Assembly (NCBI GenBank): GCA_965222605.1
Contig: OZ244960.1
Span: 2,720,001-2,784,000, forward strand
Source: Candidatus Latescibacterota bacterium
GTDB lineage: Bacteria; Latescibacterota; UBA2968
Direction: 5' to 3'
DNA: 64,000 bases
In this document: one piece after another, positions 1-64,000 of the stretch
Position numbering within the stretch: the stretch's first letter is position 1
Layout of the letters: the number at the start of each line of letters is the position of its first letter
Position numbers and translations under genes: made by a program
Notes under the pieces: generated by a model
The model's input: only the letters and a program-made list of their open reading frames with translations
Databases searched by the model: none
Told to the model about the DNA's origin: nothing

Positions 1-216
1 GCAAGTCGCTCCCTCGACATCAACAAAAAGAAATATCCATCCCTTAGTCTCAAGCCGTCGCCCGAGTTCCCGTGCAATACTGGTCTTCCCCATGCGCCGT
101 TGACCAGTCAACAATATGTGGTTGCGGTCGCGGACGCGTGTCTCCAGTATCCGCAACTCACGCTCACGATTAAAAAAATTGTCGCCGCTTACCCAGCGGC
201 CGGTCGATGAATTCAT
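1..216 (-). CDS. AAA/P-loop ATPase (archaeal-ATPase-like), N-terminal part; runs off window start
   Basis: Manual translation: MNSSTGRWVSGDNFFNRERELRILETRVRDRNHILLTGQRRMGKTSIARE; Walker A GQRRMGKT; GAGGAG RBS upstream. Confidence 0.85.
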   Translation of the reverse strand, partial: MNSSTGRWVSGDNFFNRERELRILETRVRDRNHILLTGQRRMGKTSIARELGRRLETKGWIFLFVDVEGATC

Positions 217-241
217 TGCTCCTCGCTTTCTTTTTTCAATT

Positions 242-313
242 CGACAGAATTGTCGTCAACAGAATTGTCGAAAAATATATCAAACAACAAAATTGTTGTC
301 AACAGAATTGTCG
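242..313. promoter_or_regulatory. Four palindromic boxes CRACA-N4-TGTYG in two tandem pairs (putative operator)
   Basis: Boxes at 242-255, 257-270, 285-298 and 300-313, between the divergent ATPase and higA. Confidence 0.55.
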
Positions 314-498
314 AAAACCCAAAAAGCAATATAAATCGTTCTTTGTCATTGGTATATGACACGCAATACCGCGTATTGCCACTGCGTGAGCACTATGCAA
401 AATCGGTCTTGATAAATTCGATTCTCAATATATCTTCATTGTATCTACTACCTAGAAGAGGAAAGATGTCGATCAGCTATAATCAATTGGAGACAATC

Positions 499-789
499 AT
501 GCTACCAGAAAACCGTATTCCGACGCATCCTGGGAAAATCCTTTTGGAAGAATTTCTGAAACCCTCAGGAATAACCCAGGTGGCGTTTGCCAAACACATT
601 GAAGTGCCACTTCAAAGAGTTAACGAGATCATCCGTGGCAAGCGGGGCGTAACACCTGAAACAGCCTGGTTATTTTCTCAAGCACTGGGTACAACACCTG
701 AATTATGGATGAATCTTCAACGGAATTACGATCTGGCTAAGACCCGACGACAAAAAAAGATCTCAAAACTTCAACTTGATCCGTTTTAA
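499..789 (+). CDS. higA: HigA-family antitoxin (HTH/Xre), orphan
   Basis: MLPENRIPTHPGKILLEEFLKP...RGVTPETAWLFSQALGTTPELWMNLQ signature. Confidence 0.9.
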   Translation: MLPENRIPTHPGKILLEEFLKPSGITQVAFAKHIEVPLQRVNEIIRGKRGVTPETAWLFSQALGTTPELWMNLQRNYDLAKTRRQKKISKLQLDPF

Positions 790-840
790 GGACTCGTATC
801 GCATTCTCACCAAACAGAATAGAAATAGAAAACCACACAA

Positions 841-884
841 AAAGCCCAACGGCCTCCTCTAAACCGTTGGGCTTTTCTTATTTT
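841..884 (+). terminator. Rho-independent terminator
   Basis: AAAGCCCAACGG...CCGTTGGGCTTT hairpin followed by a T-rich tract. Confidence 0.75.
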
Positions 885-980
885 GGCCTCAATGAAACAG
901 GTCAAATACGCTTGCCTATCGCCCCTGAAAATATATTTTGGGCGCGAGTCTCTTTTCAACAACGCACAGAAAGGTGCAGA

Positions 981-2519
981 ATGAAGCGTTTGTGTATCCT
1001 GCTTGTGGTCGTTGCAAGCTGTCTATGGACCTGGCTACCTCTGGCGCACGCATCACAATCCAGACCTCTCCCCGACTTTGACGGAAACGGCGTTGTGGAT
1101 CTTCCAGACTTTTTGCTATTTGTCGAACACTTCGGGACAAGTCGTGGTGATGAGACGTATGAAGACCGATTTGATCTGGATAGCGATGGCGCGATTGAAT
1201 TTTCTGATTTTCTGATCTTTGCCAGCAACTTTGGCAAAACAGTGCCCCAGACGGTGGACGCGATAATAAATTTGCCGCTACGCGCCATTCATGCTGCGGG
1301 GAATTGGGGAGATACTGGCTATGTTGTAGATAAATGGGAAGCCGCGGGGAGGGTCGGAGCACTCATACCTCTGGACTATATCGAATGGCTAAAGAGCCTG
1401 CATGTCAACTGGATCGGCCTTTCCATTGCGCTGCATTACAACGACAGCATGGATAGCACGGTCGAGCGCGTGTACTCATCAGATGTAGATATTCGCACTT
1501 TTTCAGATAAAGCACTCAGACAATTGATCCGGGAATTTAGAAATCACGGGATTGACGTATATCTGACCCTGGCATTCGAAGCCTATAAGGCTGAAACCGC
1601 CGCACGCCCGGTACGAAGGTGGCAACTCGGAGACCCGGCACCTGGCGGCGTTCCTCCTGATGATCCGAATGTCTTCGGATTGATATTGCCCCAATTCTGG
1701 CCCTGGCGTCCAGATCATCCGAATCACCGGCGTTTTGTCGCCGAGTTCTGGGCGACCTATACGCAACAGGCGGTACATTTTGCCAGAATTGCCGAGGACG
1801 AGGGGGTGCGTTTATACTCGTTGGGCACGGAGACTGACCGGCTCTTTCGCACGCGTTCAGGACGTTATATGACGAATGATTTTGGTCGAGAACTCAGATT
1901 AATGGTGGAAAGTGTGCGCGCCGTGTACAGTGGCCTGCTAACCTATGACATGCACTACGACGTACTCGTAGCATCCCACTTTTACGGACCGGGATCGGGA
2001 GCAGGTCATCTATGGGCAGATCTGGATCTCGACATCGTTGGAATCAGTGCGTGGTTTCCACTGACGGACTCGCGTCCATCAACGGTACTGAGCGTCGAAA
2101 GTTTCCAGGCGCGTTACAGGCAGATATTCCAAAACCAGCTTATTCCGCTTGCGAACACAAATCCCGACCGGCCCATTGTGTTTACCGAATACGGTGCTAT
2201 GGATGTGGTTGAAACATCCGAAAGACCAGGTGATACATCAGCGCAAAACCGGCGATTCGTATTTACCGACTCGAACCGCAATGGGCTGGATGACGGGCGA
2301 GAAACTCAGGCCAACATCTACGAGGCACTCATCAACACCATAGCTCAGTACCCCGGGATAGTAACTGGTGTCTTCTTTTGGGATAATTGGATAACCAGCG
2401 ACGAACTGTGGGCGGGATACTGGGCACGTCGCCGCAATTATGCCATCCGTCGCAAGCGGTCCGAGGAAATCGTGCGATCAGCTTATGCGTCCTATGCGGA
2501 ATCATCTCAGAGCGACTAA
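981..2519 (+). CDS. Secreted GH113-like/TIM-barrel glycoside hydrolase with N-terminal dockerin-like double EF-hand
   Basis: Signal peptide; PDFDGNGVVDLPDFLLF and DLDSDGAIEFSDFLIF; GTE and FTEYG catalytic-type motifs. Confidence 0.75.
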   Translation: MKRLCILLVVVASCLWTWLPLAHASQSRPLPDFDGNGVVDLPDFLLFVEHFGTSRGDETYEDRFDLDSDGAIEFSDFLIFASNFGKTVPQTVDAIINLPLRAIHAAGNWGDTGYVVDKWEAAGRVGALIPLDYIEWLKSLHVNWIGLSIALHYNDSMDSTVERVYSSDVDIRTFSDKALRQLIREFRNHGIDVYLTLAFEAYKAETAARPVRRWQLGDPAPGGVPPDDPNVFGLILPQFWPWRPDHPNHRRFVAEFWATYTQQAVHFARIAEDEGVRLYSLGTETDRLFRTRSGRYMTNDFGRELRLMVESVRAVYSGLLTYDMHYDVLVASHFYGPGSGAGHLWADLDLDIVGISAWFPLTDSRPSTVLSVESFQARYRQIFQNQLIPLANTNPDRPIVFTEYGAMDVVETSERPGDTSAQNRRFVFTDSNRNGLDDGRETQANIYEALINTIAQYPGIVTGVFFWDNWITSDELWAGYWARRRNYAIRRKRSEEIVRSAYASYAESSQSD

Positions 2520-2551
2520 AGATCTTAACAACGCAGAAGCCAAATCACCGC

Positions 2552-2586
2552 TTGACATTTTATTTTTAATTGCACACATTATGTGT
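2552..2586 (+). promoter_or_regulatory. Promoter -35 TTGACA with operator palindrome of the TA operon
   Basis: TTGACA at 2552-2557; ACACAT-T-ATGTGT inverted repeat at 2574-2586. Confidence 0.55.
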
Positions 2587-2604
2587 ACACTTTAAGGAGG
2601 AATT

Positions 2605-2850
2605 ATGAAAGCATCTATTCTCGACTTAAGACGACGCATGAAAGATGTCTTGCTCGCGCTTGACCGCAACGAATCCGTCACCATTTTTTATCGAGGCAAG
2701 GAAAAAGCCATCCTGTCTCCCACCCGACAGCGAACAGACAAATCTGTAAAAGACCATGAAGCTTTTGGGATGTGGCGGGACAGAAAAGATATGGCAGACG
2801 TCGATGCTTACGTCCGCAATTTGAGAAAAGGCCGCTTGAATGATTTTTGA
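2605..2850 (+). CDS. Antitoxin (Phd/VapB-like)
   Basis: 81 aa, strong RBS, overlaps PIN gene; C-terminal FGMWRDR motif. Confidence 0.8.
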   Translation: MKASILDLRRRMKDVLLALDRNESVTIFYRGKEKAILSPTRQRTDKSVKDHEAFGMWRDRKDMADVDAYVRNLRKGRLNDF

Positions 2851-3217
2851 TACCGATGTCATAATATGGGTTTTCAGAGGCCATGAAGGGGCTGCAAAAC
2901 TCGTTGAAAGTACCGATGATCGTCAGATATCAATTGTTACGTATATGGAATTTATCCAGGGTGCGAGAAATCGGCAGGAGTTAAAAACGATCAAGAATTT
3001 TCTCACTGAGCACGCCTTTCAGACCTTACCTCTCACTGAAAATATCGGACACAGAGCATCTGTATATATGGAAGAATATACCCTTGAGACAGCACTGTAT
3101 ATGGCAGATGCCTTGATTGCAGCAACAGCTATTGAAAATCATTTAACACTTTGTACAGCGAATAGAAAACACTACCGCCAAATCAACGAACTCAATCTAA
3201 AAATCTTTCGGCCCTGA
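2840..3217 (+). CDS. vapC: VapC PIN-domain toxin
   Basis: IFDTDVII, E, DALIAATA, TANRKHY PIN motifs. Confidence 0.9.
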   Translation: MIFDTDVIIWVFRGHEGAAKLVESTDDRQISIVTYMEFIQGARNRQELKTIKNFLTEHAFQTLPLTENIGHRASVYMEEYTLETALYMADALIAATAIENHLTLCTANRKHYRQINELNLKIFRP

Positions 3218-3246
3218 CCCTGGTACTGGCGAGCCGTTTGGCGGTG

Positions 3247-3292
3247 TGGAGTTCCCCCGTTTTGGTGGAGTATTTAGGGCTTGGGTTCAAGC
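3247..3292. mobile_element. Possible solo IS3-like terminal remnant
   Basis: TGGAGTTCCCCCGTTTTGGTGGAG resembles IS3-family ends; no transposase present. Confidence 0.3.
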
Positions 3293-3308
3293 CTGTGATT
3301 GATGCAGT

Positions 3309-3517
3309 TTGCCTTTTCATCACTGGATAGAACCCTCCCGTGCGGGCTTCTGTAAATCCTAATCCGCCTTTAATCCGCGTTCATCCGCTCCATCCGCGTT
3401 CAACATCACTCTAAACGTCGTTCCCACGCCCTGCTCGCTCTCCACAGTAATCTCCCCATCGTGATTGCGAACAATGGCGTAAATAATCGACAACCCCAAA
3501 CCCGTGCCACGGTCAGC
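3309..3517 (-). pseudogene. Duplicated 3' end (HATPase_c tail plus downstream DNA) of the sensor kinase
   Basis: Degenerate direct repeat of 3891-4109; encodes DRGTGLGLSIIYAIVRNHDGEITVESEQGVGTTF. Confidence 0.85.
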
Positions 3518-3634
3518 CTGCAAACCCATCTTTCCAAAAAACTACTTGCACAGATAGAAAAACGCCATACATTGAAGTTTGTTGAGTTGCTTTTTGAAAG
3601 TAAACTCCCATTACACACAACGGAAGAAAAGCCC

Positions 3635-3853
3635 ATGCAGATTCCGACACCACAAGACAAGTTCGCAGAATTTGACGCCCGTTTGTCCCGGATCGAGGGC
3701 ATTGTTGAGCAAATTGACAAGCGTTTGTCCAGTCTTGAAACGCGCATGGCAAATCTTGAGACTGGTCAGCGTTGGATTGTGGGGTTGCTCTTTACACTTC
3801 TCATTGCCAACGTCGGCGCGGCCATCACAATCGTTTTGACGCTTTCCAAATAA
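3635..3853 (+). CDS. Small coiled-coil protein with C-terminal TM helix (DUF1640/XhlA-like)
   Basis: RLSRIEG..DKRLSSLETR..QRWIVGLLFTLLI. Confidence 0.7.
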   Translation: MQIPTPQDKFAEFDARLSRIEGIVEQIDKRLSSLETRMANLETGQRWIVGLLFTLLIANVGAAITIVLTLSK

Positions 3854-3962
3854 TGGGAGATACCACTGCTTCTGTGTTCTCTGTGGTTCCTTGCCTTTTC
3901 ATCACTGGATAGAACCCCTCCAATGCAGACTCTATAAATCCTGATCCGCCTTTAATCTGCGT

Positions 3963-6900
3963 TCATCTGTGGTTGCTTTCGTCCACCACCGGCAACATCA
4001 CCTTAAACGTCGTTCCCACGCCCTGCTCGCTCTCCACGGCGATCTGTCCATCGTGATTGCGAACAATGGCATAAATAATCGACAAACCCAGACCCGTGCC
4101 CCGGTCGGCGTCCTTTGTCGTAAAAAAAGGCTCAAAAAGACGTTGTCGGATCGTTTCATCCATCCCAACCCCATTATCCTCCACCTCAATAACAACCGCA
4201 TCGTTCTCAGCGCGCGTTCTGATCTGGATCCGCTTGTCATAACCCGCCCCTTCCATCTCAGCGCGCTCATCCACTGTATCCCGGGCATTTGACAGCAAAT
4301 TGAGAACCACCTGCTCGAGCGGATGCGGATGCCCCCAGACCTTTGGGAGCGCGTCAGAAAGATCCACCGCGAGATCGATCCCGTGATACTCGAGCTGCGT
4401 ACCCATCAACTTCAGACTGCTCTCAATCACCTCATTCACATCCATCGCCTGGCGCGGCTCCTCGGACACATCGCGCGAAAACACGCGCAAGTGATCAACA
4501 GTACCCGCCATCCTATCGACCACACCCCGAACATCCTCCATCATCTCCCTCAACTCGTCTGTCTCAAGCGGCATACCCTCCATCAAACGCAGGCAAATAT
4601 CCCCAGCCGTTGTCTCGACAACTGTCAGCGGCTGGTTGAGTTCGTGCGCCACGCCCGCAGTCATCTGCCCCAGCGACACCAGACGCGCGGACTGCAAAAG
4701 CTGCGTCTCGTTAGCAGATGCAAGATCTTCATTTGCTTGCCGCAATCTCCGATCCCTCACAATAATCCGTGTGACCAGGTAGCCCGTGATGATCACAAAA
4801 CCCAGGATCAGCCCAATAAACCACGGGCGGCGCCACACCTGCGGAACAACGCTAAACGACTTCACAGCCGGTGTGGGATCTTCGTTAAACGCCAGATCGC
4901 GCGCCTTAACCTCAAACAGATGCGTCCCTACATCCAGATCCTCAAAAGATCGGATCATATTCCCGCCATACGGCGACCACTCCCCACCGTCCAAACGATG
5001 AGCGTATTGCAGATCTTCGCGCAATGTACTTCGCCAAAGGTCTTTCCCTGTCCAGGCGAAAGTTATCTTTCCGCCCTCAGAGACTTCATCCGGAGCAATG
5101 GTCATCAGGGCCTCAGGTGGATCGGTCTCTGGCACATATCGGATAGTACGCAGGGTATAAGGAGTTGCTACACGCTCAGGTTCTGATCGTCTGATCCAGG
5201 CACCTGTATCAGATACAAAATTGAGCCAGAATTTTCCATCTCCAGACTGAAGAATCGGATCATAAAACTCCGTGCGCGGGAGCTTACGAGGTAAGGCTTG
5301 CGGGAACCAGGTGCGCCCATCAAACCGGCTGACACCCTCTGCTGTCCCCACCCAGATCGCGCCATCCCGATCCTGGAAAATGCTGTGAACCTTATTACCC
5401 GCCAACCCGTCTCCATAATCGAACCGCTGCCAGGTCATCCCATCATACCGGGATATCCCATAAGCTCGGGACCCCAGATAGAGGTCTCCCTGTGGCGCGG
5501 TATAAACAACATCGACAAAGTCTTTGGTCAGTTCCCCCGGTCCAGTAAATTGCACCTCTCGCATCCCGTCAAAACCGAACAGTTGCCCGCCAAACCACAA
5601 GATCCCATCAGAACTCTGCCCGATCCCATAAGCATAACTCGTCATCCCCGGAGGAATGTGATGCGTCCAGCTTATCCCATCAAATACCACAACCCCGCCG
5701 AGAAAGCCATATAACCACCAATCCACCGCCGCGGCAAACCACAAAGTGCCATCGAACGCTTCGTAAACCGCACGCGGATCAATACTCCATGAAAGCTGGG
5801 GATGGCGTTCCATGACCCATTTAGAACCATCCAACCGCGCTGTAGCGGCGACATGCTCATGACTCCCCACAGCCCAAAGCGCGCCATTGCGAGTCACAAA
5901 AAGCTTACTCGGCATATCCATCAAGCCATCCGCCACGCCAAACCGCGTCCACCCCTGCCCATCATAACGCACAACACCGTTATCCTGTGCAATAAACCAC
6001 TGTACTCCATCCGGTGTATCACACTGAAAAATGAGACCCTCATAAGTCTGATAGTATCTCTCGGCCAGATCCAAACGCACGGCCTCCTCTCCCCTTCCCA
6101 TAATCCATAGCGCGCCATCCGCCGCCTCGTGAAGTTCCATGCGGTTCGAAGGCAAAGGTACAGTATCCTTCGGATCATAGATGCGCCACACACCGTCCCT
6201 ATGGACAATCAGACGACTACCGCCGATCCAGAGCGTCCCATCGCGGCTTTCTATGATCGAGGTATAATAGTGGACACGCCTGACATCACCAATTTCAAAA
6301 GCTTCCCACTTCTCGCCGTCAAACCGGTTGATGCTCTTGCTATTATCGCCATACACAACCCAAACAGCGCCGTCCCTTGTCACACAGATACTCGGATACA
6401 CGCCCTGATCTATCTCCCCATCAAAACGCTGATAAACATCTTCTGATGCGAATCGAATCAGATCGCCGTGGAGATCTCCAAACCAGATCGCTCCGTCGGG
6501 TGCTTCACACACATCATACACCATAAAACGCTGATCGGGCCTCCCGGGCAAAACGCGACCTGGAACCACAACAAAAGTCACAGCATAGGATACCATCTCC
6601 CGAATACCTGTTGTATCTTCCGCAGCCACATACAGCCTCGCCCCATCCGGCGTCAACCTGAGCGCACCCCATTCCGTACCCGCCCACAGACTCCCATCCT
6701 GTGCCTCCATCAAATCCCAGGTATTCCATTTATCCCCTTGTGAGGAAAATACCCGTTCCCATATCCCATTCTCGAATCGACTAATACCCCGCTCCGACCC
6801 CACATAAACACTTCCATCCCGAGCGACATAAAGCGTATTGATCCGCGTCCCAACCATCCCCTCATCAAACGGAAAGAGATGCCAACTCATCCCGTCATAG

Positions 6901-7115
6901 CGATAAATACCCTTATCCGTCCCAAATAAGAAATTACCATCCCCATCCTGCGCCAAACACGACAACCCCTGCCCCTTCAATTCCGGAAAAGATCGCCAGC
7001 GCCAGGACTCATGCACGGGATCCGGATGACGAGGTGTAAAAGGCGTCGCCGCAAAACACGCACTCGCGCCCATAAGTATCAGGAGAATCAGACATTTTGT
7101 ATATTGTTCGGTCAT
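3963..7115 (-). CDS. Sensor histidine kinase (periplasmic beta-propellers, Y_Y_Y-like, TM, HisKA, HATPase_c)
   Basis: Repeated DGxxWxGT blades; AHELNQPL H-box; NLLSNA, DNGVGM, FEPFFTTK, GTGLGL boxes. Confidence 0.92.
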   Translation of the reverse strand: MTEQYTKCLILLILMGASACFAATPFTPRHPDPVHESWRWRSFPELKGQGLSCLAQDGDGNFLFGTDKGIYRYDGMSWHLFPFDEGMVGTRINTLYVARDGSVYVGSERGISRFENGIWERVFSSQGDKWNTWDLMEAQDGSLWAGTEWGALRLTPDGARLYVAAEDTTGIREMVSYAVTFVVVPGRVLPGRPDQRFMVYDVCEAPDGAIWFGDLHGDLIRFASEDVYQRFDGEIDQGVYPSICVTRDGAVWVVYGDNSKSINRFDGEKWEAFEIGDVRRVHYYTSIIESRDGTLWIGGSRLIVHRDGVWRIYDPKDTVPLPSNRMELHEAADGALWIMGRGEEAVRLDLAERYYQTYEGLIFQCDTPDGVQWFIAQDNGVVRYDGQGWTRFGVADGLMDMPSKLFVTRNGALWAVGSHEHVAATARLDGSKWVMERHPQLSWSIDPRAVYEAFDGTLWFAAAVDWWLYGFLGGVVVFDGISWTHHIPPGMTSYAYGIGQSSDGILWFGGQLFGFDGMREVQFTGPGELTKDFVDVVYTAPQGDLYLGSRAYGISRYDGMTWQRFDYGDGLAGNKVHSIFQDRDGAIWVGTAEGVSRFDGRTWFPQALPRKLPRTEFYDPILQSGDGKFWLNFVSDTGAWIRRSEPERVATPYTLRTIRYVPETDPPEALMTIAPDEVSEGGKITFAWTGKDLWRSTLREDLQYAHRLDGGEWSPYGGNMIRSFEDLDVGTHLFEVKARDLAFNEDPTPAVKSFSVVPQVWRRPWFIGLILGFVIITGYLVTRIIVRDRRLRQANEDLASANETQLLQSARLVSLGQMTAGVAHELNQPLTVVETTAGDICLRLMEGMPLETDELREMMEDVRGVVDRMAGTVDHLRVFSRDVSEEPRQAMDVNEVIESSLKLMGTQLEYHGIDLAVDLSDALPKVWGHPHPLEQVVLNLLSNARDTVDERAEMEGAGYDKRIQIRTRAENDAVVIEVEDNGVGMDETIRQRLFEPFFTTKDADRGTGLGLSIIYAIVRNHDGQIAVESEQGVGTTFKVMLPVVDESNHR

Positions 7116-7130
7116 TCTCAATCCATTCAT

Positions 7131-7170
7131 AAAAAAAGGCGGCACTGGCGATAAATATAACCAGCGCCGC
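7131..7170 (-). terminator. Terminator, duplicated at 12121-12159
   Basis: GCGGCGCTGG..CCAGTGCCGC followed by a poly-T run on the minus strand. Confidence 0.65.
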
Positions 7171-7339
7171 ACCATGGGGTCAGCGACTCAGACGATCTTT
7201 ATATAGTTCCGCACCGTCGCCGACAGCATGCTGGATCACTTCTCCGAAATTCCACTTCACCTCTTCGCATGATTTCAAGAACAGAGAACCTATTGCGAAA
7301 AAGCAAGGACTGGTTGGTTACCGCCAGCGGCGGAACCTC

Positions 7340-7855
7340 TTCTAGAAGCTGCAGGTCGTAGGGACGCCACATTCATGTCGGAAGGACGTTGGTGCACTCG
7401 GAATCAGGTTATTCTGCGGCAGTGGTGGTGGCGGTTGTGGTGGTGACGTACCTTCGCCACCTCCACCTGGAAATATTGGTCCTGCTGCCGGTATCACCGG
7501 AATGCCTAAAACCGGTTACAGAAGGCTTGCCCTCCTCGTCTGGCACTGCATCCCAGCGCACCGTTAATTTGCTATCACCGTTTTCCACGACCACATTCGA
7601 AGGCACTGTCGCAGTCGGTTCGTCACTGTCGCGGTTCACTGCCTTGCCGAAGCTATCCACAAAGATCAGAAAATCGGGAATATCGACAATCCCATTGCCG
7701 TCAAAATCCGGTGAAGGCGGGCTACTATCCTGGGAAAAAAGAGACCGCGGGAATAGCGAGATCAGGAGGCTCAGTAAAATGAAGATACCGAGCGTGAGGA
7801 GGAAAGTTTTAACACGGGAAGGGATCATATAGGCGACAAATAGCGAAAATACCAT
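7340..7855 (-). pseudogene. Internally deleted paralogue of the dockerin-cadherin-FN3 adhesin at 12243-17030
   Basis: SLFSQDSSPPSPDFDGNG and VPSNVVVENGDSKLTVRWDAVPDEEGKPSVTG nearly identical to the 17030 gene; domains deleted, then a frameshift. Confidence 0.85.
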
Positions 7856-8120
7856 GTAAGGAATTATTTTTTATTAAACTGACAACCGTTTGTATTTTGA
7901 AACAAAATATATATGGCAATTTCTGCCAGGTCAATCTCTTTTGCGATCACCTTTTTTCGTCCATGACCCTGCATTGGCTTATTGTGCGAGTCAAATATGA
8001 CGTGCTGAGTTGCACAGTGATGTTCTTTGCGTCTTGCATTGAATTGCATTTCAACATAACTTTGGGTATATTCCAAATCGTTGATGTGTGCTTTGGATTA
8101 CATGGTGAGGAACGAATGCG

Positions 8121-8366
8121 ATGACCGATACATATACAGCAACTGGAACACTGGTTGATGGCCGCACAGTAACACTGAATAGAGAAATTCCAATACCAAA
8201 AGGCAAGGTGCGCGTTGTCGTCAAATCTTTGGAAGAAATCTCAAAACGTCCTGTGCTCGATGTGCTTTCAGATATTCATAAAAAACAAAATGCCCGTGGT
8301 CACACACCTCCAGTGCGCGAGCAAGTAGATATATATTTGCAAGCTGAACGCGATAGTTGGAATTGA
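8121..8366 (+). CDS. Putative antitoxin
   Basis: 81 aa, directly upstream of PIN gene; ends ERDSW. Confidence 0.75.
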   Translation: MTDTYTATGTLVDGRTVTLNREIPIPKGKVRVVVKSLEEISKRPVLDVLSDIHKKQNARGHTPPVREQVDIYLQAERDSWN

Positions 8367-8372
8367 TTGATC

Positions 8373-8768
8373 ATGCGACTGTATTTGGATACAGCCCCGG
8401 TCATTTATGTTGTTGAGCAGGTACCAGATTTTTCAGAAAAAATTTTGCACTATATCCAAAAACCCGATATCGAGCTTGTTGTGAGTGATTTAACGTGGAT
8501 GGAGTGCCGCGTTAAACCATTGACAGAGAATAAAGAACCCCTTTTGGCTGATTATGATAAATTTTTTAGCCAATCCATTATTGAAATTGTCGAATTGTCC
8601 CGAAGAGTCCTGGAACGCGCCGCACATATCCGTTCACAATATAACATCAAGACGCCTGATGCCATTCATCTGGGGGCGGCTATTATCTCGAAATGCGATA
8701 TATTTTTAACGAATGATCGCAGGTTAGAGCGTTTTAAGGATATTCACATCACGGTGAAAAGGATTTGA
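8373..8768 (+). CDS. vapC: VapC PIN-domain toxin
   Basis: LYLDTAPVIY, E, KTPDAIHLGAA, FLTND. Confidence 0.9.
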   Translation: MRLYLDTAPVIYVVEQVPDFSEKILHYIQKPDIELVVSDLTWMECRVKPLTENKEPLLADYDKFFSQSIIEIVELSRRVLERAAHIRSQYNIKTPDAIHLGAAIISKCDIFLTNDRRLERFKDIHITVKRI

Positions 8769-8769
8769 T

Positions 8770-9139
8770 GGAAATACCCGTTCCCATATCCCGTTCTCGA
8801 AACGACTAATACCCCGGTCAGACCCCACATAAACACTTCCATCCCGAGCGACATAAAGCGTGTTGATCTGCGCCCCCACCATCCCTCATCAAACGGAAAG
8901 AGATGCCAGTTCATCCCGTCATAGCGATAAATACCCTTATCCGTACCAAATAAGAAAATACCATCCCCATCCTGCACCAAACACGACAACCCTTGCCCCT
9001 TCAATTCCGGAAAAGATCGCCAGCACCAGGACTCATGCACGGGATCCGGATGACGAGGCGTAAAAGGCGTTGCCGCAAAACACACACTCGAGCCCACAAG
9101 TATCAGGAGAATCAGACATTTTGTATATTGGTCAATCAT
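8770..9139 (-). pseudogene. Duplicated 5' end of the sensor kinase, frameshifted and truncated
   Basis: Near-identical to 6745-7115; 1-nt deletion after FDEG. Confidence 0.88.
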
Positions 9140-9155
9140 TTAATGAATTTAATTT

Positions 9156-9218
9156 GTATGACTTTCTACAGAACATTTCTGCGAGAGTTGCTGTGAATTT
9201 TAGCATATAGCGAGCGAT
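9156..9218. repeat. att-like direct repeat, copy 1
   Basis: Shares exact AGAGTTGCTGTGAATTTTAG (9184-9203) and flanking GTATGACTTTCT and ATAGCGAGCGAT with 18762-18810. Confidence 0.7.
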
Positions 9219-9292
9219 TTTGATATTGACGAGTGCTCAAACGTTTAGTATGATCTGGACAGAATATAACCCGACCGTGCGATGAGGAAATA

Positions 9293-10984
9293 ATGACAAG
9301 CACCCATTCAGAACAGAAATCAACCGGATCGCATTACACGCCTCCTGCTCTGGCTGCATTCGTTGCAAAAGAAATGCTGAAATTGTGGCAGCCACCAGAG
9401 AACACGCGCAACATCAATGTATTCGATCCCGCTCTCGGTGACGGTGAATTATTACTTGCTATTCTAAAAAATTTACAGGAAATGGATGTAAATCTATCCG
9501 TAAGCGGATACGAAACCAATAAGTCCGAGATGCTTGCTGCGAAAAAAAGAATAAAGGACCAGTTTCCAAAAACTGCCATTGAGTTCCACAATCGGGACTT
9601 CCTCGCTCAATCAGCGAGCTGTTTCTCCCATCCCGACCTTTTCCAAAGCCAACCATCAGAGCAATTCGATCTCGTAATCTCAAATCCACCTTATGTGAGA
9701 ACCCAGGTCATGGGGACAAAAAAATCCCAGGACATAGCTCGCCGATTCGGATTGGCAGGAAGGGTAGATCTCTATTATGCGTTCATTGTTGCGATAGCCC
9801 AATATATTCATCCAAAGGGCATTCTTGGAATAATCGTATCTAATCGATTCATGACGACCAGATCCGGGGAAACTGTAAGAGCCAGAATTAAAGAAATGTA
9901 TGAGATCGAACATATTTGGGATCTTGGCGACACAAAACTTTTTGAAGCGGCTGTGCTTCCCGCAGTCCTGATGCTAAAACCAAAAACCTCTAAAAAGCCA
10001 CCAATTACTGCCAAATTCACTTCAATTTACGCTTCTGATCCCGTCAAAAAAGCGCGCAATTGCGAGAGTCCAATCGAAGCCCTTCGACGCAGCGGGTATG
10101 TCAAAACAAAATCTAACGGATACTTCAGGGTTTTGAAGGGAGAGTTGGATTCAGGGCGAAGACCAGAGGACATCTGGCGAATCACCACAAAGGAAAGTAG
10201 AGAATGGCTAAGTAGAGTTCGCAGAAACACTGCTGCCACCTTCAAGGATCTTGGCAAAATCAGAGTGGGCGTTAAAACAACCGCTGATCGCGTATTCATA
10301 AGATCAGATTGGGATGACATGCCTTTGGATAAACGACCGGAATTGCTAAAAGATTTGACAACCCATCACATCGGAAATCCGTACAGGTCAAAGCCCCCAA
10401 AAAGCAAGATTCTCTACCCTCACACCATTCTTGAAGGAAAGCGTTGTGCCGTCAACCTGGCGAGTTACCCAAAATCGAAAGCCTATCTCGAAGAACACAG
10501 AAATCAGCTTGAGAGCAGAAAGTATGTCATTGAGGCAGGAAGAGAATGGTATGAAATATGGGTACCTCAAGATCCAAAAGCCTGGGAAAAAGCCAAAATC
10601 GTTTTTCGGGATATAGTTGAACATCCAACATTTTGGCTGGACCTAAATGGCACCGTAGTAAACGGAGACTGCTATTGGATTTCATGCTCTGAAGAAAACG
10701 AACTTACCTATCTGGCTCTTGCTGTAGGCAACTCCTCTTTTATAGAGTGCTTTTATGACCGGAGTTTCAACAATAAATTATATGCCGGAAGAAGACGATT
10801 CATGACTCAATATGTTGAGCATTTCCCTCTCCCAAGAATAGATTCGGCACCAGCAATCCAACTTATCAAAATGTCAAAACAGACTTTTGAATGCACATCT
10901 GACAAAAAAGCTGAACTTATTCACACAGTTGATAAACTGGTTTGGAAAGCATTTGGTTTTTCAGATAAAGAAATCCGCAGGTAG
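9293..10984 (+). CDS. N6-adenine DNA methyltransferase (gamma class, Eco57I/TaqI-like)
   Basis: GSHYTP, FDPALGDG, VISNPPY, DLYYAF; C-terminal TRD. Confidence 0.92.
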   Translation: MTSTHSEQKSTGSHYTPPALAAFVAKEMLKLWQPPENTRNINVFDPALGDGELLLAILKNLQEMDVNLSVSGYETNKSEMLAAKKRIKDQFPKTAIEFHNRDFLAQSASCFSHPDLFQSQPSEQFDLVISNPPYVRTQVMGTKKSQDIARRFGLAGRVDLYYAFIVAIAQYIHPKGILGIIVSNRFMTTRSGETVRARIKEMYEIEHIWDLGDTKLFEAAVLPAVLMLKPKTSKKPPITAKFTSIYASDPVKKARNCESPIEALRRSGYVKTKSNGYFRVLKGELDSGRRPEDIWRITTKESREWLSRVRRNTAATFKDLGKIRVGVKTTADRVFIRSDWDDMPLDKRPELLKDLTTHHIGNPYRSKPPKSKILYPHTILEGKRCAVNLASYPKSKAYLEEHRNQLESRKYVIEAGREWYEIWVPQDPKAWEKAKIVFRDIVEHPTFWLDLNGTVVNGDCYWISCSEENELTYLALAVGNSSFIECFYDRSFNNKLYAGRRRFMTQYVEHFPLPRIDSAPAIQLIKMSKQTFECTSDKKAELIHTVDKLVWKAFGFSDKEIRR

Positions 10985-11989
10985 CGGTATTTGAAGTTTT
11001 TTATTCAAAACTTTGCCTTCAAAACGTCTGAATCTTAAAAAGAAGTCTCTTCCGGTGGTCAGGTAAAAGTTCGTAATCCTTACGCGATTTCCAGTCAATT
11101 CACCATAAAACAATGCATATCTAACATCACAGTGCCGAAGAACAATATTTCCATCCGTCGCTGGATAGTCAAGTGCCTGCAAACTGTCGGGCGTCACAAG
11201 ACCCAAATCTATGGTCCGCGAAGTCTGGAGTTTAATTTCCAAAAGTTGATGTGGAATATCCGGGAATGTGCCCTTGTCGGCATATCCAGGATAACCCAAT
11301 AGCTTCGCGACAATCTCGTGCAGTAATGATCCGCGATTTCTCTCTTGATCCATTCCTACGTAGTCAATTTCCATCCCAATCGTGCATTTTAGAATTCCAA
11401 AGAGCATTTGAATGGAAATAAGCGAACTCAATGAAGGATCTTCTGTCGGATCAATTAGATGCGCTGACGATTCCCGCCCAATGAGTTCCGCTGGTATTGT
11501 ATCCTCCCTTGATACCAATTCACATGCCTCGGCGCCAACATCGAGAGTAGCCTGGTATTTTTGAGTTAATGTGCCCGTCCTGTCCATTTTCGCGAGTTCT
11601 GCACCGGAAATCACCCTGACATTTCCTATCCGATTGTCCTCATCTACCCGCACAATGACGTACCTGCGCGATGCATCCAGTTCCTCGTTCCAAATCTGCA
11701 GGTTATTCGACTTCTGGATATATACATCAAAGTTCTGTCCGGGGAATCTCGGCTGTGTCCTCTTGAATGATCCAGGTACTGGATAACCTATTGCTTTGCA
11801 TACTTCAGTCTTAACAACTTTTGATCTGGTCCGTAACGCAAGGCCACTGAGAGATAGTCCAACGAGACTCTCTTCCAGCATTTCTTCGAGCTTCTTGCTT
11901 GCTATGTACAGATCTGGTCGCCCTGAAGGAATACGGTCGTAAATCGTGAGGCCGCTTCTTCTAATGGCATTTTTATCCGGATGGACCAT
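10961..11989 (-). CDS. Putative type II restriction endonuclease
   Basis: Convergent and overlapping with MTase; PD...LEIK PD-(D/E)xK motif (FPDIPHQLLEIKLQ). Confidence 0.75.
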   Translation of the reverse strand: MVHPDKNAIRRSGLTIYDRIPSGRPDLYIASKKLEEMLEESLVGLSLSGLALRTRSKVVKTEVCKAIGYPVPGSFKRTQPRFPGQNFDVYIQKSNNLQIWNEELDASRRYVIVRVDEDNRIGNVRVISGAELAKMDRTGTLTQKYQATLDVGAEACELVSREDTIPAELIGRESSAHLIDPTEDPSLSSLISIQMLFGILKCTIGMEIDYVGMDQERNRGSLLHEIVAKLLGYPGYADKGTFPDIPHQLLEIKLQTSRTIDLGLVTPDSLQALDYPATDGNIVLRHCDVRYALFYGELTGNRVRITNFYLTTGRDFFLRFRRFEGKVLNKKLQIPLPADFFI

Positions 11990-14841
11990 GTCTTATTTAC
12001 TCCTGTTTTCGAGAGCTAACGCCTGTCTATAATTTGGAGAGACACCATAAATATACCAGGAAAATCACGGCCTGCTATATTTTTGCCGATTCTTAAATCG
12101 ATCATTCTCAATCCGTTCATAAAAAAAGCGGCACTGGCGATAAATATCACCAGCGCCGCAACACGTTATCAGCGGCTCATCGTTTTCCTGCGACTGTATA
12201 GGCTTCAGGATGAGCCTGCAAAAGCTCTCTCGATCACATCAGTTATTCCGTCACCGTAATCGTGGCCGTACCTGTAATATCTCCTAAGTGCCGCCCTGTG
12301 ATGGTAACGGTACCGGCAGCCACCGCGGTAACCGTGGCAGTGCCGCCCCTATTCCCATCCTCGCCTTTAGTAACACCATCGACCGTCGCCACCGCCGGGT
12401 CGCTCGTTTCCCAATACACGACTTTACCACCGTCGCCCACGTCCACCGTCCCCACGTCATAGCCGTTCGCGTCCGCGATTGCCGCACTCAGCGTCGTCGT
12501 CCCGCCTACCGTCAGGTCCGCCGAACTAGGCGAGAGCGTCAAGGACGCCGGGTATTGATACACTCTTAGGAGCAGAATGGCTGGTGACGCGTCTCCCGAA
12601 TTTATCTGAACCTGTCCCCTTCCAGTTACGCCCGCCGTGATCTCCAGGCCGCCATCCACCTTCTCGGTGTGGTTGCTTCCGGGGGGGTTTTCAGGGCTGA
12701 AGCCGCAACACGGGGAGAAAACGGCAATCAAACTAAACGACGCGTCAGTATCCTCATCGCCGTTCGCATCCAGGACCTTGACTGTCACCGACTTCGTTTC
12801 GCCCAGCGCTTCGAAGGTCAGCGAACGAGGTGAGATCTCCACTCGGGGCCCGGATACCGTCACCGTCACCGTGGCTGTCCCGCTCGCCTCCCCTCCTCCT
12901 CCGCTTGCGCTCAGTGTTATCGTGGTCGTCCCGGCCCCGATCGCTTTTACCCATCCACGCACCCCCGTTCCCACTAGGCCATCCACCGTCGCCACTTCCT
13001 CGTCGGCTGACGACCACCCCCAGGACGTGGGCCGAGTCTCGTTGCCGTTCTCGTCAAGGATCCGTGCCGTCAAGGTTTTGCCGGCGCCCACCTCCGTGAA
13101 GTCCACCGAGCTGGGATCGATCTCCACGGAAGCCACCGGCGTCGGATGGTCATTGTTCTCGATGACCACGCGCGCAGAGGAGGAACTACCCACCGAGTAG
13201 CCTGTCCCGGTCTGAACTTCCGCGATTACCTGGCCATTGATCTCAATTACATCATCATCCTCCGTTGCGACCGTCAGCGTAGCAGTGGTCGCGTTCGCGT
13301 TGATGGTCACTGTCGAGGGCGGTGTCCCACTGGTCAGATGGTCGGCATAGGTGACGTCCACATCCACATTCACCGTCAGGGCAGACGTCGGGGCAGGGGA
13401 CGCGGTGATCGTAAAAGTCACATCTGTGCCTTCAGTCACAGGTGTAGTACCTGCCGAGATCGTCACCTGTGGGTTCACCTGTGGGGTTTCGTCGACCGGG
13501 TTGTCCTCCCCTTGGAGCACCTTCGGCAGCACGACCGTCACCCTGGTCGTCGCGTTCAAGCGCACGCCGTCTTCAGTCACCGCAGCCACGGTCACGTCGG
13601 TCATCCCGGCGCCGACTGCCCGCACCTGCGCCCTCGGATCTATGATCAGGAAAGGATGTACGGTCGCCACGTTCGGGTTGGCTGATTGCCACCGCCAGGA
13701 CGTGATGTTCCCTCTGCCGGGGGCTTCGTGGCCGTTGGCGTCAATGGCGCGCAACGTCACCGTGGCAGTGCCGCCCACCGACGTCAGCTCCACCACGCCG
13801 GGATCGATTGCCGCGGATGCCGCCCGCTGCCACACGGTTACGGTTGCCTCACCGGAGACGCCGGACGCGGACGCCATCACCGTCGCAATACCATTCGCGA
13901 CGGCCGTCACCACGCCCGCCGCATTCACGGTCGCCACCTCGGGAAAGACGGAGGACCACGACACCTCCTCCCCGAGGATTTCATTGTCCTGCGCGTCCAG
14001 GACGCGCGCCGTCAACGCGGCGGTAGCGCCCAGCGACGCGAACGTCACGTCGCGCGGGGTAACCTCCACGCGCGCCGGTAGCGGAGGTGGATTGTCGTTG
14101 TCCTCAACGGTCACGCTCGCCGAAGATGAACTCCCCACTGTATAGCCTGTTCCGGCTTGCAATTGCGCGGTTACCACACTATTCGACTCATCCGTTTGAT
14201 CATTGTCGGTACTGACCGTCAGTGTGGCACTGGTCTTGTTAGCGTCAATAGTCACTGTCGAGGACGGTGTGCCACTGATGACATCGCCGGTCTCACTGAC
14301 ATCCACATTCACTGTCAGTGCTGTTGCCGGTGCAGGATCCGCTGTAATCGTAAACGTCGCAGCAGTGCCTTCCGTCACTGGTGAGGTACCTGCCGAAATG
14401 GTCACCTGTGGAACATCGTTATCGTTCACCGTCACGCTCGCCGAAGATGAACTCCCCACTGTATAGCCTGTTCCGCCTTGCAATCCCGCGGTCACCACAC
14501 TATTGGACTCATCTGCCTCATCATTATCCGTCGCTACTGTCAGCCTGGCGGTGGTCTCACCAGCATTAATGGTCACTGTCGAGGGCACCGTGCCGCTGAT
14601 AATATCGCCAGTCTCAGTCACCTTCACACTCACTGTCAGTGCTGTTAGCTGCGCTGGGGATATAGTAATCGTAAACGTCGCAGCCGTCCCTTCCGTAACA
14701 GGGGTAGTACCCGCAGAGATGGTCACCTCTGGGGTCCCTGGTGGAGGAATGTCGTTGTCCTCAACAGTCACGCTCGCAGAGGAAGAACTACCTACGGTAT
14801 AGCCTATTCCACTCTCCACTTGCGCGGTCACCACGCTATTA

Positions 14842-15742
14842 ACCTTTGGTGCTAGTGTTATATTCTGAAGTGTGCGATGGCAAGGTTAATGAACCCATCT
14901 TCATCGGGTTTAAAGCCCTGCCATTGTACCAAGATATTGAAGGCGGCCATGGTAAAAGCCAATCGCATTGCAAAATAGCTCCAGACCCGATGCATGACTT
15001 TCTTAAAATGCCACACGAGCGTCATCATAGATAAGATGGTTTCAACCACCATGCGCTCATTCCAAGTGCCACGCGGACAGATTTTTAAGTTTTCTGGGTT
15101 GTCTTGCGCTTTTTGAAAGCCGACATCGGCAAAGACGACCATGTCTGATTGCACCTGCTTGATGAGATGGTGGAAGGTGGTATCGTGAACATTAGCTGTC
15201 TGACAGTCCCAATCCACGATGAGACCCCATTGATTGATCAACAGACAGAGCTTGCCACCGACAATCCAGCGATAATTCGATTTGCCTTTCTTCCCGATCT
15301 GAGCAGGACTTCTGCCTTCTCGGATCGGATGAATCAACTCAATGCCATAGCTATCAATGATGCCCAACACGCTCTTTTCGGCTAAAAATCGGCTTGTGGC
15401 GTGTTGATGCCTTAAAAAGAGGCGAAACAAGCGCGTGCGATGAGGTAAGTTAGGAAACAGGTGCTGCCAATCGTTTATCAGCCAATCATAATAGGCGCGA
15501 TTGCCCACCCCTTTAATCGCAAAAAGCAAGGCCAACGTGATGACTTCGCTGGGATAGAGCTTGGCTTGAGGATGTTTCTCAAGGTCTTGCGTTTGATCAT
15601 CTACCCGACAGAACAGGTCAATGATCAGCATTTCAGTCGTCATGAAGTTTACCTCCCTGCTGTGAATGAATGAGGTGCTAACTCATTCAGCATAGGTAAA
15701 CTTCTGGCGACTTACAACTTCTTATCTACTAGCACCAAAGGT
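14842..15742 (-). mobile_element. IS982-family insertion sequence, 901 bp
   Basis: 15-bp perfect TIR ACCTTTGGTGCTAGT; 5-bp TSD TATTA (14837-14841, 15743-15747). Confidence 0.9.
14858..15643 (-). CDS. IS982-family DDE transposase
   Basis: IIDSYGI, GGKL, ANVHD, FADVGF, RMVVET DDE pattern. Confidence 0.88.
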   Translation of the reverse strand: MTTEMLIIDLFCRVDDQTQDLEKHPQAKLYPSEVITLALLFAIKGVGNRAYYDWLINDWQHLFPNLPHRTRLFRLFLRHQHATSRFLAEKSVLGIIDSYGIELIHPIREGRSPAQIGKKGKSNYRWIVGGKLCLLINQWGLIVDWDCQTANVHDTTFHHLIKQVQSDMVVFADVGFQKAQDNPENLKICPRGTWNERMVVETILSMMTLVWHFKKVMHRVWSYFAMRLAFTMAAFNILVQWQGFKPDEDGFINLAIAHFRI

Positions 15743-15993
15743 TATTAGGCTCATCTCCCTCATCATTGTCCGTCGCTACTGTCAATGTAGCGCTGGTCGC
15801 GTTGGCATTGATCGTGACACTCGAAGAAGCCGTGCCACTGATGACATCACCATCCTCGCTGACATCCACATTCACAGTCAGGGCTGTTGCCGGTGCAGGA
15901 TTCGCTGTGATCGTAAACGTCGCAGACGTACCTTCCGTCACAGGCGTAGTACCCACCGAGATTGTCACCTGCGGGGTTGGAGGTGGTGGTTGA

Positions 15994-16089
15994 GGCGGTT
16001 GAGGCCGTGGTGGCGGTTGAGGCCGTGGTGGCGGTTGAGGCCGTGGTGGCGGTTGAGGCCGTGGTGGCGGTTGAGGCCGTGGTGGCGGT
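15994..16089. repeat. 18-bp tandem repeat x5 encoding PPPRPQ linker
   Basis: GGCGGTTGAGGCCGTGGT repeated five times. Confidence 0.95.
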
Positions 16090-17585
16090 GACGTACCTCC
16101 GCCACCTGTAAATATTGGCCCCGCTGCCGGTATCACCGGGATGCCCAAAACAGGCGAGGACCACTCACTCATGCCCCCATCGACAAGTGTGCGAACGCTC
16201 ACCAAATACGCCTGACCGTTGAGCAAACCCGTGATCGTCACACTCGTCTCCAACCGACTGCTCGTAGGCTCACCAACTGCCCATTCAACACTATCCTCGG
16301 CATCGCGCTCCCGATAACCCACCTCATACCCGGTCACAGAAGGTTTGCCCTCCTCATCGGGCACCGCATCCCAACGCACCGTCAATTTGCTATCACCATT
16401 CTCCACAACCACATTCGAGGGCACTATCGCAGACGGTTCTTCAATGTTATTGATGGTAATGTTCACGACAAGGCTCGCACTACCACCGTTACCGTCGCTG
16501 ACGATCACCGTCACGGAATAGCTGCTCTTTTCCTCAAAGTTGTATGTCCCCTGTGTCGTTATCTGTCCTGTGCTCGCATCAATGGCAAAGTTGTCTGAAT
16601 CGTCCCCGCTGAGGCGATAGGTCAGCGTATGGCCATCGGCATCGGTTCCTGAGATGGGGTCGCCTATGGGCTGTCCGGATGGGATGTTTTCATCTACTGA
16701 TCGCATCACGGGAGGTTCTGATGTGAAGACCGGTGCGCGGTTCACCTCTTTGCCAAAGCTATCTATAAAGATCAGAAAATCGCCAGTCCCAATCTCACCA
16801 TCGCCATCCAGATCGTATTTTGCATCATATTTCTCTTCACCTTCCTTTGACCCGAACACATCGACAAAGAGCAAAAAATCGGGAATATCCACAACACTAT
16901 TGCCATTAAAGTCCGGGGAAGGCGGGCTACTATCCTGTGAAAAAAGAGACCACGGGGAAATTAAGAGCAAAAGGCTCAGCAAGCAGGCGGTGCCGAGCGC
17001 AAAAGGGAGCGGTTTAATACGGTGTCTCATCTATCAATCCTTTTGTAAAATGTGGTTTACGTTGTGCATTTGGGTCGAACGGGGTTTGTCTGGGGTTGTT
17101 TGGCAGAACCTGTGAGACTTCAATCATCAATCGTTTGCACCAGATTGCATTATTAAAAATATACTTAAAATCATACGTGATGTGTGACTTCAAGAGTGAC
17201 CGAGTCCATCTCAGTTCAATTATAAACACGTTTACATTTCACAAGATACAAACAGGCCTCAGCAATGCAAGAGAAATGTCGCACGTCTGCAATTGTCAGC
17301 GAATTGATGCCTTGCTCAAAGAGATTCAGCTCGACAGGCACAGCACTCGTTGTACTGGTCGTAGAAAGAGACGATCTCTCTTACTTGACATAAACAGGAG
17401 AAGTTCAACTAACTATACTTATACGGATATGAGTTGCTTCTTTGACCACACTGAGAAGCCTGTCAACCTTTTGCTTTGTTCTTTTTAAACGCTCAAACGG
17501 TTTCGTCCGTTGCACATAGATGTGGTTCCGTTTTGGTATCAGACCCTATCCGCAACGGTCACCGCCTCGCCAAACATTTTTTCGT

Positions 17586-17614
17586 TTGACAAAATAGCTT
17601 TGTATAAGTATAGT
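17586..17614 (+). promoter_or_regulatory. Sigma70 promoter upstream of recombinase
   Basis: TTGACA-17 nt-TATAGT. Confidence 0.65.
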
Positions 17615-17703
17615 TATATTGATTGAAATATCGGATTGCCGTACACGAAGCCAACAGCTTGACCCTCTGCAGGTAGCCACAGTCGAGCAGCCCAGGAGCG
17701 ACT

Positions 17704-18642
17704 ATGCAACGGAATATCTCCCTACAATCTGCCTTCGACACCACGCCTTCGGCAATATCCATCGACATAGCCCGATTGATGCAGGCCAGCATCGCGCCCA
17801 ACACGGCGAAGGCGTACCGCGCTGCCCTTGACAAGTTGACCAAACACCTGAACGGGCGACCACCAACCGACAGGACACTGGCCGACTACTTAGCCCACTT
17901 ATATGCCAGAGGACTGGCCCCTGCTTCTGTCGCCTTAGTGGTGCAAGCCGTCCGCTTTTGGGAAAAAATAGAAGGCCGTCCGTCGAGTGTTGGCCCGTTG
18001 ACGACTCGCACTTTGGCCGGAATCCGCCGCGAAGGTCGTGGCCGTGGTCGTGGGCAGGTAACCGGATTGACCCGAGAGGCGGTCAAACTCATGGCTCATA
18101 ACGCCGCCAGGACCAACACCCTGGCCGGATTGAGAGACGCCGCCCTGTTGCGCGTGATGAGCGACGCCCTGTTGAGGATCGGCGAGGCCGTAGCCATCGA
18201 CTGTGAGCACATCACGACCGAAGCCGACGGGACCGGGCGCCTTGATATCCACCAGAGCAAGACCGACCAGAATGGGAAAGGCGCGAGCCTCTACTTGACT
18301 ACTCGCACCGTCGATGCCATCCGCCAGTTGCAGGCCCGCGCTGGATACACAGCTGGGCCTCTCTTTCGCCGGATGTTGAAGGGCGACCACATGAGCAACA
18401 ATCGCTTGACGGTCGATGGCGCGCGATTAGCCATCAAAGCGTCCGCAAAACAAGCCGGTATTGAGGGCGTAAGCGGACACAGCCTCCGAATTGGAACCGC
18501 CCAGGAACTTGCCCAGCGCGGCGCTACCCTGGTCGAGTTGCAAAACGCTGGCCGCTGGACAGATAGCCAGATGCCAGCCCACTATACCCGCAATCAGGCC
18601 GCAGGTAAGGGAGCCGTGGCCCGCTTGCTGCGAGATGACTAA
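17704..18642 (+). CDS. Tyrosine recombinase/integrase (Cre-like)
   Basis: LLRIGE, SKTDQ, GHSLRIG, AGRW, AHY catalytic set. Confidence 0.92.
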   Translation: MQRNISLQSAFDTTPSAISIDIARLMQASIAPNTAKAYRAALDKLTKHLNGRPPTDRTLADYLAHLYARGLAPASVALVVQAVRFWEKIEGRPSSVGPLTTRTLAGIRREGRGRGRGQVTGLTREAVKLMAHNAARTNTLAGLRDAALLRVMSDALLRIGEAVAIDCEHITTEADGTGRLDIHQSKTDQNGKGASLYLTTRTVDAIRQLQARAGYTAGPLFRRMLKGDHMSNNRLTVDGARLAIKASAKQAGIEGVSGHSLRIGTAQELAQRGATLVELQNAGRWTDSQMPAHYTRNQAAGKGAVARLLRDD

Positions 18643-18754
18643 GGGAGATAAAGACGACTTCTCTTATTGGTATAAGCAGATCGAGTATGCATAAATACAC
18701 ACGTTTGTTGTTAAAATAAATTACAAAAAAATTAAATACAAAACTTTAGTAAAT

Positions 18755-19483
18755 TTAAGGCGTATGACTTTCTCTACAAGAGTTGCTGTGAATTTTAGAT
18801 AGCGAGCGATATGGAATAAAAAGCACGTAAAATAACACCAGCGCTACACCGTCAAGGAATAAGAGATACCACGGCCACGGCAAAAAGAAAAAAGGCGATT
18901 TTGTAATGGGCGGATGGCAGAGAAACATATAATTGCTCCCCAGCATCAAATTGACGCCGATCAAAATAACAGCCAGAACATTGAGCAAAACAAAAACGCG
19001 CAACACCGATCTGCCTGTCGGCCGCATGCCCAGGCCCCATGTGGCGAACAGCGCAGCAGCGACAATACCGCCATGCGCGATAAAATATTGAAAAAAGCGA
19101 TACTGAGGAAAGCCTATATCGAGTTGAGGCGTAACAACCGCATTCGTCGCGCCGACAAGCCCCCAGAAATAGGCAATCTCATAAGCCGTCTGCCGCCGGA
19201 AAACGAGCATAGCGACAACCGCAAAAACAGTAATCCCACAAACATGCAATGGCATATACTCCTGCACAAACTCGTGTACCCCAACCGTCGCTATGCGATA
19301 GCTCCAATTCAGCACCTCGTTGACCGCGATCACCCCCGCAAACGCATAGCAGATAGCCTGAGTCACCCTCGCCGAATCGAGCCGCTTAACAACAAGAGTC
19401 AAAATAATCGGCACAGCAAGTACCACGCCCATCGCGACAACATGGGCAAAACCGAAAAACTCAAACTGGCTTGAAGGCATCAT
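18755..19483 (-). CDS. YwaF/TIGR02206-family membrane protein
   Basis: PLHVC, YFWG, YFIAH, NYMFL, PWPWY motifs. Confidence 0.85.
   Translation of the reverse strand: MMPSSQFEFFGFAHVVAMGVVLAVPIILTLVVKRLDSARVTQAICYAFAGVIAVNEVLNWSYRIATVGVHEFVQEYMPLHVCGITVFAVVAMLVFRRQTAYEIAYFWGLVGATNAVVTPQLDIGFPQYRFFQYFIAHGGIVAAALFATWGLGMRPTGRSVLRVFVLLNVLAVILIGVNLMLGSNYMFLCHPPITKSPFFFLPWPWYLLFLDGVALVLFYVLFIPYRSLSKIHSNSCRESHTP
18762..18810. repeat. att-like direct repeat, copy 2 (3' end of ywaF-like gene)
   Basis: Exact 20-mer at 18779-18798 shared with 9184-9203. Confidence 0.7.
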
Positions 19484-22452
19484 TTCTCCATCGATTTCAC
19501 AGTCACTCGATTATTCACTCGCGTAATCTCTTCCAACTTCTCCTCGGGATCCAGCACCACTGCAATGGAATCCGGCATATCAGAGCCAATGGAAAACGCG
19601 ACCTGCTTTGTTCTCGGCAGCAGATCCAAAGGCGCTTCCAAATTCTGAATTTGCATACGGCCGAGCGCGTTTTCACCATCGTACAGAGCAACCGTTAAAT
19701 TTTCAACATCCACTGTACCAATATTGTGTACCGTCACCCGTACGCTATCGCCATCCACCACCACATCGCGCGTGGAAATACCAGCATCTGGTAAATGCTC
19801 AGCCACCTTTTGAACTTCCCCTGTAAGATCAATCGAAATCCGCGTCAAAACCCGTGGGGGTAGATCAACCTCAACCCCCGTCCCCCGTCGGATACGCACC
19901 CCATCCCGCCGAAAAACATCTGCCTGCCCCATCCCTTTCACGACGACAGAATAAACCCCATCCTGCAAACGCCACAGACGTATACCCACTGTCTTCTCTT
20001 CGACCTCAAAATTATATGCCAATACACTGAGCGCTTCATCGGTACTCTCTGTCACCAGCGCGGCAAAATCTTCACCCGTATTCTTCCAGGTCACGACAAA
20101 ACTCGGAAAATCGCCCGCCCGAGTCACATCACCCGTGTACATTGCCAGTAAATGCTCAGCCCCTCGAACAAACACGCGATCCGTAAAATAAACTTCTGAA
20201 GTCAGAAATGGGCGGTTAATCCGCATGCTATTAATACTACTTTCACAACCCGAAATGAGATACGACACATCTCCTGTCAATCGCCAGCGCAAATAATTTG
20301 AACCACCCTCTCGAAACAAAGCATCGTATCGCGCATCACCCGTAAGCAACCGATAGCTCGAAAAGCGCTGCGGACTCAGCACCCGGCGCAAAGCCCATGC
20401 ACGAGAACCGACCTCGGCATCTGCGGGTAGATCATCCAAATTCTCGAGAATCGCCAACCCATCGCGGTGCGGTTGCAAAAAATCCTCATCTCCCGTAATC
20501 CACCAAACAGACAAAAGATGATCGTAAATCATCCCCGAAGCACTCGGAAAAGAATAAAGCCATCCCATACCCGTATCATACCACGTATCCCCCGGACCAC
20601 TCAGCTTATTCTCCGGAAATGTAATCGCCGCAGGAATCACCCCCGCGGGCTTTCCATCTCCCTCCCGACTGATCGCATCAATCCAGCTTTTTCCCCACTC
20701 GGAAATCAGACGCACAGCCTCTGGATGTCGATTGTACCAGGCCAACCAGCGAATCGGTTTTACCGCCCGTGCATTATAGGGCAGATCAACATTATAAGGC
20801 GTCCGTTCATCCACCTCGTGCGCCCCAATGCGCATCGACTTAAAATGCAAATTGCCCTGTTCGGTCTTACCCACCCACACATCGCGCATCACCCTCGCCG
20901 TTGCCATCGCGCGTTCCACATACTCCGGATTCCCGTATTCCGCCGCCAGAAGAATCGGATGCGTATCGGAAATCAGCTCTGAAGAATGCTCCACATCATA
21001 CGCGCGTTTGCTGTATCCATCCGCAATCAAATCGCTATTCCAAACACCATCAGCCATACGCCGTATTGCCCTGATCGCGCGGGCATCATCTGCCGCAAAA
21101 AAGGCGGGCTGCCAATGCCGAAACATCTCACAATCATCTTCATAATGCCCACCCATCTCGCCATTTTCAGCCTGCCGCTCATCCGTCCAGTAATGAATCA
21201 CATCGAGCAACCGCTTGAGTGCCTCGCGCTGTTTTGCCGCCCAGACCGGCGCACCTTCAGCGCCTTCGGTATATTTGGGATCGTCATAAGCGAAACGCTC
21301 GCCCAAATACATGCGAATCATCTGATCTTCTAAAAATGCCTCTCGAAGCTCCAAAAAAATTTCATCCGACGCCGCGACAAAACGCACATCATGCAGTTCC
21401 ATAAAATAGCCAAAATACACCTTGCCCAGAGCATACAACGCGCGAAACCGCAGGGGATCTCCGGGATCGCCCGCAACCAATCGAAGATGCACTTGTGCAT
21501 ACCACAGACGGCTGCTCTGGCCCATCCCAAACTTCTCTCTCGCCCAACTCCAATTGCGCGCTTCAACCCGGTCCAATCCCTCTAAATAGGTCAAAACATC
21601 CCGCACGCGATTTTGAGCGCGAACATCCGCAGTATCTCTTTTTAATACACCCAGAGCCTCCTCTATTAAAACGCGGTGATTCGGACAAGACACATGGCCT
21701 GCTATCGACAACAGAAGCTCAGCTTTCACATAAGATGCAACATCCACCTTTCGAAAATCCGATGCAGCACCCTCAAAATCTCCGCGATCATACCGGGCAA
21801 GCCCCTGCTGTAAATCAGGTGTTAGTACAACATCCGGATCAACCGGCTCTAAACGACCACCCACCCGTTGAAACAAATGGGGATAGCTGGGACGCAATGC
21901 CACGGACATCAGCCCCACGCGCTGTGCCTCATAAAGCTTGCCACTGCCCACACCCTCAATGCGAATCAGCACAGAATCTCCCGACACAGTCACCGGAAAA
22001 CGCAACAGTGTCGGTGGTATTTGATCCCACCGATGCATGGGACTATCCTGAGTACGCGCCGCAAAAACGCCATTGACATAAACCTGCAGTGACCGCGCAC
22101 TGGGACCATCGGGCACACCGACTTCAGCCATATAATACCCCGCTGGCACATCCACTCGAAACATCAGACCCTCTCGCGCATAGTCCCGACGCCCATAACG
22201 CCCACCAACACCATCCGTCAACAATGCGCCAAACCAGGAAAACGCCTCGGCAGCTTCAAACGAACCGGAAACCCGCGTGGTAAACCCATACCCGCGTTCG
22301 GCTGTATAAACATCACCTGACGTCACCCGTGTATAGCCCGATGCCACCTTTGAATCTGCAGCACCCATATCGAACAAATAGTTCTTCAATTCATCAGCAC
22401 TCGCCAAACCTGTCCCGATTACAAAACCTGTAAACAGAATTAAAATCCGCAT
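19480..22452 (-). CDS. Large secreted hypothetical protein (galactose-binding-like N-terminus, CARDB-like C-terminus)
   Basis: Signal peptide; FDMG...Y.AERGYGF; TVHNIG...DPEEKLEEITRVNN. Confidence 0.7.
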   Translation of the reverse strand: MRILILFTGFVIGTGLASADELKNYLFDMGAADSKVASGYTRVTSGDVYTAERGYGFTTRVSGSFEAAEAFSWFGALLTDGVGGRYGRRDYAREGLMFRVDVPAGYYMAEVGVPDGPSARSLQVYVNGVFAARTQDSPMHRWDQIPPTLLRFPVTVSGDSVLIRIEGVGSGKLYEAQRVGLMSVALRPSYPHLFQRVGGRLEPVDPDVVLTPDLQQGLARYDRGDFEGAASDFRKVDVASYVKAELLLSIAGHVSCPNHRVLIEEALGVLKRDTADVRAQNRVRDVLTYLEGLDRVEARNWSWAREKFGMGQSSRLWYAQVHLRLVAGDPGDPLRFRALYALGKVYFGYFMELHDVRFVAASDEIFLELREAFLEDQMIRMYLGERFAYDDPKYTEGAEGAPVWAAKQREALKRLLDVIHYWTDERQAENGEMGGHYEDDCEMFRHWQPAFFAADDARAIRAIRRMADGVWNSDLIADGYSKRAYDVEHSSELISDTHPILLAAEYGNPEYVERAMATARVMRDVWVGKTEQGNLHFKSMRIGAHEVDERTPYNVDLPYNARAVKPIRWLAWYNRHPEAVRLISEWGKSWIDAISREGDGKPAGVIPAAITFPENKLSGPGDTWYDTGMGWLYSFPSASGMIYDHLLSVWWITGDEDFLQPHRDGLAILENLDDLPADAEVGSRAWALRRVLSPQRFSSYRLLTGDARYDALFREGGSNYLRWRLTGDVSYLISGCESSINSMRINRPFLTSEVYFTDRVFVRGAEHLLAMYTGDVTRAGDFPSFVVTWKNTGEDFAALVTESTDEALSVLAYNFEVEEKTVGIRLWRLQDGVYSVVVKGMGQADVFRRDGVRIRRGTGVEVDLPPRVLTRISIDLTGEVQKVAEHLPDAGISTRDVVVDGDSVRVTVHNIGTVDVENLTVALYDGENALGRMQIQNLEAPLDLLPRTKQVAFSIGSDMPDSIAVVLDPEEKLEEITRVNNRVTVKSMEK

Positions 22453-22520
22453 ATATTACCCCTGTTAAACTGAGTGTTTAAGCCACTTTTCTTCAAAATA
22501 TGAAAAAATTCAAAAATCAT

Positions 22521-22548
22521 TAAAACTTTTCGCCTCAACCAAACGTCT
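22521..22548 (+). promoter_or_regulatory. ECF-type promoter (AAAC-17-CGTCT), likely autoregulatory
   Basis: TAAAAC 22521-22526 and CGTCT 22544-22548, just before the sigma ATG. Confidence 0.55.
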
Positions 22549-22554
22549 TGAAGG

Positions 22555-23154
22555 ATGAATATATACACAGAACCCCAAACAGGTCTCTCATTAATGAACG
22601 ATGCGGAATTGATTGCCCAGTTCCGAGCCGGGCAAATCGCGGCCTTTAACACCCTGGTCAAACGCTGGGAATGTCCGATCTACAACTTTGTCCTGCGCTA
22701 TGTGGGCAATCGAGACGACGCCCGCGACCTGTGCCAGCAAACCTTTATTCGCGCGTACAAAAACATGCGGCGTTTGCGCGACCCCGACAAATTCACCTCC
22801 TGGATCTATCAAATCGCGCTCAACGCCTGCCGAGACGCAGGCCGCCGTCGCACCCTCGTCTCCCTCGACACACTCGCCACCCCTATTGCAGACACAACAT
22901 CTCCCCCAGACGCGCTGATACACGAACAAAGCGTTCGGGACCTGCTCAACCGCGCATTGCAAAATCTACCCGAAGAACAACGCGTAGTCATCATCATGAA
23001 AGAATATCAGGGACTAAAATTCACCGAAATTGCCGAAACACTCAAAGTGCCCATCAACACGGTCAAATCCAGAATGTATTACGGCCTCTCTGCCCTGAAG
23101 AAAATTTTTGACCGCTGGCACATCAGCGAGGACATGGTGCGTTATGAACTGTGA
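22555..23154 (+). CDS. ECF RNA polymerase sigma factor
   Basis: DARDLCQQTF, FTSWIYQIALN, GLKFTEIAETL..NTVKSR. Confidence 0.92.
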   Translation: MNIYTEPQTGLSLMNDAELIAQFRAGQIAAFNTLVKRWECPIYNFVLRYVGNRDDARDLCQQTFIRAYKNMRRLRDPDKFTSWIYQIALNACRDAGRRRTLVSLDTLATPIADTTSPPDALIHEQSVRDLLNRALQNLPEEQRVVIIMKEYQGLKFTEIAETLKVPINTVKSRMYYGLSALKKIFDRWHISEDMVRYEL

Positions 23155-23899
23155 CATCACCCGCGAACAACTCATCGCCTACCTCTACGACGAAGACATC
23201 CGTCCAGATGCGCGTGAACGCCTCAAAGCTCACATCGAAACCTGCCCTTCATGCAGCCAAACCCTTGAAGAACTGGGCAGCACATCCCGCATCCTCAATG
23301 CCTGGGGCGACGAAAAACCCAACCTGGACCTCGTCTTTGTACAAGAACGTCAAACCCCCTGGCAAAACCTGCTCCCCACGCGATATCCCAAAACCTGGGC
23401 AGCCGCGGGCGTAGCCATCGCCGCAATCCTCATCTTCACCTTTCTCAACATCGAATTTGCCATTCGAGACGGCGCATTCCACACCGCCATTGGCCTGCGA
23501 TCCAGCGACCCACCGGAACGGGTCGCCATTGCCGACACCTCTGAAGTCTCCACATTAGACGACCCCATCACCCTCGGTGAATTTATCGCCCATCAACAAA
23601 ACTTGATCGACTACACCAACCGCCTCGTCCAAACATCGCAAAACCAACAGCGCGATGAAGTCAACAACACCTTCATCCGCCTCGTAGGCGAACTCAAAAC
23701 CCAGCGCCAACAGGACCTCCTGCGCATTGACCGCGGACTACAAATCCTCTACAATACCCAGGAAACCCGCTATGACCACATCCTGCGACAGATAGCCCCT
23801 GTTAAAAACATCCTCTATGATAACGCAGTTGAAGTTTACGAGATACCTGTAGATAACCGACCATACCGCACGATACCCACAAGAAGAAAAACCCCATGA
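23144..23899 (+). CDS. Anti-sigma factor (zf-HC2, TM)
   Basis: MNC...HIETCPSC plus TM; overlaps sigma gene. Confidence 0.85.
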   Translation: MNCDITREQLIAYLYDEDIRPDARERLKAHIETCPSCSQTLEELGSTSRILNAWGDEKPNLDLVFVQERQTPWQNLLPTRYPKTWAAAGVAIAAILIFTFLNIEFAIRDGAFHTAIGLRSSDPPERVAIADTSEVSTLDDPITLGEFIAHQQNLIDYTNRLVQTSQNQQRDEVNNTFIRLVGELKTQRQQDLLRIDRGLQILYNTQETRYDHILRQIAPVKNILYDNAVEVYEIPVDNRPYRTIPTRRKTP

Positions 23900-24357
23900 A
23901 GCGCGAACTCAAAAAACTCACATTACTGATGACAGCGCCGATCTTGCTATCCCTGGTCTGGAATATTCACGCATCTGACAAAGCGCCATCAGACACACGC
24001 GCAAAAGCCGCGCAACCTGATACAATATCAATATCAGTACCCCATACAGCACAACTCGATTCCCTAAGCAAAGCACTCTCCGATTCCATACGCAGGAGAG
24101 TTAGAATTTCTATCTTAGAACGCTATACATCCAACACCCGCGATCTGCTCCTCCGCCCGGCTGACAAAGCCATCTACACCGCAAGCGACCTGCTTCTGAG
24201 ACCCGGTGACAACATAAATTCTATATTTATCTTGCGTCACCCCGCACGAGTACAACGCAGAGTGTATCCTGGAGCAAGTCATATCCCTTATCGATTGACA
24301 CCAGTGGCACACCGCAACCATGGCTCAGCCACATCCGAAGACCAGAAGGAGCCATAG
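23896..24357 (+). CDS. Hypothetical secreted protein
   Basis: ATGA overlap with anti-sigma; signal peptide. Confidence 0.55.
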   Translation: MKRELKKLTLLMTAPILLSLVWNIHASDKAPSDTRAKAAQPDTISISVPHTAQLDSLSKALSDSIRRRVRISILERYTSNTRDLLLRPADKAIYTASDLLLRPGDNINSIFILRHPARVQRRVYPGASHIPYRLTPVAHRNHGSATSEDQKEP

Positions 24358-24405
24358 CCGGAGACGGTTCACATGTATCACTCTCATTACCAAAAGGAGA
24401 TATCA

Positions 24406-25623
24406 ATGTATCACTCTCATCTACTGAAAATCGCAATAATTGTTCAGATATTTGCTACAAGTGTGATGGCGCAGGAGATCTCAGTTGAGAAGGCCAAAGA
24501 AGTGTTGGCTATGAATGTAATGGGAAAGCAGAGCTTGATTGGACAGGCTGCACCAGAATTGAACATTGAAAAATACCTGCAAGCACCAGAAGGTAAAAAA
24601 AGCTTATCGGCATTAAAGGGCAAAGTTGTCGTCCTGGAATTTTGGGCAACCTGGTGCGCCCCCTGTGTGGCAGAGATTCCACATCTGAACCAGCTAAGCG
24701 AGGAATTTCGCGACAAGCAAGTGCAGTTTATCTCGGTAACAGATGAAAGTGAAGACATAATTGCGCCATTTCTGAAACGACAAGAAATGAAATCGTGGAT
24801 TGGACTGGACACGGATCGATCAGTCTTTGAAGCTTATGGTGTCAGGGGAATCCCACGGACATTTTTGATTGACCAAAAAGGCATAATCGCCGCATCGCTT
24901 CACCCAGTAGGACTCTCGTCTGACATGATCAAAAAGGTCATCGCCGGAGAAAAAATAGAGCTTCCCAAATTGCCAAAACCAAAAACTGTCGAAAACGAAG
25001 GCACCGACCCCATCTTCAAAATTTTGATAGCTCCTACAGAAAAAGAAGGCGGCCGCAGTTCAAGCAAAATTTCAAAAGGATACAAACAACGGGAAGCAGA
25101 GAGCAAAACATTGCACCAGATTTTAAGCATGGCTTATGGTGTTCCCACAACGCGGATTCTGGGGCCAGAGGCACTTTTAGAGTCGCGGTACGAGATTTCA
25201 GTCAGACTGCCGACCAATCAGTTCGAATTACTATTCCAACAAGCGTTGACGGCATCACTAAAGTTGCGCGTTTCCAACCAGAAAAAATCTGTTGAAGTCT
25301 TCGTGCTCACGGCTGGAGAAGACGGCGCAGAAAAATTGAAGCCCACAGTAATGGGTTCGTCGGGATCTATGACAAGCGGTGGGCGTGGTAAGATAAAGAC
25401 AATGAACGGTGCAATCAGCAGACTGGCGCAGTCATTGGAGTACGTTTTAGAGCGTGTCGTAGAGGATGGTACCGGGATAGAGGGAAAATACGACTGGGAA
25501 ATCACCTATGACGAAGACGATCCCAATTCAGTGCTCGCGGTTCTGAAAGAACAACTCGGTTTACGAATTCGGAAAGAACAGCGGGAAATTGAGTTTTTGG
25601 TTGTGAATGATACCAATCATTGA
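24406..25623 (+). CDS. TlpA-like redoxin fused to TIGR03435-like domain
   Basis: FWATWCAPC; C-terminal V.D.TGIEGKYD...EQLGL. Confidence 0.8.
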   Translation: MYHSHLLKIAIIVQIFATSVMAQEISVEKAKEVLAMNVMGKQSLIGQAAPELNIEKYLQAPEGKKSLSALKGKVVVLEFWATWCAPCVAEIPHLNQLSEEFRDKQVQFISVTDESEDIIAPFLKRQEMKSWIGLDTDRSVFEAYGVRGIPRTFLIDQKGIIAASLHPVGLSSDMIKKVIAGEKIELPKLPKPKTVENEGTDPIFKILIAPTEKEGGRSSSKISKGYKQREAESKTLHQILSMAYGVPTTRILGPEALLESRYEISVRLPTNQFELLFQQALTASLKLRVSNQKKSVEVFVLTAGEDGAEKLKPTVMGSSGSMTSGGRGKIKTMNGAISRLAQSLEYVLERVVEDGTGIEGKYDWEITYDEDDPNSVLAVLKEQLGLRIRKEQREIEFLVVNDTNH

Positions 25624-25640
25624 CGAAAGGAAAAATCATC

Positions 25641-26978
25641 ATGAGACATATCGTGACAAAAATCGCGCAAACCATCCTATTTACAGGAATAGCTCTCTTT
25701 GCACTTTGCACTTCGGCCCTCGCCGACATAGACTGGAAACGCATGAAACGCGACCTCTCCATTCAGGAAAGCATACTCGACCAATTTTTTGACGAAAAAA
25801 AAGTTTCCACAACCGGTCTTTATATCGAAAATCACGGCGTCTTGCTCATTGCCAGCGGCGGGATACACAAATACGAGATTCAGGTGCATGCGATTGGTGA
25901 CGAAAACGTTAATATTGTTGCTACACCCGACAAGGGTGTTTTTCGAATACAGAAGATTAAACGCGACAAAAACAATGAAAATGAAGAGGAAGAAATTCTC
26001 GAATTTTCTATGACCGAAAAGAAACCAGAAGCCTCAAAAGATCAAAATGAAGCCACAAAAAAACAAATCACCGAATTTTTAAGTCTCTATGGGAATACCA
26101 TTGGACAACTCAAAGATGACGATCGCATAACCATTCTCTTGCACTCGGCAGAACGCTACTTCCACAGCTTTAGTGCCTCACACTTTGATAAACAGATGGA
26201 GACGCTGAAGAAACAGCACGAAGCGTTGAAAAAACGGATGGAGACGCTGAAGAAAACGTACGCATCATCCGAAAAACAAATGGAGGAAGCCTACAAAAAA
26301 CAACTGGGAACCCTGGGAATACGGATAGGGGCTTTGCAGAAAGAACAGGAAGCCTCTAAAAACATAATGTTCAAAATTGCCCATCCCAAGGGCATCCTCC
26401 TTGAAGCCACCGTCACCAAACGCGACATTGATGCGTATAACCGGGGTAAAATTGACGAACAAACCTTCCATAATCGAATCACCTTTCGCGAGCACAAACC
26501 ACAGCCTGCACGTGACAAAACCATCGACATCATGGCCGACATTTTGACCACTATTCTCAAAAAGGATACGGATCTTCACTTCTTGACTGGTACTCAATGC
26601 ACGGGCTTCTATCAAAAAGGCATAGGCGCACTCTTTCTCATATCGCAAAAGGGCAATCTATTTGGGTACGATTGGGACAAACAAGAATCCGATCAAGATG
26701 ACGGACTCGACGCATTCAAAAACTCCGTTATTGAAACCCTCGCCGACTACGGTTCAACCCTGCGCGGCTTATCATCAGAGGAATCCATCATCGTTCACAC
26801 CAACCTCATCGGTGATAGCCACTTCAAAATCGGTCGCACAAACAAAGACAAAACAACCGATATTAAACATCCCGACCGCATCCTTTTCCGCGTTGCCAAA
26901 CGCGATATTGAAGCCTACGCCAGCCAAAAAATCGACCTCGACACATTCCGAAAAAGAGTTGCAATTACTGAGATGTAA
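25641..26978 (+). CDS. Hypothetical secreted protein with internal coiled coil
   Basis: Signal peptide; two similar halves (KRDIDAY/KRDIEAY); repeated METLKK. Confidence 0.7.
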   Translation: MRHIVTKIAQTILFTGIALFALCTSALADIDWKRMKRDLSIQESILDQFFDEKKVSTTGLYIENHGVLLIASGGIHKYEIQVHAIGDENVNIVATPDKGVFRIQKIKRDKNNENEEEEILEFSMTEKKPEASKDQNEATKKQITEFLSLYGNTIGQLKDDDRITILLHSAERYFHSFSASHFDKQMETLKKQHEALKKRMETLKKTYASSEKQMEEAYKKQLGTLGIRIGALQKEQEASKNIMFKIAHPKGILLEATVTKRDIDAYNRGKIDEQTFHNRITFREHKPQPARDKTIDIMADILTTILKKDTDLHFLTGTQCTGFYQKGIGALFLISQKGNLFGYDWDKQESDQDDGLDAFKNSVIETLADYGSTLRGLSSEESIIVHTNLIGDSHFKIGRTNKDKTTDIKHPDRILFRVAKRDIEAYASQKIDLDTFRKRVAITEM

Positions 26979-26996
26979 GACAAAGGATAAATCACT

Positions 26997-27033
26997 AAAG
27001 AATCCCACCCTGAATACAGGATGGGATTCTTTG
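26997..27033. terminator. Bidirectional terminator
   Basis: AAAGAATCCCA...TGGGATTCTTT between convergent genes. Confidence 0.7.
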
Positions 27034-27047
27034 TAGCAATGACAAAC

Positions 27048-27117
27048 AAAACCTTCTGGATCGCGGCTAAAATCCTGCCGCGATGACACACGGGACGGCA
27101 CGGGGACCGTCCCCTAC
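27048..27117. repeat. REP-like pair (CTGGATCGCGGC..GCCGCGATGAC plus GTAG-type REP)
   Basis: Related copies at 27917, 43249, 53062 and 46336. Confidence 0.8.
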
Positions 27118-27165
27118 AACACCTCGACGCGATGACGAGAGTCGGGAAAAGGATTTCCCTCCTAC

Positions 27166-27837
27166 TCAATTCCCGCCACCACCGCGACCACCACCACGAC
27201 CACCTTGACCACCGCGCCCGCCGCCACCGCGACGGCCCTGCTGGCTCTGAGGCTGTCTGGGCGGACCTGCCTCAATCGCAATACTCACACGCACCTCATC
27301 CCCCAGCACATTGGCAAAATTCGCCCAGCTATTCACGCCAAAATCCGAACACAACAGCGTCAACTCAGTCTCAAAACCAGCCAGAGGTGTATTGCGCTGC
27401 GGATGCGTGCCAACGCCGAGTACTGTCACCGGTATCGTAATGCTCTTCATCACGCCGTGCATCGTCAAATCACCCGTCACCAGAATCTTTTCACCATCCA
27501 TTTTGGCCGACTTGCTCTTAAACATAATCGTCGGATAAGTCTCCACCTCAAAGAAATCTGCACCGCGCAAATGACCGTCGCGACGCTCATTCCCCGTATC
27601 GATACTCCGCGTCTGGATCGTCGTTTCAATCATCATCTTTTCGGGCGCAGCCGGATCGTAATCAATCATGCCATTAAACTGATTAAATCTGCCCGTCGTG
27701 CGGCTCACAAAGTGCCGAATCGAAAACCCGACCGACGAATGCGCCCGATCGATCTGGTACTTCTCGGCAAAACTCGTATCCGCCATCACAAGCGACGACA
27801 CCAGCCCCAAACACAACAAGCGTATGACTCTTAACAT
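27166..27837 (-). CDS. YceI-family protein
   Basis: IDRAHSSVGF, SIDTGNERRDGHLR, GDLTMHGV; Gly/Arg-rich tail. Confidence 0.92.
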   Translation of the reverse strand: MLRVIRLLCLGLVSSLVMADTSFAEKYQIDRAHSSVGFSIRHFVSRTTGRFNQFNGMIDYDPAAPEKMMIETTIQTRSIDTGNERRDGHLRGADFFEVETYPTIMFKSKSAKMDGEKILVTGDLTMHGVMKSITIPVTVLGVGTHPQRNTPLAGFETELTLLCSDFGVNSWANFANVLGDEVRVSIAIEAGPPRQPQSQQGRRGGGGRGGQGGRGGGRGGGGN

Positions 27838-27916
27838 TACATCCTCCTGTAACTTTAGAACTCTCAGTAGAGTCCCGTGAAAAATTATCCCCGGCGTTAT
27901 TAACCAAACGACAACC

Positions 27917-27972
27917 CTGGATCGCGGCTAAAATCATGCCGCGATGACGGGCGAGGCATGCCTCGCCCCTAC
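27917..27972. repeat. REP-like pair
   Basis: CTGGATCGCGGCTAAAATCATGCCGCGATGAC plus GGGCGAGGCATGCCTCGCCCCTAC. Confidence 0.8.
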
Positions 27973-27994
27973 GGTTGTTCCCACTTCCTCCTTC

Positions 27995-30274
27995 CTACTT
28001 CACACTTCCTACTTCATCCATCACCACCCGCGACGCTGCCAACCCATCTACACTGGCGATCTGCCCGGTTGCAGGATCGATCTGCCCAAACGACAACACA
28101 CCCGTCGGACAACTCTGCACACATGCCGAACACCGCACGCACTCCGGGTCCTCCATAGGCAAACCCTTATTCGCAAAATTCATCACATCAATACCCTGAT
28201 GGCACACCGACGTACACACACTACACGAAATGCACTTCTTCTTATCCGCAAAAATCCGAAACCGCGAAAACCGCGCGTAAACATGCATCAGCGCAGCTAA
28301 GGGACACGCAAACCGACACCACATCCGCCCGCTAAAATGCCAATAAAAACCCACCCCAATAATACCCGCCAAAAACAAATCCACAAACCACTGATAATTC
28401 AAAAACGTCAGCGGAAACACCAGACCGCCCCAATTCACATCCTTCCCCATAAACAGCCCCATATACCCCGCATTCACCCAGTGGTCATAAGGCAACAACC
28501 AGCCCGCAATCCGCAACGCCAAAAGCACAAAAGCCAGAACCAAAATCACCTGCCCCACCATATTCATCCGATTCCAAACGGGGCCGTGCGGCATCTTCTG
28601 CCGGTGCATATCCCCCATCGTCTCTGCCAGTGCCCCACACGAACAAATCCACCCACAATAAGCCCCCTTACCCCAGCGCCAGATAATCAATGGAATCACC
28701 ACAAATGTCTGCACCAGACTAATGCCCAACCACCACCCCAGCGGCTGACTCGTAAACACATTCCAAAAAAACAGCGGCCACGCCAGAATAAAGCCCAAAC
28801 TCCGCCAGTATTCCCGCCCGTGTGCATCCCACTCCGTCGCAGGGAACAACGCATCGGCCACAGGCTTGAAAAAAGCACCATCGGAAAACCAGCCATTATG
28901 CCCCAGCCACGGCAAGAAAAAATAAGGCAACAAAAACAGAGGCACACACTGAATAACCATCAGCGTCGCCGTCTGCACCGTCACATAAGGCGTCTGCCGC
29001 CGCTTAATCCTGCGAAACCCAAACCCCACGACACACGTGCAATAAGCCAGCGAATAATAAAACCCCGGCTGCGTCATCGACGTCCAAACCGTCCCGAAAA
29101 GATCCGACTTATCCTCCGCAGGCGTCAGATTAAACGGAAACAGATCTGCCCCCTTAAACCACTCGTAAATCGGAATACCCGCACCCGTCTTCCAGTGATA
29201 CACAAACACACACGCCAGCATAATCAACCCAAAAGACACCCATGTGCCCAAACGCCATTCCCCTCTAATCGGCACACCCGACCGCCTGAAAAAATCCAGC
29301 GGAGCCTCGCGCCCAATCATGGCAAACACCGCGTCATTGGGCATCGCCTCATCACCCTCACCCGTCGAAAGCACCACATCTTTCTCACCAATCGCCTTCA
29401 CCTCGCTCGCCAGCGCCATCCGCAAATGTTCCCCACCCGAAAGCACGTCAATCTTATCCACATTCTCCGGCTTGGGACGACTCAATTCCGCGCGCCGATA
29501 CGACAGCGTCACCCGCCCACCGGACTCGGCAATCGCAATCGCCGTCTCCAGCGCACTATCACCGCCACCAACGACCAGCACATCCTGATTCGCATAATCT
29601 TTTGGATCGTGCAACCGGTTCATCACCTTATCCAGATCCTCGCCCGGCACATTTAACTTTCTAAAATTGCCCGACCGACCAATCGCCACAATCACCCGGT
29701 GCGCCAGCAAGTCCTCACCATCGGGAATCACCACCCGCAACACATCCCCCTCCCGCTGCACACACTCTGCGCGCGCAAACACCGGTTCGATATCCTCGGT
29801 CCGCTCTTCCAACTCCTCCAACAACCGCTCCTTCACATCTGCCCAATCTGAAAACTGCAAATCACCTGCCGGGACCATATCCGTCGGATACGTATAAATC
29901 GGTTTTGCCTTCGGAAAATTCACCACCGTAGAAAACCGCTCTGCCGCCTCCAACAGCACAAAATCCAATCCCCGCTTCTTCGCCTCAATACCCGCCGCCA
30001 TACCCGACACACCCCCACCTATAATCACCAGATCGCGCACCCCGTCCCTTTGCGTCCGCCTCTCAAACCCCGCATCATCCACAATCGTCTGCACCGCCCG
30101 CGCCCCCGTATCCGACGAAAACTTCAACAGCGGAATCCCCGTCAAATCCCCCACAATATAAAGCCCCGGCACCGCCGTTAACCCATCCTCCTGCATCTCT
30201 GGCAACTTCTCCACCGCGCCCGAAGGCCACCGCGTGTGCAACCAGTGCATATACCGCTTCAAAAATCCAAACAT
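27995..30274 (-). CDS. FAD/NAD(P) thioredoxin-reductase-like domain fused to membrane 4Fe-4S (NapH-like) domain
   Basis: IIGGGVSG, VGGGDSA; CGWICSCG, CRFACP and two CxxCxxCxxxC motifs. Confidence 0.85.
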   Translation of the reverse strand: MFGFLKRYMHWLHTRWPSGAVEKLPEMQEDGLTAVPGLYIVGDLTGIPLLKFSSDTGARAVQTIVDDAGFERRTQRDGVRDLVIIGGGVSGMAAGIEAKKRGLDFVLLEAAERFSTVVNFPKAKPIYTYPTDMVPAGDLQFSDWADVKERLLEELEERTEDIEPVFARAECVQREGDVLRVVIPDGEDLLAHRVIVAIGRSGNFRKLNVPGEDLDKVMNRLHDPKDYANQDVLVVGGGDSALETAIAIAESGGRVTLSYRRAELSRPKPENVDKIDVLSGGEHLRMALASEVKAIGEKDVVLSTGEGDEAMPNDAVFAMIGREAPLDFFRRSGVPIRGEWRLGTWVSFGLIMLACVFVYHWKTGAGIPIYEWFKGADLFPFNLTPAEDKSDLFGTVWTSMTQPGFYYSLAYCTCVVGFGFRRIKRRQTPYVTVQTATLMVIQCVPLFLLPYFFLPWLGHNGWFSDGAFFKPVADALFPATEWDAHGREYWRSLGFILAWPLFFWNVFTSQPLGWWLGISLVQTFVVIPLIIWRWGKGAYCGWICSCGALAETMGDMHRQKMPHGPVWNRMNMVGQVILVLAFVLLALRIAGWLLPYDHWVNAGYMGLFMGKDVNWGGLVFPLTFLNYQWFVDLFLAGIIGVGFYWHFSGRMWCRFACPLAALMHVYARFSRFRIFADKKKCISCSVCTSVCHQGIDVMNFANKGLPMEDPECVRCSACVQSCPTGVLSFGQIDPATGQIASVDGLAASRVVMDEVGSVK

Positions 30275-30357
30275 AGTTTCCCTTCCGATAGAGCCTATAA
30301 AAATTTGCCCGCATAGGATAGTTACGCGATCTCACATCGTCAACTCCAAAATTCGCA

Positions 30358-31377
30358 TTACCCATAAACATCATCAATCAACGCACGAATATATCCAATC
30401 GCATACGCCTTCCCGTGCAATTGCGTATGGGCGGAGTGGGCAAAGCCCGGCGTGTGATCCATCATATAAGGACCATTGAATCCATTATCGCGATAAACCT
30501 CCATCGCGCGCTTCATATCAATATCGCCTTCGTCCATAAAAGCTTCCACAAACCGCGGCAACTGGCCCTTCACATTGCGGAAATGCACCCAAACAATTTT
30601 GTTATTTGAAGCCATCTCGGCAATCGCATCATAAACACCCTCACCCAGCAACTCCGTCATACAACCCTGGCAAAATAACATCCCGTTGTGCTCGCCCGGC
30701 GCGATCTCAAAAAGCGTGCGCCTGAACTGTTCCAACGAAGAACAAATCTGTGCAATACCACCCAGAGGTTCTGGAACCGGCGGATCATCCGGATGCAGTG
30801 CCATACGCACCCCCGCTTTCTCTGCAACGGGAATCACCGCTTGCAAAAATGCCTCCATATTTGCCCACATCGTCTCTTCTGAAACAGGGGGATGGTGTTG
30901 CTCTGGACGGTTCTGGCTAAAATAGTCATAGTCAAACGTGCTATATCTCACCCCACCGCGGCCCGTATCTGAAGGCGTACGAAAATTGCCCATCGGTTTA
31001 AAATTCCAGCCCAAACACGGAATCCCCGCCTTGCCCAGCGACTCCAGCATCTGACACCAGAACCCGATCTTTTCATCCCGATCTTCCATAGCCAGTGCAA
31101 TCTCTTCCCAGCACGGCATAAAAATATTATTCAACTTCATGCCATGGGACGCCACCAACTCCCGCGCCTTCTCAAACTCCTCCGTACAATCCTTCCCCGC
31201 GCGAATCCGCTGCGCCAGCGCCGTATTCGCCACGCCCGTGCCACTGCGCTTCGCTGATTTTGCAGGCGGGCGACCACCCCGCAACTCGAGATGAATCGAA
31301 TCCACGCTAATCGCCCTGTAAAAGCTCAAAATCTCATCGCCCAAATCGTCGTAATGAACCTGATCTTGAATGTACAT
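30358..31377 (-). CDS. uxuA: Mannonate dehydratase family
   Basis: MALHPDDPP, FCQG, VHFRNV, DHTP, AYAIGY. Confidence 0.85.
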   Translation of the reverse strand: MYIQDQVHYDDLGDEILSFYRAISVDSIHLELRGGRPPAKSAKRSGTGVANTALAQRIRAGKDCTEEFEKARELVASHGMKLNNIFMPCWEEIALAMEDRDEKIGFWCQMLESLGKAGIPCLGWNFKPMGNFRTPSDTGRGGVRYSTFDYDYFSQNRPEQHHPPVSEETMWANMEAFLQAVIPVAEKAGVRMALHPDDPPVPEPLGGIAQICSSLEQFRRTLFEIAPGEHNGMLFCQGCMTELLGEGVYDAIAEMASNNKIVWVHFRNVKGQLPRFVEAFMDEGDIDMKRAMEVYRDNGFNGPYMMDHTPGFAHSAHTQLHGKAYAIGYIRALIDDVYG

Positions 31378-31389
31378 TTTTACCGCCTC

Positions 31390-32796
31390 TCACATCTCAA
31401 CCTCGGCATCAGACACCCGCCGTTGACCACCTTGCCGTTCTTCCGCATCGACAATCTCGGGAACATACCCTTCAACATCCCGAATATAGCCGAGCAACCG
31501 CGCCTTCATTCGGTCTGCAACCGGACGGTGGCTACTATAGCCAATCAAATTGCGCAACTCGTACGGATCTGCCTCCAGATCGTAGAGATACGCCTCGTCA
31601 TAACTCCTCGCCCCTTCCGCACCGGGCGGCACCGCATCGCTGTGGACCGCGTATTTCCACCGCCTTGTGCGAACAGCGCGACCAATACCACTCTCTGAAA
31701 TCTGCACAAACACATCATCCGGCCATGGATCTGCGAGCGACTTGCCCCCACCGCCCAAAATGGAAAGCGCGGAACGCCCCGACATCTGATCGGGAATCTC
31801 CAAACCAGCGCCATCCAACAACGTCGGCGGCAAATCCACCAAACTCACCAATTCGCCCAATGTACCACCCCCCGCAAACGGGCCACCCGTCAACACCGTT
31901 GGAACGCGGATAGAACTCTCGTGACACGAACGCTTGTATTCCCGATTTCGGGTGCGAAAATGACAGGCGTGATCAGAAGTGAACAACACAATCGTATCCT
32001 CTAACAGCCCCAGACTCTTCAGTGAATCGAGCAACCGCCCATAAGCCTCATCCAAACGCTTGATCATGCCCCAGTACCCACCCAAATGCTGCTGCGTGCT
32101 ACCCCCCGAGGGAACCGCGCCGGGATATTCGCCTTCGGCAGAAGGATGCGTGGGCAACGCCGCCAGATCGGGCGGTGTCCATCGCCCGGCATACATCTCG
32201 CGGTACCCATCTGGTGGCGGATAATCATCCAGATGATTCTGGTGATGGGGTTCCAAAAATGAAATAAACAGAAAAAAGGGATCACTCTGATGTTCATCCA
32301 CATACCGAATCGCCGCATCGGTCAGGGCATCTACCCGATAACCGGGCAACTTCACCTCTCGATTGTCATTGTCATAAACAACGCAATCATACGTATCAGA
32401 TGTCCCCTCCAGCGCATTTGCCGCGAGCCAGAACTGGTACCCGCCGCGCGCTTCTTCCGGTACAAAACCGCGCCCACTCGTCGCCAGATGCCACTTCCCA
32501 ATATACCCCGTGTGATAACCCGCATCATTAAAACACTGGGCAAGCGTCTTGTGATCGGGATTCAGCGCAATCCCATTGCGATACACCCCCATCTCACTCG
32601 CGTACATCCCCGTTTGCAAACACGAACGCGCCGGACCGCACACGGGCTGACATGTAAAACTATTATAAACATGTGTCCCATGCTGCGCCGCGCGATCCAA
32701 ATTGGGTGTAATACCCAATGGATTGCCATGCGCTGCCATGCAATCCCATCGCTGTTGGTCTGTGAAAAATACAATAATATTTGGCCTGCCTGCCAT
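31390..32796 (-). CDS. Formylglycine-dependent sulfatase
   Basis: PNIIVFFTDQQR, CGPARSCLQTG, GKWHL. Confidence 0.92.
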   Translation of the reverse strand: MAGRPNIIVFFTDQQRWDCMAAHGNPLGITPNLDRAAQHGTHVYNSFTCQPVCGPARSCLQTGMYASEMGVYRNGIALNPDHKTLAQCFNDAGYHTGYIGKWHLATSGRGFVPEEARGGYQFWLAANALEGTSDTYDCVVYDNDNREVKLPGYRVDALTDAAIRYVDEHQSDPFFLFISFLEPHHQNHLDDYPPPDGYREMYAGRWTPPDLAALPTHPSAEGEYPGAVPSGGSTQQHLGGYWGMIKRLDEAYGRLLDSLKSLGLLEDTIVLFTSDHACHFRTRNREYKRSCHESSIRVPTVLTGGPFAGGGTLGELVSLVDLPPTLLDGAGLEIPDQMSGRSALSILGGGGKSLADPWPDDVFVQISESGIGRAVRTRRWKYAVHSDAVPPGAEGARSYDEAYLYDLEADPYELRNLIGYSSHRPVADRMKARLLGYIRDVEGYVPEIVDAEERQGGQRRVSDAEVEM

Positions 32797-32989
32797 AATA
32801 TCTCCTTTGAATAAAAATCGGGTCAGACACCCGACGTATCGTTTATGCGGATTTCTGATCCACACAGAAAATCAAAAAATTCGGTCGCATATTATCGCTC
32901 CGTGCTTATATTCATGCCTGCTTAACATCCGTACCAATATACGACTTACGCTACGTAGCGCTACCCATTTCCCTCAACAGGAGCACGCC

Positions 32990-33865
32990 ATGCGACACTT
33001 AATCACCATTCTTTTCGGCATCATCTTTATCACCCCAACCCATGCAGAAATAAAACCCTGGGATGACGCATTCAAAAAACAATGGTACGCGGGACTCGCG
33101 GAAATCACCCGCTATGAACTCAAACAAGCGCAATATCGCGATGTTTATGATGGCGATGCCGTCCTCATCTTTGTAACTGAAGATTTTCTCTCAGACAAAC
33201 ACGTCAAACGCGAACGCGGTGACGGTCCAAGCACCTCCGTACTCAAACTCAACGCCATGCGCCAATTTACAACGGGCCTTTATCCCTACTCCATCATGAC
33301 CTCTGTATTCACACCCGTGGCACCCGATCAAACGCGCACACTCAAAGTCACCAGCACAGCCCAGGAATGGTGCGGGCACACCTTTGCCCAATTAAACCAT
33401 CGCGACAGCGGCTACAAAGCGACACTGCGATCTTATTTTCAAAGCGATGGCGACCGCGACCTCACATTGCCCAGCGCCATCCTCGAAGACGAAATCTGGA
33501 CGCGCATCCGATTGGCACCCGAACGCTTACCCGTTGGAGAAATCCAGATCATTCCGGGCATGCTATTTCAGCGCCTGACACACACCCTCCCCGATGTCCA
33601 AACCGCCAATGCGGAACTCGTCGAAAGCGACACAACCCGCATTTATACCCTCACCTACACCTCTATTGGCCGCAAACTCGCCATAACCTTTGAAAAAAAC
33701 TATCCCCACGCCATCCTCGGCTGGGAAGAATCCATACAACGCCGGGGCCGCTGGACCACGACCTCAGCGCGCAAAACGCATGCCACGATGATCGATTACT
33801 GGAGCAAAAACAAGGCCGAAGACATAGCCTATCGCGCACAATTGGGGTTAACTAATAGCCCGTAA
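32990..33865 (+). CDS. Conserved secreted hypothetical protein
   Basis: RBS and signal peptide; IFVTEDF, QEWCG, SYF motifs. Confidence 0.75.
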   Translation: MRHLITILFGIIFITPTHAEIKPWDDAFKKQWYAGLAEITRYELKQAQYRDVYDGDAVLIFVTEDFLSDKHVKRERGDGPSTSVLKLNAMRQFTTGLYPYSIMTSVFTPVAPDQTRTLKVTSTAQEWCGHTFAQLNHRDSGYKATLRSYFQSDGDRDLTLPSAILEDEIWTRIRLAPERLPVGEIQIIPGMLFQRLTHTLPDVQTANAELVESDTTRIYTLTYTSIGRKLAITFEKNYPHAILGWEESIQRRGRWTTTSARKTHATMIDYWSKNKAEDIAYRAQLGLTNSP

Positions 33866-33938
33866 GTCCCAAATGCTTCAGCTTTGGGTCGCATGGCGAA
33901 GGGCTTGTGGTTTTGGTCTTGCTTTAGCGATAAACAGC

Positions 33939-33967
33939 TTGACAAAGTATACGCATAAGTGTATATT
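33939..33967 (+). promoter_or_regulatory. tnpB sigma70 promoter, leaderless, with internal palindrome
   Basis: TTGACA-17-TATATT; ATG 6 nt after the -10 box; TATAC..GTATA inverted repeat. Confidence 0.65.
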
Positions 33968-33973
33968 TTTATT

Positions 33974-35098
33974 ATGCTTAAATCCTTCAAATACAGATTG
34001 CGCCCAACGAAAAAACAGGAGAAAACCCTGTTGGCGCACATAGAAGAATGTCGCTTGTTGTATAACCAACTTGTCTGTGCAAGAGTACAAGCATGGGAAA
34101 AAAATAAAGAAAGTTTGTCGCGCTATGAGCAACAAGCGACATTGCCAATGCTGAAACAACAGCGTAAATCTTTTTCTCTTGTCTATTCTCAAGTTCTCCA
34201 GCAAGTATGCCAGAGAGTAGATTGGGCGTTCAAAGGATTTTTCCGCCGTCTCAAAAAGAAAGCAAAGACGGGTGAGAAAGCAGGCTTTCCCAGATACAAG
34301 GGGCAGAATCGCTATGATTCTATCACCTATCCTCAGTTTTCCAATGGATGCCGATTGGACGATAAGGGCTTGCGATTGAGCAAGATAGGTTGTATCCGTG
34401 TTGTCCAGCACAGGCCACTTGAGGGTATGCCTAAGTCCTGCACAGTCACGCGCACGGCAACGGGTAAGTGGTTCGCGTCTATCTCTTGTGATATGGGCGA
34501 GCCAACGCCTTGCAAGGAAGATCGCCCGCCTGTTGGCATTGACGTGGGTCTCAATTCCTTTGCTGTCACCAGTGACGGACAGACAATAGCCAACCAGCGA
34601 TTCTTTAGAAAAGAAGAGAAAGTACTTGCCAAAGCACAGCGCAAGTGGGACGCTGTGAAAAAGAAACCCAAGACCGACGCCGTAAGAGAAAAGCGTCGTA
34701 AAGTCATTGCCAGAGTGCACGAGCGTATCCGTAATAAGCGACATAACTTTGCCCATCAAGAATCAAGAAAAATGGTCAATCGCCACAGCTTCATAGTCGC
34801 AGAGAAACTCGAAGTCCAGAAGATGCAAAAGAACAGGCGATTGTCTAAATCAATAGCAGACGTAGCGTGGTCCCTGTTTCGGCATTGTCTCGAATACAAA
34901 GCGGAAGAGGCTGGTATTGGATTCAAGGCCGTCAATCCTAAGCACACGTCACAAGACTGCTCGGCATGCGGACATAGAGAGAAAAAAGCACTTTCTGATC
35001 GTGTGCATCATTGCAAGGCGTGTGGCTATACAGCAGACAGAGACCTCAATGCTGCGATAAACATATTGACGCTGGGGCTACAACGTCAGGTGGCTTGA
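33974..35098 (+). CDS. tnpB: RNA-guided endonuclease TnpB
   Basis: HTH (FKYRLRPT); RuvC GIDVG, VAEKL, DRDLNAAINI; zinc finger CSAC/CKAC. Confidence 0.95.
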   Translation: MLKSFKYRLRPTKKQEKTLLAHIEECRLLYNQLVCARVQAWEKNKESLSRYEQQATLPMLKQQRKSFSLVYSQVLQQVCQRVDWAFKGFFRRLKKKAKTGEKAGFPRYKGQNRYDSITYPQFSNGCRLDDKGLRLSKIGCIRVVQHRPLEGMPKSCTVTRTATGKWFASISCDMGEPTPCKEDRPPVGIDVGLNSFAVTSDGQTIANQRFFRKEEKVLAKAQRKWDAVKKKPKTDAVREKRRKVIARVHERIRNKRHNFAHQESRKMVNRHSFIVAEKLEVQKMQKNRRLSKSIADVAWSLFRHCLEYKAEEAGIGFKAVNPKHTSQDCSACGHREKKALSDRVHHCKACGYTADRDLNAAINILTLGLQRQVA

Positions 35099-35162
35099 CC
35101 GCCAAGAAGCCCACTCGCAGAGAGCTTTAGCGTTGGGAGTAGTCACAATAGTTGTTAATTTC
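35030..35162 (+). ncRNA. Predicted omegaRNA scaffold plus guide (boundaries approximate)
   Basis: Inferred from TnpB biology: overlaps tnpB 3' end through the right end; guide would start at 35147. Confidence 0.55.
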
Positions 35163-35227
35163 AGGGGACTTCTCTATCTTTAACTGCCTGAAAACCCCAT
35201 TAGTTGCCAAAAAGCACAGAGGTTGAA

Positions 35228-35665
35228 ATGACCACCAAAAAAATAAAATTCATCGCCGGATTTGCCGTCATCGTCGCCAGTTTGCTCACCATGGTCGTGT
35301 ACAGCTCTGAAAAAATGTCGCTGTATTACCTCACCGTCTCCGAGTTGGAAGCGCGCGAAATCGAATTTGCCAACACCCGCTTCAAACTCGCCGGCAAAGT
35401 CATCCCCGGCACCATCATCTCCCGCGACGGCAACCGCACCGTCGAATTTGAAATCTCTGATCTCATCGGCGAAGACCCATCTGCCAACAAACGCACCATC
35501 CGCTACAGCGGTGTTGTACCCGACACCTTCCGCGAAGAAGCCGATGTCGTGCTCGAAGGCAAAATCGGACCCAACGGCATCTTCATAGCCGAAAACATGC
35601 TCGCCAAATGCCCTTCAAAATACGAAAGCCAGAGCTACGAAGAGATCAAATCGTCGTACGAATAA
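35228..35665 (+). CDS. ccmE: Heme chaperone CcmE (CxxxY variant)
   Basis: YYLTVSE, PDTFRE, LAKCPSKY. Confidence 0.9.
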   Translation: MTTKKIKFIAGFAVIVASLLTMVVYSSEKMSLYYLTVSELEAREIEFANTRFKLAGKVIPGTIISRDGNRTVEFEISDLIGEDPSANKRTIRYSGVVPDTFREEADVVLEGKIGPNGIFIAENMLAKCPSKYESQSYEEIKSSYE

Positions 35666-35680
35666 ACGAGACCCAAACAC

Positions 35681-37666
35681 ATGCTCCCACAACTCGGTAA
35701 TTTTCTTCTCTATCTCGCCCTTTTCACCTCGGCTTATGCGGTCATCGCCGCAATTCTCGCTGCCAAAACCCGGCGAATGGGCTTTATTCTGAGCACGGAA
35801 CGCGCAGTCCTCGCGGGTTTTGTACTCTGCCTCTCCGCCATGGCCATTCTCGAAGTGCTCTTCCTCACAGACCGCTTCGACATCTACTACATAGCCACCC
35901 ACTCCAGCCGCGACCTGCACACCGGCTACAAATTCACGGCTGTCTGGTCCGGCATGCAGGGATCGCTATTGCTCTGGGCACTTATCCTATCCGGATTCAT
36001 ATTTTTTGCCGTCATCAAAACCCGTGCCTTTCGCGGACCCCTCGCCTCTTATGCCACAGCCATCATGTCCTTCACGCTGGTCTTCTTTCTCGCGCTCATC
36101 TGTATCCACGAAAATCCATTTGTCATTATGCCGCGTGCCATGCCCGATGGAACGGGCATGAACCCCCTGCTCGTCCATCCCGTCATGGCCATCCATCCCC
36201 CAATGCTCTATCACGGATATGTCGGCTTTACCGTACCTTATGCCTTTGCAATGGCCGCCCTCTTATCCAGACAAATCGATGAAGAATGGATTCGCACCAC
36301 CCGCCGCTGGACCCTTCTCGCCTGGTTCTTCCTGGGCACGGGCCAGCTCCTCGGTGGCAAATGGGCCTACGTCGTACTCGGCTGGGGCGGATACTGGGGC
36401 TGGGACCCGGTCGAAAACGCCGCCCTCTTACCCTGGTTGACCGGCACGGCCTTTTTGCACTCCGTCATGATACAAGAAAAAAAGGGCATGCTCAAAGTCT
36501 GGAACATGGTACTCATCACCGCCACCTACACCCTGTGCATCTACGGCACCTTCCTCACGCGAAGCGGCGTCGTATCCTCCGTACACGCTTTTGCCCAGTC
36601 CCCCATTGGACCCTGGTTTGGCGCACTGGTCGTCCTCATCGTCATCTTCTCAAGCCTCCTTCTCGTCTCGCGCCTTGACCTGCTCAAAACCAAAACACAA
36701 TACGAATCTCCCATCTCGCGCGAAGGTGGTTTCTTACTCAACAACTTGCTCTTCCTCACCGCCACATTTGCCGTCTTCTGGGGCGTCATGTTTCCCGTGA
36801 TCTCCGAAGCCGTTACAGGCGACAAAATCACCGTAGGTCCCCCCTACTTCAACACTGTTATGGTACCCATCGGCCTGATCCTGCTCGTACTCACCGGCAT
36901 AGGTCCATTGCTCGCCTGGCGGCGCACCTCGGGCAAAAGCCTGAGAAAACACTTCACGGGATCGAGCATCCTGGGGTTAATCTGCGGCATCGTCGCCCTC
37001 GCCCTCGGTGTACGCGACATCTACGCCATTATCTCCTTCCTCTTCTGCGGCTTTGTCACAGGCACCATCATCACCGAATTTCATCGCGGCGCGCGTGCGC
37101 GAGGCAGCAGTTCTAACGAATCCTATCTCCGCGCAATCGTCAACCTCACCCGGCGGAATCGCCGCCGATACGGCGGTTATATCATCCACTTTGGCGTGGT
37201 CTTGCTCTTCATCGGATTTACCGGCAATGCATTCAACAAAGATTCTCAAGTCGAACTCAAATACATGGAATCCACCGAAATCGGTCCCTACACGCTCACG
37301 TATGAAGGCATTACCGAATCCGTCAATCCACTCACCGCGGACATCGTCGCCCAGGTCGGCGTCTATAAACACGGACAGCGATTGGGCACCATGTGGCCTC
37401 ACCAAAAAGTCTATTACAAACGGCAAGATCAACAACGCACCACAGAAGTCGCCATCCGGTCCAATTTGCGGGAAGACCTCTACGCGCTCTATCAGGGCGT
37501 TGACATGCGAGACGGCGAAGAAGTCGCCCTCTTTCACCTGTACATCAACCCCCTCGTCATGTGGGTCTGGATAGGCGCGTGGATACTTACAATCGGCACC
37601 ATCATTGTCATGTGGCCCGATAAGCGCGAAAAACAGGCATTGCAAATGCGGGAGGCGATGGCATGA
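35681..37666 (+). CDS. ccmF: Heme lyase CcmF
   Basis: HPP, WGGYWGWDPVENA, SVHAFA. Confidence 0.95.
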   Translation: MLPQLGNFLLYLALFTSAYAVIAAILAAKTRRMGFILSTERAVLAGFVLCLSAMAILEVLFLTDRFDIYYIATHSSRDLHTGYKFTAVWSGMQGSLLLWALILSGFIFFAVIKTRAFRGPLASYATAIMSFTLVFFLALICIHENPFVIMPRAMPDGTGMNPLLVHPVMAIHPPMLYHGYVGFTVPYAFAMAALLSRQIDEEWIRTTRRWTLLAWFFLGTGQLLGGKWAYVVLGWGGYWGWDPVENAALLPWLTGTAFLHSVMIQEKKGMLKVWNMVLITATYTLCIYGTFLTRSGVVSSVHAFAQSPIGPWFGALVVLIVIFSSLLLVSRLDLLKTKTQYESPISREGGFLLNNLLFLTATFAVFWGVMFPVISEAVTGDKITVGPPYFNTVMVPIGLILLVLTGIGPLLAWRRTSGKSLRKHFTGSSILGLICGIVALALGVRDIYAIISFLFCGFVTGTIITEFHRGARARGSSSNESYLRAIVNLTRRNRRRYGGYIIHFGVVLLFIGFTGNAFNKDSQVELKYMESTEIGPYTLTYEGITESVNPLTADIVAQVGVYKHGQRLGTMWPHQKVYYKRQDQQRTTEVAIRSNLREDLYALYQGVDMRDGEEVALFHLYINPLVMWVWIGAWILTIGTIIVMWPDKREKQALQMREAMA

Positions 37667-38118
37667 AGACTGCGATCCTCGTCCCAATATTCTTTCTCCT
37701 TTTCGCAATACCTGTCCGCGCCGAAGTGACCCGGGAACAGATCAAAGAAGTGGGCAAAGAACTCGCCTGTTTGTGCGGCGACTGCCCGCGCCGACCCCTC
37801 GACGAATGCGTCTGTGGATATGCACAGCAACAGCACGAACGCATCAAAAAAATGCTGGCCTCCGGTCAAACGCCGCAGGCCATTGTCGATGCTTATGTGC
37901 GCGAATCTGGCCTGGAAATCCTCTCCAAACCCCCAGCCAAAGGGTTCAACCTCACAGCATGGCTCATGCCACCCTTTGTTCTTCTCCTCGGTTTCTTCGT
38001 TGTACGCAGCGTACTTCGCGCCTGGTCAAAGACAAAAATACCCGCCACACCAACAGCACAACCCGCGGATGACCCGTACCTCGACCGCCTTGAAAGCGAT
38101 CTCAAGGAGCGCGAGTAA
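37663..38118 (+). CDS. ccmH: CcmH
   Basis: LACLCGDC; follows ccmF. Confidence 0.85.
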   Translation: MKTAILVPIFFLLFAIPVRAEVTREQIKEVGKELACLCGDCPRRPLDECVCGYAQQQHERIKKMLASGQTPQAIVDAYVRESGLEILSKPPAKGFNLTAWLMPPFVLLLGFFVVRSVLRAWSKTKIPATPTAQPADDPYLDRLESDLKERE

Positions 38119-38489
38119 TGACCATTGCCGCTTTTATCCTCATCGCAGCGGGCGTCTTGCTCTTTGTATTCACACCGCTATTCGACACCCGCGACACCAT
38201 CACCCAGATCTCCCGCAGAGAAGCGCGGCGCCGAGACCTGATCGAACAGCGCGACATGGTCTATGAAGCCATCCGCGAACTCGACTTTGACCATCGCATG
38301 GGAAAAGTCGAAGAAGACGACTATCGGCAAACCCGCGCCCGTTATACAGCACAAGCCGTAGAACTCATCAAATCCCTCGACAAAGTCTCCAGCCAGACAG
38401 ACCGTCCAGCGCCCAAACCGCAGGGGATTTCCGATCAGATAGAAAGTGAAATCGCCGCCATTCGCCGCGGGAAGGGAAAACGCGGATGA
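38118..38489 (+). CDS. CcmI-like N-terminal domain protein
   Basis: TM plus IRELDFDHRMGK.EEDDY. Confidence 0.75.
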   Translation: MTIAAFILIAAGVLLFVFTPLFDTRDTITQISRREARRRDLIEQRDMVYEAIRELDFDHRMGKVEEDDYRQTRARYTAQAVELIKSLDKVSSQTDRPAPKPQGISDQIESEIAAIRRGKGKRG

Positions 38490-38885
38490 ATACTATCCGC
38501 AGATGGACACGGATGAAAGGCGTTGAGAGTAAAAAAAATCAGCAGAGCGGCTACGCTAAATACGACACCGTGTCGTATTTGCCCCCTTTGTCCACGCGTA
38601 GATGGACTTGACCCGTTTTGGTGGATAATAGCATAAATCCCCATCCTCTATGAAAAACTGATAGCACAGGGTACTTGAGTATATCCACATAATCATTGCC
38701 CAGAGCCATAAAAACGAACACAATTAAATTGACCAGATTAAGGTATCACCCACCTTACACGACACCTGGTCACGGGGCGACAAGGTGATTTCATCCGGCG
38801 ATTCCCACCCTTGTTACCCCAATTACATCAAGTTTCGCGATTATTTATCTGTTTCGTCGTTTGAAAAATCAGAGGAATACATAGG

Positions 38886-39110
38886 CCAGCGAACAAAAGC
38901 GCAAGTTGAGCAGTTAGAACGACAAGTTTTCGAGATTTTAGAAAACGACCATCCCCAAAGCGTGCGCCATGTCTTTTATCGGCTGACCGATCCGCGATAG
39001 CCTGAACCAGTGGCAAAAACCGAAACCGGATACAAGCAGGTGCAAAGACGTGTCGCACTTATGCGCCGGGCGGGATTGATCCCTTATTCGCGGATTGTGG
39101 ACGAGATTTA
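38886..39110 (+). pseudogene. Remnant of phage/MGE-type protein N-terminus
   Basis: PQSVRHVFYRLTDPR*PEPVAKTETGYKQVQRRVALMRRAGLIPYSRIVD with an in-frame TAG at 38998. Confidence 0.55.
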
Positions 39111-39150
39111 GTAGGGGAGGGGACTATACAGGATAGTGCCGAAGTGGGGT

Positions 39151-39211
39151 ATGAGAAAAGGCTACGCCTCGAAAGACGTAGCCTTTATTGTTTGCCAGAA
39201 GTTATAGATTA
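39151..39211. repeat. 61-bp direct repeat with terminator hairpin, copy 1
   Basis: 2 mismatches versus 39838-39898; AAAGGCTACG..CGTAGCCTTT. Confidence 0.9.
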
Positions 39212-39619
39212 AGTAATAATTTCAGCTTCACGATTGAAAACCTTTCTTAGAAACTGATGTCGTTTTGCCTGATATGGAGAGATGTTATCTTTGTTTTCTC
39301 GGCTGTCCTGGAGGTCGTCATTGACAATTTCTGCTAAACAAACTAATGCGTCCTCCAAACTATCATTACTACCCGCGATTATATCTGGAGAATCCTTAAA
39401 ATACACCGCCCATGATCCATCACCAGATTTTTCAGCAACGATAGGCCATTGACCAGTAGTAGATAGTACAAATTTTGTTTGTAATTCAAAAGAGGTTACT
39501 ATAGTTTCAACAGAGGAATGCAGATTCTCATCTAAATACAAAGCCTTTCTCCACAACTGATAAGAGAATGGATAGATAGGATTTTCTTCCTGTATTGATT
39601 TCACGGTGGCTTCAGCCAT
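39209..39619 (-). CDS. Hypothetical protein with HicB-like C-terminal region
   Basis: AAGGAGG RBS; DGSWAVYFKDSPDIIAGSNDSLEDAL. Confidence 0.6.
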   Translation of the reverse strand: MAEATVKSIQEENPIYPFSYQLWRKALYLDENLHSSVETIVTSFELQTKFVLSTTGQWPIVAEKSGDGSWAVYFKDSPDIIAGSNDSLEDALVCLAEIVNDDLQDSRENKDNISPYQAKRHQFLRKVFNREAEIIT

Positions 39620-39837
39620 AACAACCTCCTTCGGTGTCTTTTTTAGGTGGCCTGCATCACCTCTAACACAGATCACCCAAAGGCTTTTCACCTGTGCGAG
39701 TATAATTTTTGATAATACGGGATTAAGGATTAAAGAGCAACTGATTTTTCAAAAATTTTTCCAAACCTCTCCACACAAGGCACAAAAACGAAGCATTATG
39801 GAATTGCGTGGATTAGGCAGAAAAATTTGGCAAGAGA

Positions 39838-39898
39838 ATGAGAAAAGGCTACGCCTCGAAAGACATAGCCTTTGTTGTTTGCCAGAAGTTATAGATTA
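39838..39898. repeat. 61-bp direct repeat, copy 2
   Basis: Copy of 39151-39211. Confidence 0.9.
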
Positions 39899-40199
39899 CG
39901 CAAGAACCACCGCGGCAGCCACCTGGTCAAGCGGTACATATCTTTCACCTGACCACCCATTCATCGCTCAAAATGTACCCTCTCGCCTTTCATCTGTGCC
40001 CATCTGCGGCCATCTGCGGATTCAAATTCAGATTGTGAACAAGTGTGTAAAACAACATATTTAAAGTATTTAGACATCTGCCAACGCAAAATATCGCTCA
40101 ATTTTTGGAGAATTACCATTTGTTGGCCTGCCATTTGCTTTATGTCTGAATGTTGCGCGTATCCCACTTACTCACCCCATCAGACGCGAGGTATTTCAC

Positions 40200-40907
40200 A
40201 TGGCCAAATACGAAACCATCTCCAAACATCTCATCCAAACCTATCCCAAAGACTTCATCCGACTCACACTTGAACAGGACGATGTAGAAGTCCTGGACAT
40301 ACTCGACACAGAGCAAATCAGGGTTGAAACACAACATACCGATAGCCTCATCCGCGCCCATATCGCGGGCAAGGAGGCATTGATACACTACAAATTTCAA
40401 ACCACTGACGATCCCTCTATGCCGCTCCGCATGATTGGCTATATCGGATCTGTGTTTGAGCATCACGACCTGCCGATTTATTCCAGCGTGATCTACTTGC
40501 GGCGCAATGCGGGTCAGCGCGACCCGGGACGCTACATCCAGGAATGGCCCGGCTATGGTGTTTTGGTAGAATACAGAGTGATTCGGCTCAGTGAGATAGA
40601 AGGACAGGACATTATTGATGGCGAGCCTTCGGGCTTGTTTCCATTTGCGCCGTTGATGAAACGTCCTGTTGGGATAGATTCAGAGACGTGGTTGCGTGCG
40701 TGTGTTGACGCGACGAATGCTCTGCCGGTGGATGAATCAATAAAGGTTGACTTTTTGGGCAGGTTGATGATATTGAGTGGGTTAGAGTATGATCCAACAC
40801 TAATCAATCGTATTCTATCACAGGAGGGTCTTATGGATGCCATTATGCGCGAATCGTCGTTTGCACAATACATTAAGCAAGAAGGCATTGAAGAAGGCAT
40901 TGAGTAA
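40200..40907 (+). CDS. Rpn-like/PD-(D/E)XK transposase-family protein, probably truncated
   Basis: TDSL..LIHYKFQT (E replaced by K), MPLRM..Y, VIYL; ends abruptly at EGIEEGIE. Confidence 0.75.
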   Translation: MAKYETISKHLIQTYPKDFIRLTLEQDDVEVLDILDTEQIRVETQHTDSLIRAHIAGKEALIHYKFQTTDDPSMPLRMIGYIGSVFEHHDLPIYSSVIYLRRNAGQRDPGRYIQEWPGYGVLVEYRVIRLSEIEGQDIIDGEPSGLFPFAPLMKRPVGIDSETWLRACVDATNALPVDESIKVDFLGRLMILSGLEYDPTLINRILSQEGLMDAIMRESSFAQYIKQEGIEEGIE

Positions 40908-40979
40908 GGGGTAGGCAACGCGCCATTGAAGATCTCCTTAAAAGACACTTATCCAACCAACCTGAAGAGAGATGCAGCC

Positions 40980-41279
40980 ATGAAGGCCAGGACACTTAAA
41001 GATGAAATTTCCGCGTACAACAAATTGTGCGAAGAGGGGCTTGAGCTTGACCACTTTGGTAAGTGGGTCATTATCTACGAAGGTGAACTCAATGGGGTCT
41101 TTGATACGGAGGATGAAGCGATACTCGAAGCTGTCAAAAAATTCAGAGACCGCGTTTTCTTGATTCTTCAAGTTGGGGCACCAGAAAGTCTATACAGAAG
41201 TGGATTACCCACAGTTTTGAGTACCGCTCCCACTATTAAATTTGAGAGCGCACAATGCCAACAAAATTTACCAAAGTAG
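40980..41279 (+). CDS. DUF5678-like small protein
   Basis: HFGKWVIIYEGE..GVFDT...FLILQVG. Confidence 0.6.
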   Translation: MKARTLKDEISAYNKLCEEGLELDHFGKWVIIYEGELNGVFDTEDEAILEAVKKFRDRVFLILQVGAPESLYRSGLPTVLSTAPTIKFESAQCQQNLPK

Positions 41280-41458
41280 GATTTGAGAATCCGGATGATC
41301 TAATCGCATCAGGCCCAACAATGATGGTTCTTGTTGGGCTTTCTTATGATACCTTCCCAGATCCGGATAAAGTTCTAATTGGTCGGGACTTCTTGAAGTC
41401 CTGCCGGATGTCTTATGATGGCACAACTGGGGATGTGGAAATAGAGGTTATGGGATAG
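41255..41458 (+). pseudogene. Internally deleted retropepsin-like aspartyl protease
   Basis: GP..V N-terminus and LIGRDFL..YDG C-terminus, but no DTG catalytic motif. Confidence 0.55.
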
Positions 41459-41543
41459 ATTGACAAAAAACGAATCTGTCCTATAATGAGGCTACCTTTT
41501 TACAGAACTTTTTGGACTTGACCATTTAGATTGGTTATGGACA

Positions 41544-42074
41544 TTGAGAGCGAATACTTCTAATGCGAATATTGTGACAATCAATGCAGATTATACTAAT
41601 GGCAGATTTTCAGATGAATTAACGTTTACGGTGAGAAATAATTGGAATAAATTGCTAACAAATGTGGAATTGTACGCTGTTCTGTTTAATCAAGAAAAGC
41701 AAATTATTCATATTGAATCAAATTCTCTTGGAGAGAATATTGTTCCAAATTCTGATGTGAATAAAAGTTTTTCTGTTTATGCTGATATTCCTACCCCAGA
41801 CTCGATAGCGACTCGCATACTTTATGATTTTGAAAATGGCGAACGAATCGGGGCGTCTGACTTGGACGGTTTCGATCCTGCATACATATTCCCGGACACT
41901 GTTTTTTCTCTCAATATGCCTGATTCGACAAGACAGATTATCACTAATCTAAAAAGTCGTATTCGTGTTTTGAAGTTTGGAGATTTGAACGAAGATGGTA
42001 CTGTTGATTTGGCAGACTTTTTATTGTTTTCTGATTTATTTTCAGAAAATTTTGGTACAAGTTCCAGTCAGTGA
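41544..42074 (+). CDS. Hypothetical protein with C-terminal dockerin-like EF-hand, possibly 5'-truncated
   Basis: GDLNEDGTVDLADFLLF; low GC. Confidence 0.6.
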   Translation: MRANTSNANIVTINADYTNGRFSDELTFTVRNNWNKLLTNVELYAVLFNQEKQIIHIESNSLGENIVPNSDVNKSFSVYADIPTPDSIATRILYDFENGERIGASDLDGFDPAYIFPDTVFSLNMPDSTRQIITNLKSRIRVLKFGDLNEDGTVDLADFLLFSDLFSENFGTSSSQ

Positions 42075-42175
42075 ACTATTTTTTAAATGATATTATGAAA
42101 GTATTACAAAAAAAAGGTGATGCAGATAAGTTCATTACGCAGCGTTGTAGAGCCTACACTGGTGGCCGTAATCCA

Positions 42176-43225
42176 GTGCAACGCCTGTCCGTCTATTCGT
42201 CTTATATATCCCTCATCGTATTCCTCACAATTTTTATCTCCAGCCCTATCTGCGCGCTCACGGGACACGTCATCAATCAGACCCTCAACCGTCCCGAACC
42301 CGATATTGAAGTCTCTTACATCCTCCATGAAACCGGGGACATCACCGTTGTGCGCGACACCACCGACAGCAAAGGCCAATTTATCCTCGACGTTCCCTCA
42401 GACCCGGGAGCCGACCCACCACCCATGCTATTCGCCCGATACAATGGCATTGACTATCCCGGCAACCCGGCCCCAGCGGGTGATACCGTTGACATTCCCG
42501 TATTTGAAACCACGGACTCCGATACCGCAATATCTCTATCTTCGCACCACATCCTCATCGACGCTCAGGCCGGCACAGTCGCGTACATCATCATCGTACA
42601 CAACCGCGGCGACCGCACCTACCTCACGGGCGGCGACCACGGCCACGGCCTGGAAATACCCCTGCCCGATGGCGTAACCGACATTGCCCGCGCACCACAA
42701 GGCGTACACCTGCACGGCTCTTTGCTCGTTGATCCGCGCCCCATCATCCCCGGCAATAGCCAGACCTTTTTCTCATTCGCACTGCCCCCGTCCAACCGCA
42801 TCGCGCAACGCATCACCTATCCCACCGCGAGCCTGGATTTGCTCGTCCAACCGACCGACACTCCCGTCTCCACAACAATACTTCGAGACCTCGGGGACGT
42901 GACATTGGGCAATAATGTCTTTCAGCGCTTTGGCGCCGAACAACTCGCACCCGGCACACAGATCGACATCAATCTCTCATCCGCCGAGATCGCGTCCAAT
43001 TTACAAACCCCAATATGGATCGCTGCTGCCAGTGCCATCGCAATCGCAATCCTCGTCATTTATATGCGCTCGCTCAAAACAACCCCCAATCGGCGCACAG
43101 TTCTACTCGAACAAATCGCCGACCTCGACGAGCGATATGAAAGCGGCAAACTCTCAGAAGACGATTACAAAAACAGGCGCAATGCCCTCAAAGCCGAAGT
43201 CATTGATCTATCAGGAGATCAGTAG
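42176..43225 (+). CDS. Ccm-associated periplasmic/membrane protein
   Basis: Signal peptide, TTDSKGQF beta domain, TM, IADLDERYESGKL tail. Confidence 0.7.
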   Translation: MQRLSVYSSYISLIVFLTIFISSPICALTGHVINQTLNRPEPDIEVSYILHETGDITVVRDTTDSKGQFILDVPSDPGADPPPMLFARYNGIDYPGNPAPAGDTVDIPVFETTDSDTAISLSSHHILIDAQAGTVAYIIIVHNRGDRTYLTGGDHGHGLEIPLPDGVTDIARAPQGVHLHGSLLVDPRPIIPGNSQTFFSFALPPSNRIAQRITYPTASLDLLVQPTDTPVSTTILRDLGDVTLGNNVFQRFGAEQLAPGTQIDINLSSAEIASNLQTPIWIAAASAIAIAILVIYMRSLKTTPNRRTVLLEQIADLDERYESGKLSEDDYKNRRNALKAEVIDLSGDQ

Positions 43226-43248
43226 TCAGCACACAGGTAGCCAATGAC

Positions 43249-43290
43249 AAAAACCTTCTGGATTGCGGCTAACACCATGCCGCAATGACG
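43249..43290. repeat. REP-like palindrome
   Basis: CTGGATTGCGGC..GCCGCAATGAC with a compensatory change. Confidence 0.8.
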
Positions 43291-43325
43291 TGGGCTGGGG
43301 GCTGATAGCTGAACGCTAATTGCTA

Positions 43326-44033
43326 ATGAACACGGCCATCATCATACAGAATATAACCCGCCGTTTTGGTCATATTACGGCTCTGCAAGACATAAACCTC
43401 ACGGTCCCAAAGGGATGTGTTTTTGCACTCTTTGGTCCAAACGGAGCGGGCAAAACAACCCTATTGCGCCTCATCGCCACACTGGCAAAACCGTCATCGG
43501 GCGATATCTGGGTCAGCGGTATAGACACCCGACGCAATCCGCATGAGATACGCAAAAACATCGGATTCATCTCGCATCAAACCTTGCTCTACGACGACCT
43601 CACAGCTCGAGAAAATCTCGCATTCTACGGACGCATGTACGGTCTCCAAAACCTCAATGCCCGCATCGCAGAAGTCCTCCTCGCCGTTGGCCTGAAAAAC
43701 CGCCAGCGCGATCGGATACACAAATTCTCCCGGGGCATGAAACAGCGATTGGCCATTGCCCGAGCCATCTTGCACCACCCATCGGTCCTCTTGCTCGACG
43801 AACCCTTCACCGGTCTCGATACATCGGCTCAATCGACATTATCCAACATAATCGTCAGCCTCAAAGCAGAAGGACGCACCATCTTCCTGGTCACACACGA
43901 CCTCGCACGGGGCCTCGCACTTGCAGACCGCTTTGGCATCCTCTTCCAGGGCCAATTAGTACACGAAGCATCGTCAAAAGACATCAGTGAAACCGAATTG
44001 CGAACACGCTACGAAAACAAAACCACCCTCTAA
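43326..44033 (+). CDS. ccmA: Heme ABC exporter ATPase CcmA
   Basis: GPNGAGKT, FSRGMKQR, LLDEPFTGLD. Confidence 0.9.
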   Translation: MNTAIIIQNITRRFGHITALQDINLTVPKGCVFALFGPNGAGKTTLLRLIATLAKPSSGDIWVSGIDTRRNPHEIRKNIGFISHQTLLYDDLTARENLAFYGRMYGLQNLNARIAEVLLAVGLKNRQRDRIHKFSRGMKQRLAIARAILHHPSVLLLDEPFTGLDTSAQSTLSNIIVSLKAEGRTIFLVTHDLARGLALADRFGILFQGQLVHEASSKDISETELRTRYENKTTL

Positions 44034-44035
44034 AA

Positions 44036-44707
44036 ATGCCTCTTTTCTTCTTACAAACCCTCGCCATTCTCCAAAAAGATCTCAAAACCGAATGGCGCAC
44101 CAAAGAACGCCTCAGCGCCATGGCCTTCTTCGCATTTCTGGTCGTCATCATCTTCAATTTTATATATGAACCCGGCTCGCCAATCATAAAAACCGTAGCC
44201 CCCGGCATCTTCTGGATCGCCACAGCGTTTGCGGGGCTGCTGGGCCTCAGCCGATCTTATGCCATCGAAAAACAAAACGACTGCCTGATGGGATTGCGCC
44301 TCACACCTGCGGATCCGGGCGCGATCTTCCTGGGAAAAATGCTGGGCAACACCCTCACCATGCTCATACTCGAAGCACTCATCTTGCCCATCCTCGTCAT
44401 CTTTCTCAACCTGCAAATCGCACAGGCACTCCCGCGTCTAATTCTGCCCATCTTGCTGGGCACCCTCGGTTTTGCGGCTATTGGCACCCTCTTCTCTGCA
44501 ATGTCGCTCAACACCCGATTGCGAGAAGCCTTCTTGCCCCTGCTCACACTGCCCATTTTCATTCCGGCACTTCTCGCAGCGATTGAATCCTTTCGCGCTG
44601 TTCTTGAAGGCGCAGAAATCACAGACTGGCTCGTACTCAGCGGTGCTTTTGTCGCGCTCTATATCGCTGCATGCCTGCTCTTATTTGAATATGTCCTGGA
44701 GGATTGA
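44036..44707 (+). CDS. ccmB: CcmB
   Basis: KDLKTEWR, LPLLTLP; context. Confidence 0.9.
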   Translation: MPLFFLQTLAILQKDLKTEWRTKERLSAMAFFAFLVVIIFNFIYEPGSPIIKTVAPGIFWIATAFAGLLGLSRSYAIEKQNDCLMGLRLTPADPGAIFLGKMLGNTLTMLILEALILPILVIFLNLQIAQALPRLILPILLGTLGFAAIGTLFSAMSLNTRLREAFLPLLTLPIFIPALLAAIESFRAVLEGAEITDWLVLSGAFVALYIAACLLLFEYVLED

Positions 44708-44709
44708 CG

Positions 44710-45393
44710 ATGCACCAAAAACCCTACATCCCTCCGTTTATCTTCGGTATCCTCGCCCTCATCTGCCTGGGCATTGCCCCCTATCTGGTATTCGTTTACG
44801 CCGGAATAGAAAAAGAAATGGGACTGGCACAAAAAATTTTCTACTACCACGTCCCATCTGCTTTCTCAATGTTCATGGGGTGCTTTCTCTGCTTTGTCTT
44901 TAGCGTCCTCTACCTCTGGAAACGCGACAAAAACTACGACTTATGGGCAGCCTGTTCAGCCGAAGTGAGTTTGCTCTTTGGCACCCTGGTCTTAATCACA
45001 GGTGCGATCTGGGCCAAACCCATCTGGGGCGCGTGGTGGGTCTGGGATGCACAACTCACCCTGACCCTCCTGCTCTGGCTCATTCTCGCAGCGTATCACA
45101 TGTTGCGCACCTACATCGAAGATGAGGTCCAAAGTGCGCGATTCCGCGCAGTCCTCGGCATTATCGGCTTCCTCAACGTACCCTTCATCCACTACGCCAC
45201 CAAACTGTGGCGCACGCACCATCCCGAAGTGGTTCGCGGCGAAGAAATCAGCCTGCCCCCCGACATGAAAGCGGCTTTCTTCTTCTGCGTCATCACCTTT
45301 TTCGCGCTCTTTTTCGCGTTGCTCTTCAAGCGCGTATCACTCGCAAAAGCACGGGACGAACTCGAATCGCTCAAAACCGAAATTCGGGATTAA
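44710..45393 (+). CDS. ccmC: CcmC
   Basis: YYHVP, WAKPIWGAWWVWD, WRTHHP. Confidence 0.92.
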   Translation: MHQKPYIPPFIFGILALICLGIAPYLVFVYAGIEKEMGLAQKIFYYHVPSAFSMFMGCFLCFVFSVLYLWKRDKNYDLWAACSAEVSLLFGTLVLITGAIWAKPIWGAWWVWDAQLTLTLLLWLILAAYHMLRTYIEDEVQSARFRAVLGIIGFLNVPFIHYATKLWRTHHPEVVRGEEISLPPDMKAAFFFCVITFFALFFALLFKRVSLAKARDELESLKTEIRD

Positions 45394-45418
45394 AAATAAC
45401 TTTTTTACGGAGGAACTT

Positions 45419-45568
45419 ATGCAACACCTCGAATACATGACCGCGGCGTACATCATAATATGGGTCGCCATCTTGCTCTATTTTTTGAACCTTTCCAAAC
45501 GCGAAAAAGCGATATGGGAAGAACTGCGCGAACTGCGCGCCACCATCACCAAAAACAACACCCCATAG
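45419..45568 (+). CDS. ccmD: CcmD (49 aa, not in ORF track)
   Basis: GGAGG RBS; MQHLEYMTAAYIIIWVAILLYFLNLSKREK. Confidence 0.85.
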   Translation: MQHLEYMTAAYIIIWVAILLYFLNLSKREKAIWEELRELRATITKNNTP

Positions 45569-45571
45569 CCC

Positions 45572-46372
45572 ATGGCCATCAAAAACGCGAAAAAAATCCT
45601 GAACCTGAAACGCCGCAAAAATCGTCAGGCAGAACAAAAATACCTCATAGAGGGCATTCGTCTCTGCGAAGAAGCACTCAAAAGCAGTGACACCCTCGAA
45701 CAACTCATCTTCTGCCGCGAAAGCATCGCCCGCAACGCACGCCTCGAAAATCTCTACCAGGCGACCCTTGCACAACGCATCCCCATCCAGCAAACCGACT
45801 GGCGCGCCTTCAAACACATGTCAGATACGGACACACCGCAGGGCGTCCTCGGCGTGGTATCGATGCCGACCTGGGACCGCAAAGCCGTCCTCAATACTCG
45901 TGGCCCATTCCTCATCCTCGACCGCATCTCTGACCCCGGCAACCTGGGCGTGATCATGCGCACAGCCGAAGCCGCCGGATGCAAAGGCATATTCCTCACC
46001 CGCGGATCAGTCGAACTCTACAACCCCAAAGTCGTACGCGCCACCATGGGCGCCATCTTTCGCATGCCCGTCTTTCCCCTCCAGGAGGGATGCGACCTGT
46101 TACACCAACTTCGCCAACTCAACATTCAGATCATCGCAGCACACACCAGCGGCATATCCTTCCACAATCTCCAAACCAAAACTCCCGTAGCCCTCCTCCT
46201 CGGCAACGAAGCTTTTGGCATCGATCCCGCCCTCCTCGCCCTAACCGATCACACCGTCACCATCCCCATGGCCGCCCCCGTCGAATCGCTCAACATCGCA
46301 GTCGCAAGCGGCATCCTGCTCTATCAAATTCACATCGGGACGGCACAGGGACCGTCCCCTACACCTGAATGA
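45572..46372 (+). CDS. TrmH/SpoU RNA methyltransferase
   Basis: DPGNLG..RT, GNEAFG, ESLNIA. Confidence 0.92.
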   Translation: MAIKNAKKILNLKRRKNRQAEQKYLIEGIRLCEEALKSSDTLEQLIFCRESIARNARLENLYQATLAQRIPIQQTDWRAFKHMSDTDTPQGVLGVVSMPTWDRKAVLNTRGPFLILDRISDPGNLGVIMRTAEAAGCKGIFLTRGSVELYNPKVVRATMGAIFRMPVFPLQEGCDLLHQLRQLNIQIIAAHTSGISFHNLQTKTPVALLLGNEAFGIDPALLALTDHTVTIPMAAPVESLNIAVASGILLYQIHIGTAQGPSPTPE

Positions 46373-46407
46373 TTAACCGTAGGGGCGGTGCCCCCGTGCC
46401 CGCCCGT
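46336..46407. repeat. Inverted pair of GTAG-type REPs (BIME-like)
   Basis: GGGACGGCACAGGGACCGTCCCCTAC and GTAGGGGCGGTGCCCCCGTGCCCGCCC. Confidence 0.75.
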
Positions 46408-46417
46408 CAGATGGCAT

Positions 46418-46454
46418 AAAAAAACCCACCCGCTATCTTCGCGAGTGGGTTTTT
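46418..46454. terminator. Bidirectional terminator
   Basis: AAAAAACCCACCCGC..GCGAGTGGGTTTTT. Confidence 0.75.
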
Positions 46455-46472
46455 GTCGTTCTCATCGTCCCA

Positions 46473-47510
46473 TCAATCAAATTCCGAAAGTTTGACCGTA
46501 CGCCCCTCCGATGCCGACAGATCCGCGGCAAAATTGACGCGGTGGGTTTCAAAAGCAATATCAAAATTAGTACGCGGCATCGGCTCATTGGCATTGATAC
46601 CATCTACAAAAGCCTGGAATTGCGGCTCATAAGGATGATCTGCCACATCCCCAGAGTCAATCAGCGACGTCTCGAGCGTACTCCACCTCTCTTTGCTCAT
46701 ACCGTGCAACTTGTGCGAATAGATGCGATTGTCCAGCAGACTACCTTCAGAACCCACGAGATGAATATGAAAATAATAGGGCTGCAAGCAATCGACACAC
46801 GAAGTGACCTTTGCCGCATTGCCATTGGCAAATTTGAGAATAGAAACCGTGGTGGTATCGTATTCATAAGGTTCAAAAATATCGGACCTCGATCTCGTAG
46901 CCAGACTGGTCACTTCCTCGACATCGCCATCCATAAAGAACAGACACGCATCCAGAGCATGACAGCCTGCGGTGAGCAAACTCGATCCGGCAAAATCTTT
47001 CTTCACATTCCATTCAAATTGACCATACCAGGGACCAATGCCGTGGTAGTAGTCAACCTCGCCATAGTGCAACTCGCCGAGCAACCCTTCGTTAATAATC
47101 GAGCGGATCATAGAAAAATGCGCGCTAAAGCGGCACTCAAAACAAACACAGGATTGCACACCGGCTGCTGCAATCGCATCGCGCACCCGTTTGAGATCTT
47201 CGTAAGACAGACAAATGGGTTTTTCGATAAGCAGGTGTTTGCCCGCCTCGGCAGCCGCAACCGCCTGATCGGCGTGAAATTTATGTGGCGTGCAAATATC
47301 GATGATATGAATATCGGGATCTGCGATCATATCATCGTAATTTTTATACGCCTTCAAAGGCGTGCCGAATTGCGCTGCAAGATCATCTTCGTTGTGGTCC
47401 CGACGAGAACATATCGCCGTGACATTTGCACCGCTGACCGCCTTAAAAGTATCAATATGCGCCCCAGCTACCCAGCCGAGTCCAACAATGCCGACATTGA
47501 GATCGCTCAT
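46473..47510 (-). CDS. Gfo/Idh/MocA oxidoreductase
   Basis: [21 protein letters not shown]. Confidence 0.92.
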
Positions 47511-47543
47511 AAAAGCCTCCATTCTTTAACCAGCACCATAGTT

Positions 47544-47861
47544 TCAGGCGAGGGTTTTTTCATACAGTATTTTGCCTTCTTTAAGGACGGGATATAATAT
47601 TGTGCCCACTGTGTTTCCGAATCTTGCAACATCTTCGGGCGAGGCAACAATAATATCCTTTGGAACGTTGATGTCGTGAAGGGCTATGCCTATAGCGACG
47701 CGCTCCTTGCGTTTGGAGCCTTCGATTTTTTTAATTATTAAAAGATCAATATCGCTGTCCGGAACAGCGGTTCCCCGTGCGTGAGAACCAAAAAGAACGA
47801 TTTTTATGGGATTGAATTGTTCGATAATTCTGCGCGTCATTTCCCGAATGGCTGTTTCCAT
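47544..47861 (-). CDS. Minimal nucleotidyltransferase (MNT), orphan
   Basis: LFGSHARG..DSDIDL. Confidence 0.88.
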   Translation of the reverse strand: METAIREMTRRIIEQFNPIKIVLFGSHARGTAVPDSDIDLLIIKKIEGSKRKERVAIGIALHDINVPKDIIVASPEDVARFGNTVGTILYPVLKEGKILYEKTLA

Positions 47862-47876
47862 AATCGCATCCTTGCA

Positions 47877-48059
47877 TTAGGAGTTGGGAATGGATTTACC
47901 CAATTCGCTATAGGCTTGTATCATTTCGTTGAGTGCATCTTGTAATAGTTCTGTGCATTCCTGTATCGTCGCCCCTTCCGTCACCACTTCTGGCCAATCC
48001 AAAAGTTGCCCCATATAACCTGACGGAATTGGCGTGTAGCAAGCGTTGTATTCTATCAT
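47877..48059 (-). CDS. hicB: HicB-family antitoxin, orphan
   Basis: WPEVVTEGATIQEC..L.DAL. Confidence 0.8.
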   Translation of the reverse strand: MIEYNACYTPIPSGYMGQLLDWPEVVTEGATIQECTELLQDALNEMIQAYSELGKSIPNS

Positions 48060-48126
48060 TTTTATCGCCTGATTTGAGCCGGAGCTTTTCTTGCCCCGGC
48101 TCATTTATTTTCCCAGCAACTCCAAT

Positions 48127-48366
48127 TTAAGAAACGCGACTTTGAATATGCGGTTGAATTTCCTCATATTCCGGAAAGCGTTTCTCCTTGAGTTTGGAGA
48201 ACACCAGTTCGCCATCAACCGTAACCTCAAAGCGACCACCACCGGACGGAATCAGGGTAATAGCTTCGATATCCTGCTTAAACGCATTGACAATTTGATC
48301 CGTCATCCCGACGGATTGTTTTTCATAGCCTCATGATGCACAATATTCGATTTCTACTCGGGCCAT
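48127..48366 (-). CDS. SelW/SelT/Rdx-family selenoprotein (79 aa, UGA read as Sec)
   Basis: MARVEIEYCAS(TGA)GYEK...LIPSGGGRFEVTVDGELVFSK...RFPE; AAGGAGG RBS. Confidence 0.9.
48298..48316 (-). promoter_or_regulatory. Bacterial SECIS-like hairpin
   Basis: ATCCGTC-GGGAT-GACGGAT, 14 nt after the UGA. Confidence 0.7.
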
Positions 48367-48459
48367 GTGACGCCTCCTTTTGAAGAGAGTAAAAAAAGAG
48401 TGAACGACCTTGTTAAAGAGGCCATTGATTTTCGACATGAAATGCCTCCTTACAACTTC

Positions 48460-49218
48460 CTAACAAACAACCTGTCTAAAAAATACACCCGTGCGTTTCG
48501 GTAAAAAAGACGCGAGATCTTCGAGATCGAGATCCACACCGAGATCTCTTGCCGCATGGCGTATGTTGTGCCAGCAATCCGCACAGTCATCGCCAGCGAG
48601 CAACCCATCAACTTGCCTCGAAAATTCTCTCGCCTCTCCGCGATCCACAGGGAAAGGATAATCAGCCGTGCGGAAAAAGTCACCAACAAAATCATAGTGC
48701 CGCCGACGTTCTCGAGAAAAATCCGCATCTTTGCGATGAACAGAAAGCCATTCCGCCGCGCGAATGAGATGATAGCCAAAATAAGCCATCGCCGGATTGG
48801 AAATCCGCGCCTTGTTGTGTTTGGGACTCGCCACATGCACACTGCGAATAACAGGCCCGGGCCAATAAATATCTTTGCGATACCGCTCCGTGCGGCGGTC
48901 ATAGCCAAAACCATCGAGTACAAAACCACTCGTCGAGCGAATGGTCAGCGCCAAACGCTTTTCTGAAAACCGATCGGGCTGGCGCGTCAGAGCCTCACGG
49001 GTAAAATCGGGAATGCCAAACAGCGCACTATACGCATAACAAAACGCGACATACGCATGTGACACGGGCAACCAGAACACATCGCCGAGACGCCGGGACA
49101 GGGCATCGTATTTCTTATCCAAAAAAAACTGCCCATCGGACAGCGCGTCACCCACACAAACGGGTTCTGTTGGAAACGCATCGACAAGCACCTGGATAAC
49201 ATCGCGTTCATTTTTCAT
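48460..49218 (-). CDS. Hypothetical protein (weak MpaB/DUF2236-like resemblance)
   Basis: 252 aa; ATGA overlap with HEPN gene. Confidence 0.6.
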   Translation of the reverse strand: MKNERDVIQVLVDAFPTEPVCVGDALSDGQFFLDKKYDALSRRLGDVFWLPVSHAYVAFCYAYSALFGIPDFTREALTRQPDRFSEKRLALTIRSTSGFVLDGFGYDRRTERYRKDIYWPGPVIRSVHVASPKHNKARISNPAMAYFGYHLIRAAEWLSVHRKDADFSRERRRHYDFVGDFFRTADYPFPVDRGEAREFSRQVDGLLAGDDCADCWHNIRHAARDLGVDLDLEDLASFLPKRTGVFFRQVVC

Positions 49219-49649
49219 ACATCATTTTCCGATTGTAAACCCTCAGAGGATGTTTCAGTTGAGGCATTATTGAGAAGCTGCTCGACATGATCATAGAGCC
49301 TTTGTGCTTTTTCTGACGCATCAGAACGGTCTAAAGGGTCATCAGTCATTTCAGCGGCATCGTATCGAAAATTAACAGCATAAGCTGTATATTCAACCAG
49401 ATCCCAAAATGACTCGACATCACATCCATTCTCTTCGAGAATCGCAAGCAATCTTGCGAGATTGTGAATGAATGGGGACTCAACGCCAATAGCGATAATC
49501 CAGGCTTTTAGTGATTTCTCTATTGCCTGTTGAACATGAAAACCAAAAATTTCATCATCAAATACAGTCGCATCATCCATGCCTTTTAATGCACGCAAAT
49601 CTCTTTCCGCCATCGAAAGCATAGCACGCGCATCATCAATCCCGTTCAT
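49215..49649 (-). CDS. HEPN domain toxin
   Basis: FHVQQAIEKSLKA, HNL, YAVNFRY. Confidence 0.88.
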   Translation of the reverse strand: MNGIDDARAMLSMAERDLRALKGMDDATVFDDEIFGFHVQQAIEKSLKAWIIAIGVESPFIHNLARLLAILEENGCDVESFWDLVEYTAYAVNFRYDAAEMTDDPLDRSDASEKAQRLYDHVEQLLNNASTETSSEGLQSENDV

Positions 49650-49971
49650 AGAGTACTCTTCCTTCTTTTAAGGCATGGGCAATGACATGGCCGGATAATT
49701 TCCCCAGTCTTTCAACCTCATCAGGGGCATAGATCAAAAAATCTTGTGAAATAGGTGTATGGGCAAATCTTATCAAGAGCCTTGCCATCTGCTTTCGGCG
49801 AGCATTTTCACCTGTAAATGGCGGGTCTTGAACGAGCAAAAAATCGAGATCGGAATCTTCATGACCCTCGCCCCGTGCTTGCGAACCAAAAAGAATAATC
49901 TGCACGGGATCGACTTCATCCACAATGGCCTTGACCATTTCTGTAAGCATATCTTCCGTAGCGACTGCCAT
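49636..49971 (-). CDS. MNT antitoxin
   Basis: LFGSQARG..DSDLDF; overlaps HEPN gene. Confidence 0.88.
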   Translation of the reverse strand: MAVATEDMLTEMVKAIVDEVDPVQIILFGSQARGEGHEDSDLDFLLVQDPPFTGENARRKQMARLLIRFAHTPISQDFLIYAPDEVERLGKLSGHVIAHALKEGRVLYERD

Positions 49972-50052
49972 TCTGTCCTCACATTTACTTGTTCTGTTTT
50001 AGTTGAGCAACTTTAAGAATCCTTTGAACCCGTGTGGTAGCTGGTTTGCCGG

Positions 50053-50499
50053 TCAATCTGGACGGTAAAGGAGGTTGTTTTTTAAATGGGTCAGAACGAT
50101 GTGCCAAAGACGATCGCAGTTTTCTTTGGATGCCTTCATTTCCCTCTCTATATCTAAATCCGTTTTTAATCGTACGTTAAGTCTCGATTTTTCAGTAGCT
50201 GACTTAAAATCGTAGTCCTTCTTACGAACAACAATATTTTTTACTCTACCCTTAATCGTAAAGATGTCTATCTGGTCATTATCGATAAAATGCGCTTCAA
50301 TAGCATAACCTAAATCAGTAGTAAAAAACCAGACACTTTGGGGCGTCCTAACGCCATCATCCATGTATTCACTTACAAACACATCCCCAATCCCCGCCGG
50401 TGATATTTGGTCGGCCACGCGATACAGTTCTTCAGTGCGGTCAAGGTAAGGACGACGCATTCCCAACGATTTGAAGTAATCCATAAAACCCTGTTTCAT
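50053..50499 (-). CDS. Hypothetical protein coupled to RelA/SpoT-like gene
   Basis: ATGA overlap, GGAGG RBS, 148 aa. Confidence 0.75.
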   Translation of the reverse strand: MKQGFMDYFKSLGMRRPYLDRTEELYRVADQISPAGIGDVFVSEYMDDGVRTPQSVWFFTTDLGYAIEAHFIDNDQIDIFTIKGRVKNIVVRKKDYDFKSATEKSRLNVRLKTDLDIEREMKASKENCDRLWHIVLTHLKNNLLYRPD

Positions 50500-51296
50500 A
50501 ATGCCTCCTCCTTGTGTTTTTCTCGAATGTCAACGATCATCCCCTCCACATAATGAATGATATGGCCCAAATAGTTGACAGCAAATTCGTCGCTTTTGTA
50601 ATTCCACTGCCACATCTCATCATCAGGGGCTGATGCTGCCTTTCTCCTATCTTCATAGTATCTGTGAAGTAGTTTTCTCAGGACTTCCTGCAACTGCGTG
50701 GATATTTGAATTTCAATAGACACATTTACAACCTCTGTATCCCAATCTTCATTAGAAATCTCGAAATCCTGACAGAGATTCAAGTGTGCTGCATAATATC
50801 CTTCCGCTCTCGCTTCATAAGAATATTCCACATTTATACCATCCTGGTCACAAAATTCACGAACTGCCTGTACAAGATACTTGACGCCATCCAGAAATTT
50901 TACAAGCACCAGACATCTGACAATATCATTGACTCTGGAGAATGATTGTTGAGGAATGTACCATCCCCCTTCTGGAGAATCAGGCCAATTCGGATTGCTT
51001 ATGATGTTTAGCCGGTATGTCTTTTCCAAAAATGATTGAAAAGGTTTGGTCAATAATTCTGGTTCTTCTTCCGGTGCCATCAGCAGGTTATAACCCGTCT
51101 CATTTACGTAGATCTGATTTAGATCCTGTAATTGAGCAGTGAATTTTTGCCAGATTTCAGATGTTTGAAAATCTTGCCGTATCTTATTGGCCACAAAATT
51201 GTAGTGATTTTCAGTTCGAGTATCAATAGACACCTGCTGGTTTTCTCTTAGCCATTTTCGATATTCCTGCATCGATTCTGGTTTCCCATTTTCCAC
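50496..51296 (-). CDS. Divergent RelA/SpoT-domain small alarmone synthetase-like protein
   Basis: KPFQSFLEK, NDIVR, GYYAAH, EIQIST. Confidence 0.75.
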   Translation of the reverse strand: MENGKPESMQEYRKWLRENQQVSIDTRTENHYNFVANKIRQDFQTSEIWQKFTAQLQDLNQIYVNETGYNLLMAPEEEPELLTKPFQSFLEKTYRLNIISNPNWPDSPEGGWYIPQQSFSRVNDIVRCLVLVKFLDGVKYLVQAVREFCDQDGINVEYSYEARAEGYYAAHLNLCQDFEISNEDWDTEVVNVSIEIQISTQLQEVLRKLLHRYYEDRRKAASAPDDEMWQWNYKSDEFAVNYLGHIIHYVEGMIVDIREKHKEEAL

Positions 51297-51538
51297 AAAA
51301 TCCCCTTTTTTTGAATATCGCGGTCAATTTCTGCACGGTACGCCTCGTAACAAAAGCATACTCAGAATTGCATATTCTTTCAAGTGCTTTTCTGAGTATG
51401 CTCTCAAATTTCCGGCTTTTGAGACCAGATACGCGACGGATACCTGAAGAACGGTATTTGCGCTTGACGGGTGCATGGAAGGCACTTAGATTTTGCCGTA
51501 TCGTGCATCGCATTGAAAAACCATCACCAGGAGCAAAA

Positions 51539-53053
51539 ATGGCCGATGTCAAATCTACATATCAGCGGTTGATAGCAGAAATAAAACAAATTGCCCTATT
51601 GGGATCCTGTGCCGGTGTATTGGGTTGGGACAAACAGACCTACATGCCCAAAGGCGGAGCCAGGCATCGCGCAGAGCAACTCGCATTGCTCGTGGGCATG
51701 ATACACGAACGCGCAACCGCCCCTCAAATTGGCGACTATCTCGCAGAAATAGAAAACAGCGATCTAATATCCGACCCCCATTCCGAGGCCGCAGTTAACG
51801 TACGAGAACTTCGCAGGGACTACGATCGAGCTATCAAACTGCCCCGATCCCTCGTCGAAGAACTCGCCCGCGTAGCCACCATCGCGCAGCAAGTATGGCG
51901 AGAAGCGCGCGAAAAATCGGATTACGCCCTGTTCCAACCCCACCTCAAAAAGATCCTCGATCTAAAACATCAACAAGTCCGTGCGCTCGGCAACGGCAAA
52001 ACCCCTTACGACACGCTATTAGATGACTATGAACCCGGCGAAACCTCTGAAAACCTGACCCGGGTCTTCTCGGGCTTGCGCGACGAACTCGTCGAACTCG
52101 TGGGCGCAATCGCCGAATCCGGCAAAAAACCCGATGAAAATATTCTAACGCGCACGTATCCGATAGAACAACAAGAAGAATTTGGAAAAACCGCAGCCGC
52201 GCAAATCGGCTTCAACTTTGACAACGGGCGTTTAGACATCACCACACACCCATTTTGCAGCGGCATTGGACCGGGCGACACGCGCCTGACCACGCGATAT
52301 AACACACACCATTTTTCCGAATCCTTTTTCAGCATCATGCACGAAGCGGGCCATGGCATTTACGACCAGGGATTGAACGACAACCACTACGGAACCCCAA
52401 TGGGATCATCTATATCCCTGGGCATTCACGAATCTCAATCGCGCATGTGGGAAAACTTCGTCGGCCGCAGTGAGGCATTTTGGGCACACTTCTTCCCCAA
52501 AGCACAAACCGCATTTCCAGACGCACTAAGCGATGTATCCCAACGCGACTTCTACGCCGCAATCAACACAGTCGCCCCCTCATTTATTCGCGTAGAAGCC
52601 GACGAAGCCACGTACAACCTGCACATCATGCTCCGCTTTGAACTCGAACAAGCACTCATCGATGGCGGACTAAAAGCCGAAGATATCCCCGGCGTCTGGA
52701 ACGAAACATTTGAAAAATATCTGGGACTAACACCCCCAGACGATGCCCAGGGGTGTTTGCAAGACATACACTGGAGTGGCGGCGGGATAGGGTACTTTCC
52801 AACTTATGCCCTGGGCAATTTGTACGCCGCGCAATTCTTTGAACAAGCGCGTCAGGATGTAGGCGACCTGGACACACAATTTGCCGAAGGTGTATTTGAA
52901 CCGCTGAAAAACTGGCTGACGGAAAAAATCTATTCGCAGGGCCAGCGCTATCGCGCAAGTGAACTCATCGAAGTCGTAACGGGAAAACCCCTGAGCCATG
53001 AACCCCTAATGCGGCATTTGAGGGCAAAGTACGAACCGTTATATGGGATTTAG
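51539..53053 (+). CDS. Carboxypeptidase M32 (Taq)
   Basis: HPF, HEAGH, HESQSR, IRVEADE, QDIHW, GYFPTY. Confidence 0.95.
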   Translation: MADVKSTYQRLIAEIKQIALLGSCAGVLGWDKQTYMPKGGARHRAEQLALLVGMIHERATAPQIGDYLAEIENSDLISDPHSEAAVNVRELRRDYDRAIKLPRSLVEELARVATIAQQVWREAREKSDYALFQPHLKKILDLKHQQVRALGNGKTPYDTLLDDYEPGETSENLTRVFSGLRDELVELVGAIAESGKKPDENILTRTYPIEQQEEFGKTAAAQIGFNFDNGRLDITTHPFCSGIGPGDTRLTTRYNTHHFSESFFSIMHEAGHGIYDQGLNDNHYGTPMGSSISLGIHESQSRMWENFVGRSEAFWAHFFPKAQTAFPDALSDVSQRDFYAAINTVAPSFIRVEADEATYNLHIMLRFELEQALIDGGLKAEDIPGVWNETFEKYLGLTPPDDAQGCLQDIHWSGGGIGYFPTYALGNLYAAQFFEQARQDVGDLDTQFAEGVFEPLKNWLTEKIYSQGQRYRASELIEVVTGKPLSHEPLMRHLRAKYEPLYGI

Positions 53054-53061
53054 AGAACAGC

Positions 53062-53102
53062 AAAACCTTCTGGATCGCGGCTAAAAACATGCCGCGATGA
53101 CG
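53062..53102. repeat. REP-like palindrome
   Basis: AAAACCTTCTGGATCGCGGCTAAAAACATGCCGCGATGAC. Confidence 0.8.
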
Positions 53103-53123
53103 AGGGCTGGAGCTGACCGCTTA

Positions 53124-54086
53124 ATGGAGCGACCATTGACCAAACAACCCGTAATTTTAGACACCGACCCCGGCGTGGATGACGCGCTGGCAATCATGCT
53201 GGCATTGGGTTCCCCGGAACTCGACGTAATCGGCATCTGCACAGTAAGCGGCAACGTACCCCTCAAAACCGGCACGCGCAATGCACAGGGATTATTACAA
53301 CTATTGGACCGCACAGACATACCCGTTTTTGCAGGCGCAGACTCGCCCCTAAAACGCGACCCTGTATTTGCCACTGAAGTCCATGGCAAAAGCGGCATGG
53401 GACAAGCTGTATTGCCAGAACCATCTCAAGAAGTAAAAGGCGACGCCATCGATTTCCTCGTACAAACCCTATCCGATCAACCAGGAGAAATCACACTAAT
53501 TGCCGTTGGTCCCCTGACAAATCTGGCACTGGCCGAACAACGCCAGCCGGGCATACTTCAAAAAGCCAGACAGGTAATTGTCATGGGCGGAGCCATTGCA
53601 GAACCGGGAAACTCAACACCCGTGGCAGAATTCAATTTTTACGCCGACCCCCACGCTGCACAAATAGTCGTTCATTCGGGCGCGGCACTACTACTCGTGC
53701 CATTAGATGCAACACGGCAGGTCATATTGTCCGAATCGGATATCGAAAACCAGATCGCCCCCCTGAAAACAGTCGCATCTCAATTTGTCGTCGATGCCAC
53801 GCAGAACGTCCTCGCACTCTATCGACAAATAGGCCGAGAGCCAATTGTATATCTACACGACCCACTCGCCGTAGGCGCGGCTATCGCACCCGAACTCCTC
53901 CGCGCAGAAACTTTATACATCGACATAGAAACATCGGGCGACCTCACCCTGGGGCAGGTCGTCACAGACCGCCGCGGCCTGCCCCCACCCTGGCTTTGCG
54001 GCAAACCTGTCAATTGCGCGATGCACGTCAATGCCGAAGCATTTTTGTCCCTATTTCTGACACGGATTTTTACTCCCGATCCTTAA
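53124..54086 (+). CDS. Nucleoside hydrolase (IUNH)
   Basis: DTDPGVDD, GPLTN, AEFN, LHDP. Confidence 0.95.
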   Translation: MERPLTKQPVILDTDPGVDDALAIMLALGSPELDVIGICTVSGNVPLKTGTRNAQGLLQLLDRTDIPVFAGADSPLKRDPVFATEVHGKSGMGQAVLPEPSQEVKGDAIDFLVQTLSDQPGEITLIAVGPLTNLALAEQRQPGILQKARQVIVMGGAIAEPGNSTPVAEFNFYADPHAAQIVVHSGAALLLVPLDATRQVILSESDIENQIAPLKTVASQFVVDATQNVLALYRQIGREPIVYLHDPLAVGAAIAPELLRAETLYIDIETSGDLTLGQVVTDRRGLPPPWLCGKPVNCAMHVNAEAFLSLFLTRIFTPDP

Positions 54087-54099
54087 TTTTTAATTCACA

Positions 54100-55065
54100 T
54101 CACGGCCTATCCCGCAGCCTCATATAGCTCTGATAGCGTTGAAGCGCGATATCGCCATCATCCACAGCCATCCTCACCGCGCAGTCAGGTTCGTGAACAT
54201 GCGAACAATCGCGAAAGCGACAGCCGCCGAGAAACGGATGAAAATCTCTAAAAAGAACGGGAATATCTTCGGGGCTTATCTCGTACAGATAAAACTCCCG
54301 AACACCGGGCATATCCCCGACAAACCCTCCTCTATCGAGCGCGACCAATTCCGTATGGGTCGTCGTATGTATGCCCGCGCCCGTGGCCTTACTAATAGGC
54401 CCCGTACGCAACTGCAATCCGGGTTGCAACCAATTGAGCAAACTCGACTTTCCAACGCCAGAAGCCCCCATAAAAAGGGTAATTTTCCCGCGCAGAAAAT
54501 CGTAAAACGCCTCTTTACCCGCACCGGAAATAATACTGGTATAAACCACGGGATATCCCATCGCCCTGTACGGACCCATAACCCGATCCGCCCAGGCCTC
54601 ATCGGCGAGATCGAGTTTATTGAGACAAAGTGACACAGATATTTGCTGCCACTCTGCAATACCCAGCATGCGATCCAGCAAAGTCCAGTCCGGAACTGGC
54701 TCACTCGCAGACACAATGGGAACAACCTGATCGACATTGGCAGCAAGGAGTTGCTCTCTATAAGACCCGCCAGACGCACGCCGAGAAACCTTGTTGCTGC
54801 GGGGACACACCTCGCGGATCATACCCGTATTATCCGCACCCTCAGAAAAAACCACGCGATCCCCAACCGCAACCGGATCAATCACCCGCACCCGTCTCAC
54901 CGCCTGCACGCGGCGGCGGCGCGAACCCGGCGCGGCCTCGGGATATTCGAGTTGTTTCCGCAAACGACTCGACAGCGCGCACATCACCACGCGATCGGCA
55001 GTCTGGACGACATAATGGCCGAGGTGGTGGCGGATAACAGTACCTTCATTGTCAGATTTAGCCAT
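54100..55065 (-). CDS. rsgA: Ribosome small subunit-dependent GTPase A
   Basis: NKLD, GASGVGKSS, HTTT, DMPG, CRFRDCSH..EPDC. Confidence 0.95.
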   Translation of the reverse strand: MAKSDNEGTVIRHHLGHYVVQTADRVVMCALSSRLRKQLEYPEAAPGSRRRRVQAVRRVRVIDPVAVGDRVVFSEGADNTGMIREVCPRSNKVSRRASGGSYREQLLAANVDQVVPIVSASEPVPDWTLLDRMLGIAEWQQISVSLCLNKLDLADEAWADRVMGPYRAMGYPVVYTSIISGAGKEAFYDFLRGKITLFMGASGVGKSSLLNWLQPGLQLRTGPISKATGAGIHTTTHTELVALDRGGFVGDMPGVREFYLYEISPEDIPVLFRDFHPFLGGCRFRDCSHVHEPDCAVRMAVDDGDIALQRYQSYMRLRDRP

Positions 55066-55232
55066 ATCTCAACAATCAAACTAAAGGGCCTTCCCACTGT
55101 AATGAACGCCCTAAAATAACGCCCGCTATATGTACTTGTCAAGCGCTGTAGCCTTTGCAAACGGGTTGACTTTTAACGGGGTTTTCTCCATATTTCCCCG
55201 ACATTTACAGGCTTATAAAAAAAGGAAAAATA

Positions 55233-55982
55233 ATGAAACACGACCTCAGCCCATTTTTGTCGAACTGGGATTTTGACCCCACCGATATTTGTGTACGCAA
55301 AATTCAAGGCATGGACGGACGGGAAAAATTGCAAGTACGCCTCGATCTGGGCTTAATGCAGATGGAAATGAACGACCGACCTGACGGAAAGTGTATGGAC
55401 GGTCATTTTTCATTGCTGGACTACTATTTAGACCAACTCGAAATTGAACAAGCTCAATCTGGCACAGATGAGAATTTTTATCTCGACAGAGATGCATGCA
55501 TCGAATTGAGTCAAGAGGGATTATTATTTTATCATCGTTATGTTTGTCTGATGCGATTGGGCGATTTTGAAGCAGTCGTGCGCGACACCGCCCACAATCT
55601 GGCACTTCTGGATCTCGTGAGGGCTTATGCCGAAGATGAAGAAGATCGAAAAATATTTGAACACTATCGGCCTTATGTACTCATGATTCACACCCGTGCG
55701 CGGGGTGAAATTTGTTTGCAGAAAGGCGATTACTCCGGTGTCCTGAATCACATTGAAGAAGGCATCGACAAAATTCAAACATGTGTGGCAAATTCTGGCA
55801 TTGAAGCAGACGAAGAGATCGAAGTCCTTTCCACATGGGCCGAAGAAATAGAACGCGAGCGTCCTATCACTTTGCAACAAAAACTGGCACAAAAACTCCA
55901 AAAAGCCATTGCCGAAGAGCGATACGAACAAGCGGCTCGGTTGAGAGACAGGCTCAGGTCGCTGGAAAAAAACAATTTGTGA
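55233..55982 (+). CDS. UvrB/UvrC-motif protein
   Basis: C-terminal AIAEERYEQAARLRD; N-terminal RLDLGLMQME..RPDG. Confidence 0.8.
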   Translation: MKHDLSPFLSNWDFDPTDICVRKIQGMDGREKLQVRLDLGLMQMEMNDRPDGKCMDGHFSLLDYYLDQLEIEQAQSGTDENFYLDRDACIELSQEGLLFYHRYVCLMRLGDFEAVVRDTAHNLALLDLVRAYAEDEEDRKIFEHYRPYVLMIHTRARGEICLQKGDYSGVLNHIEEGIDKIQTCVANSGIEADEEIEVLSTWAEEIERERPITLQQKLAQKLQKAIAEERYEQAARLRDRLRSLEKNNL

Positions 55983-56009
55983 AAACTGCAACCTGAGCAT
56001 CACAATACA

Positions 56010-56058
56010 AAAACATCCTGATTCTAAACACCTATGTGTTTCTGAATCGGGATTTTTT
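56010..56058 (+). terminator. Putative terminator
   Basis: ATCCTGATTC..GAATCGGGAT followed by a T-run. Confidence 0.55.
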
Positions 56059-56085
56059 GTATAGACGGATTAATAGAGGCCATCA

Positions 56086-57321
56086 ATGGGTTATGAATGG
56101 ATCATTATCAAACGGCACCTTTTCAGCACTGGTCGTCGCCTGGGATTAACCACGATCATAGCCATCATAGGTGTCGGGCTGGGGGTTGGGGCACTCGTCA
56201 TCACCCTATCGGTAATGAACGGCTATGCGGATATGATCTTTGACCGCCAGGTGGGCATAAATCCCCATGTGACCGTGCGGCGCCCGTACAGCGAACGCAT
56301 CGAAAATTACGCACCCATCGTCCAGTTGCTCAAAAAACACCCGGAAGTGATCGGCGCCAATCCCGTGATAGAAACAGAAGGTTATGTATTGAACAGAGTC
56401 AAAGATGTAGGTGCTGTCACGTCAGGCGTATTGGTGCGAGGGATAGATGGTATTGTGAAAAGCAGCGACATCACCCATCACATAACCGAAGGAAAAATGG
56501 AATTGTCGCGCATTGAAGGCAATACCTTTGGAATGGTCATAGGCAAAACACTTGCCGAAAAATTGGGTGCCTCCGCAGGATCAAAAATTCGCCTATTGGT
56601 CGCCCCCAAAGACCTCACCACAGCCCGCATGCCCCCGCTCCGCCAATATGTGATAACGGGTATTTTTGAAACGGGATTTTACGAATTTGACGCCTCACTA
56701 ATCTACGTATCCCTCGCGGCTGCACAACGGGACCTGCAATGGGGCGATCTGGTAACGGGCATTCAAGTGCGCCTCGTCAATGCGTTTGAGGCCGATCGCG
56801 TCAGCGTTGAATTGCGAGAGACATTGGTGGCGACGCATTCCGATTTGTTCTCCTCATCGTGGATGTATGCACAGGGCAATTTGTACGCGTGGATCTGGTT
56901 GCAAAAATGGGCGAGCTTTGTGGTCTTGAGCTTAATCGTAGTAGTCGCGGGATTCAACATCATCAGCATTCTAACCATGGCCGTGAATGAGCGCAGACGC
57001 GAAATTGGCATCTTGAAAGCAATGGGGGCAGCACCCAAAAGCATCGCCCAAATCTTTTCCCGAGAAGGTCTGATAATCGGTGCGAGCGGTGTATTATCAG
57101 GCAATATATTGGGCGGAGGCCTGTGCTGGATACAAAAGATCTATGCACCCATATCGCTTTCCGGCGATGTTTATTTTATCAACGCCCTCCCCGTAACCAT
57201 AAACATACTGGACTTTGCGATGACCTCGGCACTGGCACTATTGCTATGCCTCGCATTTGCCCGCTGGCCCGCAAAACGCGCGGCAACTCTGGACCCCGTA
57301 GAAGCTATTAGATATGAATAA
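56086..57321 (+). CDS. LolC/E-family ABC permease
   Basis: SVMNG, EIGILKAMG, DPVEAIRYE. Confidence 0.9.
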   Translation: MGYEWIIIKRHLFSTGRRLGLTTIIAIIGVGLGVGALVITLSVMNGYADMIFDRQVGINPHVTVRRPYSERIENYAPIVQLLKKHPEVIGANPVIETEGYVLNRVKDVGAVTSGVLVRGIDGIVKSSDITHHITEGKMELSRIEGNTFGMVIGKTLAEKLGASAGSKIRLLVAPKDLTTARMPPLRQYVITGIFETGFYEFDASLIYVSLAAAQRDLQWGDLVTGIQVRLVNAFEADRVSVELRETLVATHSDLFSSSWMYAQGNLYAWIWLQKWASFVVLSLIVVVAGFNIISILTMAVNERRREIGILKAMGAAPKSIAQIFSREGLIIGASGVLSGNILGGGLCWIQKIYAPISLSGDVYFINALPVTINILDFAMTSALALLLCLAFARWPAKRAATLDPVEAIRYE

Positions 57322-58576
57322 TACCTACGAATTCTTCATCGCCCGACGACTTATGCGCGCCATGCGCCGGCAGCGCCAGGTATCGTTTACCGCGGCCATA
57401 GCTATTGCAGGCGTAACCATTGGGGTTGCCGCCCTCATCATTGTCCTGTCCGTTTTTAATGGCTTCTCGGCATTGTTGTGGGACAGCCTGTTGAGTGTAA
57501 GCCCTCATGTCATCGTGCAAAAACCCCATGCACAGCCCATGTCGCCCAACGGGAAGCAAATCGAACAACTGGAAAAATTGGCCTCTGTACGCGCAGCAGC
57601 ACCTTTTGTAGCGTCCGAAGGATTCGCGCTCAGGCGACCACCCGGCGGCGAAATAATTCAAGCTGGCATAGCCGTGCGGGGCATAGACCTGGCAAAAATT
57701 ACAGACATGAATGCGTATTTATGGGCAGGCGATCTCAACCTGAATATTCAACCTCCCGACCCCGATCAAATCACGCCCGACACCAGACGCGCTAAAGTGT
57801 ATGGCACGGCCATTGGGCGCGTACTCGCAGACCGGCTCGGCGCAGTAGTCGGCACCGAAATCATGCTGGGATTGGTACCCAAAGCAGTTTTAATGGGACA
57901 ACAACCGCAGTTATGGCCCTACAAAGTAACAGCCATCTTCCACACGGGATTGGACGAACTGGACTCCGCACTCGCTTTTGTATCCCTCGAAGCGGCACAA
58001 CGCGACCTGGGATGGCACGACCAGATCTCGGGTATCCAGATCCGGCTCGCCGAGCCATTTGAAGCACACCGCATCGCGCCCACCCTTGCCACAGGAACAG
58101 ATTTTGACGTCGTAACCTGGATGGATACACACCGCAACTTATATGCGTCCATTCGCCTGGAAAAATGGTTTAGCTCCCTGGTACTGTGTCTAATCGTAAT
58201 GGTAGCAGGATTCAATATCATAAGCATTTTGACCATGACCGTAGGCGATAGACAGCGCGACATCGGCATATTAAAAGCTATGGGGGCAACGCCGCGTTCA
58301 ATTGGTAAAATCTTTACACTCAAAGGCCTGGGCGTTGGCCTGACAGGGGTTATTTTTGGCAATGCGATTGGCTATATCCTGTGCTGGTCGCAACAGACAT
58401 TTGAATGGATCAAACTACCCGGTCAAATTTACATCATCCAGGCATTACCCGTAAAAATGCTAACTATTGATTTCGTATGCATCTCCCTCGCATCTGTGGG
58501 CCTGTGCTTCGCATTCGCGCTCTTGCCCGCCCGCAGAGCCGCCTCGCTCGCGCCCATTGTGGCGTTGCGAGAGTAG
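57314..58576 (+). CDS. LolC/E-family ABC permease (paralogue)
   Basis: SVFNGF, DIGILKAMG. Confidence 0.9.
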   Translation: MNNTYEFFIARRLMRAMRRQRQVSFTAAIAIAGVTIGVAALIIVLSVFNGFSALLWDSLLSVSPHVIVQKPHAQPMSPNGKQIEQLEKLASVRAAAPFVASEGFALRRPPGGEIIQAGIAVRGIDLAKITDMNAYLWAGDLNLNIQPPDPDQITPDTRRAKVYGTAIGRVLADRLGAVVGTEIMLGLVPKAVLMGQQPQLWPYKVTAIFHTGLDELDSALAFVSLEAAQRDLGWHDQISGIQIRLAEPFEAHRIAPTLATGTDFDVVTWMDTHRNLYASIRLEKWFSSLVLCLIVMVAGFNIISILTMTVGDRQRDIGILKAMGATPRSIGKIFTLKGLGVGLTGVIFGNAIGYILCWSQQTFEWIKLPGQIYIIQALPVKMLTIDFVCISLASVGLCFAFALLPARRAASLAPIVALRE

Positions 58577-58590
58577 GACAAATCAACCCC

Positions 58591-59046
58591 ATGCAAAAAT
58601 TGAATTTCCCAACCTCATCCACTTATGACATCATAAACCGCGACGGAAGCGAGATGATCTTAGATCCCCTGCGTCAAAAATACGTGGTATTAACCCCCGA
58701 AGAATGGGTACGCCAGAATTTTGTGCGGTATTTAATCGAAGGACTGGGCTATCCGCAGGGACGCACCGCAATCGAAACCGGATTTGTATTTCAGGGCATG
58801 CAGTGCCGCGCCGATGTACTCGTATATGATGCAAAAGGAAAAGCACTATTGATGGGAGAATGCAAAGCCCCCGAAATAAAAATCACCCAACAGGTCTTTG
58901 ATCAAATCGGACGATACAATGCGGTCGTACAGGCCACCTACCTCATCGCAACAAATGGACTGCAGCATTATTGTTGCGCGATTGATCGAAAAAACAACTC
59001 CTATCGCTTTATAGACACACTGCCGCGATATGGAGATATTACGTGA
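58591..59046 (+). CDS. HsdR N-terminal-domain (HSDR_N_2) standalone protein
   Basis: TPEEWVRQ, RAD, ECK, QIGRYN, TNG. Confidence 0.85.
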   Translation: MQKLNFPTSSTYDIINRDGSEMILDPLRQKYVVLTPEEWVRQNFVRYLIEGLGYPQGRTAIETGFVFQGMQCRADVLVYDAKGKALLMGECKAPEIKITQQVFDQIGRYNAVVQATYLIATNGLQHYCCAIDRKNNSYRFIDTLPRYGDIT

Positions 59047-59185
59047 TGTGTGACTTCAAAACCGCGACAGAAAGATACGGGTGGATTTGACCAACTACTT
59101 CAACAACATCATGCGCTGAACTTGAAAAAAATCGCCCACACTCATGGAAAGAAGCTAAAAAAAATACAAACAACTTTCTCACCTC

Positions 59186-60733
59186 TCACGCACATACGAC
59201 CTCAAAGGCGGTTATATTGCGGGTATCCTTGCTGAATTCTACGCCGATCAGGTGAATAGGCTGGTCCAGACCGCGATATTTGTCCGCATATCCCTTTGCT
59301 TGCAATTGCGCCATCGCCGCACCATCAGACGCCAGTTCCACCACTTTGAACTCGAACAGGTAGATATTATCGTTGAAGTGTACAGCCATATCCACACGTC
59401 CATGGCTGCTGCTATCCTCTACCGTGATATTTAGACCCAATCCCGCGAAATAGGAATAGAACACGCTGGCATAGTAGCCCTCAAAATTGGCGATGTCGTT
59501 GTTGGTGTACCACTCATAAGGAATACTGGCAAAAAAGGCGTGGAATAAGGTCTCGAGACCGGCAAAGTCGTTGGCTTCCAGCAGGCGGTAAAGTTGGACG
59601 CTATTCGCCATCTGGCTCGACGGGTCTTTCACCAGGTAGCGCAATAGGCTTCGGTTGAGGCTCTGGCGCACCTCCCGATTGGGATAACTTAGACGGTACA
59701 GGGATTCGCCGCCCAGGTTCTCCTCACCGGTAATAGTCAGGTACCCGGTCTGAAACAACAGGGCCTCGGTCGCGATTTCATCCACATCAAAGGTCGATAG
59801 CAAGTCGTTACTGCCGATCATCTCGTCGAGTTTCAAGGAACTGACACGGCGTTTGAACAGGGTCTCGATGAGGAAGGTGGGCGTGCCTGTCTCGAACCAG
59901 TAGGCTCCGAACTCGCGGCTGTCGAAGAGCAGAAGGATATCGAAGGGGTTATAGACCTTCTCCTGGCCCCGCCAGCTATAGCCATTGTACCAGCGGCGTA
60001 TCTCCTCCCTGTCCAGACCGGGAAGCTCGGGCGCGAACACCGTGTCCAGATCTGCATCGGTATAGCCACAGATAGCCGAGTAGCGCGCATCCAGCGTGAT
60101 ATCCTTGAGATTGTTGAGGCCGGAGAACAGATGTACCTTGGAGAACTTGCTGACGCCAGTGAGGAATGTGAATTTGATATGGGCATCATTGGACTTGATC
60201 GTCGAATACAGACCGCGCAGAAAGTCGCGGTTGGCACGGGCGACTTCAGGCTCATCCAGCACATCCAGAATTGGTTTGTCGTATTCGTCAATGAGAACAG
60301 CCACGCGCTGTCCCGCCTGGCTATGCAACATCTGGATGATATGGCGAAAGCGTGCTGAAACAGTATCGTAGTGGCTTTCTACGCCTGTTTCTTTTTCTAC
60401 AGCGTCCAGTTGTGCCATAACCTCTTTGTGCAAGATCTCCGGCTCATTAAAGTTGCCGCTACCGAAGTCGAGGCGCAGGACGGGATAGCGAACCTGCCAG
60501 TCCCAGTGGTCGTGGATATGAAGCCCTTCGAACAGCGGTTCATTGCCCTCAAACAGTTCCTTCAGCGTATCCAGAAACAGGCTTTTGCCAAAGCGCCGTG
60601 GACGCGATAAAAAGTAGTGCGTGCCCTCGTCCATCAGTCGCCGTATATGGGCAGTTTTATCGACATAGTAGCAGTTTTCCTCCCGAATTTTGCGGAAGGT
60701 CTGAATGCCGATGGGCAGTCTGCGTCTGGTCAT
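59186..60733 (-). CDS. AAA-ATPase-like plus PD-(D/E)XK (PDDEXK_9) protein
   Basis: LPIGIQTF, RPRRFGKS, IDEYD, GRVD..FEFK. Confidence 0.92.
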   Translation of the reverse strand: MTRRRLPIGIQTFRKIREENCYYVDKTAHIRRLMDEGTHYFLSRPRRFGKSLFLDTLKELFEGNEPLFEGLHIHDHWDWQVRYPVLRLDFGSGNFNEPEILHKEVMAQLDAVEKETGVESHYDTVSARFRHIIQMLHSQAGQRVAVLIDEYDKPILDVLDEPEVARANRDFLRGLYSTIKSNDAHIKFTFLTGVSKFSKVHLFSGLNNLKDITLDARYSAICGYTDADLDTVFAPELPGLDREEIRRWYNGYSWRGQEKVYNPFDILLLFDSREFGAYWFETGTPTFLIETLFKRRVSSLKLDEMIGSNDLLSTFDVDEIATEALLFQTGYLTITGEENLGGESLYRLSYPNREVRQSLNRSLLRYLVKDPSSQMANSVQLYRLLEANDFAGLETLFHAFFASIPYEWYTNNDIANFEGYYASVFYSYFAGLGLNITVEDSSSHGRVDMAVHFNDNIYLFEFKVVELASDGAAMAQLQAKGYADKYRGLDQPIHLIGVEFSKDTRNITAFEVVCA

Positions 60734-61131
60734 GGTTCCCCCTGTATTTTGTCAGCAGGCGCAGGTCTTGCAGGTCTTCGCGCAGATACGCAATGCCCCA
60801 GTGGATATTATCTGAGGATGTGGTCGTTTGAGATTCGGGTGTTTCGGCCAGGGTAGATTTTTCTCTCTGGATAAAGGGATTGACTTCTTGTGAAGAAGAT
60901 ATGCCATCACAGCAAAAAGTCAATGGACTATATGGGGGTTGGAGGCTGGGGAAGTGTGATCCACATTGAGTTGATCCCCGATTGATCTGGTGAACCATAG
61001 TGTCAAAACGCTGATTGTTCTGCCCAATCAGCATTTTCAACCAGGTCAACGCGATATCGTGTCGGTGAACCTTTGTTTTCTTTCTTTCACCTCACGCCTC
61101 GCTCTGGCGGGTCTGCGCGATTCCTAACTAA

Positions 61132-62946
61132 TCACTTTATCTTCCACTCCATCCGTCCGCGAGAAATATAATCCTTTGTCTCCCATTCCTCACGGATTAT
61201 GCCTCGCTCTTTCTCCTCTACTGCTGGCTTCGACACTCCAAATCGCACCTCAACCCCTCTGCTCTGAAGGGCTGGAATGTGCGTGTTAATAGATGTACTG
61301 CTCAACGGATTGCTTTTCAAATCAACCGTGTCTCCACTGCCCAATCCCGTATTTGCCACCAATGGCGAAATATCCGAGATGCTGTTGCGGACAAGATATA
61401 GGTATGTCAGGTTTGTCAAGTTGGAGAGGACAGATATATCCGAGATGCTGTTGCCGCTAAGATACAGCCTGTCCAGGTTCGTCAAGTTGGAGAGGACAGA
61501 TATATCCGAGATACTGTTATCCCTAAGATACAGCCTGTCCAGGTTCGTCAAGTTGGACAGCGAGGATATATCCGAGATACTGCTGTCGCCAAGATGCAGC
61601 CAGGTCAGGTTCGTCAAGTTGGACAGTGCTGATATATCCGAGATACTGTTGGAGGTAAGATGCAGCCAGGTCAGGTTCGTCAAGTTGGACAGTGCTGATA
61701 TATCCGTGATATTGTTGTCCCAAAGATTCAGACTTTCCAGATTCGTCAAGTTGGACAGTGCTGATATATCCGAGATATTGTTGTCCCAAAGATTCAGACT
61801 TTCCAGATTCGTCAAGTTGGACAGTGCTGATATATCCGAGATACTGTTGTCGCCAAGATGCAGCCAGGTCAGGTTCGTCAAGTTGGACAGTGCTGATATA
61901 TCCGAGATACTGTTGGAGGTAAGACTAAGGTATGTCAGGTTCGTCAAGTTGGAGAGGGGCGAGAGGTTAGATATATCGTTGCTGTTGACCAACTCATCAT
62001 TCACCCTCACACGACTAAGCCCCAGCCTTTGCAAATTGGTTGCATGCTCAAGTCCTGTCAGATTGCGAATACCCTTATTGTACGCGTCAATGCGTGTCAA
62101 AGTCGCCATCTCAGCCCGGGTAATTGACGCATTACGCGCCTTGCCGAGACTGTCTGCGATCACCGCACGCAGGTTCGCATCTGAAATGGTCACAGTCGCA
62201 CCGCCACTGCTACTGCCACCGCCACCACCACCGCCAGAGGACGGCACTTGACTGCCGAAGTTATCGACAAAGATCAGAAAGTCTGGAATACCAATCACGC
62301 CATTCTCATCCAGATCATACTTCGCGTCATAGCCCGCACCACCACGACTTGTCCCAAAATGATTTACAAATTCCAAAAAGTCGGGAATACCAACTGTCCC
62401 ATCGCCATCAAAGTCTGGGGAAGGTGCCGTAGAAACTTGCAACTCGACGCGAGCAGTCAGCGTCACGGTCTCAAATCGTCCACCTCGGCTGAGTTCGGCA
62501 CGTACCAACCGAATTGTTGTGCCCGAAAACGCGGCTGTCGTGCGAAAGCGTATCGTGCCCAATAGACCGCTGTTGGCAGTTGCTTGACCACCACCCAAAG
62601 ACACGATGCCGATCTCCACATAAGTGGGATTTGTGCCCTGCTCTGGCAGTGCCTGAGCATTTGGCAAGACATCGCCGGCATCAAAGCCTTCATACACAAC
62701 CTGACCCGCGTCATATTCAAAGCGCACCGCAAGGCCGTTCGCATTTTGTATATCCTTTCCGAAGATCTGAATAGTAACAATCTGATCAGCGGACACATTA
62801 AGGGATGTAACCGCCTGATCGCCCGTCGCACCATTTACATCCAGCGAAAGAGAAAAACTATTCTGCGCCGAGAGAGACAGCGGGTATATCAGAAGTGCGA
62901 GTGTTGATAAGGTTGATAGAATCAGTTTACACATCGGGTCCTCCAT
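61132..62946 (-). CDS. Secreted cohesin-like plus dockerin-like plus internalin-type LRR protein
   Basis: Signal peptide; V.IQIF..NANG...FEYD..GTIRF beta-sandwich; double EF-hand; 22-aa LRRs. Confidence 0.8.
   Translation of the reverse strand: MEDPMCKLILSTLSTLALLIYPLSLSAQNSFSLSLDVNGATGDQAVTSLNVSADQIVTIQIFGKDIQNANGLAVRFEYDAGQVVYEGFDAGDVLPNAQALPEQGTNPTYVEIGIVSLGGGQATANSGLLGTIRFRTTAAFSGTTIRLVRAELSRGGRFETVTLTARVELQVSTAPSPDFDGDGTVGIPDFLEFVNHFGTSRGGAGYDAKYDLDENGVIGIPDFLIFVDNFGSQVPSSGGGGGGGSSSGGATVTISDANLRAVIADSLGKARNASITRAEMATLTRIDAYNKGIRNLTGLEHATNLQRLGLSRVRVNDELVNSNDISNLSPLSNLTNLTYLSLTSNSISDISALSNLTNLTWLHLGDNSISDISALSNLTNLESLNLWDNNISDISALSNLTNLESLNLWDNNITDISALSNLTNLTWLHLTSNSISDISALSNLTNLTWLHLGDSSISDISSLSNLTNLDRLYLRDNSISDISVLSNLTNLDRLYLSGNSISDISVLSNLTNLTYLYLVRNSISDISPLVANTGLGSGDTVDLKSNPLSSTSINTHIPALQSRGVEVRFGVSKPAVEEKERGIIREEWETKDYISRGRMEWKIK
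61370..61990. repeat. 66-bp tandem coding repeats (LRR), about 9 units
   Basis: Repeated GTCAAGTTGGACAGTGCTGATATATCCGAGAT. Confidence 0.9.
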
Positions 62947-63026
62947 GAGTTACAAATTTTAAAGCTGATCGCTGACTGCTTTTTGGCGGTGTTGAGTGCC
63001 TCCTTACCTCTCCCGTCTCACCGCCT

Positions 63027-63713
63027 TTAATTATTAATCGCCTGTCGCGTCGCTTCCAGGAACGTTTCGTAGTTCCGAGTACCAACAAACTTGCTGACAA
63101 TCTCACCTTTGGCGTTCAGGAACACCGAGGTAGGATAGGCTGAGACCTCATACGCATTGCGCGCTTCTCCCGTCGAGTCGAGAACAAAAGTCCAGGTATA
63201 GCCGTATTGTGTGATAAAACGCAGTTCCTGGCTACGCGTGTCTCCTACGCCAATGCCGACGATATGGATAGAGCCACTCATAGTATTTTGCAACTTTTGT
63301 ATATCGGGCATTTCAGCAATACAGGGACCACACCAGGTTCCCCAGAAGTTGAGGAACACGGGTTTGCCGCGTTGTTCCTGTAGATTGAACGATTCGCCAA
63401 TGAGGGTTCTCAGCGTGAAGTCGGGGGCTTGCATCCCAACTTGAATGCCAATGGGAGCATCGGTGGTTGGCGGGGGGGTTGTGACTGTCTGCCCGTAGAA
63501 TTGGGCAAAAATGATAAAGTCCCGAAAATTGACTGTGCCATCCCCATTCAAGTCAAACGGAGTCTGGTTTGTCCCATATCCCTGTGAGAATGCGACAAAA
63601 TCGGCAAAATCCACTTTGCCGCTATTATTAAAATCGCAATCTGCTGCGGTTGGTGCTGCGTGTACATAGGCAGGTAGGAGCAGGAAACTCAATGTTATTA
63701 CATACTTAAACAT
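63027..63713 (-). CDS. Secreted dockerin-like plus TlpA redoxin
   Basis: MFKYV signal; DFNNSGKVDFADF and DLNGDGTVNFRDF; WCGPC. Confidence 0.85.
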   Translation of the reverse strand: MFKYVITLSFLLLPAYVHAAPTAADCDFNNSGKVDFADFVAFSQGYGTNQTPFDLNGDGTVNFRDFIIFAQFYGQTVTTPPPTTDAPIGIQVGMQAPDFTLRTLIGESFNLQEQRGKPVFLNFWGTWCGPCIAEMPDIQKLQNTMSGSIHIVGIGVGDTRSQELRFITQYGYTWTFVLDSTGEARNAYEVSAYPTSVFLNAKGEIVSKFVGTRNYETFLEATRQAINN

Positions 63714-63738
63714 GGCATACCTCCTGAAAAATGGTTCA

Positions 63739-64000
63739 TTATCCACTGACGGGCTTACCATACGCCCCAGCAAATAGCACAAAATCGGAAAACCCAACCC
63801 GACCATCGCCGTCGAGATCAAATTTGGAATCGAAGGTCGCCTGTCCACTGCGCGTGCCATACGCCCCGGCAAACAACACAAAGTCTGAGAATCCAACGCG
63901 CCCATTGCCATCAAAGTCGGGTGAGGGCGCGCTACTGCCACTACGCGGGAGGGGGATGAGTTGTGCGCGAAAATCACCTTCGGCATCGGTGAAGATGTTG
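63739..64000 (-). CDS. C-terminus of a protein ending in a dockerin-like domain (starts outside window)
   Basis: Manual translation SPDFDGNGRVGFSDFVLFAGAYG..FDLDGDGRVGFSDFVLF..*. Confidence 0.85.
   Translation of the reverse strand, partial: NIFTDAEGDFRAQLIPLPRSGSSAPSPDFDGNGRVGFSDFVLFAGAYGTRSGQATFDSKFDLDGDGRVGFSDFVLFAGAYGKPVSG

Follow-up and report, generated by a model that had tools for sequence, protein, structure and literature searches.

Small alarmone synthetase (SAS)-type enzymes act as toxins and as anti-phage effectors. Cultured Firmicutes, Actinobacteria and Proteobacteria are the main source of the SAS subfamilies, and of the partners, described so far. In the toxSAS modules (FaRel2/ATfaRel2, PhRel, PhRel2, FaRel and the fused CapRel), a SAS-fold enzyme is encoded in a conserved, often overlapping operon of patchy distribution, the partner being a pseudo-Zn-finger protein (ATfaRel2, pZFD), PAD1-Panacea or a SAH hydrolase. 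The type VII MNT-HEPN (MntA-HepT) systems have a Pol-beta-superfamily nucleotidyltransferase first, a small partner second and overlapping frames, and there the upstream nucleotidyltransferase modifies the downstream toxin. This modification is also given in the abstract of PMC7641770. In PANGU type I, as presented in the sections of the preprint drawn on here (bioRxiv 10.64898/2026.04.06.716658), a bicistronic SAS-fold effector (the toxSAS Pag1B/GRel) goes with a non-enzymatic partner (the NAP sensor Pag1A), and the partner can be the activator and the SAS an inert oligomer. Jimmy et al. 2020 named 30 SAS subfamilies, and the enzyme studied here is compared with them by the main-text description only.

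Here we describe a two-gene unit (gene A and gene B) of Candidatus Latescibacterota bacterium, located in a window of 64,000 nucleotides (GCA_965222605.1, contig OZ244960.1, positions 2,720,001 to 2,784,000) to which all coordinates below refer. Like the toxSAS modules, it joins a SAS-fold enzyme to a partner in a conserved, often overlapping operon and is patchily distributed; unlike them, its partner is PH-like, and none was seen on phages (IMG/VR, INPHARED). In the main text of NetFlax, neither 'pleckstrin' nor 'PH domain' occurs. With PANGU type I the pair shares the bicistronic arrangement in which a SAS-fold effector is encoded together with a non-enzymatic partner, whereas the product of gene B is a 148-aa PH-like protein and no DNA-clamping NAP, and the 266-aa product of gene A is without the DNA-mimic C-terminal domain that the cited part of the preprint gives for Pag1B. 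Compared with MNT-HEPN, the order and overlap of the genes are alike, but the first protein has a SAS fold rather than being a minimal MNT and the second is PH-like rather than a HEPN RNase. Literature searches on small alarmone synthetases or toxSAS in archaea, or with pleckstrin, returned no description of the pair, and those linking DUF262 to RelA/SpoT or alarmones, or treating PDC-S33, returned no papers.

The two-gene unit and its surroundings

Gene A (50496..51296, minus strand) is predicted to encode 266 aa from a GTG start, which is consistent with the N-termini of the homologues, and gene B (50053..50499, minus strand) is predicted to encode 148 aa. The two frames share an ATGA start/stop overlap at 50496..50499 (ATG of gene B at 50499-50497, TGA of gene A at 50498-50496), suggestive of translational coupling. 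On the same strand, each start is preceded by a Shine-Dalgarno-like sequence, AAGGGGA (51301..51307) 4 nt 5' of the GTG of gene A and AGGAGGAGG (50504..50512) 5' of gene B, within the end of gene A. Since gene A has at least 899 clusters of relatives in the database at E<=1e-3 and the profile of gene B collects 1234 cluster representatives, both are, judging from these homologues, real genes and not chance open reading frames.

The preliminary description had placed here an AT-richer two-gene unit with an ATGA overlap at the head of an MNT-HEPN/HicB/MNT cluster, and each of these elements was recovered. Both open reading frames lie on the minus strand exactly where it had put them, and the GC content is 0.39-0.43 across 50000-51300 against about 0.52 in the flanks (51500 onward). 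All four genes of the adjoining cluster, downstream of the pair, have profile matches: an MNT (49636-49971; NTP_transf_2, E 1.3e-9), a HEPN (49215-49649; E 8.5e-15), a HicB/UPF0150-like gene (47877-48104; E 2.2e-5, below the Pfam cut-off) and a second MNT (47544-47861; Polbeta, E 1.2e-12). The first two constitute an MNT-HEPN example that directly adjoins the A-B pair.

Pattern scans for promoters and terminators gave numbers close to the shuffled background (8 against 5.1 expected and 2 against 2.0 expected, respectively). RNA libraries of two studies contain contigs, about 93% identical, that run from gene A into gene B (X19, 50262-51191; X20, 50257-50994) and leave parts of the stretch uncovered; given possible DNA carry-over, they point only weakly to expression.

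Fold and nucleotide site of the gene A product

The RelA_SpoT family of Pfam (PF04607) gave 18.3 bits on gene A (E 0.003), short of its gathering cut-off of 27 bits, and matched only 10 of the 59 family members at E<=0.01 (best 9.1e-6). With the family profile (alignment A3), five SAS chains were nevertheless found in the PDB, the best being YwaC/SAS2 of B. subtilis (E 1.4e-6), whereas the profile of close relatives only (A1) recovered no RSH there; the single-sequence search of the PDB had CapRel as its best match (E 0.007). The AlphaFold model (pLDDT 92.0) was matched by Foldseek to RelP (6ewz_A, E 7.8e-10) and by VIA-align to RelQ (5ded_C, Z 15.6, 188 of 194 residues aligned, rmsd 3.1), the Z values being lower for the toxSAS structures (CapRel 10.7, Tas1 9.6, FaRel2 7.1) and for the synthetase domains of the long Rel/RelA/SpoT proteins (7-10). 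As modelled, the product of gene A has the RelA/SpoT SYNTH/SAS three-dimensional fold in a single domain, and no HD hydrolase domain was seen in the profile and structure comparisons. The RelA/SpoT-type enzyme without HD hydrolase of the preliminary description is borne out by fold and by family profile, while at the level of the Pfam cut-off its assignment to RelA_SpoT did not hold.

The likeness to RelQ/SAS1 and RelP/SAS2 (B. subtilis YjbM and YwaC, S. aureus RelP; 5ded, 6ewz, 6fgk) covers almost the whole SAS chain and includes K-x3-S-x3-K-x2-R, the catalytic Asp, the Gly-Tyr...His of the G-loop, E-x-Q...T and the His of the next helix. Gene A differs from them in having other residues in place of the Arg of RxK, of DxxGxR and of EIQIRT, and an invariant Arg in place of the Gly of DxxGxR; in a conserved insertion of 13 residues, extra N-terminal helices forming a helical region and a conserved C-terminal segment WQW...YLGHxxHYxEG; and in its score below the RelA_SpoT cut-off, its nearly constant association with a partner gene next to it and its presence in both archaea and bacteria. 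The predicted protein is acidic, with a pI of 4.75 and a net charge of about -18 (family median pI 5.96). Two other RelA_SpoT proteins are encoded in the same genome, one of them a long RSH in an open frame of 730 aa (PF04607 E 9.6e-42); since gene A is in addition single-copy in this genome and occurs in only 3 of the 40 relatives searched (two full-length, one a fragment of 66 profile positions), it is not the housekeeping enzyme.

Among defence and phage profiles, gene A had only a weak match to phrog_4773 in PHROGs (E 5e-4) and to PDC-S33 in PADLOC-DB 2.0 (E 2.6e-4, 88 residues), and gene B had none in either. The other members submitted to PADLOC-DB 2.0 (both genes of L004 and L025, gene A of L060, L061 and L073) had none apart from one weak match of gene A of L025 to PDC-S13 (E 4.1e-4).

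Residue conservation was counted over 59 gene-A family sequences, all motifs being on the minus strand. The triphosphate-binding motif K84-x3-S88-x3-K92-x2-R95 (51012..51047) aligns with RVKSFESIVNKLMRK of YwaC, and K84 is found in 59/59 sequences and S88, K92 and R95 in 58/59 each. Two residues before K84, where an Arg is canonical, gene A has Leu82, and the five commonest residues at this position are L, V, Y, E and I, without R. The basic helix is separated from the catalytic strand by the family-specific insertion N101...W104-P105...P108...W112 (50961..50996), which appears as a 13-column gap in YwaC relative to the family profile and is itself conserved (N101 and P108 in 59/59, W112 in 58/59, P105 in 57/59, W104 in 45/59 with F in 12). 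The counterpart of D-x-x-G-x-R, according to the alignments to YwaC and CapRel, is D124-I-V-R127 (50916..50927), with D124 and R127 in 59/59; R127 is the invariant Arg at the canonical Gly position, and the canonical Arg position is occupied by Leu129 here and by R in only 10/59. The G-loop G166-Y167-Y-A-A-H171 (50784..50801), counterpart of GYxSxH and aligned with GYRSLH of YwaC, has G166 and H171 in 59/59 and, in 58/59, Y167, the predicted acceptor-base stacking Tyr. In E195-I-Q197-I-S199-T200 (50697..50714), the sequence counterpart of EIQIRT, the Arg is lost: E195 and Q197 occur in 59/59 and T200 in 58/59, and at position 199 there is a T in 54 sequences, an S in three and an I in two. The RSH synthetase motifs that had been reported in the right order are conserved through the family, and the two deviations noted with them, the lack of an Arg before the first Lys and EIQIST in place of EIQIRT, turn out to be family-wide.

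The roles of the K/S/K/R residues, the Asp, the Tyr and the adenine stackers are taken from the equivalent residues of FaRel2, as given in the part of PMC11782079 used here, in which R64 and R95 of FaRel2 are the arginines that stack the donor adenine. The residues of gene A aligned with them are not arginine; in toxSAS systems, the same part of that paper has these adenine-stacking arginines as the target of the YxxY neutralisation motif, and gene A lacks them. In these alignments the catalytic and triphosphate-binding residues of RSH are invariant or almost invariant in gene A, and three canonical arginines, including both donor-adenine stackers, are replaced. An altered nucleotide site is plausible for the family, in agreement with the altered substrate proposed earlier. 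Since the three canonical arginines are gone, the enzyme may use a donor other than ATP, or may have an activity different from that of a pyrophosphokinase.

Partner, pairing and distribution

The cluster representatives of gene B are nearly all about 145 aa, with few longer forms, and a word-index search, which is a weak search, found no longer fused form. Gene B has no match in Pfam, NCBIfam or PADLOC, and none of 51 family members reaches E<=0.01 against a Pfam family. A resemblance to DUF3908 (PF13048), carried by 52% of the members of one ESM Atlas cluster, was rejected, given that result. The model (pLDDT 95.4) consists of two N-terminal helices, a seven-stranded PH-like barrel (DSSP strands 37-47, 50-60, 65-70, 77-81, 86-94, 106-113 and 118-124) and a C-terminal helix (127-142). 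PH domains occupy the top 50 in two independent structure searches (Z 6.3-8.8), with 3u12_B (Z 8.8), the bacterial PH 3b77_A (Z 8.3) and 3hsa_A (Z 7.7) as best matches. The seven-stranded barrel capped by a C-terminal helix is also that of the bacterial PH-like (PHb) domains 3hsa and 3b77, as far as they are described in the part of PMC2817789 cited here, from which gene B differs by the absence of a Pfam sequence match and by its two extra N-terminal helices. The model is confidently PH-like, a resemblance of fold only, at moderate Z, that does not imply kinship. Few polar or basic residues are conserved, the invariant ones being Y8, S105 and C128. By these profile searches gene B is outside every described family, and the novel beta-rich partner of the preliminary description takes shape as a PH-like protein.

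Gene B is directly downstream in about 62-67 of 80 gene-A loci (62 intact, 3 partial); the remaining loci have a DUF262 protein instead (10), too little room (3) or no gene B (2). From the other side, gene A is directly upstream in 75 of 80 gene-B metagenome loci. Pairs are present, for example, in Paenibacillus (L025) and Flavobacterium (L042), and Pseudomonas (L060) has gene A with a DUF262 partner. A 4-nt overlap is present in 36 of 60 pairs by longest-ORF calls, and the pairwise distances of A and B are correlated (r 0.80, a value reached in none of 2000 permutations), indicating co-divergence. The pairing is close to obligate from both sides. The conserved, often overlapping operon of a SAS and its partner that characterizes toxSAS-type modules is found here, and the conservation on which the preliminary description had staked its proposal holds, the overlapping pair being kept in most loci whichever gene is taken as the starting point.

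The loci in which a DUF262 partner has taken the place of gene B form a single clade (SH-aLRT 99). Along their whole length, the long DUF262 partners are matched by PDC-M55C, a model of a defence candidate (E 2.5e-69 and 2.1e-74), and DUF262 partners also have matches to HEC-05, SspE and GmrSD_N (E down to 2.4e-31). In L059 and L068, both from Actinomycetota, gene A has all invariant catalytic residues and is accompanied by neither gene B nor a DUF262 partner. A broken gene A beside an intact gene B was counted about 9 times, and a damaged gene B beside an intact gene A about twice, plus the 2 loci without gene B; these counts follow roughly the ratio of gene lengths and give no pointer to which gene would be the toxin. 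The complex prediction for A and B (alignments A3 and A2) gave a score of 0.00 and no verdict, and does not bear on binding in either direction.

In the tree, archaeal and bacterial sequences branch among one another, and the mean pairwise identity of the family is 46% across domains. No conserved flanks were seen beyond the pair among the loci compared; two related Latescibacteria MAGs (L001, L002) use the same chromosomal site. Of the 142 ORFs that immediately flank the loci, 58 have a Pfam match, and 14 of these are, by our own classification and as a raw count without baseline, PIN, ParE, BrnA, DUF433, HNH, PLD-nuclease, Uma2, AAA_15/21, integrase or transposase genes; many flanking genes are ordinary metabolic ones. 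None of 118 pattern matches in IMG/VR viral contigs was confirmed as a relative of the pair, and none was found in PLSDB plasmids or in the INPHARED phage collection. The A-B pair is a cassette that moves horizontally as a unit, including between domains.

Function of the pair and competing explanations

The best reading, to which we give a little less than an even chance, is that the product of gene A is a toxSAS-like effector restrained by the new partner B, with toxicity, product and binding as predictions. A and B look like a new toxin-antitoxin or defence-type module of predicted chemistry. The two genes would form a translationally coupled cassette in which gene A encodes a catalytically competent but strongly divergent SAS-fold enzyme, acting as a growth-arresting effector. 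Mg-NTP would be held by K84/S88/K92/R95 and D124, and the acceptor, possibly a purine nucleotide or the CCA end of a tRNA, would stack on Tyr167 and receive the pyrophosphate at its 3'-OH, with depletion of nucleotide pools or a block of translation as the outcome. B would be the cognate neutraliser, possibly also a sensor, and its loss or displacement, for example upon phage infection, would release A from inhibition. What we infer is that A is enzymatically active, which donor and acceptor it uses, that it is toxic, that B neutralises it and that the pair may serve in defence. The fold, the catalytic residues, the near-obligate pairing, the co-divergence, the patchiness, the swap to a DUF262 partner in one clade, the flanking genes counted above, the AT-rich neighbourhood of TA type and, weakly, the RNA-library relative are in favour of this reading, for which there is a precedent, conserved overlapping bicistronic SAS operons having foretold toxicity in five SAS subfamilies according to the portion of PMC7229694 used here. 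Against it stand the acidic pI, naively unlike that of a tRNA binder, the three missing canonical arginines and the lack of any copy in the viral contigs, plasmids and phage genomes searched.

The two solo genes A also count against a toxin restrained by B, as a potent toxin with intact catalytic residues would not be expected alone, and so does PANGU, whose bicistronic SAS is, in the part of 10.64898/2026.04.06.716658 drawn on here, inert alone and activated by its partner. They would suit a pair in which A is inert by itself, for example as a RelQ-like oligomer, and B or DUF262 senses an infection cue and turns it on, an alarmone-type nucleotide then aborting infection with no classical toxin-antitoxin pair; we consider this unlikely, though credible. 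In the cited part of the preprint, the GRel toxSAS of PANGU type I is activated by a non-enzymatic partner and neither gene is toxic alone; the gene A model is nearest to the tetrameric RelQ/RelP (Z 15.6, against 7-10.7 for toxSAS structures), and DUF262/GmrSD_N is a nucleotide-binding family found in defence proteins (the PDC-M55C, HEC-05 and SspE matches). However, B is no nucleoid-associated protein and has few conserved polar or basic residues, gene A is without a C-terminal domain like the DMK of Pag1B, and the trigger is a hypothetical cue. It is also conceivable, if distinctly unlikely, that gene A uses another donor or acceptor and is not an ATP:(p)ppGpp, (p)ppApp or tRNA pyrophosphokinase, so that it would make an undescribed phosphorylated nucleotide signal read by the downstream partner, PH-like in most cases and a nucleotide-binding DUF262 protein in one clade. 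Such a change is possible because three arginines are lost and the invariant Arg127, the Trp/Pro-rich insertion and the conserved His/Glu-rich C-terminal segment are gained.

The order of the genes, with the nucleotidyltransferase first and a small partner second in overlapping frames, is another point against the toxSAS-like effector, as it is also that of MNT-HEPN, where the nucleotidyltransferase is the antitoxin. By analogy (type VII-like, or as enzyme and substrate), A would covalently modify and control its partner, for example at Tyr8 or Ser105 of B, and the partner (B or DUF262) would be the effector; the invariant Tyr, Ser and Cys of B, the loss of nucleotide-acceptor-type arginines, which could mean a protein acceptor, and the likeness of DUF262 partners to effector components of defence candidates agree with this. 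We hold it to be decidedly improbable, as the 148-aa PH-like B has no evident catalytic or membrane-disrupting feature and intact B persists where A is interrupted by an IS insertion (L156), by an in-frame stop (L152) or by a 5' truncation (L118), or is absent (L141), which is unexpected for a toxin needing A; moreover, we know of no SAS-fold enzyme that modifies proteins. A role outside conflict, in which a horizontally acquired accessory alarmone synthetase for stress signalling would be used in physiology with a small regulatory subunit, also seems improbable to us: the nearest structure is the housekeeping-type SAS RelQ/RelP, purifying selection is strong (46% mean identity across domains), the cassette is entirely chromosomal in the IMG/VR, PLSDB and INPHARED searches, many neighbours are metabolic genes and the two Latescibacteria MAGs share a site, but the distribution is very patchy (3/40), the flanks are not conserved, the tree mixes archaeal with bacterial sequences, the pair sits in an AT-rich islet with TA genes, its partner is swapped for a defence-type DUF262 protein and the canonical arginines are lost.

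The cassette represents a large clade missed by curated profiles, with at least 899 clusters for gene A and 1234 representatives for gene B, which crosses the boundary between archaea and bacteria repeatedly and in which the nucleotide site appears to have been rebuilt. For enzymes of this class, no PH-like partner has been reported. Should A prove toxic and be neutralised by B, the pair would be a widespread SAS-type toxin-antitoxin system, in archaea too, and one controlled in a new way; if the product of gene A is instead read by B or DUF262, it would be a new nucleotide signal. Should the reading with a different signal be true, the cassette would constitute a new signal-generating system of defence or regulation common to archaea and bacteria.

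Organisation of the locus and conservation of the pair

Gene A, which encodes the divergent small alarmone synthetase (SAS)-like protein (266 aa, GTG start), occupies 50496..51296 on the minus strand, and gene B, encoding its PH-like partner (148 aa), lies at 50053..50499 on the same strand, the gene B ATG sitting on the gene A TGA in an ATGA overlap (50499-50496, minus strand), exactly where the preliminary description had placed the two open reading frames. Each gene is preceded by a Shine-Dalgarno-like sequence. The AT-richer character previously ascribed to the unit was recovered as a dip in GC content to 0.39-0.43 across the pair vs approximately 0.52 from 51500 onwards, and the MNT-HEPN/HicB/MNT cluster reported beside it is present downstream, in the order MNT gene, HEPN gene, HicB/UPF0150-like gene and second MNT gene. 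On the minus strand, the first MNT gene of this cluster (49636-49971), the HEPN gene (49215-49649) and a 252-aa ORF (48460-49218) overlap consecutively by 14 and 4 nt, which suggests from the layout a three-gene operon (48460-49971); the 252-aa ORF has no significant match in Pfam or PADLOC, reaches only E 0.022 in NCBIfam, and has a GC content (0.52-0.53) above that of its neighbours. At 48127-48366 (minus strand), a 59-aa Rdx/SelW-like ORF (PF10262, E 2.9e-14, profile positions 20-73 only) continues upstream past an in-frame TGA; reading this TGA as Sec gives MARVEIEYCASU..., with a CxxU redox motif, and the short ORF is probably a miscalled gene of selenoprotein W-like type.

Genes A and B form a unit. 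Among 80 loci of species-representative genomes centred on gene A, an intact gene B lies directly downstream on the same strand in 62; it is partial in three, the downstream DNA is too short in three, a different partner is found in ten and gene B is absent in two (L059 and L068). The gene B profile matches 67 of these 80 loci as well as the window, each time directly downstream. Conversely, gene A is directly upstream in 75 of 80 metagenome loci located via gene B, and where enough upstream DNA was available (n = 54) it is intact in 49, partial in four and absent in one. At L156 (448-1605, minus strand, and 1823-2260, plus strand) a Mutator-family-like transposase ORF stands in the place of gene A, which is reduced to its C-terminus (last 37 profile positions), beside an intact gene B; gene A is also disrupted by an in-frame stop at L152 and a 5' truncation at L118, and L141 carries gene B without gene A. 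The 4-nt overlap is found in 36 of 60 pairs. Pairwise distances in A correlate with those in B (r 0.80, a value that none of 2000 permutations reached), gene A being more conserved, with a mean pairwise identity of 46% vs 32% for gene B. Conservation of the neighbourhood holds for the pair only, the flanking genes varying between loci without any conservation beyond it. In a Mycobacterium MAG (L068:2799-5832), a gene A homologue without PH-like or DUF262 partner lies between two ROK-family paralogues, the downstream one overlapping it by 4 nt.

Fold and active site of gene A

Gene A is nearly invisible to sequence libraries. It scores 18.3 bits (E 0.003) against Pfam RelA_SpoT, under the cut-off of 27, matches nothing relevant in NCBIfam and hits PDC-S33 alone in PADLOC (E 2.6e-4); among the 120 relatives listed, none carries a precomputed Pfam domain and only two JGI records are labelled RelA/SpoT-type nucleotidyltransferase. 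Its family is nevertheless large and tightly conserved, with 899 clusters at E<=1e-3 in bacteria and archaea and a length nearly always of 260-270 aa. A profile built from close relatives found no RelA/SpoT homologue (RSH) in the PDB; a broader 59-sequence profile matched five small alarmone synthetases, the best being B. subtilis YwaC/SAS2 (E 1.4e-6, profile positions 53-220), and the single sequence matched CapRel (E 0.007). AlphaFold predicts the structure with confidence (pLDDT 92.0); Foldseek matched the model to RelP and RelQ (E 7.8e-10) and VIA-align placed RelQ 5ded_C on top (Z 15.6, 188 of 194 residues aligned, rmsd 3.1), followed by CapRel (10.7), an exported SAS (10.2), Tas1 (9.6) and FaRel2 (7.1), the synthetase domains of long Rel/RelA/SpoT proteins giving Z 7-10. 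The fold proposed earlier is upheld by structure and by the broad profile, though not by the Pfam score, and the RSH motifs and the lack of an HD hydrolase domain were both borne out. The window's own genome holds one gene A copy, a normal long RSH (730-aa open frame) and a second RelA_SpoT-domain protein (G000:C1:1869231-1869524, 553-aa open frame, E 3.2e-21).

Residues were mapped from HMMER alignments to YwaC and CapRel, with roles as given for FaRel2 in the available text of PMC11782079. The triphosphate ligands K66, S70, K74 and R77 correspond with identical spacing to K84, S88, K92 and R95 of gene A, and the Mg ligand D90 (D124), the G-loop Y128 (Y167) and the adenine contacts E145 and Q147 (E195, Q197) are conserved; each of these occurs in at least 58 of the 59 family sequences. 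In contrast, neither of the two arginines stacking on the donor adenine is retained: R64 is replaced by L82 (the five commonest residues across the family being L/V/Y/E/I) and R95 by L129 (R in 10 of 59). The Arg of ExQxRT is lost (S199; T 54, S 3 and I 2 in the family) and G93 has become an invariant Arg (R127). In a 13-residue insertion not found in YwaC, N101 and P108 are invariant and W104, P105 and W112 nearly so, and the C-terminal segment holds invariant W229-x-W231, F238, Y242, H248, E251 and R258. In our reading of this pattern, gene A is under strong selection and probably active, with a nucleotide-base pocket that has been rebuilt. The altered substrate proposed earlier seems reasonable. 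Having the SAS fold and core catalytic residues and lacking the conserved arginines and a Pfam score above cut-off, gene A is treated as a divergent clade within the RSH synthetase fold and placed in no named subfamily, an assignment made from these features rather than from the HMMs that Jimmy et al. provide for the subfamilies.

Gene B, alternative partners and distribution

Searches of Pfam, PADLOC and NCBIfam with gene B gave no match, and 51 family members likewise went unmatched in Pfam at E<=0.01. Its very confident model (pLDDT 95.4) shows seven strands between a pair of N-terminal helices and a C-terminal helix, in agreement with the beta-rich partner described before. Two structure searches returned PH-type domains almost exclusively, bacterial ones included (USP37 PH, Z 8.8; 3b77_A, Z 8.3; 3hsa_A, Z 7.7; best Foldseek match 4tyz_A, E 3.7e-4); because the Z values are moderate, we speak of a predicted PH-like fold without asserting kinship. 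At 50% clustering the profile gathers 1234 representatives, nearly all stand-alone and about 145 aa long, with few invariant residues (Y8, S105, C128; F59, A123, N127 and L131 nearly so). Two rare fusions, P0129 (240 aa) and P0270 (254 aa), were noticed; their N-terminal domains are PRiA4_ORF3 (E 9.2e-48) in one and carboxypeptidase-regulatory-like (E 5.2e-13) in the other.

The ten loci with a different partner (L057, L060, L061, L063, L064, L066, L071, L073, L075 and L078) group into a single clade (SH-aLRT 99, with nine of them present in the tree), in Nostoc, Pseudomonas, Rheinheimera, Myxococcota and other hosts. There, a DUF262/GmrSD_N protein of about 220 or 535 aa (Pfam E down to 2.4e-31) directly follows gene A with small overlaps. 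The long partners match the PADLOC defence candidate PDC-M55C along their whole length (E 2.5e-69 and 2.1e-74) and the HEC-05, NsnA and SspE models more weakly; their C-terminal half has no Pfam match, and gene A of this clade matched no PADLOC model. In the maximum-likelihood tree of 70 full-length gene A sequences, from which split or truncated copies were excluded, archaeal and bacterial rows are interleaved, e.g., Heimdallarchaeota beside Neomarinimicrobiota. Only three of 40 relatives searched, all of the same genus, have a gene A match, one being a fragment of 66 profile positions (G006:C228:38493-38690, positions 4-69, E 1.1e-14) that looks like a cassette remnant. The nearest database copies (93% identity) come from two Latescibacteria MAGs that share the chromosomal site, and searches of viral contigs, plasmids and phage genomes yielded no copy of the pair.

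Possible role of the pair

The best-supported reading, which we hold tentatively and at somewhat under an even chance, is a toxSAS-like module in which gene A would act as effector and gene B as its cognate neutraliser or sensor. Its main precedent is that, in the available text of PMC7229694, toxicity was foretold by conserved overlapping SAS operons in five subfamilies, and toxSAS operons would be the systems most alike in working; the PH-like fold of gene B, in contrast, has no description for the toxSAS class in the literature searched. Against the toxSAS-like reading, two solo gene A copies keep their catalytic residues intact, the nucleotidyltransferase-first order is that of MNT-HEPN, gene A is acidic overall (pI 4.75) and, according to the available text of the PANGU preprint (bioRxiv 10.64898/2026.04.06.716658), the bicistronic SAS Pag1B/GRel stays inert by itself until its partner activates it. 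Three rivals were therefore kept. The tallies of decayed gene A and gene B copies do not separate these readings. That gene B activates gene A, as in PANGU, is rather unlikely; the cassette is itself not PANGU because it has neither the NAP nor the DNA-mimic domain of that system. A role outside conflict is quite unlikely, partner swapping and the tie to a defence-type nucleotide-binding domain being consistent with a conflict system, and an enzyme-antitoxin or substrate pair, for which the shared MNT-HEPN order could be considered, is slightly more doubtful still.

A Pfam scan of the 142 nearest flanking ORFs gave matches for 58, 14 of which are PIN, ParE, BrnA, DUF433, HNH, PLD-nuclease, Uma2, AAA_15/21, integrase or transposase by our own classification, made with no baseline. 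Aminoacyl-tRNA synthetase genes or domains make up six of the 142 (L015, L017, L020, L030, L034 and L035: class Ic Glu/Gln, PheRS alpha twice, HGTP anticodon domain, class II Asp/Lys/Asn and SerRS); these loci are partly related, leaving about four independent cases, and may reflect chance or an insertion-site preference. Two metatranscriptome contigs from two studies, approximately 93% identical to the window, cross the A/B junction (X19, 50262-51191; X20, 50257-50994); this agrees with a close relative being expressed and is no proof of it, since such libraries can hold DNA and a contig is not a transcript.

What is new here is a large gene A clade, missed by curated profiles and common to archaea and bacteria, whose nucleotide pocket appears to have been rebuilt and whose partner, gene B, is new.
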